Shown in pieces: positions 1 through 32,000 of a stretch of 32,000 nucleotides of DNA (position 1 is its first letter; every line of letters starts with the position of its first letter). Origin of the DNA: an archaeon. GTDB lineage: Archaea; Asgardarchaeota; Thorarchaeia; Thorarchaeales; Thorarchaeaceae. The notes below the pieces were generated by a model, which made no database searches, was not told where the DNA came from, and saw nothing but the letters and a program-made list of their open reading frames with translations. The stretch spans positions 57,821 to 89,820 of the forward strand of contig JAJRZD010000020.1 of assembly GCA_024275415.1 (NCBI GenBank), written 5' to 3'. The position numbers and the translations under genes are program-made.

Positions 1-697
1 CAAGTAAGGCGATATCAATCAGCTGCTCTCGTGAGATGCCTAACAATCTCAAGTTCAGGTCTAAATCAATCAATTCCGGAGAGATTATCTTGAAGGTATT
101 AGTTCGTGAAACGCGTCTTTTGCCTGAAACTGAAAGGTTCCGTATCATTCTTGGACAATTATATAGGAGAGAGTCATTGTCTTGGCTTGCACTAGCATAC
201 ACCATGTTCTCCCTAGCCATCTGTGCTGCCAGCGCTTCACCCTCAGACGGAGCTTGTATCCATGGGATACCCATTGCGGTCAACAGCCGCTTGCTCTCGT
301 CAATCATCCCAGTGGTGAGTGTGGAGCTTGCCTGTGCTGCTTTTCGCGCATCATCGATTCGTCCTTCTTTCTTAGCAAGCTGCCATTCTTCAAATGCAGC
401 TTCACGAACCGCTCGCCGCCTCTCAACTTCTCCAGACTTGAGTTTGGGCGGTTCACCATCAAAGACATAAACTGGAAGTATCCCTTGTTCGAGAAGGTTC
501 ATATTGCGATAGAATATCCCGCTTAGGTGGCTAGTGACTCTTCCTTTCCGATCCATGAGGGGAGTTCCATCACGCTGTCTGATAGTGGAGAGAAATTGGT
601 ACAGGGTATTGAACGCATCTATAGCAACCTTCTTCCCTGCGAGATCAGATATTGTTATTTTCTGAGCTTGTATGATGTCAGAGAGTTTTGTCCCCAT
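1..697 (-). CDS. fen: Flap endonuclease 1 (partial, runs off the left edge; not in the ORF track)
   Basis: Manual minus-strand translation from ATG 697 gives MGTKLSDIIQAQKITISDLAGKKVAIDAFNTLYQFLSTIRQRDGTPLMDRKG...GIPWIQAPSEGEALAAQM...SQDNDSLLY. These are the hallmark FEN1 N- and I-domain motifs. Confidence 0.95.
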   Translation of the reverse strand, partial: MGTKLSDIIQAQKITISDLAGKKVAIDAFNTLYQFLSTIRQRDGTPLMDRKGRVTSHLSGIFYRNMNLLEQGILPVYVFDGEPPKLKSGEVERRRAVREAAFEEWQLAKKEGRIDDARKAAQASSTLTTGMIDESKRLLTAMGIPWIQAPSEGEALAAQMARENMVYASASQDNDSLLYNCPRMIRNLSVSGKRRVSRTNTFKIISPELIDLDLNLRLLGISREQLIDIALL

Positions 698-850
698 TGA
701 ATCCGCTCCAACACTCAGTAGGAGTGGTTTATCATATATCATTTGAGGAGTGCTTCCTAATGAGTACTCTTCGGTAAGTTTATAATATTCCCAAAGGTGG
801 CGACAGGAGACCAACACCAAATATTTGGCTCTGGTGATACTTTGTCAACA

Positions 851-1018
851 ATGAAGACGATTAGGTGCACATCGTGCCACGGTTCAATTTCTCCCAAGGA
901 GGATAGTGTAAAGATGCAATGCCCAAACTGTGGAGTTGCTACAATATGGCGTTGCGGATCATGCAGGAAGTTCTCTAACCGGTATTCCTGCCCAAACTGT
1001 GGCTTTGAGGGGCCATGA
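851..1018 (+). CDS. Small Zn-finger protein (DUF1610/HVO_2753-like)
   Basis: Four CxxC pairs (CTSC, CPNC, CGSC, CPNC) and a C-terminal GFEGP. It lies directly before aEF-1beta, a conserved archaeal pairing. ATG 851 is preferred over the track's GTG 797. Confidence 0.85.
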   Translation: MKTIRCTSCHGSISPKEDSVKMQCPNCGVATIWRCGSCRKFSNRYSCPNCGFEGP

Positions 1019-1035
1019 TTCAAGGAGAGATAGAA

Positions 1036-1305
1036 ATGGCAAGAGTGATTATCACAATTAGAGTGATGCCTGTAGATATTGATGTGGATCTAGAAGGTCT
1101 ACTTGAACAAATCAGACAGAACATCCCTGAAGGCACTGATGTTAGAGCGAATGAGATCGTGCCTGTCGCATTTGGTCTCAAGGCACTCAGGATAAATCTG
1201 GCAAGAGACGAATCGTTAGGGGGAACTGACGATATCGAAGAGGCAATCAGCAACCTTGAGGGCGTTTCACAAGTCGAGGTTGAGGTTGTTTCAAGAATCT
1301 CTTGA
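1036..1305 (+). CDS. ef1b: Translation elongation factor aEF-1beta
   Basis: RVMP..DVDL, PVAFGLKAL, GGTDDIEEAI and VSQVEV motifs. ATG 1036 follows an AGGAG-like site. Confidence 0.95.
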   Translation: MARVIITIRVMPVDIDVDLEGLLEQIRQNIPEGTDVRANEIVPVAFGLKALRINLARDESLGGTDDIEEAISNLEGVSQVEVEVVSRIS

Positions 1306-1448
1306 TAGACGAAATGCCACCTAGTTTATCTCATAACTCATAGTTTAAATTAATAATTTCCCGCCGGTGCATACCGGCCACTAACATAGTCGGTTATATG
1401 GGACAGACAAGACTCAATAGTGATAGTCTGTACACAAAGGAGATATAG

Positions 1449-3692
<2,244 letters not shown>

Positions 3693-3701
3693 TGAAGTCA
3701 A

Positions 3702-3962
3702 GTGGCACCATGGAATGCTATACCCTTAAGGAATCTGATCCTGAACATAATCCACAAACGGAAAGGGATTATCCTTGATGATGAGCTGATTCGGGCTTTG
3801 GAGAAGGAAAACGGAACAAAACCCAGTGAGGCCGAGTTGAACTCCGCCCTCCTAAAACTAGAGATAAATGGCATTGTCCATGTCAGTCAAATCACAAAAA
3901 CAAAGCGACGAATCGAGGTTATCACCGAAGCACATGAATTCCTTCATGTAGATGAAGACTGA
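3702..3962 (+). CDS. Small hypothetical protein, probable winged helix
   Basis: 86-aa ORF 9 nt after cdc48 on the same strand. Helix-helix-helix-beta-hairpin pattern (ELNSALLKLEINGIVHV). Confidence 0.7.
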   Translation: MAPWNAIPLRNLILNIIHKRKGIILDDELIRALEKENGTKPSEAELNSALLKLEINGIVHVSQITKTKRRIEVITEAHEFLHVDED

Positions 3963-3988
3963 CTGCCTATTACTAGGAGGTATGGCCA

Positions 3989-4450
3989 TTGTCGGGAAAA
4001 AAAGTACTGGCAGCTGGCAAGTTCGATATATTGCATCTCGGGCATCTGGCATATCTCGAACAGGCGAAGGAACTCGCGGGCCAAGAAGGACAACTCATTG
4101 TTGTGATTGCTAGGGATGATACTATTACACGGGAGAGAGGGGCTCCTCCAGTGTTTCCACAAGAACAGAGACGAAGACTTGTGGAGGCTCTTGATGTGGT
4201 CAACTCAGCTGTTGTGGGATACAAGACGGATGACCACACCAGAATAGTCGCGGATATCAAACCAGATATCATAGCTTTGGGGTATGACCAACTGACTAAT
4301 GTGGAGGGTCTCAAGCAAGCCATTAGATTGAAAGGACTACATACTGAGATAGTCCGGTTGAAAAAACGAAACGCGGATGGTCTTTGTTCATCAACCCTCA
4401 TCCGAAAAAGAATCATCCAGTTCTACAGAGAAAATGGGACGCCCGAGTGA
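3989..4450 (+). CDS. ribL: FAD synthetase / cytidylyltransferase-family protein
   Basis: GKFDILHLGH (HxGH) motif, VVIARD, QRRRLVEAL, PDIIALGYDQ and SSTLIR. TTG start 8 nt after AGGAGG. Confidence 0.85.
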   Translation: MSGKKVLAAGKFDILHLGHLAYLEQAKELAGQEGQLIVVIARDDTITRERGAPPVFPQEQRRRLVEALDVVNSAVVGYKTDDHTRIVADIKPDIIALGYDQLTNVEGLKQAIRLKGLHTEIVRLKKRNADGLCSSTLIRKRIIQFYRENGTPE

Positions 4451-4452
4451 AC

Positions 4453-5811
4453 TCAGATGATAAGTTCACCACGGGATTCAATCTCCTGACGTTTCCGAGC
4501 CAGAGCCTCTTGTCTATCGAACATCCACCGCCAAATTAGGAAAACGATGAATACAGATACGCCGAGTACTCCCAGATACGCATATGTCCACACACCTTGT
4601 GGGAAATGCAACAGAAGGTCGGGTAATGGTCCATTCCAGAAATATGGGAAATTAATGACGACCCCGAAGGCGTATAGAAGACCGACGATGGTAATCAGTT
4701 TAAGATATGCAATTGCCTGACGATCATCGTCAAGCAAGAAGATCAACGCCCCAAACCAGAACAGATACCAGGGCATCACCCATCGGAACGCGAATAGTAG
4801 AGTGGGTATCATATAGATATAAAGAGGTTGCAGCAGTTTCAAGCGTCCCCACCAAGAGGCCTTGAGGAATGCCTCTTTCTCCGGTAAGAATTGATGCACT
4901 GTGATGAGGATAAATGCCAGTACGAGTACCAATGGAATAAGAGCGGGATACCACTGATATGTCGAGCCCTCAGGGCCCCAGACATCCGGCGTCCCCCAAG
5001 CTAGTCCTGGAAAGAGAGGATTCACAATGAACGAGCTGTAAGAGGAGCTGTTCAAGAAATGGGATATAAGAGAATCATAGTTCTGCCCTGCCACAGCAAG
5101 TGGAACAACTGTGATCATAATAGATGCGAAGAACCAAATCAGTGATGTGGGGGCGCTAAGAAACAGGACAGGCAATGCAACGATGGAGTATATCTTCGTC
5201 TGAAATGAAAGCCCTAATGTGAACATCGCCTTGTTGTTTTGACCCTCGCTTCGTAGTACGAGTGCCATAAGCAAGAGGCAGTCTGTAAGTGGCTCAAGCT
5301 TCCCGCCGCCTGCAGACATTATCAGTCCATAGATGAAATATCCTGCAAAGAATAGACGGGCCCAACGAACCTTGTAAACCTTGTCACCTAATAGAATCGC
5401 CATCAATACAAGATTGAGATTGAACACGAGGACTAGGATGAAATTCATCCACATATGCTGAAAACCGCCCACTCCGGGAAACAGGAATGTCGCAATTGCA
5501 AAGAATATCAGTCCAAAGACGGGGTATTCATAGGTTATATTCCCAAGGTAGTCAGGCAGAGTGTGGTTCCCATCTTGGAAGTGTTCACCCATGGCTTCTG
5601 CAACCTCTGCATCATTCATGTCGTACACTGCAAATCCGTAGACCCAGAAAGCTTCCCCGTACATCTCGTTACGGTTTCGATCCCTTTGAATAACTAAGGA
5701 ATCGGCGATGGGAATAGCAATCATCGAGATAGCAAGACTAAGAATAAGGTACTTTCTCATCTCATATATCTTAAAGGAGATTGCATTTAGCATGTGATAG
5801 TCACCATTCAA
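4453..5811 (-). CDS. Polytopic membrane protein, probable GT-C fold glycosyltransferase (GT87/PIG-M-like)
   Basis: Many hydrophobic segments and an acidic extramembrane loop after TM1. YEYPVFG, FQTKIYS and MPWYLFW resemble GT-C motifs. The start may be ATG 5760. Confidence 0.55.
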   Translation of the reverse strand: MNGDYHMLNAISFKIYEMRKYLILSLAISMIAIPIADSLVIQRDRNRNEMYGEAFWVYGFAVYDMNDAEVAEAMGEHFQDGNHTLPDYLGNITYEYPVFGLIFFAIATFLFPGVGGFQHMWMNFILVLVFNLNLVLMAILLGDKVYKVRWARLFFAGYFIYGLIMSAGGGKLEPLTDCLLLMALVLRSEGQNNKAMFTLGLSFQTKIYSIVALPVLFLSAPTSLIWFFASIMITVVPLAVAGQNYDSLISHFLNSSSYSSFIVNPLFPGLAWGTPDVWGPEGSTYQWYPALIPLVLVLAFILITVHQFLPEKEAFLKASWWGRLKLLQPLYIYMIPTLLFAFRWVMPWYLFWFGALIFLLDDDRQAIAYLKLITIVGLLYAFGVVINFPYFWNGPLPDLLLHFPQGVWTYAYLGVLGVSVFIVFLIWRWMFDRQEALARKRQEIESRGELII

Positions 5812-5894
5812 CTTCGACTTCTTTTGATGGCTGTAGGCAAGGACGAGTAACCCATAGTTAACTCTTTTGACGAGTCAATAGGGATTGTGTGAAT

Positions 5895-5906
5895 AAAATA
5901 AAAAAA
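5895..5906 (-). terminator. Oligo-dT terminator after the PAPS-reductase-family gene
   Basis: TTTTTTTATTTT on the minus strand just after the stop at 5913. Confidence 0.5.
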
Positions 5907-5912
5907 CACCAT

Positions 5913-7904
5913 TCAGGTGAGATAGGTCGGACAGGGCCACTCGTCACATCGTAGGCAACTTGTGCATTTGTTTTCATCAACTGCAATTTTGCCATCGACT
6001 AGATGGAGCGCGTTACGGTCACATTTTGGGATACATGAACCACAGGCTTGACAGAAAAGCACCCGTGTGACTGCACGTTCTACTTGACGAGCAAGACGCT
6101 CTATTTGGGATTCACGTTTCCCACGAATGACAAGCGAGCCTGAGCTAAAAAGGATAATCGAGGTGTTTCCTGAGCGTATCCGTAGCGCTCCCAGCTCTTC
6201 GGAGATCTTTGCAGTCCCAAAGATTCCCAATAAGGATACAGCATGTTCTAAATCAACCCCTCCTGAGAACTGCCCTTCGAGACTCAGGTCTGCAACATTA
6301 CATGGCGAAACGCCTTTGACGATCTCCAGCTTCATCTGTTCATTAGGGGCAGGCCTTGTTGCTGATATTGCAAGACCTAACTTCTCGACAAGATTCATCT
6401 GTCCGGGAGGTAGGTTCTTCCATCGCCAGAAGCCATGGGAAATCCATTCAGAAGGATACCCGAGCTTTCGAGACCATCTTCCTAAAATAGAAGTCCACTT
6501 CTGGTGAAGGTGTGGATGTGTTTCTCTGAGGCTTTCGAGTTCAGCCAACGGTGATGCAGGGCATAAATAGCATCCCATGCGGTGGTACCCTTTCTTATAG
6601 AGTTCGTTAAATGGTGCCTGCTCACGGAAGATATACAGCCAGACCTCCAATGCATTCCAGTTCTGTATGGGATTAGCAGACACTTGACCGGGCACCCAAG
6701 GGTTCATGGTCACTCTGGGCTCTATCGAGCGTGTGAAGGATTCCAGCTTCCGTTGGCCCATGAAAGAAAGACTTTTGCCGCCAAGCTCTTTGGCTATCGA
6801 TGTGGCTGCGGGTCCAAGCTTGAGGACTTTGCAACACCATCTGAAATCTCTTGCAGGAGGACCAAACGTGTTCACAGAAACCCAGAACTGCTCACCAGCA
6901 TCAGCACCTATAATGCGAGCACCCTTCAAATCTGCAAAATCACGCACATAACGCTCAGTCTCCGGAAGTTCCAATCCAGTATTCATGAAGAAAAGGGGAG
7001 GGGGTGATATTACCACCTTCTCAACAAGCAGATATGTTACCAACGAATCCTTGCCCCCGCTGAAACCAACAACGATCGGGATGTCAGGATTCTTTGCTAT
7101 GGTACGTTTGATGAATTTCATTGCCTCTTGTTCGATATTGCATAGGTCTTCTTCATTGCCGCGTATTGCATCATCCAATCCAGCAACAACAGGATTGATG
7201 TTGGGGGGCGAAGGATCTGAAACTTCCCTAATCTTGACCGCATGTCCCCTTTTCGCTCGTGCCATGTCTTCACCAGACATCCGTGCGGTTCCAACGGCAA
7301 TCACCTCTCCCCAAGTGTCAATTACCCATACCTCGTCGCCTTTTTGGATGCTAGAATCACATCCAATCACGCCGGGTACTAATAGATTGGCTCCATCCTT
7401 GAGGAAGGAAAGTACGCCGTCATCACATGACACCCAACATTCCTTGCTGACCTGAGCAATCCTCCGGCCTCCTTCAAGAGAAGGGAGGAACTTGTAATCC
7501 TGAGTTTCAATCTCGAACCGAAGCCTTCCGACGAGATGCCCATCAACTATGACCTCAAACATCGCATCCAAGGAAGGAACCTTATTTATGACAACAATCT
7601 TCTCACTAGGGATGACCGACCTTCCTGCGCCAAGTCCAAATTGAACGTCAATCGCATTGATTATCTTTGCAATATGCCCGTCCATTGCGGGGTAAGGGTC
7701 TCCGGGAGGGGATAGCTTCACCTCACGAGGAATATTATTGCAGATAGAACACTCTGTGTTTGCGATTCGGGGAATGTTGCATGTATCACACCACCAGAAC
7801 CGAATCTTGGTCAAATAAGGGGCGTGTCCCCTGCGGAACTTTCTGCGATGCTTTCGTCGTACCAGATGAATCAGTCTCCGTCCATTAGGTTGAGCGGTTT
7901 CCAT
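5913..7904 (-). CDS. PAPS-reductase-family PP-loop protein with PUA domain and C-terminal Fe-S/ferredoxin-like region
   Basis: N-terminal Cys knuckles, PUA-like GANLLVPGV..GDEV, PP-loop FSGGKDS, RWCCKVLK, GCYLCP, and C-terminal CQACGSCIPKC...CTSCLRC. The track start 7937 overlaps aor, so ATG 7904 was chosen. Confidence 0.85.
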   Translation of the reverse strand: METAQPNGRRLIHLVRRKHRRKFRRGHAPYLTKIRFWWCDTCNIPRIANTECSICNNIPREVKLSPPGDPYPAMDGHIAKIINAIDVQFGLGAGRSVIPSEKIVVINKVPSLDAMFEVIVDGHLVGRLRFEIETQDYKFLPSLEGGRRIAQVSKECWVSCDDGVLSFLKDGANLLVPGVIGCDSSIQKGDEVWVIDTWGEVIAVGTARMSGEDMARAKRGHAVKIREVSDPSPPNINPVVAGLDDAIRGNEEDLCNIEQEAMKFIKRTIAKNPDIPIVVGFSGGKDSLVTYLLVEKVVISPPPLFFMNTGLELPETERYVRDFADLKGARIIGADAGEQFWVSVNTFGPPARDFRWCCKVLKLGPAATSIAKELGGKSLSFMGQRKLESFTRSIEPRVTMNPWVPGQVSANPIQNWNALEVWLYIFREQAPFNELYKKGYHRMGCYLCPASPLAELESLRETHPHLHQKWTSILGRWSRKLGYPSEWISHGFWRWKNLPPGQMNLVEKLGLAISATRPAPNEQMKLEIVKGVSPCNVADLSLEGQFSGGVDLEHAVSLLGIFGTAKISEELGALRIRSGNTSIILFSSGSLVIRGKRESQIERLARQVERAVTRVLFCQACGSCIPKCDRNALHLVDGKIAVDENKCTSCLRCDEWPCPTYLT

Positions 7905-7927
7905 GTGATATGAATAATGGTTTATCG

Positions 7928-9721
7928 TTATGTACAAAGATTCAACCGATCCAATGTCGCCTTTGTTGGGCGTCCATTCTCATCCCATCCCCGGAGTCTA
8001 TAATACTCGGGTAAGAGCTCATCGCTGTGAGAAACCCTGTTGCGTGAGTTGCCTTCTGGAAGGGGTTGGGAGAAACGCGCAGGGAGCTTGTCATCTTCTG
8101 TAGTGAAGCCCTCTCGATTATTGAATAGTCGCTCTAAATTATAGATCCGTTCACCAATCTCAAGGAATTCTTTGCCAGTGATATCCAGTCCGGTCCCGGC
8201 TGAAAGAAGTTCGGCGTACATGTCAGGAGTCCACGCAAAGTTTGTGAACCTGCAGACCACCATCGAGTCCATCGCAGCTGAAAGGTTCTGATATAGGATT
8301 ACAAGATCCGCCTTTCCCGTGGTCTTGTCACGATCCAGAAGCACGGGATTGGCAAGAATTTCTGGACCAATCAGATAGGAGCGCAGATGACATCCACCTC
8401 TGTTCGATGTCGCATATCCGAGCGCATGCCCTTGAGCACCACGGGGATCATAAGCAGGAATCTCAAGCCCCTTTACATGCATGGCAAGTTCTGGTGCGCC
8501 ATACTTCTCTGCAAGCCTGCGAGAGCCATCGGCCAAGTCACTGCCAAGCCCACGCCGATAGGCGATATCCTCAATGACCTTGATGAGCCCTGTCGTATCA
8601 CCGAATCTCAAGGAAGAATCAAGATTCCCGCGTTCTGTGAGTTCCATTGCACATCCAATCGTGCTACCCACCGAGATGGTGTCCAGCCCTAGGAGGTTGC
8701 ATTGATGATTTGCTTCTGTAATCCATTCCAAATCATTTATGCCACATTCGGGCCCAAATGACCAGATGGTTTCGTACTCAGGGCCTCCAACCTCCTTCCC
8801 ATGGACGCGACTAATCCGACCACATCCTATTGGGCAGCCGAAACAATTGTACGTCCGTACAGAAAGACGCTCCAAGAGTTTCTCGCCAGACACGCCCTCG
8901 GCATCATTGAATGTTCCTTCTTGGAAGTTATGCGTGGGGAGCATCCCATATTCATTAATGATATTGACAAGAACAGCGGTCCCATATACTGGTAATGACT
9001 TGTTGGTAACTGCATTCTTCTTGATGAGCCGGCGCGACCGTGTCACTACCTCACTTAGGCGTTCCTTATCGGCAACCGCAACAGTCTTTGTCCCCCGCAC
9101 GACTACTGCTTTCAGGTGCTTTGAGCCCATGACTGCACCAACACCGCCCCTTCCGGCTGCTCTGTGTTTATCATTGATGATGGCAGCCATCCTCACGAGA
9201 TTCTCGCCTGCCGGACCGATGCATGATACCTGTGCCTTAGAGTCAGTAAGGTCGAGAAGCATGTCTGTGGCTTTCGCTGTATCATGTCCCCATACTTCAG
9301 AGGCATCACGCAGCTCGACCAGATCATCGTGGATCCAGAGATATACGGGCCGTTGCGACTTTCCTTCAAAGACAATGGCGGCATAACCTGCACGTCTCAG
9401 TTGTGCACCGAAGTATCCTCCGCAGTGTGAATCGAAGACGGTTCCAGTTTGAGGGGACTTTGTTACTACTGTGAACCTACCAGCTGTAGGTACAGAGGTG
9501 GCTGTGCTGGGACCCACACTAAAGATGAGTAGGTTGTCAGGTGATAATGGGTCTATACTTGGCGGAAGTCTGTCATAGAGTATTTTCACACCCAGACCTC
9601 TTCCTCCCAAGTAATTCCGATAAAGGTCATCAGGGATAGTTTCCTTGCGAATCTCACCAGTGGTCAGTGATACATACAAAATCTGTGCGTCAGAATAAGA
9701 ATGAGAAATACCTTCGCTCAA
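7928..9721 (-). CDS. aor: Tungsten aldehyde:ferredoxin oxidoreductase
   Basis: YLGGRGLG, KSPQTG, GRGGVGAVMGSKHLKA, CFGCPIGC, GPEYET, LGLDTIS and NRGGCH: the full AOR motif set. Confidence 0.95.
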   Translation of the reverse strand: MSEGISHSYSDAQILYVSLTTGEIRKETIPDDLYRNYLGGRGLGVKILYDRLPPSIDPLSPDNLLIFSVGPSTATSVPTAGRFTVVTKSPQTGTVFDSHCGGYFGAQLRRAGYAAIVFEGKSQRPVYLWIHDDLVELRDASEVWGHDTAKATDMLLDLTDSKAQVSCIGPAGENLVRMAAIINDKHRAAGRGGVGAVMGSKHLKAVVVRGTKTVAVADKERLSEVVTRSRRLIKKNAVTNKSLPVYGTAVLVNIINEYGMLPTHNFQEGTFNDAEGVSGEKLLERLSVRTYNCFGCPIGCGRISRVHGKEVGGPEYETIWSFGPECGINDLEWITEANHQCNLLGLDTISVGSTIGCAMELTERGNLDSSLRFGDTTGLIKVIEDIAYRRGLGSDLADGSRRLAEKYGAPELAMHVKGLEIPAYDPRGAQGHALGYATSNRGGCHLRSYLIGPEILANPVLLDRDKTTGKADLVILYQNLSAAMDSMVVCRFTNFAWTPDMYAELLSAGTGLDITGKEFLEIGERIYNLERLFNNREGFTTEDDKLPARFSQPLPEGNSRNRVSHSDELLPEYYRLRGWDENGRPTKATLDRLNLCT

Positions 9722-9733
9722 GTGGGGTTCCTC

Positions 9734-10555
9734 CTAATCATAGAATACGTTGTCGTCGCGATGTTCACAGGTCACACACCTCTGCTTATACCAGAGATAC
9801 ACTTCCTTGGGTTGTTTTGCCATGCTCGCTTTGCGGCTTGGGCAGGTCCAACAAGGCTTGTCAGGTTCCATCCATGAATCGCTGTATTGCGCCCATCGAA
9901 AGTCCTCGACTATAGCAACTCCAGCACTTGCGCCAATCCTATCGGCTCCGGCTTCGATGACTCGCCAAGCATCCTTGAAAGTGCTTATCCCTCCGGCAGC
10001 CTTGACACCCATTGATGATCCTACAGTTTCCCGCATGAGGCGAACATCATGAGGCGTTGCACCCATCGGACCAAAACCTGTGGATGTCTTCACGAAATGG
10101 GCTCCAGCCTCCTTGCAGATAAGGCAAGCTTCCACCTTTTGCTCGTCAATCAGAAGACCAGTTTCAAGTATCACCTTGACATGAGCGTCGCCTGATGCAG
10201 CAACGACAGCCTCGATATCACTCCTGACAAAATCGGTATTGCCATCTCGCAGAGCCCCTACATTCATGACCATATCAATCTCGTGAGCACCATTTGTAAC
10301 AGCCTCTTTGGCTTCAAATGCCTTGGATGTAGAGGTCATAGATCCCAATGGAAATCCCACAACACTGCAGATCTTGACATCACTATCTGCTAGGAGTTCG
10401 GCAGCATATGCAATATGAACAGAATTCAGACATACAGCATAGAAACCATAGGTCTTTGCTTCTCCACATATTTCCTTGACCTTGCTACGTTTTGTGTCCG
10501 CCTTCAGAACAGTGTGGTCTATCATCTTTGCAAGCTTCTCTACAGTGAGATCCAT
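9734..10555 (-). CDS. deoC: Deoxyribose-phosphate aldolase with a Cys-rich C-terminal extension
   Basis: IDHTVLK, VVGFPLG, EIDMVMN, KVILET, FVKTSTGF, VKAAGGI and RIGAS, plus about 54 extra residues. Confidence 0.95.
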   Translation of the reverse strand: MDLTVEKLAKMIDHTVLKADTKRSKVKEICGEAKTYGFYAVCLNSVHIAYAAELLADSDVKICSVVGFPLGSMTSTSKAFEAKEAVTNGAHEIDMVMNVGALRDGNTDFVRSDIEAVVAASGDAHVKVILETGLLIDEQKVEACLICKEAGAHFVKTSTGFGPMGATPHDVRLMRETVGSSMGVKAAGGISTFKDAWRVIEAGADRIGASAGVAIVEDFRWAQYSDSWMEPDKPCWTCPSRKASMAKQPKEVYLWYKQRCVTCEHRDDNVFYD

Positions 10556-10651
10556 AGGAGCAACTCCAGACGATATGAAGAGTCCGTTCCGTTATTAACA
10601 TCTTCGTCCGGAGATAGAGGGATGGTCGACCACAATATTTCGTGTAGTGAA

Positions 10652-10987
10652 TCATCTGCCTCCAAGATAGCTGCGGATATCATCTAGAACCTCTTTCTGA
10701 AGTCGTACCACATCATGGATCTCAAGTTCCTCCGCATCATTCACCACAGAGTTCAGCTGAACAACCGTCCCTATTGTGTCGACCTTGCTAAAGTCTACAG
10801 GAAACTCTACTTCTGCACCCTTCACTATCAATTCTGAACGTGTGGGATGGAGCGAAATCCTGATACTTCTGACAATGCCAATTCGACGAGCTCTGCTATC
10901 AAGAACCTCCTTTCCAAGGATCCTTCCAGGCATACTGAGTTCATAGAGTTCAGCTTCAATTGTGGGCATGTCATCCTTGTTTGTCAT
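10652..10987 (-). CDS. PRC-barrel domain protein
   Basis: ILGKEVLDSRARRIGIVRSIRI...SELIV...VDFSKVDTIGTVVQL matches the PRC-barrel pattern, followed by a C-terminal helix. The start could be a downstream ATG. Confidence 0.75.
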   Translation of the reverse strand: MTNKDDMPTIEAELYELSMPGRILGKEVLDSRARRIGIVRSIRISLHPTRSELIVKGAEVEFPVDFSKVDTIGTVVQLNSVVNDAEELEIHDVVRLQKEVLDDIRSYLGGR

Positions 10988-11064
10988 CTATACCAGCTCT
11001 ACTATGATGAATATGTAGGAGCCTTTTTACAGTGTGTAATACCACATATGTATAAGGAATCTCG

Positions 11065-13380
11065 TTGAGTGAGGATGCTTTGAAGGGCGAGATGAAGGCA
11101 ATAGACTGGCCATTGATAAGAGAAGGGGCTATTGGTTTCAGGGAGTATCAGGTCAACCTCGCTAAGACCGCAGCAGAACGAAGCTCTCTCATTGTCCTTA
11201 GCACAGGACTTGGAAAAACGGTGATTGCCGCATTGGTGGCTGCGGCAAGACTCGACAGGCATCCGGATTCAAAGGTCGTGTTCCTTGCACCATCTCGACC
11301 GTTAGCAGATCAACAAGCAAGAGCCCTTAGACGCATTTTGGCAGTTGATGACACGCGAATCGTCTGTCTCACAGGCCATGACGGACCTGAAAACCGTAAG
11401 ACCGCATGGCACACATCCAAGGTCATTGCGATGACACCTCAGTCACTTCAGAACGACCTTGTCCAACGAAGCTATGATTTGACCGAAGTATCTTTGATAG
11501 TCTATGATGAAGCACATCGAGGAGTAGGTGACTATGCATACACATTCATTGCTGAGATTTACGAGAAGCAAGCATCCAACCCTCTTTCTCTAGGTCTTAC
11601 TGCATCACCGGGCCATAAGACCGAACATATCAGGACAGTGTGTGCGAATCTCAGGCTGGAACAAGTGGAAATCAGGACTGAAAAAGACCCTGATGTGCGA
11701 AAGTACATTGTCGCTATCAGTAGTGACATACGATACATCAACCTGACCTCTGAGATAGAGGTTCTACGAGACATGCTCTATTCACTTCTTGACACTTATA
11801 CTAGACCTGTGATTGACCATGGGTACTCGTTACCAAGTGGCAGACGACTGAGTAAAAAGGAAATCCTTGCGACACAGATCAAAGTACGAAAGGAGATTGG
11901 GTCACATACCAAACCGCCTCCGAAGTTGTTCTACCTCATCAAGAATTTGACTGCAGCTCTGAGGATTGTACACCTAATCGAATTCATTGGCACTCAGGGA
12001 TTGGCGCCAACGCACAGATACATCGAGGGCATGTATGAGGAAATCAGGAACAAAAGGAGCTCGAAGGGGGTTCAGGACCTCGTATCGCGCCCCGAATTCA
12101 CCCAATTCGAGAACCTACTACAGGCTCTTGTAACGAAAGGATATCGGCATCCAAAGCTCGATGCGTTGCTTGAACTTGTGAGGGAACAGTTATCGATGGA
12201 TCTAGATTCGCGGATTCTGATATTCACTAGGTTCAGAGATACAGCTGCTGAGGTTTCTGAAACGCTAAATCAACTGGATGAGGTAAGGATAAGTCGTTTC
12301 GTTGGACAAAGCACGAAAGGAGCCGACAAAGGATTCAGCCAGAAGAAACAGATCGAGGTGCTTGACGGATTCAGGAACAATGAGTTTAATGTCCTTGTGG
12401 CAACACAGGTCGGTGAGGAGGGGCTTGATATTCCAGAATGTAATCTTGTCGTGTTCTACGATTGTGTGCCATCAGTTGTGCCATATATCCAAAGGAGAGG
12501 AAGGACAGGAAGACATGCACCTGGCAGAGTCGTCATTTTTGTTGCAAAAGGAACCCACGATGAATTTTACCATTGGAGTGTGATTAGAAAATTGAAGAAG
12601 ATGCCATCAGCACTGAAAGATGCTGAGAGCAAAGAAATCCAGTCCAGCCTTGACCAGTTCGAGTCCGAAAAAAAGGAATCAACACCCAAAGGAGAACCTC
12701 TCACGCCTAGATATTCGGATGACAAAGTCAAACTGATAGTCGATTCACGCGAGCTCCCAACGGCAGTGGCCCGCGAACTAACAAGACTGGATGTTGTCAT
12801 TTCGGGCGAGAGCCTCGATATTGGAGATTATGTTGCCTCTGAAGATGTCGCTATCGAACGAAAGGAATCCAATGATTTCATACAATCTTTGATCGATGGT
12901 AGGCTCTTCACCCAGCTCAGTGCGCTGCGCTCTGCATACAGACGCCCTGTTCTGATAATCGAAGGGGAACAGATAATCGGACTCAGGGCGGTCAATCCCG
13001 CATCAATCTATGGAGCACTTGCATCAATCGCCATCAGGATACAAGTGCCAATCATTTGGACTCGCAATGCTGAAGAAACTGCTAATGTCATTTATCGTAT
13101 CGCTCGTATGGAACAAATCGATGCTAAGAGACCCTTGCGTACACGTGCTGGCGATAGGAAAGGTTCTGATGCAGAAGTACTGGAGTATATCCTATCGGGC
13201 TTTCCTGGTGTCGATACTGTTACGTCAAGAAGTATCCTTGCAGAGTTCGGTACATTGGAGCGGGTCTTCAATGCCAGCAAGAAGGATCTGCAAAAAGTAA
13301 AGGGTGTCGGACCTAAGATTGCGGGTCGGATAAAGAGGCTCCTGAAAACTATTCATCCAGAGTATCAGAAAGAAACCTAG
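11065..13380 (+). CDS. hef: Hef helicase-nuclease (FANCM-like SF2 helicase + ERCC4/XPF nuclease + HhH2)
   Basis: TGLGKT, DEAH, TASPG and QRRGRTGR helicase motifs, the ERK..DF..S..DGRL nuclease motif, and GVGPKIA HhH. Confidence 0.95.
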   Translation: MSEDALKGEMKAIDWPLIREGAIGFREYQVNLAKTAAERSSLIVLSTGLGKTVIAALVAAARLDRHPDSKVVFLAPSRPLADQQARALRRILAVDDTRIVCLTGHDGPENRKTAWHTSKVIAMTPQSLQNDLVQRSYDLTEVSLIVYDEAHRGVGDYAYTFIAEIYEKQASNPLSLGLTASPGHKTEHIRTVCANLRLEQVEIRTEKDPDVRKYIVAISSDIRYINLTSEIEVLRDMLYSLLDTYTRPVIDHGYSLPSGRRLSKKEILATQIKVRKEIGSHTKPPPKLFYLIKNLTAALRIVHLIEFIGTQGLAPTHRYIEGMYEEIRNKRSSKGVQDLVSRPEFTQFENLLQALVTKGYRHPKLDALLELVREQLSMDLDSRILIFTRFRDTAAEVSETLNQLDEVRISRFVGQSTKGADKGFSQKKQIEVLDGFRNNEFNVLVATQVGEEGLDIPECNLVVFYDCVPSVVPYIQRRGRTGRHAPGRVVIFVAKGTHDEFYHWSVIRKLKKMPSALKDAESKEIQSSLDQFESEKKESTPKGEPLTPRYSDDKVKLIVDSRELPTAVARELTRLDVVISGESLDIGDYVASEDVAIERKESNDFIQSLIDGRLFTQLSALRSAYRRPVLIIEGEQIIGLRAVNPASIYGALASIAIRIQVPIIWTRNAEETANVIYRIARMEQIDAKRPLRTRAGDRKGSDAEVLEYILSGFPGVDTVTSRSILAEFGTLERVFNASKKDLQKVKGVGPKIAGRIKRLLKTIHPEYQKET

Positions 13381-14099
13381 TAGACTTCGGGGTTCTTGCC
13401 CTTACCTCGACGATATGCTTCGCGAAGGGCATCTGTGAGCCTTCGACTGACTTCCCAGTACTTCTCATAATCTGCGTCATTCAAGCGCACCACACTGAGA
13501 ATTCGTCGAAAAATCATATACAGCTTGGGGTCGAGCTCGCACGCTTCCTCAAGGGTTTCCTTGGCACGCTCGAGTCCTCGCATATAGATCTCATCACGAG
13601 TAGCAAAGTCCTTTGCTATTGCCTGTACATCTTCTTCATCCTTGAGATCCATCCCAAGTTGCCGCATTGTCCCGATGATGTTGAGGGTGCGATCCAAGTC
13701 GTAGGATTCCCGCTCGGGCAGCATCCCCATATCACCTGTCGCAATGAAGACATTCTCAGCAGTTGCCCTCCAGAGCTTTTGCATAATATGACTATCCCCA
13801 TTACCAGCCGGCTCGTATCCGACTTGTTCAATGAGATTGCATTTCTCAAGCTCTTTCAGGTGATACCTCACGGTTTGAGGTTTGAACTTCTTGCCACTCC
13901 CGTTCTGGGCGCTATTCAAAAATTCAACAAGCTCGGTGGTGGACATCTTCTTGGCACGCAGCGCGTGGAGAATTTGCCGACGGTTCTCATCGTTCAATGC
14001 TTTCACGGCGCCTATCGCTTCGGACCCGGTGAGAATCTTTAGGGTTTCCATCGGTTTATTCTCAGGCAATGTACCAAACCTCTCGTTCGTTCGTATCAT
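13377..14099 (-). CDS. ArsR-like wHTH transcriptional regulator with a C-terminal helical domain
   Basis: KALNDENRRQILHAL, MSTTEL, TVRYHLKELEKCNLI and KLWRA. The start may be ATG 14051. Confidence 0.8.
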   Translation of the reverse strand: MIRTNERFGTLPENKPMETLKILTGSEAIGAVKALNDENRRQILHALRAKKMSTTELVEFLNSAQNGSGKKFKPQTVRYHLKELEKCNLIEQVGYEPAGNGDSHIMQKLWRATAENVFIATGDMGMLPERESYDLDRTLNIIGTMRQLGMDLKDEEDVQAIAKDFATRDEIYMRGLERAKETLEEACELDPKLYMIFRRILSVVRLNDADYEKYWEVSRRLTDALREAYRRGKGKNPEVY

Positions 14100-14248
14100 A
14101 GTATCATACGATTTGTACCCCCCAATTAATAGACATTGAGGCGCACTTCATCACATCGCTCTCCTCGCTCAAATCTCACCTTGTGCACTAAAATGCATAG
14201 ATACTCAAGCACGATGCTTCTTATCCACCATAGTCCCATATCCAGACC

Positions 14249-14255
14249 AAAAAAA
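14249..14255 (-). terminator. Oligo-dT terminator
   Basis: T7 run immediately after the TAA of the 81-aa wHTH gene. Confidence 0.5.
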
Positions 14256-14501
14256 TTAGGCTGGAATGTAAATCCATTGTCGCATATCCTGCAGGCAAGG
14301 TACACGCTTAATCAATTTTTTCTTCAGGAGCTTACGCAAAGCATAACGTACAGTCCTTGGGGCAAAACCTACTTTGTCCAGCAGTTGTTTAGGCGTGACG
14401 CCATCCTGGCCGCTGCTCCTCAAGATATCAAGGACGATCATCTGACTCTTAGTGAGCCGCATGTTCTTGAGTTCTTCTTGGAGTTCTTTATCACTCATCA
14501 T
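14256..14501 (-). CDS. Small MarR-like winged-helix protein
   Basis: LTKSQMIVLDIL, VTPKQL, RTVRYALRKL..KKLIKR and the DxR wing motif (DMRQWIY). Confidence 0.8.
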   Translation of the reverse strand: MMSDKELQEELKNMRLTKSQMIVLDILRSSGQDGVTPKQLLDKVGFAPRTVRYALRKLLKKKLIKRVPCLQDMRQWIYIPA

Positions 14502-14529
14502 TTTAATTACCTACTTTATATTTGTCTAA

Positions 14530-14610
14530 TGGCAGGTATAGACTGCCACAAACCGCACTTTATTGGTGTCACAAAGATGCTTATTAATATATCGCAGTCT
14601 GGGACTGCGA
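14530..14610. promoter_or_regulatory. Two copies of the palindrome TSGCAG-N7-CTGCSA next to TATA-like elements
   Basis: TGGCAG-GTATAGA-CTGCCA (14530-14548) and TCGCAG-TCTGGGA-CTGCGA (14592-14610). AT boxes lie at about 14514-14522 and 14581-14591. Confidence 0.55.
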
Positions 14611-14852
14611 CATAGTAATAATATACTGCGGGAAGGCGTTGGGGAGATATTTCATGCCGCTATTTTGTTCAAGTAGCAATACATCAGAGAGCGATTCGCA
14701 GGACATTATCCCATTCTAGTACATGACATGAGGTAGGAAGATTTGTAATCAGATGGACGAGGTGAGTTCGCTATTGTTAACGGTGTGCAGAAAGAGTTGT
14801 AATTTCCGACAAACTCTATAACCAAGTATCACACAGCGAACACTGATGTACT

Positions 14853-16139
14853 ATGAGAAAGGCAGCACTGATGGCTGCAGGGAACTCGACTCGGATGCTC
14901 CCTCTGACAGCGAACAGACCAAAACACCTTCTCCCTATAGCAGGAACACCTCTGATATTCCATACATTGAAGGCGTTGCGGAATGCGGGAATAGAAGAGA
15001 CCCTGATCATCTATGGATACAAGGGAAACAAGCTCAAAGAGTCGATTGACGCCCATGATTGGGGCGATATGTCTATCACATACATTGAACAGACCAAAAG
15101 GAAAGGGACAGCTCATGCTGCAGCGTATGCCAAGGACTTCGCAGGGAGCGACGATATCATCCTTATGAATGGTGATGTCCTGACTTCACCTGACACGTTC
15201 ACCACACTTGTTGAGTTCCATGATAGTCATGCCTTTGGGCTTACCCTTTGCGTCATGCCAGTGGAAGACCCATCGTCCTACGGTATAGTAATCGCTGAGA
15301 ACGAGATGGCAAAAGACCTTATCGAGAAACCAAAACCGGATGAGCTGGTGAGCAATCTCTGCAACCTAGGCATCTACGCAGCAGGTCCTGACCTCTGGAA
15401 TGCCATTGACAAGACAGCCCTATCACCACGAGGAGAGTATGAAATCACAGACTCGATAATGATGCTTATCAGAGAAGGGAATGTTGGCGTGCATCAGATA
15501 CCTTCCTGGTGGTTTGACCTAGGAAGGCCTTGGGATCTCCTTGAGGCAAACAAAGTCGTCTTGGATGAGTCATTGAAACGCATCGAAGGAACCGTTGAGG
15601 ACGGTGCTACCATCAAGGGAGATGTCATTATCGAAGCAGGCGCGCTAGTCAAGAACGGTGCATACATCGAGGGGCCTGTATACATCGGTCCTGACTGCGT
15701 CATCGGTCCGAACTGCTACATCCGTGCGCACACTGCCCTTGGGAGAAAAGTGAAGATAGGCAATGCAGTCGAAATAAAGAACTCCATAATCATGGACAAC
15801 ACCAATGTTGGTCATCTTTCATATGTGGGCGATTCGATAATTGGGATGCGGTCTAATTTTGGTGCAGGAACAATTACAGCAAATCTGAGGCATGATAACG
15901 CCGATATCAAGGTGACTGTCAAGGGAGAACGAGTCAGTTCTGGAAGGAGGAAGCTTGGTGCTATCATAGGTGATGATGTGAAGACAGGGATTGGTACATC
16001 AATCTCGACAGGGGTGGTCATACATCAGGGCGCAAGGACAGGTGTCGGAGTGATTGTTGACAGGGACATTCCACCCAACACACTGGTCATCGCGAAACAA
16101 CCAAAGCATGAGCTCGAGATGAAACCCGTTGGTGAGTGA
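14853..16139 (+). CDS. glmU: Bifunctional sugar-1-phosphate nucleotidylyltransferase/acetyltransferase (archaeal GlmU-like)
   Basis: LMAAGNSTRMLPLT..RPKHLLP, GTAHA and LIEKP, followed by a hexapeptide left-handed beta-helix (GHLSYVGDSIIG). Confidence 0.92.
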   Translation: MRKAALMAAGNSTRMLPLTANRPKHLLPIAGTPLIFHTLKALRNAGIEETLIIYGYKGNKLKESIDAHDWGDMSITYIEQTKRKGTAHAAAYAKDFAGSDDIILMNGDVLTSPDTFTTLVEFHDSHAFGLTLCVMPVEDPSSYGIVIAENEMAKDLIEKPKPDELVSNLCNLGIYAAGPDLWNAIDKTALSPRGEYEITDSIMMLIREGNVGVHQIPSWWFDLGRPWDLLEANKVVLDESLKRIEGTVEDGATIKGDVIIEAGALVKNGAYIEGPVYIGPDCVIGPNCYIRAHTALGRKVKIGNAVEIKNSIIMDNTNVGHLSYVGDSIIGMRSNFGAGTITANLRHDNADIKVTVKGERVSSGRRKLGAIIGDDVKTGIGTSISTGVVIHQGARTGVGVIVDRDIPPNTLVIAKQPKHELEMKPVGE

Positions 16140-17669
16140 TTGGTATTGCCATATGAGGCATTCACAGAACAGAACGTGGTCGTAAAAGATGCTTCGAAGG
16201 TGGAGGTTCTTTTCGGGTTTTGTTACCCATCAACATATCGAGCTGGCATGAGCGGGTTGGCTATCCACCTATTCTATGCGATCCTGAATGCAAGAAGCGA
16301 CACTTCCTGTGAGCGGTACTTTAGGTATGATACACGATCCCCAGTCAACTCTGTCGAAACAGGAAGACCGCTTCGTGACAATCATGTGGTGGGATTCTCA
16401 CTCACATATGAAGAGGATATCCTGGGACTTGTCCAGATGCTTGAGATGGGGGGTGTCGAGATACTCGCTAATGAAAGAACCGACGAAGATCCAATCGTGG
16501 TGGTAGGCGGGCCAGTAGTGAGTGCGAACCCAGAGCCGTATGTAGATTTTGTCGATGCATTTGTCATTGGTGAAGGAGACCTTGCCATCCACAATATCAT
16601 CGATGCAGTCAGTCATTCTAACATGAGAGGCGAGGTGTTAGAGGAGATATCAACTGTCGCAGGGATATATGTTCCAGCGTATTCGACAGGCACGATATCT
16701 CGACTCATTATGCCCAACTTGGACGAGGTATTCCATCCTACAACGCAAGTACTTGCCAACACAGAAACCCGTTCCCATCTGGAGCAGGTCTTTGGAAGGG
16801 TGCTTCTTGTGGAGGTGAGCCGAGGTTGTGGACATTCCTGCAAGTTCTGCTTGGTAGGGCATATCTGTAGGCCTCGACGTGTCAGGTCAGAGGCGAAACT
16901 GAGGCAGATTATCGAGGAAGGGGTCAAACTCACAGGAGTCAATAAGATAGCGCTGATTGCATCGTCACTTGGGGATCATGACAACTTGGAGGACATTGTT
17001 GGATGGATAGTTGACAATGGATGGGGTCTTTCTACACCATCTTTGAGGGCTGACAAGGTCACACAGAACATTCTTCATCTGTTGAAGAAAGGGGGGCAAC
17101 GAACCCTAACCATAGCACCTGAAACCGGATCCGAACGTTTGAGAAAAGCAGTTGGAAAGGGACTCAACGAGCAAGCGATCTATGATGCTGTACAATTCGC
17201 AAAGAAAGCCGGTTTGCAATCGGTAAAGGCGTACTTCATCATAGGACTGCCAGACGAAACGGATGCTGATGTAGTTGCTATCGCGAGAATGACCAAGAGA
17301 TTGGCAAAAGAATCGGGATTGCGAATTACTACCAACGTGAATCCCTATATCCCAAAGGCGCAAACCCGGTGGGAGCGTGAGCCACAGCCGCCTTTGCCTA
17401 TCCTTCGTAAGAAAATCAAGGTACTCGTGAAAAGTATGCGCAACATACCAAATGCATCACTGGAAGTCCTTGATCCCAGAAGAGCAAGGATCCAAGCAGC
17501 CTTATCACTTGGGGATCAGTCAATAGGGCAGGTGATTAGACTTGCTGCCAGTTATGGAGGGCTTGGGGGATGGCGAAGGGCTGAAAAAGAAACAGGTATC
17601 TCATTCTTTCGGTTAGCAAATGATAAAGAACGGCTAAGGGGAACACTACCTTGGCATTTCATTTCTTAG
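16140..17669 (+). CDS. Radical SAM protein with an N-terminal B12-binding-like domain
   Basis: CxxxCxxC (GCGHSCKFC), GFSLTYE, VVGGP..SANPEP, DAFVIGEG, TIAPETGSERLR, YFIIGLP and YIPKAQT. Abuts the glmU stop. Confidence 0.88.
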   Translation: MVLPYEAFTEQNVVVKDASKVEVLFGFCYPSTYRAGMSGLAIHLFYAILNARSDTSCERYFRYDTRSPVNSVETGRPLRDNHVVGFSLTYEEDILGLVQMLEMGGVEILANERTDEDPIVVVGGPVVSANPEPYVDFVDAFVIGEGDLAIHNIIDAVSHSNMRGEVLEEISTVAGIYVPAYSTGTISRLIMPNLDEVFHPTTQVLANTETRSHLEQVFGRVLLVEVSRGCGHSCKFCLVGHICRPRRVRSEAKLRQIIEEGVKLTGVNKIALIASSLGDHDNLEDIVGWIVDNGWGLSTPSLRADKVTQNILHLLKKGGQRTLTIAPETGSERLRKAVGKGLNEQAIYDAVQFAKKAGLQSVKAYFIIGLPDETDADVVAIARMTKRLAKESGLRITTNVNPYIPKAQTRWEREPQPPLPILRKKIKVLVKSMRNIPNASLEVLDPRRARIQAALSLGDQSIGQVIRLAASYGGLGGWRRAEKETGISFFRLANDKERLRGTLPWHFIS

Positions 17670-17839
17670 TCGAAAGGCGTTTTGAGAGAAGACAGTGGAG
17701 TTAGAAATCTATTCCGAGCCAAAATCATGTGTCGTAGGGGCGGTACGTATGACAGCAAATCGGTTATAAGAGGAATTTGGAGAGTATTATCCAGAAGGAT
17801 GATAGCTAGGGATTGGAGCCAGCAATCCGGTGAAACTCT

Positions 17840-18181
17840 ATGAGTGATGACGATGATTTTCGTAAGGCTTTCCCAGCTCTCAGTAGGGAGTTGGAGGATG
17901 GAGTCACTCTGGAGTATCCAATAGATGGGGTTCGTATAATGTCAGAAGGCCACGGAAATCAGGGTGATGATGGAGGAACATTCCTGCCTAATGCCATCGA
18001 TTACATTCGACGATGTGATACTGTTCCACAGGCCATTGAGATCATTGACTACTTGGTTGGCAGGGGAGAGCTTAGTACAGGACAAGCTCGAAATCTGAAA
18101 AAACAACTGAAATCAGAGGGACTTCGTAGCTTCGGAGCAAAAAAGGAAAAGGACTACTATTTGAAGTATGGACTGGAATAG
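17840..18181 (+). CDS. DUF2095-family conserved archaeal protein
   Basis: FRKAFPALSREL, IDYIRRCDT..QAIEIIDYL..RGEL and GLRSFG.KKE..YY. Confidence 0.8.
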   Translation: MSDDDDFRKAFPALSRELEDGVTLEYPIDGVRIMSEGHGNQGDDGGTFLPNAIDYIRRCDTVPQAIEIIDYLVGRGELSTGQARNLKKQLKSEGLRSFGAKKEKDYYLKYGLE

Positions 18182-18394
18182 TCATTCATGAGTCAAGTAC
18201 ACCACTAGGACAGTGAACACACTGTTCCTGATTTTGGGGGAGATTATATTGTCGAAGGAGATACTATTTATGAGAGTGAACGATATCGACAGTAAATCCG
18301 TTCAATGGCTATATAATCATTTTTTATAGCGTAGTATTTATATGGAATAAGGACTTGGAATAAGTAACCATTATTCAATAGTGGGGAGTTAAAA

Positions 18395-19264
18395 ATGACA
18401 AAACAAAAACTCAATTCAACACTCACTTCGAAGCAGAGGAAGTTTATCCGTGAACTAATAGCTCCTGATCTGGCAAAACAGAACCTCGCGAGCTGGCAAG
18501 AGGCATGCAGAAATTTTGGGCCTTTCGACTATAATAAGACCACAAGGAAGATATGGTTCGAGAAAAATAAACACCGAATTCCTACAGGAAAGAAAATCCT
18601 GCAGTTCTACAATAAATGGGCAAAGAACTTGCGAAAGGAAGAAATCCTTCGGTCTGCTTCAATGTCTGCAATACGGAAAGACCTGATTGATGCTATCAGG
18701 GAAGAACAAAAGAAACAAGGAATCGACACTAACAAACTGAACGATTTTAAAATCGCCACGTTCAGTACTCTTTTGTCGTGGTCAGAGGATTCAGCGAAAC
18801 TGGAACAAGGGCCATACGAAGGAAGCAGCATGCTTCCCTCTGAGAAACGCAAAACAGGTACATCGAAACGTGGTCGGAAGGCAGCTAAAGGCAGATTTGG
18901 CCCTCCAGAAGTAGAGCTTGTAAAGGGATACGAGGTCAAAGGGAATTCACTTAAACTCGAGATAGGAATTTCGAACAATAACCTACACCCATTCCAGAAC
19001 GTGGATCTGGAACTGAATATTGATTCGAACCTCGAAGTGAAATCTGTTCGCGACTGTACGTGGATTCCATCTGAAAATAAAATCAGGATTGGGTTCCTTC
19101 CGGCCTCACTTGAAGTGTACCCGGAGGAAACAACCATCACCATCAATCTGGGAATGAAAAGTACAGCAAAGACATTCACCGTCGAGGGGGTAGTTCACTT
19201 CGATAATACCGAGAAAGGTCGCAGAGAGTCCTTAGACCTTAAGGCAATGAAAATCAAAATCTAA
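18395..19264 (+). CDS. Hypothetical protein (helical N-domain, basic linker, beta-sandwich-like C-domain)
   Basis: 289-aa ORF with GGGAG upstream and an AT-rich promoter-like region before it. I recognise no family. Confidence 0.75.
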   Translation: MTKQKLNSTLTSKQRKFIRELIAPDLAKQNLASWQEACRNFGPFDYNKTTRKIWFEKNKHRIPTGKKILQFYNKWAKNLRKEEILRSASMSAIRKDLIDAIREEQKKQGIDTNKLNDFKIATFSTLLSWSEDSAKLEQGPYEGSSMLPSEKRKTGTSKRGRKAAKGRFGPPEVELVKGYEVKGNSLKLEIGISNNNLHPFQNVDLELNIDSNLEVKSVRDCTWIPSENKIRIGFLPASLEVYPEETTITINLGMKSTAKTFTVEGVVHFDNTEKGRRESLDLKAMKIKI

Positions 19265-19992
19265 CATCCAAGTGTGGACTGACTTCGGACGTAAAGATCA
19301 GCGAACAGTTGCTTCAGATAGGAAGGGCTTGTCCATTCTATCAATTCACCGTAAGGATCTGATGCGCGTAGTGCATAACCCGCCATTATCCTCAGGAGAT
19401 CACCCTTGAATCCAGCTGCACCATGAACCTTGTGTCCATTCGCGGAGAATGTTTGAACTATCCTGTTATCTGCGGGAAACCAGACATGGTTTGTGGGACT
19501 GTCACGCATGACGAATTGGATTACTGTCGTGGATTCCTTTTCGATCCAGTCAGTACCAAGTGAAAGAAAATAGTCTTTGCCCAACGCAAGATACATGAGA
19601 TCATACTGTTCAAGACAGTGTTCTTCGAAATCGTGGGGAATGCCCAGATTCTCCGCTCGCTCTTGTAGTTCACGTTTTTTCATTCCTGAGAATGCGCAGT
19701 CATAAGGGGGAACAAGGTCATTCTCTCTCAAGAAGCCAAAACCCGCTGAGATGATATAAAAGTCAATTATGGCATCATCGATTGTTCGTAGCAGGTCGAG
19801 TCCCTTAACGAGCTCACGATTCTGATTCCCAGTGTACATGACACGAGCAGGATGACAAAGATCTTTGAATTCCTCTTGCCATCGTCGAATGTCACCTTTC
19901 GTCTGAATCTCATTGCACGTTGGACTACGAGGATGCGATGATAACTTCTTCTTCCCGCAACTTCCAACGATACAAATCCTCAAACTACTCAC
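19261..19992 (-). CDS. DUF6884/YaaA-like protein, partner of the DpdA-like transglycosylase
   Basis: ICIVGSCGKKK, PARVMYTG, YIISAGFGFL..VPPYD..F and YDLMYLALGKDY match my recollection of DUF6884-type domains at DpdA loci. Confidence 0.7.
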   Translation of the reverse strand: MSSLRICIVGSCGKKKLSSHPRSPTCNEIQTKGDIRRWQEEFKDLCHPARVMYTGNQNRELVKGLDLLRTIDDAIIDFYIISAGFGFLRENDLVPPYDCAFSGMKKRELQERAENLGIPHDFEEHCLEQYDLMYLALGKDYFLSLGTDWIEKESTTVIQFVMRDSPTNHVWFPADNRIVQTFSANGHKVHGAAGFKGDLLRIMAGYALRASDPYGELIEWTSPSYLKQLFADLYVRSQSTLGC

Positions 19993-20017
19993 CTGTTAGG
20001 AGTTTCTTGGGGGATGC

Positions 20018-20025
20018 TTTGATAA
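20018..20025. promoter_or_regulatory. Candidate bidirectional TATA-like element
   Basis: TTTGATAA (+) / TTATCAAA (-) lies 26 nt from GTG 19992 and 29 nt from ATG 20054. Confidence 0.35.
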
Positions 20026-20114
20026 GGTCTTTTGTTGTACTCGATAGATAGAGATGTTGGACGGAGATTTTCCTGAAACGAAGACGTATTAATCCAGATA
20101 GTGTCGCCTACTTT

Positions 20115-21296
20115 GTGCCGTGGTGGGACGATTACGTGTCATTGCATTATGATTTCATGACAGACAGACCTCTCGATGATATCAAGGTCACTGCACATCA
20201 CCTCTATGAAGAGCCACCTTACGATGGGATTCTCGTTTCCAAGGTGAAGATAGAGGACAACAAGAAGCGCCTGAAAGAAGTTATCGACAAAGGGATTCAT
20301 GCATTCCTCGAGTTCGAGGGGCCCATATTTGGCGATTGTGGAGCTTTTGGGTATATCAACGAGAGAACCCCACCATTCGATCCAGCTGATATCGCAGACT
20401 ATTACAACTCAATAGGATTCGATTATGGCGTAAGTGTGGATCATCTAATTGTGCCAGCAGTCGATGATGAAAAGGAGTACCGCTTCGATATTACGCTCAA
20501 GAATGCAGAGAGGTTCCTCCGGCGGCATAAGGAGAAAGAATATGATTTCGTTCCTGTCGGGGCTGCGCAAGGATGGAACGCTCGTTCGTACAAGAGCGCG
20601 GTTCACGAGCTACTTGATATGGGCTATGAGTACATTGCAATTGGTGGGCTGACAAGATCACAGACACCGGAAGTCCTACGAGTGATGCGTGCAGTAAAGG
20701 AAGAGGTTGGGGCACAGAAAAACATCGGGATACACCTATTTGGTGTTGCAAGGTTGAATGCATTGCTCGAGCTGCGGTCGTTGGGATTGACCTCATTCGA
20801 TTCTGCGTCGCATCTTAGAAGAGCTTGGCTTGGCGCCAATTCGAACTACATTACTGCGAATGGACAGGGATACGCTGCATTGCGAGTACCTCAGTCGGAC
20901 AGAAGTCCGAAAGCAAAGAAAATCATCGACACACGAGGGATATCCCTCGAAGAGCTGAAGGCATACGAAGAAGCTTGTCTGACACTGATTAGATCATATG
21001 ATAGGGGAGAGGCAGAGATAGATGAGGTGCTGGAGGCCCTTCTGTGGTATGACAACCTCATGGACGATTCAAGAAATCATGGAGCCCATTACAAAAGAAC
21101 CTTGACCGATATGCCATGGCAGAAGTGCGATTGTCGAATATGTAAAGAGTGGGGAGTCGAAGTAATAATATTCAGAGGGAACAACAGGAACAGAAGAAGA
21201 GGCTTTCATAATACGAGGATATTCTATGACCAGTTTCGAAAACTACTTGCAGAAGACAGAACGGTCGATATGCAGCAACGCCTCGATGGACTCTGA
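20115..21296 (+). CDS. dpdA: DpdA-like 7-deazaguanine transglycosylase (TGT superfamily, no PUA domain)
   Basis: (YFV)PWWDDYV..YDF, PPYDGILVS, GDCGAF (catalytic Asp position), GVSVDHL, GAAQGW, IAIGGL, HLFG, SFDSAS (second Asp) and the Zn site CxCxxC-x21-H with RGNNRNRRRGFHN. The true start is probably upstream of 20115. Confidence 0.85.
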   Translation: MPWWDDYVSLHYDFMTDRPLDDIKVTAHHLYEEPPYDGILVSKVKIEDNKKRLKEVIDKGIHAFLEFEGPIFGDCGAFGYINERTPPFDPADIADYYNSIGFDYGVSVDHLIVPAVDDEKEYRFDITLKNAERFLRRHKEKEYDFVPVGAAQGWNARSYKSAVHELLDMGYEYIAIGGLTRSQTPEVLRVMRAVKEEVGAQKNIGIHLFGVARLNALLELRSLGLTSFDSASHLRRAWLGANSNYITANGQGYAALRVPQSDRSPKAKKIIDTRGISLEELKAYEEACLTLIRSYDRGEAEIDEVLEALLWYDNLMDDSRNHGAHYKRTLTDMPWQKCDCRICKEWGVEVIIFRGNNRNRRRGFHNTRIFYDQFRKLLAEDRTVDMQQRLDGL

Positions 21297-21328
21297 GAGT
21301 TTCGTGACCGGAAAGAAGATGAACCAAC

Positions 21329-21872
21329 ATGAAAGCACAGGTGAGTCACTGGTTCGACGGCCCGGTAGTATTAGAATTCACAAGAAAAGACCTCAAGAAG
21401 TGGAAGCCATCTGATATGCCGATTCTTTTTGTGCCTTGCTCGAAGTACAAGCCGATACAGGAATCAAAGTCACAAGCAGATGTCCCATAGGTTCCGCAAT
21501 ATCTGTGACATGCGTATACTTTCAGAACCACTCACAGTCATCCCATACGAATGGCATGAATATCCATTCTACGAGTATCCCCCAAGGGCACTTTGGAGAA
21601 TCAATGGCGAGTCTGATAAGTTCAAGGAGCGATTGGTAAGGTTCCTCAAGAAGAACAGGCTAAATAAGTTGGGCTGCCTTTTCTTCACTCTACATCATCA
21701 CTTGATGATACTCTGGCCTTCATGGGAAGAGGCATTTGGAAACATCAACAGTCTGTTCGGTTATGCGTACACATATGCTACCAGATGGTTCTTCTTGCAG
21801 AAGATGGAACAATTGATTGACGGACTCCAGCCTAGGACGGGCGGTAAGCGCCCCTCTCTCGTGCCCATTTGA
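21329..21872 (+). pseudogene. ArcS-like DUF5591-domain gene split by a +1 frame break near 21470 (pseudogene, assembly error or recoding)
   Basis: Frame A (21329-21490) reads MKAQVSHWFDG...ILFVPCSKYKPIQESKS. Frame B from 21471 reads HKQM..FRNICDMRILSEPLTVIPYEW..YPFYEYP..LW..F..RL..FLKK. Joined, they give the PCSxxKPxxxSKSH...SEPLxxxP signature of the archaeosine synthase DUF5591 domain. Confidence 0.75.
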
Positions 21873-23232
21873 TGGTATCGGGGTCACATCGTTTGAGCTC
21901 ACGTTCGGGAAAATCACTCAGCAGGTTCCAGCCGATATCAAGAGTCTGATCGAATGATCTGTCTTCGAATTCTCCTTGTCCGATGAACTCTTCCTCAAAC
22001 CGATCCGCGAACCGCAGGTACTTCTGGTCACGATCAGTCAGTGCCTCCGAACCTACGACTGCTACCAAGTCTCGCAAGTCACGTCCTTCAGAGTAGGCAT
22101 AGTAGAGCTGTGCCTGAATCTCCTTATGGTCAAAGCGAGTCATTCCTTCACCGATACCTTCCTTCATGAGCCTGCTAAGAGAAGGTCCTGGGTCAATTGG
22201 GGGATAGATACCCCTGCGATGCAAACCTCGACCGACAATCATCTGACCTTCTGTAATATATCCTGAAAGGTCTGGAATAGGGTGGGTCATATCGTCTTGC
22301 GGCATGGAGAGAATCGGCATCTGCGTGATGGTTCCCTTCCTGCCATTGATACGACCTGCACGCTCGTAGATTAGACTCAAGTCGGTGTAGAGATATCCAG
22401 GATAACCTCGGCGCCCAGGAATCTCTGAGCGGGCCGCGCTAATCTCTCGCAGTGCTTCGGCATAGTTGGTCATATCTGTAAGGATGACAAGAACATGCAT
22501 ATCAGATTCGTAAGCAAGATATTCTGCTGCTGTAAGTGTCGCACGCGGTGTGATGATTCGTTCGATAGCAGGGTCATTTGCAAGATTCAGGAAGAGTGTG
22601 GTATGTTCGAGAGCTCCGGTTTCTTCGAATGAGTTGATAAAGTACTGTGCCTCTGTGGCAGTAATTCCCATCGCTCCAAAGACAATTGCAAAATCACCCT
22701 CTTCTCCGGGAATCTTAGCCTGACGGACAATCTGTGCTGCAATCCTATTGTGTGGTAGCCCTGATCCCGAGAAGATAGGGAGTTTCTGACCTCTCACGAG
22801 CGTGTTCAACCCATCGATGACTGAGAGACCAGTTTGGATTGGCTGCCGGGGATACTGCCGAGCATATGGGTTGATGGGAGAGCCGTAGATGTCCCAGTGA
22901 TCTTCGGCTGTAAGAGGAGGTCCTTTGTCGAGAGGATTGCCCGCCCCATCCAGAACACGTCCCAAGATCTCGGAAGAAACAGGAAGCTTCATCGTTTCAC
23001 CAGTGAATCGGGCAGCAGTCACCTCTGCATCGAGACCACTTGTTCCCTCAAACACTTGGATGACCGCCCTTCCACGACCCGTTTCCAAGACGGTTCCCGT
23101 CAAAAGGTCGCCATTTGGCGCTCGAATCTTTACGACCTCGTTATAGGCTACGTTGTGAGTTTGTTCAACAATTAGTAATGGACCACTGACATCGGATACC
23201 GTCCGATATTCGATAGAGGACTTGTTCGACAT
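21832..23232 (-). CDS. atpB: A/V-type ATP synthase subunit B
   Basis: [52 protein letters not shown] and THPIPDL. Confidence 0.97.
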
Positions 23233-23329
23233 TGTAAAATCCGCCTATGAGTAGGAATACGAGTTGTAGACCGAGAATAGAGGCGTCTAGTTTTAAGACT
23301 TGCGAATTCGTGTGAAGCCCAATAGAAGG

Positions 23330-23848
23330 TCAGAGAATTGAGGAAACGTATACGAAGGAAAGCACAGCAGCAAGGATAACACCTCGCACCATCAACGAGT
23401 GCCCTCTGGACTTGAGGTCATTCGAAGTTGGATTGAAGTATAGGATTGCACCGACCACTATGCAGATTGCCATGACACCATCACCAAACAGGACTAGCAG
23501 GGACAGGAATTCACCTTCAAGCATACCGAAGAAGCTGAGGAATGCGGCCGTGGCATCTGCTTCCGTAATAGGGTCAACACCGATGAAGCCGGCCAGAAAG
23601 TTAGCTGTCATAGGTCCTGCAAAGAAAAGGAAGACTCCGAAAAGGACTAGGCTCTTGGCAGTGCCATCACTCAATCCTGTGGCATATACCATGAAACCAA
23701 GGAGAACGAGGATGAGATATCCATGCAGTGCAAATGCATATGCAATGCTGAGAAGCGTGCGAAGGGCATTAAAATATCCTGCAAGATCAGGATCGGAACT
23801 GAGTTGCAGCATCAGAATCAATGTATCTTCACGAAGCATATCCTTCAC
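23330..23848 (-). CDS. Small polytopic membrane protein
   Basis: Four to five hydrophobic helices and an apparent internal duplication of a hairpin. Confidence 0.7.
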   Translation of the reverse strand: MKDMLREDTLILMLQLSSDPDLAGYFNALRTLLSIAYAFALHGYLILVLLGFMVYATGLSDGTAKSLVLFGVFLFFAGPMTANFLAGFIGVDPITEADATAAFLSFFGMLEGEFLSLLVLFGDGVMAICIVVGAILYFNPTSNDLKSRGHSLMVRGVILAAVLSFVYVSSIL

Positions 23849-23883
23849 AGTACAATGTCAGCGCCATCCAATTTAACCGCCAC

Positions 23884-24453
23884 TTATCGTAACTCTGCCT
23901 TCAACTTTTGGAAATCCTGGTGCATGAGAGCTCGCGTCTTGGGAAATCGAAGAGCAGCAGCAGGATGATAAGTGAGAAAATAGGTCAGTCCTTTAGCCTC
24001 GTGGAATCTCCCATGAGCCTCGCTAAGACGCCACGGACCTATGACTGACGATATCGCCACACTTCCAAGAAGTACTATGATCTTGGGAGAAACGATCTCA
24101 ATTTGATTGTCAAGGAAATACATGCATTTGCCAATCTCATCTCTATGAGGGGTTCTATTCCTCGGCGGACGGGACTTTAACACGGAAGTGATGAATACTT
24201 CCTCACGTTGCAGTCCTATCTCATTCAGCATCTCTGTCAGAAGGCTACCGGATCGCCCAACGAATGGACGACCCGTCATATCCTCTTGGGCACCCGGAGC
24301 CTCACCAATGAACATGACTTTAGCATCGAGAGGACCTTCACCTGGCACTGCCTTTGTTCGGGATGTGTGCAGAGAACATCGTGTGCAGGATGCAATCTCA
24401 TCATGTAGTGCTTTCAATGCTTTTTTGCGATTCATCATATTCAAGAAGAGCAC
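23884..24453 (-). CDS. udg: Family-4 uracil-DNA glycosylase (Fe-S)
   Basis: CTRCSL, VPGEG, FIGEAPG, GRPFVGRSG, RPPRNR.P and TYHPAA. Confidence 0.93.
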   Translation of the reverse strand: MLFLNMMNRKKALKALHDEIASCTRCSLHTSRTKAVPGEGPLDAKVMFIGEAPGAQEDMTGRPFVGRSGSLLTEMLNEIGLQREEVFITSVLKSRPPRNRTPHRDEIGKCMYFLDNQIEIVSPKIIVLLGSVAISSVIGPWRLSEAHGRFHEAKGLTYFLTYHPAAALRFPKTRALMHQDFQKLKAELR

Positions 24454-24492
24454 TTCGGTATATAAGGCTCCATAGCATTGTGGATGTGTGCT

Positions 24493-26295
24493 TTAAGCAC
24501 TGGGGACAATTGCTCCAGCCTCATGTATCTCCTTGTATAATGCTTCGAACTCTTTCTCCATCTTGGACTCGATAGCATCCATTGTAGCGTCGTAGCTGTC
24601 CCATGGCGCAATCTTCATCCGAGCGATGTTATCGAGGCAACTGAACTCAAGGATTCGTCGCACACTGACTCCCATATTCACTGCTTCAGCCATCTTTCTT
24701 GAGAAGTTGATGATGATCCTGAGCATTCGATAGGTCTTTCTGATCGGGCAGAAAGTATCAATCTCGTGGATGGCACTTTGAGTAAGGAAGTCTTCCTTAA
24801 TCATTCGTGCAGCCTCAAGGGTAGCACGTTCCGATTCTGGTAGTGCGTCAGGACCTACAAGCTGGACAATCTCTCTAAGCTCTTGATCCTTCTGTAAGAG
24901 CGCCATTGCTTCTTTAACCAATAGTGGCCAATCTTCACCGAGCTCTTTCTTGTGCCAAGATTCCAAGTTGCCATGATAAAGCGAATAGCTGGTGAGAGCA
25001 TTGATAGCAGGGAAGAACCGCCTTGCAGCAAGGTCTTTGTCTAGTGCCCAGAACACCTTCACAATTCGCAGTGTTGCTTGCGTGACAGGCTCTGAGAAGT
25101 CACCACCAGGTGGTGAAACAGCACCACAGAGAGTAATCGAACCAGTTCGGTCCTCAGACCCAAGTGTCTTAACTCTGCCTCCACGCTCATAGAATTGAGC
25201 CAATCTTGAGCCGAGATATGCGGGATACCCTTCCTCGGAGGGAAGCTGTCCTAGACGGCCTGAAATCTCTCGCAATGCTTCTGCCCAACGAGAGGTCGAA
25301 TCAGCCATCAATGCAACATCATAGCCTTGATCCCGGAAGTACTCGGCGATGGTCACAGCCACATAGATAGATGCCTCTCGTGCAGCAACAGGCATATTGG
25401 ATGTGTTTGCAATGAGGACTGTGCGCTCCATGAGAGGTCTACCGCTCTGTGGGTCGTTAAGATGAGGCCACTCCTCAAGGGCTTCGGTCATCTCATTTCC
25501 GCGCTCGCCACATCCTACATATACAACGACTTGAGCGTCAGCCCATTTTGCAAACTGATGAAGGGTGACAGTCTTTCCAGTGCCAAATCCACCAGGAATC
25601 GCTCCCGTTCCACCTTTTGCTTGAGGCATGAATGTATCGATAACACGCTGACCGGTGATAAGCGGTATCTCAAGAGGGACACGTTCCTTGAACGGGCGTC
25701 CGACACGGACAGGAGTCTTTTGCATCATGATGACATCATGGACATCTCCATGTTCGTCCTTGACCTTACAGATTGGTTCAACAATGGTATACTCGCCTTT
25801 GGACACGATTTCGACGATCTCGCCTTGTATTCCATGAGGAATCAGTATCTTTGAAGTGATAATACCTGTTTCGGGAACTACGCCAATAACGTCACCAGGT
25901 TCGACCTTATCTCCAACCTTGACAGAAGGATTGAATTCCCATTTCTTTTCTCTATCGAGCCCCTCAATCGTCAAACCACGTGTTATGAAATCTCCAGAGA
26001 GGTTCTTGAGCCCTGGGAGAGGACGTTGAATCCCATCATATATGGAGCCAAGAAGACCAGGGCCTAGCTCTACAGACAGTGCGTCACCAGTTGAAACGAC
26101 CGGTTCCCCAGGGGACACGCCAGATGTTTCCTCATAGACCTGAGCTGTGAACTCTTCATCACCGACCTCGATCACTTCACCAATGAGTTGTTCATTTCCT
26201 ACACGGACGACTTCATACATACGCACACCTGGGATTCCTGAACATCGTACGACAGGACCGGCGATACTTTCAATTTTTCCAGTAGTTTTGGTCAT
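24493..26295 (-). CDS. atpA: A/V-type ATP synthase subunit A (no intein)
   Basis: Walker A GGFGTGKT, YVGCGERGNEM, DSTSRWAEALRE, EEGYPAYL and VSPPGGD. ATG 26295 follows GAGGAG; the track's 26346 start overlaps atpF. Confidence 0.97.
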   Translation of the reverse strand: MTKTTGKIESIAGPVVRCSGIPGVRMYEVVRVGNEQLIGEVIEVGDEEFTAQVYEETSGVSPGEPVVSTGDALSVELGPGLLGSIYDGIQRPLPGLKNLSGDFITRGLTIEGLDREKKWEFNPSVKVGDKVEPGDVIGVVPETGIITSKILIPHGIQGEIVEIVSKGEYTIVEPICKVKDEHGDVHDVIMMQKTPVRVGRPFKERVPLEIPLITGQRVIDTFMPQAKGGTGAIPGGFGTGKTVTLHQFAKWADAQVVVYVGCGERGNEMTEALEEWPHLNDPQSGRPLMERTVLIANTSNMPVAAREASIYVAVTIAEYFRDQGYDVALMADSTSRWAEALREISGRLGQLPSEEGYPAYLGSRLAQFYERGGRVKTLGSEDRTGSITLCGAVSPPGGDFSEPVTQATLRIVKVFWALDKDLAARRFFPAINALTSYSLYHGNLESWHKKELGEDWPLLVKEAMALLQKDQELREIVQLVGPDALPESERATLEAARMIKEDFLTQSAIHEIDTFCPIRKTYRMLRIIINFSRKMAEAVNMGVSVRRILEFSCLDNIARMKIAPWDSYDATMDAIESKMEKEFEALYKEIHEAGAIVPSA

Positions 26296-26323
26296 GACAA
26301 TTATCTCCTCTGCATTTGGGGGA

Positions 26324-26647
26324 TCACACATTGATTTCGATTCCAACGGCCCGACGTATTAGCTCTCTCAGCACAGTTTCATATGCACCAGTCGAGCCTT
26401 CTCTATCAGGGATAAGCAGAATCACAGGAACTGGAGCCTCTGAGAGCTCCAAAATGGTATCCTCCACCTGCATTGCAAGGGGCTCAGTGATGATAATCAA
26501 GCCCATTCTGGGGTCTCTGAAATAGTCAAGCAGGGCTTTTCGAATCTCATTTACATTGTTCGGAACAGAACTCTCTTGAACACCGACCATTCGGAAACCA
26601 GTGACTGTGTCACGGTCACCGATGATGGCTATCTTATCACTGACCAT
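26324..26647 (-). CDS. atpF: A/V-type ATP synthase subunit F
   Basis: KIAIIGDRDTVTGFRMVGV, GLIIITE and PVILLIP. Confidence 0.92.
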   Translation of the reverse strand: MVSDKIAIIGDRDTVTGFRMVGVQESSVPNNVNEIRKALLDYFRDPRMGLIIITEPLAMQVEDTILELSEAPVPVILLIPDREGSTGAYETVLRELIRRAVGIEINV

Positions 26648-26717
26648 TAGATACCACAGCCCACCAAGTTTATGATTCCAATAAAAAACATTTGCAATTT
26701 GCCTTTTGGCAGTATTT

Positions 26718-27215
26718 TTACTTGGTAAATTGCTCGATTATGTCAGTTTCTTCGATATGAGTCCAGCAATAATTGCATTTCAGCTTCATTGGTTGTTTGG
26801 ATAATACCTCATACTTGGGGGTAATTGGTTCTCGTTCCTTGTTCGTGACACATCGCACATTGGGGCATACGATGACATTGCTTATTGTCGAGGGGAGTTC
26901 GACCCTTGTCTTTTTCTCCACCTTCGAATCACGGATTGTGTTTATTGTTGCATTAGGAGCGACTAGTGCTATCTTAGCGACCTCGTTCTCAGCAAGGAAA
27001 CGATCCTCAAGCTTGACTATATCCTTTCGTTCGATTCGTGAGCTAGTTATGTTCATGGCCAGTGTCACTACAGACCCCTCGCCCCCAGTAATCCCGAGAA
27101 TTCGAAGGACATCAAGCGCATGACCAGCGGTGATATGATCGATGACAGTTCCATCTTTTATCTTGACTATGCGGATCTTTAATTCTGTTTCGTCCGGCAA
27201 AATATATACACCCAC
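26718..27215 (-). CDS. pyrI: Aspartate carbamoyltransferase regulatory subunit
   Basis: IKDGTVIDHI.AG, KDIVKLE, APNATIN.I and the Zn ligands CPNVRC...CNYC. The exact start is uncertain. Confidence 0.93.
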   Translation of the reverse strand: MGVYILPDETELKIRIVKIKDGTVIDHITAGHALDVLRILGITGGEGSVVTLAMNITSSRIERKDIVKLEDRFLAENEVAKIALVAPNATINTIRDSKVEKKTRVELPSTISNVIVCPNVRCVTNKEREPITPKYEVLSKQPMKLKCNYCWTHIEETDIIEQFTK

Positions 27216-27343
27216 GGGACAGTGGGCGGAAATCAGTTCGTTTTAGACCTTCCTCTTTGACGAACAAAAACCTCGACAAGAACAAAGGCGAAGGTTGATA
27301 TGTTCAGGAGTAATCATCGGGGATGACAAGCCGGTGAGAAGAA

Positions 27344-28687
27344 TTGGTCTTAGAGGGTCTAGGAAAATCTCTGAACTCAGCACTCAAACGCCTCTTTGGC
27401 GCGAATGTGATAGATGAGGAGCTGGTAAAGGAACTCGTGAAAGATATCCAACGTGCCCTGCTGGTCGCCGATGTTGATGTTTCACTTGTGATGGCAATCA
27501 CTGAGAGAGTGCGGAAACAGGCCCTTGACGAGAACCTTCCACGAGGCGTTTCCCGCCGTGAGCATATCATCAAGGTGGTATGGGATACATTAGCCTATTT
27601 CCTAGGAGAGAAGCCAATACCTCTGACTATTCGTCCTGGAAAGCCAAACTTGATCATGATGATAGGGATACAAGGTTCAGGGAAGACAACAACAATAGGA
27701 AAGCTCGCAAGGTATTATCAAAAGAGAGGTATCAGAACAGGTGTGATATGTGCAGACAACTTCAGGCCTGGTGCATACAGTCAGCTCAAACAACTCGCTG
27801 AGAGGTCTAATATCCCATTCTATGGCGATGAGAGTGAGAAGGATGCAGTCAAGCTTGCCAAGAAAGGATACAAGGAGATGAAGAAGAAGAATATGGAATT
27901 GATTCTCCTTGACACATCAGGAAGGCATCGGGAAGAGGTAGGACTCATCAAAGAGATGAAAGATATCGCTAAAGCAGTAAAACCACATGAGATTGTCCTA
28001 GTGATTGATGGGACTCTTGGGCAACAAGCGGGAGCGCAAGCTGCTGCGTTCAAGAAAGCCACTGAGATTGGCTCAATCGTTGTCACAAAACTTGATGGCA
28101 GTGCCAAAGGTGGAGGTGCACTGTCCGCGGTTGCTGCTACTGGGGCTCCAATCAAATTCATTGGAACTGGAGAAGGAATGGATGCGATTGAGCCATTCAA
28201 TCCTACCAAGTTCGTGGGAAGGCTCTTGGGCATGTCGGATATCCGTGGCTTGATCGAGAAGGTAAAGGAAGCCCAGATAGAGATTGATGAAGACGCCACA
28301 ATGCGCCTGATGAAGGGGAAGTTCACTCTTACAGACATGATGGCACAACTAAAACAATTGAAGAAGATGGGGCCAATCGGTAAGATCCTAGAGATGATGG
28401 GAATGAAATACAAACTTCCTGAAGGTATGGCCGAGGTTCAAGAGGAGAACCTGAAACGGTTCGAGGTCATCATGAACTCGATGACCAAACAGGAACTGGA
28501 CGAACCAAAGATCATCAAGTCGTCTCGTTTGAAACGAATAGCCAGAGGATCAGGAACCTCAGAAAGAGACGTGAGAGAACTCCTCAAGCAGTATGAGATG
28601 ATGAAGAAGATGATGAAACAGATGAGCAAGTCACGTCGAAGAGGAAGAGGTGGCTTTCCAGATATCCCCGGTCTGGCAGGGATGTAG
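27344..28687 (+). CDS. srp54: Signal recognition particle protein SRP54
   Basis: GIQGSGKTT, DTSGR, TKLDGSAKGGG and a Met-rich M domain with RIARGSG. Confidence 0.97.
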   Translation: MVLEGLGKSLNSALKRLFGANVIDEELVKELVKDIQRALLVADVDVSLVMAITERVRKQALDENLPRGVSRREHIIKVVWDTLAYFLGEKPIPLTIRPGKPNLIMMIGIQGSGKTTTIGKLARYYQKRGIRTGVICADNFRPGAYSQLKQLAERSNIPFYGDESEKDAVKLAKKGYKEMKKKNMELILLDTSGRHREEVGLIKEMKDIAKAVKPHEIVLVIDGTLGQQAGAQAAAFKKATEIGSIVVTKLDGSAKGGGALSAVAATGAPIKFIGTGEGMDAIEPFNPTKFVGRLLGMSDIRGLIEKVKEAQIEIDEDATMRLMKGKFTLTDMMAQLKQLKKMGPIGKILEMMGMKYKLPEGMAEVQEENLKRFEVIMNSMTKQELDEPKIIKSSRLKRIARGSGTSERDVRELLKQYEMMKKMMKQMSKSRRRGRGGFPDIPGLAGM

Positions 28688-28705
28688 ACTCTAGGTGTTC
28701 GGCAG

Positions 28706-29260
28706 TTGGTTCGCACATACCTCATATTGTTCAAAGATATGCCAATCAATAGGAGTGATGTCAAGCGTGGGGAGAATCATCCGAAGGTCATCATGGCGGC
28801 ACGATGTGTCAATGTGGCTTTGTTCCTCTCCAATGCGATGCGACGAGATGTTGTACTATCGATATGCATCGGAGATGATGCTCAGTGGGAGGTAATCTCG
28901 TTCTTCGGAGAAACACTGAAAAGAGTGTCACCTGATGAGCGCTCCATCTCGTTCTTCATCCTTAAGGCAATAGACGCAGTGAATCGACTAGATGATGGTG
29001 ACACATTCACCCTTGACAACGGGATTGTCGTAGAACGAGTTGCCCCTGCAAAATTCCTAGGTCGGTGGGAGCATATCCGTATGGCAAGTGACCGTTACGG
29101 GGATGATTGGCAGGTAGAAGGACAAACAGATGTGGTCTATCTCTATGATGTGGATTCAGGGTTCACATATGATGAGAAGGATTTTGTGCTTGTCCCCAAA
29201 ACTAAAACCCCCGAACGTTTTATCCTTGACATAAATATGATATATGACCGCACAGAATGA
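28706..29260 (+). CDS. TrmY-like SPOUT protein (DUF358), C-terminal knot divergent
   Basis: ARCVNVALFLSNAMRRDV and L..VSPDERSI match the TrmY N-half. The C-terminal motifs are poorly conserved. Confidence 0.7.
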   Translation: MVRTYLILFKDMPINRSDVKRGENHPKVIMAARCVNVALFLSNAMRRDVVLSICIGDDAQWEVISFFGETLKRVSPDERSISFFILKAIDAVNRLDDGDTFTLDNGIVVERVAPAKFLGRWEHIRMASDRYGDDWQVEGQTDVVYLYDVDSGFTYDEKDFVLVPKTKTPERFILDINMIYDRTE

Positions 29261-29320
29261 CCTATGAAGAAATGTTCATAATGGATACATAAACAGCCCA
29301 ATAGAAAACGGTGACCTCCT

Positions 29321-30496
29321 ATGCCTACCAATGTTACTCCCGAGTTCGATAAACAGAGGCAGATATACGAGGACACAGAAGACCTTGAACAACGTATCGT
29401 AGAACTAGAAAAGCTCCTGTCCCTAGCGCCTAACCACAAGGGTGCTGAGAGAATGAGAGCCGACTATAGACGGAAGCTCGCTCAGCTCAAGGCACAATTG
29501 GAGAAAGAGAGAGAGCAGGCACGAGCACGCCGTTCAAGCGGGACTGAAGAAGGCGTCGTACGAAAGGAGGGTGCAGGACAAATCTGTCTGGTAGGAGTGA
29601 CAAACAGCGGAAAGTCCTCCCTAATCAATGCGGTCACAAACGCTGAGTTCGATGTCGGCGATTACCCGTTCACTACACCGCTTCCAACCCCGGCCATGCT
29701 GGCATTCGAAGATATCAATATCCAGCTGGTAGAGATTCCCGGGATATTTGAGGGAAGCTACGACTCCTCTATTGGCAGGCAAGCCCTCGCTGTAGTCCGC
29801 AATACAGATTGTATCGCTCTTTGTGTAGATCTTTCTCAAGACATCGATATGCAGATGAATACGATTCTCGGCGAGCTTGATAGAGCACGGATACGTCTAA
29901 ACAAGGAGAAGACCGCTGTAAGAATAGAACGGGTCGGCCTTGGAGGGCACATGATATATGGAATTCAGAATTTCGAGGGCAGCAAGGAAGAGGTAATCAA
30001 TTATCTCAAAGCTCGAAAGATCACGAACATCATCGTTCGCTTCCAGAAACGGGCGACTTTCCAACAGCTGGTCGATGCAATGGATGCAAGCGTAGCCTAT
30101 GTGCGCGCGCTCATCATTGCCACAAAAGGAGATGCGCCAGGGTCTAAGGAAAGGTTCCAAGAACTCGAAGAGAAGTACGGGGACAAGTTTGACATAATCC
30201 CAGTTTCCGCAGAGAAAGGAGAGAACCTTGATGGCATGAGCTGGGCCCTATATGACCATCTTGACATCCTCAGGGTGTACACGAAGATACCCGGACGAAA
30301 ACGTGAGGACAAACCAATCGTCCTGCCTGTCGGCTCGGTCGTCGAGGATGCTGCTGCGAAGGTGCACAAGGAACTCTTCGTTGAAAGATTCAAAGCCGCC
30401 ACCATCATCCGTGAGAATGACAAGATCAAGCGTCGGCAGGTAGGACTCAGCTATCCTCTTGAAGAAGGCGATGTGATACAACTTGCCCATCGGTAG
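29321..30496 (+). CDS. OBG/DRG-family GTPase with TGS domain
   Basis: MPTN N-terminus, P.HKG, G1 GVTNSGKS, G2 YPFTT, G3 VEIPG, G4 TKGD, and TGS region RVYTK..G.VEDAAAKVH. Confidence 0.92.
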   Translation: MPTNVTPEFDKQRQIYEDTEDLEQRIVELEKLLSLAPNHKGAERMRADYRRKLAQLKAQLEKEREQARARRSSGTEEGVVRKEGAGQICLVGVTNSGKSSLINAVTNAEFDVGDYPFTTPLPTPAMLAFEDINIQLVEIPGIFEGSYDSSIGRQALAVVRNTDCIALCVDLSQDIDMQMNTILGELDRARIRLNKEKTAVRIERVGLGGHMIYGIQNFEGSKEEVINYLKARKITNIIVRFQKRATFQQLVDAMDASVAYVRALIIATKGDAPGSKERFQELEEKYGDKFDIIPVSAEKGENLDGMSWALYDHLDILRVYTKIPGRKREDKPIVLPVGSVVEDAAAKVHKELFVERFKAATIIRENDKIKRRQVGLSYPLEEGDVIQLAHR

Positions 30497-30512
30497 TAGA
30501 GAGGACACTGGG

Positions 30513-31271
30513 ATGCAAGGAGAGGATGTGCCAGATGGCTTTCCGAATCTGGTCGTAGTCCTTGTCGCTCCTGAAAATCCAGGGAATGTCGGTTTTGCTG
30601 TGCGGGCCATGGCTAACTTCGGAGTGACCCGACTCAGGATAGTGGATACTGATCCCCGAGATGACAAGTATGCCAAGATCTTCGCGGTACATGCTGTAGA
30701 CACACTTGAGAATGCAGAGATTTTCGATTCATTGGATGACGCATTAACTGATGTGGAAGCTGCATGGGGAGCAACAGCGCGCAAAGGTAGCAACCATAGT
30801 GTGACTCGGGCAACAGTGACTCTTGAAGACTTGCCCGATCCTACATCACTTCCAGCTACCGTTGCCCTCGTCTTTGGGAGGGAGTCTGTGGGATTGACCA
30901 ATGATGAGTTATCCCTTTGTGATATTGCATTCCACATCCCGACTTCAACGGTCTACAAGAGCATGAACCTTAGTCATGCTATTGCAGTGACTCTGTACGA
31001 GCTGTACAAGAACTATGCAGAGAAGCCCGAGCCACGACCTACAGATATCCGAGCGGCTACGAAACCAGAACGAGAACAGGCCGCTTTCTTCTTTGATGCT
31101 CTCATCGATAAGACCACTATCAAAGAGTTCAGAATCCCTATTGCCAAACAAGTCTTCCGTAACCTGTTACATCGTGCATTTATGACCGGTAGAGAAATCG
31201 CAACTCTTACTGGTTCCCTCCGGAAAATCCTGAAAGTTATCGAACAACATGAGAATGCTAACATGCCATGA
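30513..31271 (+). CDS. trmJ: SpoU-family tRNA 2'-O-methyltransferase (TrmJ-like)
   Basis: VVLVAPENPGNVG...RAMANFG, ALVFGRESVGLTNDEL and SMNLSHA. ATG 30513 is preferred over 30483. Confidence 0.9.
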   Translation: MQGEDVPDGFPNLVVVLVAPENPGNVGFAVRAMANFGVTRLRIVDTDPRDDKYAKIFAVHAVDTLENAEIFDSLDDALTDVEAAWGATARKGSNHSVTRATVTLEDLPDPTSLPATVALVFGRESVGLTNDELSLCDIAFHIPTSTVYKSMNLSHAIAVTLYELYKNYAEKPEPRPTDIRAATKPEREQAAFFFDALIDKTTIKEFRIPIAKQVFRNLLHRAFMTGREIATLTGSLRKILKVIEQHENANMP

Positions 31272-31306
31272 ACGATATGGCACTCAGGGAAAACCGCCCA
31301 GAGAGA

Positions 31307-31849
31307 TTATTTCACCCCATACCCCATTTTCTTGCGTAGCTCAGGGTCAATCTTGTCGAAGACTATCTTGCAAGGAGTCGGGAACTTGGGCGCCGCCTTC
31401 TTCAATGCCTTCATCGTCTGTTTGATGTGCTGAGGGTGAGTCCTGATGGTGATGAGCGCCTGATTCCGTTTCACCCGCGCTGCTGAGCCAATCACCTTAC
31501 CCCATGCTCGACGCATCCCGTCCTGCACTCGGTCTGCACCAGCCCCTGAAATCATCTTGTTCTCTCTAAGATAATGCAGTGGTGCCACACGTATTCTCAG
31601 ATGATAATTCTTGCGCCCTACGAACTTGGTCATGTGACGGTTAGATGCAATGCGTGCCGCCTCAAGTGCCTGATGCCGGATCTGGCACCTCTCTAGACCA
31701 ATCAATGACATCTCGACGGGAAACTCGCCTCCTGTTTCTCCCATGTCAAAACTTACTATTCGACTCGCTGGTTGACGGTGGATGTACCGCCTCCTCACAA
31801 AAGGCTGACGATCGGGCTCCCTATAACAGTGTCCTGGTCTTTTTCCCAT
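31307..31849 (-). CDS. rpl10e: 50S ribosomal protein uL16 (L10e)
   Basis: RP..CY, QIRHQALEAARI, LRENKM..GAGADRVQDGMR.AWGK..G.AARV and K.P.P. ATG 31849 follows AGGTGA. Confidence 0.96.
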   Translation of the reverse strand: MGKRPGHCYREPDRQPFVRRRYIHRQPASRIVSFDMGETGGEFPVEMSLIGLERCQIRHQALEAARIASNRHMTKFVGRKNYHLRIRVAPLHYLRENKMISGAGADRVQDGMRRAWGKVIGSAARVKRNQALITIRTHPQHIKQTMKALKKAAPKFPTPCKIVFDKIDPELRKKMGYGVK

Positions 31850-32000
31850 GAATATCACCTGTGCATAGATTGGTCTGTAGCCTGAGTGGCATAGTCAGAG
31901 AGAGCCGTGAGGGTTTGAATAAAAGGGTTATGGCATGGGCTATTGCACGGAGTACTCTCGCGATGATATTCTGTGGAGGTTATATTTCGATGTCCGATTG

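Follow-up and report, generated by a model that had tools for sequence, protein, structure and literature searches.

A DpdB-less candidate cassette for 7-deazaguanine DNA modification, apparently partly decayed, on the chromosome of a Thorarchaeota-type Asgard archaeon

The locus described here lies in the window, i.e., the whole 32,000-nucleotide stretch analyzed, on the chromosome of an Asgard (Thorarchaeota-type) archaeon. It begins with hyp289 (18395 to 19264, plus strand; 289 amino acids, no known family), which is convergent with, and overlaps by 4 nt, a gene for a DUF6884/YaaA-fold, DpdC-like protein (gene A; 19261 to 19992, minus strand; 243 amino acids). After a divergent intergenic region that carries a stranded 5' coding remnant of dpdA (19993 to 20114), dpdA itself follows (20115 to 21296, plus strand; 393 amino acids from the first in-frame start, GTG), and then arcS2, a broken gene for a stand-alone DUF5591 protein, whose last 41 nt are overlapped by the convergent atpB (21832 to 23232, minus strand). 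The original prediction had named gene A, the TGT-type gene, and the DUF5591 gene as a minimal three-gene cassette. All three open reading frames were present at the coordinates given, and the triad is real and syntenic in other assemblies; its minimality did not survive, because the hyp289 partner had been missed and because the DUF6884 and hyp289 genes persist in genomes without DpdA.

As originally proposed, the TGT-fold enzyme is, by its sequence, a DNA-type DpdA of the bacterial kind, and neither ArcTGT nor QueTGT. It scored 410 bits against NCBIfam NF041059 (cut-off 200) and only 51.8 bits against the ArcTGT model TIGR00432 (cut-off 350), and matched the PADLOC DpdA model with an E-value of 1.5e-111. 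Against structures, the E-value was 2.7e-68 for Salmonella DpdA (PDB 7UI4) and 5e-8 for ArcTGT (1iq8). Identity to relatives was 58-77%, while phage matches were limited to a single record with 33% identity. In the alignment to 7UI4, D74, D109, and D229 correspond to D95, D130, and D256 of Salmonella DpdA, the catalytic residues of which were taken from PMC10164549. The zinc site (C338/C340/C343/H365) was intact, and Pfam assigned the TGT domain alone, with no PUA or C-terminal tRNA-binding domain found, in agreement with the architecture predicted. Gln152 occupies the position of Salmonella DpdA His181. tRNA TGTs have Gln at this position; this residue, the lack of DpdB, and an archaeosine pathway in the host (ArcTGT and ArcS) would fit with an additional pathway of the archaeosine type, in which the DpdA-like enzyme and its partners modify tRNA or some other RNA. 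We regard an RNA target as very improbable, since the DpdA-family scores were far above those for tRNA TGTs, the tRNA-binding domains were missing, and canonical ArcTGT and ArcS were already encoded elsewhere in the genome, away from the cassette. The tRNA pathway likewise combines a TGT-fold enzyme with a DUF5591 catalytic core on preQ0; however, canonical ArcTGT and ArcS have ~650-690 amino acids with extra C-terminal/PUA domains, which the cassette proteins lack.

The third gene was read as two open reading frames on the plus strand (21329-21490 and 21429-21872). Its sequence places it as a stand-alone DUF5591 protein of the ArcS C1-only, "ArcS2" kind, in line with the ArcS-like partner predicted, and the motifs quoted for it (PCSKYKP and ILSEP) were present. 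Both pieces were weak against Pfam DUF5591, below the gathering threshold (E-values of 2.6e-3 and 6.8e-4 for the 5' and 3' parts, respectively), while an intact orthologue (L006:7259-7786) cleared the gathering score of 26 with 39.2 bits and matched ArcS NF040592 in its C1 region. The claim that no DpdA with a stand-alone ArcS had been described did not hold: the literature already reports such pairs from Vibrio phage nt-1 and from Sulfolobus virus STSV2 (Hutinet 2019, PMC6884629; Cui 2023, PMC10516641), and in E. coli the nt-1 proteins DpdA2 and ArcS2, expressed together, produced dG+ in DNA (PMC10516641). The viral pairs (nt-1 DpdA2 with ArcS2; STSV2_15 with STSV2_16) similarly consist of a PUA-less DNA transglycosylase gene followed directly by a stand-alone DUF5591 gene (ArcS C1 core), and viral and archaeal ArcS2 are alike in having ~170-185 amino acids and the PC-X3-KP...S-X2-H motif. 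STSV2_16 was the best viral match of the Thorarchaeota-type ArcS2 (25% identity over 73% of the length). On the other hand, the archaeal pair lies on the chromosome of a cellular Asgard archaeon, in a conserved housekeeping context, its DpdA belongs to the bacterial (bDpdA) type rather than to the DpdA2 or short STSV2 type, its ArcS2 motif has Ile for Tyr after KP, it is accompanied by the DpdC-like DUF6884 gene and hyp289, and its arcS2 is broken in the window genome.

Two lesions were found within the 1.8 kb of dpdA-arcS2. In front of dpdA, the sequence that codes for the conserved N-terminus can be followed back in frame to the TAG at 20049 without meeting an ATG, GTG, or TTG. An in-frame remnant from ~20064 encodes the conserved N-terminus EIFLK...AYFV ahead of PWWDD, with which orthologue N-termini align (P0004, MKRLEISLN...SYFIPWWDD; P0002, MEIYLN...DYYIPWWDD), and the ATG at 20054 is off this frame by one base, the lesion being near 20063. 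Read this way, dpdA appears to have lost its ATG and ~20 N-terminal residues, and expression could start from the GTG at 20115. In arcS2, the 5' part (21329 to 21469, plus strand) aligns to residues 1-45 of intact orthologues of 165-175 amino acids and ends in the start of the C1 motif (...PILFVPCSKYKPIQESK). At 21470, a single T takes the place of a Ser/Thr codon of the aligned orthologues, which amounts to either 2 missing nt or 1 extra nt; the site falls within the conserved S-X2-H of the ArcS C1 motif, after its Ser and before its His. The 3' part (21471 to 21872, plus strand, +1 frame; HKQMSHRF...ILSEP...) has 134 codons without stops, and is 55-58% identical to orthologues. The frameshift thus lies inside the catalytic motif, and the product is probably inactive.

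The window genome is a metagenome-assembled genome of 127 contigs (92.9% complete), in which frameshifts could be consensus errors. For this reason, and since the bodies of both frames are otherwise open and well conserved, we considered whether the cassette is fully functional here, the breaks being either bypassed or mere errors of assembly or consensus, so that intact DpdA and ArcS2 are made. This appears rather unlikely: both lesions are confined to dpdA-arcS2, whereas the orthologues of seven flanking genes align with them colinearly and over the full length; the arcS2 lesion, if a 2-nt deletion, is no single-base homopolymer slip; and arcS2 is gone from the contig of the closest relative, with both genes lost in many relatives. 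The lesions are therefore likely to be real rather than assembly errors, and dpdA-arcS2 appears to be in partial decay here.

Gene A was matched by Pfam DUF6884 (E-value of 4.6e-5; 24 bits, under the gathering score of 30), YaaA (E-value of 2e-3), and PADLOC DpdC (E-value of 2.3e-7; 28.5 bits). Because there was no NCBIfam match and the DpdC scores were weak, it was placed in a distant DpdC-like subfamily; nevertheless, all 32 members of its family matched PADLOC DpdC models, and C12-x3-K16 and I80-I-S-A-G-F-G86 were invariant in the alignment of these 32 sequences, so that the Cys and strand motifs originally quoted were recovered, as CxxxK (C12 and K16) and [IL]SAGxG (S82-A83-G84-x-G86). The AF2 model (pLDDT 94.3) had YaaA (5caj) as its best PDB match (Foldseek E-value of 1.5e-4; VIA Z 9.5, rmsd 5.1, 184 aligned) and a TM of 0.81 to an AFDB DUF6884 entry. 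Sequence and predicted fold agree in identifying gene A as a DUF6884/YaaA-fold, DpdC-like protein, and the corresponding prediction was borne out. DpdC itself belongs to DUF6884 (PMC11888242) and converts preQ0-DNA to ADG-DNA (PMC10164549). A shared ancestry of the Cys motifs of gene A and the DUF5591 protein, also suggested in the original prediction, was not demonstrable: hhalign gave a probability of 1.4%, and the structural match of gene A to the DUF5591 structure 2q07 (Z 6.3) was tied with generic alpha/beta folds.

The fourth gene, hyp289, had no Pfam, NCBIfam, or PADLOC match. Its product is modeled (AF2, pLDDT 85) as a helical domain at the N-terminus (~12-137) and an Ig-like beta-sandwich at the C-terminus (168-289), joined by a basic disordered linker (~150-165), and structure searches returned generic Ig-like matches for the beta-sandwich only. 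The DUF6884 gene has hyp289 as its obligatory partner: the two are neighbors, at an unchanged position, in every one of the 15 loci inspected from relatives with DUF6884, and in other Asgard lineages hyp289 is fused C-terminally to DUF6884 in proteins of 521-535 amino acids, in which the hyp289 HMM was matched with E-values of 1e-26 and 9e-22. Complex prediction lends weak support to the pairing with gene A: the score was 0.41 (best control, 0.03), with runs agreeing in at least 2% of contacts and a partner pLDDT of at least 73. Of 80 solved complexes, 58 attained the mark applied, as did 2 of 110 mismatched pairs; at scores of 0.60 or less, it was attained by only 7 of the 80 but by both mismatches.

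The neighborhood survey suggested with the original prediction showed the DUF6884/dpdA/arcS2 triad to be syntenic, with gene order and chromosomal location unchanged, in no fewer than seven further Thorarchaeota-type assemblies (G005, G014, G020, G037, L008, and two short contigs), which rules out chance as the origin of the arrangement. Only remnants of dpdA-arcS2 were left in G048, and both genes were missing in 15 relatives, which retained DUF6884 and hyp289. All four genes are under purifying selection (dN/dS of 0.03 for DpdA, 0.04 for ArcS2, 0.12-0.34 for DUF6884, and 0.075-0.13 for hyp289). In every locus examined, the flanks were conserved housekeeping genes (GlmU-like, a radical SAM protein, DUF2095, V-ATPase, and UDG, the last of family 4). 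RaSEA is part of the archaeal tRNA archaeosine pathway; the radical SAM gene nearby encodes a generic TIGR03960-like B12-binding protein, kept in all flanks, and no archaeosine-synthase model was among its 17 listed family matches.

Across 61 genomes, the DUF6884-hyp289 pair occurred in 20 and DpdA in 5. The 15 genomes that keep the pair without DpdA contained no detectable DNA transglycosylase (ArcTGT and ArcS matches only) and no DUF6610. Since the pair is under selection there, DUF6884 is not solely a tailoring enzyme for the DpdA product, and the main role of the pair may be unrelated to DpdA. The pair might then be an independent system, e.g., a YaaA/YfjM-like DNA-lesion or base-flipping factor, that merely shares a variable site with an inserted dpdA-arcS2 and performs no tailoring; a DNA-repair role was proposed by the Pfam authors for the DUF6884 member YfjM (PMC11701544), and the family-4 UDG is close by. 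We consider full independence rather unlikely, because DUF6884-DpdA fusions recur in bacteria in both domain orders, DUF6884 adjoins DpdA at 9 of the 10 DpdA loci from non-Thor Asgard lineages, DpdC, with its proven action on preQ0-DNA, is itself a DUF6884 member, and in the DUF6884 tree the Thor copies linked to DpdA group together (support 80/89), while a tree of flanking genes scatters those genomes.

The nearest non-archaeal relatives of both dpdA and gene A are bacterial DUF6884-DpdA fusions of ~670 amino acids (e.g., Desulfosporosinus fructosivorans P0109 and Paenibacillus tyrfis P0044), with 45-51% identity in the DpdA part and 25% (E-value of 6e-23, full-length gene A) in the DUF6884 part. 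They likewise lack DpdB, but their domains are fused, whereas the Thor genes are divergent, and neither hyp289 nor ArcS2 was seen at their loci. They also reside in defense-type islands with HerA-like ATPase, helicase, and nuclease genes; such neighbors (HerA-like ATPases, UvrD helicases, PD-(D/E)xK nucleases, and GmrSD), the patchy occurrence among relatives, and the fast evolution of hyp289 and DUF6884 would suit the modification half of a restriction-modification-type defense, with restriction genes elsewhere in the genome. This is improbable in our judgment: every locus examined had housekeeping flanks and no nuclease or helicase partner, and the writer was repeatedly lost without visible loss of a linked nuclease, which would be lethal in classical restriction-modification. 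As originally noted, no dpdB and no restriction genes (dpdD-K) were found near the window cassette.

The source of preQ0 probably differs from that first proposed, namely the archaeosine pathway of the host. The genome encodes ArcTGT and ArcS, but searches of it and of five relatives recovered no QueC, the sole match being LarE, and preQ0 is therefore probably salvaged rather than made by the host. No YhhQ-type transporter was found. The Desulfosporosinus fusion locus adjoins FolE2-QueC-QueD-QueE, which ties the clade to preQ0. Bacterial DpdA requires the DpdB ATPase (PMC10164549), and as no DpdB/DndB-like ATPase was found here, the assignment of activity on double-stranded DNA is tentative.

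Compared with DpdA/DpdB/DpdC of Salmonella enterica serovar Montevideo (Gedara 2023, PMC10164549; 7UI4), the cassette has a homologous DpdA with conserved catalytic Asp and zinc sites and a related DUF6884-family partner. It differs in the lack of the ATPase and of nearby dpdD-K, in Gln for His181, in the added ArcS2 gene, and in the pairing (or fusion) of DUF6884 with a hyp289 module, the latter not found in the Dpd literature searched.

Overall, we lean, with moderate confidence, toward a chromosomal, DpdB-less 7-deazaguanine DNA-modification cassette of two sub-modules, dpdA followed by arcS2 and the divergent DUF6884 gene with hyp289, that is partly decayed in the window genome. DpdA would exchange guanine in DNA for preQ0, probably salvaged, through its conserved Asp nucleophile and Asp acid/base pair, and the stand-alone ArcS C1 domain would act on the nitrile of the DNA-bound preQ0 to give an archaeosine-type base (dG+), comparable to nt-1 DpdA2 and ArcS2. 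The DUF6884 protein and hyp289 may form a two-part DpdC-like enzyme, in which the CxxxK cysteine of gene A would attack the nitrile to yield dADG and hyp289 would serve as a nucleic-acid binding or targeting module; the pair must also have an additional, DpdA-independent substrate or role. A DpdC-like protein and ArcS2 competing for one nitrile would be an unusual design. Pairs of DpdA with tailoring enzymes were already known from bacteria and viruses; what is new is a candidate DpdB-less cassette in a cellular archaeon, with no restriction genes beside it and with hyp289 as a fourth gene.

The gene at 20115-21296 (+ strand; 393 aa) was assigned to DpdA by the NCBIfam model NF041059, which it matched over its full length (410 bits, with the cut-off at 200). 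Models for tRNA TGTs scored far lower on the same protein (ArcTGT, TIGR00432: 51.8 bits, cut-off 350; bacterial Tgt: 33.1 bits), and among solved structures, Salmonella DpdA (7UI4; E 2.7e-68) matched better than ArcTGT (1iq8; E 5e-8). The original prediction of three genes at 19261-21872 around a TGT that is not of the tRNA type was, therefore, borne out, and the enzyme did not group with tRNA TGTs. In the alignment with 7UI4, D74, D229, and D109 corresponded to Asp95, Asp256, and Asp130 of Salmonella DpdA, which function as the acid/base, the nucleophile, and a base-binding residue, respectively (PMC10164549). The structural zinc site (CxCxxC...H) was also kept: C338, C340, C343, and H365, compared with CECNIC...H of 7UI4. 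Gln152 (in GAAQGW) replaced His181 of Salmonella DpdA in the window and in all Thorarchaeota-type orthologues, probably as a conservative variation, and no PUA domain was found in the window DpdA by Pfam. The closest homologues were labelled as Thorarchaeota (58-77% identity), followed by those of other Asgard archaea. Judging from the conserved residues, DpdA would replace G in DNA with preQ0 through the conserved double-displacement mechanism. RNA, not DNA, was considered as the substrate of this enzyme, which retains some resemblance to the tRNA TGTs and a much greater one to DpdA; DNA as the substrate remained the preferred reading.

Directly downstream, arcS2 was found as two overlapping frames on the + strand (21329-21490 and 21429-21872), each with a weak match to DUF5591. 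Because the gene is split, these fragments (18.1 and 19.9 bits) fell below the gathering score of PF17884 (26 bits); the intact orthologue at L006, a locus of a relative, scored 39.2 bits and matched ArcS (NF040592) in the C1 region. The intact orthologues (165-175 aa) lay directly 3' of dpdA, were devoid of the Nt (TGT-like), C2, and PUA domains, and carried the C1 motif as PC-SKx-KPI-Qx-S-xS-H, with I for Y. Compared with them, the window copy had a single base (21470) in place of a Ser/Thr codon; this frame break separated Ser from His in the C1 signature of ArcS, and the motif PC-X3-KPY-X2-S-X2-H was not contained in one open frame. The pairing of DpdA with a stand-alone ArcS domain had been thought undescribed, which was wrong: publications on Vibrio phage nt-1 and on Sulfolobus virus STSV2 describe it, with the stand-alone protein named ArcS2. 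DpdA2 of nt-1 alone produced dPreQ0 in E. coli plasmid DNA, and dG+ was formed when ArcS2 was added (PMC10516641; PMC6884629). The best viral match of the Thorarchaeota-type DUF5591 protein was STSV2_16, whose gene is directly 3' of the STSV2 transglycosylase gene, and the gene order of STSV2_15/16 was the same as that of dpdA-arcS2. By analogy with nt-1, ArcS2 may convert DNA-bound preQ0 into an archaeosine-type product. The contig carrying the nearest DpdA relative (77% identity) was without arcS2.

The 5' end of dpdA was also damaged. The conserved N-terminus, matching the N-termini of orthologues including the homologous proteins P0004 and P0002, was encoded upstream of GTG 20115 in the dpdA frame, where no ATG, GTG, or TTG was found back to TAG 20049; ATG 20054 was one base out of frame, placing the lesion near 20063. 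Since there is no in-frame start upstream, dpdA starts at GTG 20115 at best, with a loss of ~20 residues. Assembly errors were considered as the cause of the lesions in this MAG (127 contigs, 3.5 Mb, 92.9% complete); seven flanking genes were full length when aligned with their orthologues, and both lesions were, thus, concentrated in dpdA-arcS2. The window copy of the cassette appears to be partly decayed: in this genome, a recent pseudogene is the most likely reading of arcS2, and dpdA is possibly impaired.

The divergent gene (19261-19992, - strand; 243 aa) matched Pfam YaaA and DUF6884 (E 4.6e-5) below threshold, and matched DpdC of PADLOC (E 2.3e-7) over residues 6-113 only; there was no NCBIfam match. 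The CxxxK and LSAxxG motifs, described for DUF6884 by the Pfam authors (PMC11701544), were present as C12-GKK-K16 and I-S82-A83-G84-F-G86, and were invariant in 32 sequences. The gathering score of PF21818 (30 bits) was missed by this protein (24 bits) and its L006 orthologue (27.2 bits), and was passed by related Asgard and bacterial members (30.8-43.9 bits). All 32 family members matched the PADLOC DpdC models (best E 3.9e-14). The AF2 model (pLDDT 94.3) adopted a YaaA-like 'cantaloupe' alpha/beta fold: the top PDB match was YaaA (5caj; Foldseek E 1.5e-4, TM 0.46), which was the sole structure with a VIA Z of at least 8 (Z 9.5, rmsd 5.1, 184 aligned), and the TM to an AFDB DUF6884 entry was 0.81. 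DpdC of bacterial Dpd systems is itself a DUF6884 protein (PMC11888242), and its conversion of preQ0-DNA to ADG-DNA does not depend on DpdA/DpdB (PMC10164549). Profile matches of this kind point to a putative distant DpdC subfamily, not an orthologue. The proposed kinship of its Cys-x3-Lys context with that of DUF5591 was unsubstantiated: hhalign aligned the motif only (13 columns, probability 1.4%, E 0.037), and the DUF5591 structure 2q07 was absent from the top 50 PDB matches of the model in Foldseek and ranked 21st in VIA-align (Z 6.3, rmsd 3.9, 124 aligned), level with numerous proteins of generic alpha/beta fold.

A fourth component, hyp289 (18395-19264, + strand; 289 aa), had no family match, and adjoined the DUF6884 gene in all loci inspected. 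In the DUF6884 proteins of other Asgard families (394-535 aa), the C-terminal part was homologous to hyp289 (HMM E 1e-26 and 9e-22), making DUF6884-hyp289 a Rosetta-stone fusion. The predicted complex of the two window proteins scored 0.41 (best control, 0.03), with at least 2% of contacts shared between runs and a partner pLDDT of at least 73. Of 80 solved complexes, 58 attained the mark for this score, as did 2 of 110 mismatched pairs; only 7 of the 80, together with both mismatches, did so at or below 0.60. Modeling backed the pairing weakly. In the hyp289 model (pLDDT 85), a basic linker lay between a helical domain and an Ig-like sandwich, and fold searches returned generic Ig-like or appendage beta-sandwiches only, with no usable protein-atlas match. 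In one clade of DpdA-less relatives, genus g9 (loci L048 and L049; genomes G013, G024, G026, G042, and G044), hyp289 was cut to the N-terminal helical domain of ~150 aa, paralleling the 394-aa Asgard fusions with the helical part only; on the basis of both forms, this domain seems to be the part that the partnership requires.

The order hyp289(+), DUF6884(-), dpdA(+), arcS2(+), atpB(-) was common to genomes G005, G014, G020, and G037 and to locus L008, confirming that the triad is syntenic elsewhere, and dpdA occurred together with arcS2 on two further short contigs. Flanking genes encoded GlmU-like, TIGR03960-like radical SAM, DUF2095, V-ATPase A/B/F, and family-4 UDG proteins. An origin from a prophage or mobile element was rejected: there were no tRNA genes in the window, and the flanks were conserved housekeeping genes. 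The radical SAM gene (16140-17669) was likewise rejected as a RaSEA-like partner of ArcS2, being a TIGR03960-like B12-binding protein found in every locus flank with or without DpdA. Between atpB (21832-23232) and atpA (24493-26346), which were expected to be adjacent, the gap at 23330-24453 (- strand) held the family-4 UDG (189 aa) and a 172-aa protein without a family match, an insertion present in nearly all Thorarchaeota-type loci examined. In a same-genus relative (L050, G031:C583, 39-3455), the atpA match was split into two segments (residues 18-260 and 124-616) ~1.3 kb apart, as if an intein or insertion interrupted V-ATPase subunit A; the DUF6884 gene of G031 contained an in-frame TGA.

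The cassette is modular, and reduced forms are common. Searches of 61 genomes from the order found DpdA in 5, with one remnant in addition, DUF6884 in 20, and hyp289 in 22. The DUF6884 gene abutted atpB without dpdA/arcS2 in 15 genomes, including same-genus relatives (10 loci by direct inspection, the others by genome searches). The remnant-like locus L051 (G048:C22, ~5611-6343), in which a truncated hyp289 (residues 17-167) abutted the last ~73 dpdA codons, has the look of a scar left when DUF6884 and most of dpdA were deleted. No alternative DNA transglycosylase was found in the DpdA-less relatives: TGT searches returned only ArcTGT/ArcS-type matches and a weak 361-aa TGT-like ORF in G032, with no DUF6610/DpdA4. 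An unrelated DNA-lesion factor sharing the site by chance was considered for the DUF6884-hyp289 pair, which was under purifying selection in DpdA-less genomes (w = 0.15-0.34 for DUF6884 and 0.11-0.13 for hyp289). The link between DUF6884 and DpdA is ancient: DUF6884 was present at nine of ten non-Thorarchaeota Asgard DpdA loci, and was fused to DpdA, in both orders, in many bacterial proteins of ~670 aa, one of which was beside FolE2-QueC-QueD-QueE and HerA/UvrD/nuclease genes. Furthermore, DpdA-linked copies formed one group in the DUF6884 tree (support 80/89), while the flanking-gene tree scattered those genomes, which points either to co-evolution or to recombination that exchanged the cassette. 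We thus preferred a DpdC-like enzyme over the chance neighbor. Heimdall-type Asgard loci (L009/L072, 7273-8250, - strand) had a second gene of the TGT fold, highly divergent (298-326 aa; 35.7 bits for Pfam TGT and just 22 for the DpdA model), which was convergent to the DpdA gene and adjoined the DUF6884-hyp289 fusion. In Desulfosporosinus and Paenibacillus (L059, L060), a DUF6884-DpdA fusion gene was followed by a conserved ~400-aa protein without assigned function and a DUF87/HerA-like ATPase, accompanied by helicase, nuclease, and GmrSD genes; these loci may represent a DpdB-less deazaguanine restriction-modification type, of which no description was found.

DpdA of bacterial Dpd systems needs DpdB for activity (PMC10164549). 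As originally noted, neither dpdB nor dpdD-K was in the window: PF14072, for the DndB/ParB-like ATPase DpdB, had no match genome-wide (92.9% complete), DpdB was absent from every Thorarchaeota-type or other Asgard locus inspected, and no dpdD-K restriction genes were beside the cassette in the flanks of all loci, a result for the locus itself; restriction genes elsewhere in the genome were considered. Neither this genome nor five relatives (74-99% complete) yielded a QueC. The apparent QueC matches in these genomes were LarE: they covered the PP-loop only, and the 269-aa protein (G000:C122:10217-10405; L056:1441-2250) matched TIGR00268 (271.7 bits). The YhhQ/Vut_1 transporter was also not found. 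A PTPS/QueD-like gene, unspecific for preQ0, was present. Since canonical ArcTGT and ArcS were present without QueC, preQ0 would come from an unrecognized source, most simply by salvage.

Overall, we consider it reasonably probable that DpdA exchanges G for preQ0, and that ArcS2 and DUF6884+hyp289 tailor the product, in a cassette that appears partly decayed here. The DUF6884+hyp289 pair would be a two-part DpdC-like enzyme acting on the nitrile, with an additional DpdA-independent role. The original prediction was, thus, upheld in part: it held for the DpdA type and synteny, failed for the novelty of the pairing, and was unsubstantiated for the kinship of the Cys motifs. 7-Deazaguanine DNA modification has been documented in bacteria (Dpd), phages, and archaeal viruses, and the cassette belongs to a kind of system already known; what is new is a cellular archaeal DpdA cassette that is DpdB-less, has no adjoining restriction genes, and carries DpdC-like and ArcS2 tailoring genes together with hyp289 as a partner module. 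No report of this modification in cellular archaea, and no description of the cassette in Asgard archaea, was found in the literature consulted.

Asgard archaea are the closest prokaryotic relatives of eukaryotes. A bolder and distinctly speculative proposal is that Thorarchaeota, along with other Asgard archaea, label the DNA of their own chromosomes with dG+ and/or dADG, using a DpdB-independent bacterial-type DpdA, salvaged preQ0, and an undescribed DUF6884+hyp289 enzyme (fused in Heimdall-type lineages) for nitrile-bearing deazaguanine in nucleic acid, with a second, DpdA-independent substrate because of which the pair would have been kept after loss of the writer. For this genome, the meaning is more modest, with arcS2 an apparent pseudogene and dpdA possibly impaired. 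Should the intact cassettes of the orthologous loci prove active, DpdA would work without the DpdB ATPase, one cell would contain both amide-forming and amidine-forming tailoring enzymes, hyp289 would be a new module partnering the DpdC fold, and a DNA mark would depend on salvaged preQ0. Repeated loss of the writer with retention of DUF6884+hyp289 offers a natural experiment on the roles of DpdC-like proteins beyond Dpd systems.

Follow-up and report, generated by a model that had tools for sequence, protein, structure and literature searches.

Introduction

The canonical archaeosine synthase is ArcS (subunit alpha), which forms the ArcS–RaSEA complex; the canonical enzyme was reportedly described by Phillips et al. 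in 2010. Modification of DNA with 7-deazaguanines is documented for bacteria (the Dpd system), phages and archaeal viruses. The bacterial modification module consists of DpdA, DpdB and DpdC (Thiaville 2016; Gedara et al. 2023, PMC10164549), of which DpdC, a member of DUF328, converts dPreQ0 in DNA to dADG (PMC5699537, PMC10164549). ArcS2 proteins, namely STSV2_16 and a protein of Vibrio phage nt-1, are represented by the core domain only (Hutinet et al. 2023, PMC10516641), and in E. coli, ArcS2 of phage nt-1 together with DpdA2 gave rise to dG+ in plasmid DNA (PMC10516641). No description of a cassette of DpdA and an ArcS2-like gene in cellular archaea was found in the literature search.

Such a cassette, in which the ArcS2-like gene is interrupted, is present in the genome of a representative of Thorarchaeaceae (3.5 Mb, 127 contigs, 92.9% complete). 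The window, that is, the whole stretch of 32,000 nucleotides that was analyzed, corresponds to positions 57821–89820 of contig C123.

Gene Content of the Window

The neighbours of the cassette are archaeal housekeeping genes, encoding CDC48, Hef, SRP54 and subunits A and B of the A-type ATPase. The gene dpdA (20115–21296, plus strand), encoding a DNA guanine transglycosylase of the bacterial DpdA type, is intact; its product matched the NCBIfam model NF041059 (DpdA) with 410 bits at a cut-off of 200, covering model positions 7–405 of 406, and the PADLOC DpdA model with 371 bits. The NCBIfam score is comparable to those of intact relatives (414–427 bits), and the gene upstream of the break, named dpdA in the preliminary description, is a true DpdA gene.

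The gene u243 (19261–19992, minus strand), intact and divergent from dpdA, encodes a distant DpdC/DUF328-like protein (PADLOC DpdC, E 2.6e-7). All ten of the ten family members analyzed matched PADLOC DpdC models across the N-terminal ~110 residues, with a best E of 1.3e-11; weak matches to Pfam DUF6884 and YaaA were under their cut-offs, and comparison with PDB sequences gave no match, the DpdC likeness being detected with the PADLOC models alone. The product of u243 is a candidate for a second tailoring enzyme, converting dPreQ0 to dADG. The gene u289 (18395–19264, plus strand), identified as travelling with u243 from gene neighbourhoods, is separate from u243 in the window and convergent with it. 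Both genes are also kept in Thorarchaeal genomes lacking dpdA.

No match to the product of u289 was found in Pfam, NCBIfam, PADLOC or PHROG. In its AF2 model (pLDDT 86.5), the N-terminal half is helical and the C-terminal half forms an Ig-like beta-sandwich; the nearest PDB folds, matching the sandwich only with probability 1.0, are the adaptin-ear/GAE, COPI appendage and TRAP domains. A role as a DpdB analogue was considered and rejected, since the protein had no PDB sequence match and its fold, helical with an Ig-like sandwich, is not ParB/DpdB-like.

Several other genes of the window were annotated. Between atpB (21832–23232) and atpA (24493–26346), positions 23330–24453 encode a family-4 uracil-DNA glycosylase and a 172-aa protein, an arrangement shared by every Thorarchaeal relative that was examined, whether the dpdA cassette is present or not. 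A 674-aa protein (5913–7937, minus strand) with a TGT-C2-like patch, a PUA domain and a PAPS-reductase/PP-loop domain matched an NCBIfam PRK13795-type ‘hypothetical protein’ model with 605 bits and looks like an RNA-modification enzyme. A gene for a B12-binding radical SAM protein (16140–17669), TIGR03960-like with 290 bits, under the cut-off of 462, is kept upstream in all relatives together with NTP-transferase/hexapeptide and DUF2095 genes; no link of this gene to the dpdA cassette was seen.

The Small ArcS-Core Gene

A small gene in two frames is located between dpdA and atpB. ATG at 21329, separated by 32 nt from the stop codon of dpdA (21294–21296), starts frame A, which consists of 53 codons and reads ...VPCSKYKPIQESKSQADVP before TAG at 21488–21490. 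The +1 frame, ORF 21429–21872, reads ...SHKQMSHRF...RILSEPLTVIPYEW..., with SEPLTVIPYEW downstream of SHKQMSHRF, and is terminated by TGA at 21870–21872. Translation thus reproduced all coordinates of the preliminary description, namely, the start codon, the spacing from dpdA, the stop of the first frame and the extent of the +1 ORF. The 5' piece of the gene (21329–21490, plus strand) includes PCSKYKPIQESKS, after which out-of-frame residues lead to TAG; it is aligned with residues 1–47 of intact homologues. The 3' piece (21471–21872, plus strand) extends in the +1 frame from the codon CAC of the motif histidine to TGA and shows 55–65% identity with intact homologues across ~130 residues; its final 41 nt are shared with the 3' end of the convergent atpB.

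Both pieces belong to the DUF5591 domain. Residues 16–49 of frame A matched positions 3–37 of the DUF5591 profile (E 2.6e-3, 18.1 bits), and residues 11–80 of frame B matched positions 33–104 (E 6.9e-4, 19.9 bits); since adjoining stretches of the profile are matched, the two pieces are successive parts of one domain rather than two ORFs adjacent by chance. The read-through product obtained by a one-base skip (P0004) scored 36.8 bits on Pfam DUF5591 (PF17884), above the gathering cut-off of 26, which bears out the earlier proposal of a hidden DUF5591/ArcS-core gene. The restored product, ~181 aa, as had been estimated, is consistent with the lengths of intact relatives (166–180 aa); DUF5591 is its sole Pfam match, and Nt, C2 and PUA domains are absent. 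PF17884 was also present in nine of nine database homologues. The NCBIfam ArcS models NF040592 and NF053620 gave 13.5 bits each against cut-offs of 440 and 600, and searches of PHROGs and PADLOC profiles with the ArcS2-like protein gave no match.

Structural comparison gave a similar picture. The family profile of the small gene had a sole match in PDB, 2q07 (AF0587, an ArcS-family protein), with E 6e-8 and the motifs aligned. The fold was assessed with the closest intact homologue, P0005, which is 66% identical to the window product and stands in for it; its AF2 model (pLDDT 89.9) had 2q07 as the sole Foldseek match (E 7e-5, probability 1.0, TM 0.57).

The genome also encodes its own tRNA ArcS of 642 aa, with DUF5591, C2 and PUA domains, on a separate contig (C20, locus L001), and its own arcTGT of 687 aa, on a different contig from the window. 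As the full-length ArcS and arcTGT are encoded separately, the small gene is an extra paralogue. By its sequence, it is a stand-alone DUF5591/ArcS-core gene, paralogous to tRNA archaeosine synthase. A radical-SAM gene directly follows the canonical ArcS gene (G000:C20, L001 2-2955) and is a candidate for the RaSEA partner in archaeosine synthesis.

In the phage and virus collection, matches to the small gene were found solely in the Sulfolobus viruses STSV1, STSV2 and STSV4. Residues 9–143 of the closest homologue, almost the whole protein, showed 29% identity with STSV2_16 (E 6e-15), the gene of which is located directly after a TGT/DpdA-like gene. As it encodes an isolated core domain and has dpdA as its partner, the small gene is better labelled ‘ArcS2-like’ than ‘ArcS-like’.

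Intact Homologues and Position of the Break

The comparison with orthologues proposed in the preliminary description was carried out, and none of the 11 homologous genes, which come from genomes and metagenomes of Thorarchaeota/Asgard, is interrupted; they encode proteins of 166–180 aa. Homologues with 55–66% identity are represented by the relatives G004, G013, G014, G028, G031 and G123 and by nine database proteins. The pair of dpdA and the small gene was also found in G013, G014, G028, G031 and G123 and on the contig of P0005. The family is rare: one 50%-identity cluster was found among 1.84 billion representatives, with only three matches at E <= 1e-30, and the search of the genome collection gave five loci, all of them Asgard.

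All homologues contain the motif PC-x3-KPIQ-x-S-x-[S/T]-HK, in which an invariant Ile occupies the position of Tyr in the canonical motif. In the window, the motif PC-x3-KPY-x2-S-x2-H is not contained in one frame: PCSKYKPIQES-K is encoded in frame A and (S)H in frame B. The break is located at 21467–21470, plus strand (contig ~C123:79287-79290), where DNA and protein alignments show AAGT, two nucleotides short. It is flanked by Ser46, encoded by TCA at 21464–21466 in frame A, and by the motif His, encoded by CAC at 21471–21473 in frame B, so that four bases stand in place of the two codons (x and Ser/Thr) kept by every homologue. The 2-nt gap is unique to the window in the DNA alignment with five homologous genes and is likewise seen in the alignment with DNA of the closest relative, six homologous DNAs overall. 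Joining of the pieces by a +1 skip gives a protein that is one residue short in the alignment, at the [S/T] position. These alignments confirm that the gene is broken within its signature motif, as had been noted from the sequence of the window.

Without repair, translation is out of frame past ESK(S) and terminates seven codons on; the product is devoid of the motif His and of the remaining 70% of the protein (~130 residues downstream). At least four 2-nt repairs are equally parsimonious, namely, AAG TCA CAC, AAG AGT CAC, AAA AGT CAC and AAG ACT CAC, yielding ESKSHKQ or ESKTHKQ. The repair TCAC[AC]AAG put forward in the preliminary description correctly reflects the deficit of two nucleotides and is a valid option; it is one of these equal repairs and is not singled out by the alignments. 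The closest relative has TCA AAG ACG CAT, which suggests that the Lys codon was kept and two bases were lost from the next codon.

Nature of the Break

Since the gene is intact in every relative, the break is an ordinary 2-nt frameshift and not a case of recoding, whether the gene is a recent pseudogene or the consensus is in error. We infer, rather than observe, that the lesion is real and not an error of the consensus, and the same applies to the chemistry and the DNA target of the cassette. The most likely reading, and a moderately probable one, is that the gene was inactivated by a genuine mutation of recent date, in a cassette undergoing loss across the Thorarchaeal family.

The distribution of the cassette is consistent with this reading. 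It is located between u243 and atpB in G013, G014, G028, G031 and G123, and in part in G004, and is absent from G003, G005, G011, G020 and G027, in which u243 directly adjoins atpB. A decayed locus was found in G022:C22 (L019 3611-4343), with a truncated u289 homologue (residues 17–167) followed by just the last ~75 residues of DpdA. In the genus mate G004, the contig C27 starts within the ArcS2-like gene (L004/L017 3-503), and DpdA was not found in this genome, which is 91% complete; strains that differ in the presence of the cassette may account for the break of the assembly at this site. The cassette is patchy, decaying and labile among the relatives.

Substitution patterns were also analyzed. 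The window copy retains all 58 family-invariant residues and has no further stop. At columns that are otherwise invariant it carries four singleton changes, three of them radical (F52S, L62R and P121L), while most other copies carry one. Terminal branches relative to the sister G013 were 1.4x for the small ArcS gene and 1.8x for DpdA, against 0.9–1.2x for u243, u289 and atpB; because DpdA is also faster, the higher rate is not specific to the small gene. The relative-rate test against the genus mate G004 gave 20:6, 21:12 and 16:14, with p of 0.006, 0.12 and 0.7 depending on the outgroup, so that the signal is outgroup-dependent and is taken as a weak hint only.

A genuine mutation has to be weighed against an artefact of assembly or consensus, in which the gene of the organism is intact and two nucleotides were lost in sequencing, assembly or polishing, or a minority variant was taken as the consensus. 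This is a serious alternative, though somewhat on the improbable side. The source is a metagenome-assembled consensus of 127 contigs (MAG, 92.9% complete), dpdA and the DpdC-like neighbour are intact, and the lesion is a single one, with the invariant residues kept and no second stop, a state that fits a very young mutation equally well. A second assembly of the same strain was absent from the collections searched: a pattern scan of metagenome contigs for the same-strain allele, with 0–2 extra bases allowed at the break, gave no match, and exact database look-ups of ORF A, ORF B (with two starts), DpdA and u243 gave no record, u289 alone being on record, from one NCBI contig, that of the window itself. 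However, the 2-nt gap lies outside any long homopolymer, which is an atypical error for short-read or polished long-read assemblies. The other window genes compared with relatives align at full length with no disruption of the frame, which indicates that indel errors are uncommon in the contig. The mild signs of relaxed constraint and the repeated loss of the cassette in relatives also argue against an artefact and for a genuine mutation.

Programmed recoding by a +1/-2 ribosomal shift, or phase variation of the small gene by repeat slippage, is very improbable. In its favour, the catalytic motif itself is where the break falls, and the two frames are open around it; however, none of the 11 homologues requires a shift, and a +1 shift would cost the invariant S-x2-H spacing one residue. 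Re-pairing after a +1 or -2 slip is not possible on TCA-AAG-TCA-C, and no slippery site competent for re-pairing was seen in TCAAAGTCAC. The fold of 87 nt of downstream RNA was not better than that of shuffled sequences (z = -0.28). With no slippery site, no downstream RNA structure and no shifted relative, programmed recoding is very unlikely, and the ranking of a dinucleotide loss above recoding in the preliminary description is upheld. The possibility of phase-variable switching, also raised there, finds no basis in the sequence, as the local repeats, just A3 and (CA)2, are far too short.

A functional split gene, in which the 53-aa N-terminal peptide and the product of the C-terminal ORF (from TTG 21429 or ATG 21480) assemble into an active enzyme, is hardly conceivable. 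Both pieces are open with possible start codons, but the cut lies inside the catalytic motif, and the C-terminal ORF begins past the His (ATG 21480) or else bears a nonsense leader of 13 residues. The gene is in one piece in all relatives, and neither piece of the window copy is on record as a called protein.

DpdA Modules of Asgard Archaea and Proposed Pathway

DpdA above the cut-off was found in 19 of 301 sampled Asgard genomes. Four loci from families other than that of the window were compared. In two of them, the u243 and u289 homologues are fused into one ORF of ~520–535 aa directly upstream of dpdA (L039 9156-10760 and L041 5170-6732). In the remaining two, a u243-like ORF is located ~3 kb from dpdA in one locus, and a weak match is located directly upstream in the other; positions L040 10894-12075 and L042 6602-7117 were noted alongside L039 and L041 in this comparison of u289, u243 and dpdA. 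The ArcS2-like gene was found at none of the four loci. Judging from this gene content, the Asgard module appears to consist of DpdA and a DpdC-like/u289 partner, and the ArcS2-like gene appears to be a Thorarchaeal addition.

Other Dpd genes were searched for as well. DpdB was not detected in the genome with the models NF041060 or PDLC02811, neither of which matched in the control genomes, and none of the restriction genes DpdD–K was found in the window. The search of the genome, 92.9% complete, for QueC with Pfam gave just weak partial PP-loop matches and no canonical QueC; a QueD-like gene is present.

L028 (Promethearchaeota Bin_342, 3-5308) encodes a more distant DUF5591-only protein of 195 aa; its gene is divergent from that of a 404-aa TGT-family protein and has the genes for NurA and HerA after it. 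This arrangement may represent a further pairing of a TGT-like gene with a small ArcS gene, in a defence-like context.

Homology to viral ArcS2 and the gene order best support a pathway in which DpdA is followed by the ArcS2-like enzyme. In the intact relatives, DpdA would put preQ0 in place of guanine in DNA, after which the DNA-bound dPreQ0 would be amidated to dG+ by the ArcS2-like enzyme; the DpdC-like neighbour could alternatively yield dADG. In the window genome, two bases appear to have been lost within PC-x3-KPI-x2-S-x-[S/T]-H, with dpdA and the DpdC-like gene still intact. Provided that the module still functions, modification of the DNA would end at dPreQ0 or dADG and not at dG+.

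A broader reading, speculative and on balance unlikely, is that 7-deazaguanines are introduced into the cell's own chromosomal DNA in Thorarchaeota and other Asgard archaea by means of a minimal module without DpdB and restriction genes, composed of a bDpdA-type DpdA and a DpdC-like/u289 partner, to which an ArcS2-like gene is added in Thorarchaeaceae; loss of the ArcS2-like step in this genome would shift the mark from dG+ to dPreQ0 or dADG. If true, it would be the first cellular archaeal case of 7-deazaguanine DNA modification, and the DNA ‘epigenotype’ would vary between related strains, for example, in an arms race with viruses. Should the modules be active, these Asgard archaea would carry hypermodified guanine in their own DNA, and the patchy presence, the remnants and the broken copy would record ongoing gain and loss of the modification.

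The frameshift itself matters mainly for annotation, and the context of the cassette matters more. Because the broken gene is invisible to ORF callers, an assessment of the DNA-modification potential of the genome would overlook it.

Comparison with Known Systems

The closest described counterpart of the small gene is viral ArcS2. Both are represented by the C1/DUF5591 domain only (~170–185 aa), are located directly 3' of a gene of a DpdA-family transglycosylase and contain the motif PC-x3-KP-x3-S-x2-H. Unlike viral ArcS2, the small gene is chromosomal and syntenic between the DpdC-like gene and atpB in a cellular Asgard archaeon, and its partner is a bacterial-type DpdA (NF041059) without DpdB. 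Its family has Ile in place of Tyr in the motif, and the window copy is frameshifted.

With canonical ArcS, the small protein shares the catalytic C1 domain and the motif, showing 33% identity across ~98 residues with the genome's own ArcS, but it is devoid of the TGT-like N-terminal domain and of the C2 and PUA tRNA-binding domains. AF0587 of Archaeoglobus fulgidus (PDB 2q07), the sole solved structure matched, is likewise an ArcS-family protein without the N-terminal domain; with 306 aa, it is ~125 residues longer than the small protein.

The bacterial Dpd system resembles the locus of the window in the presence of a bDpdA-type transglycosylase with a DpdC-like (DUF328-related) neighbour and in the predicted product line from dPreQ0 to dADG. 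In contrast to it, the locus of the window contains an extra ArcS2-like tailoring gene, a match to DpdB was not obtained in a weak search, and the likeness to DpdC is weak and N-terminal. Judged by homology, the small gene is accordingly a chromosomal archaeal addition to the known ArcS2 kind.
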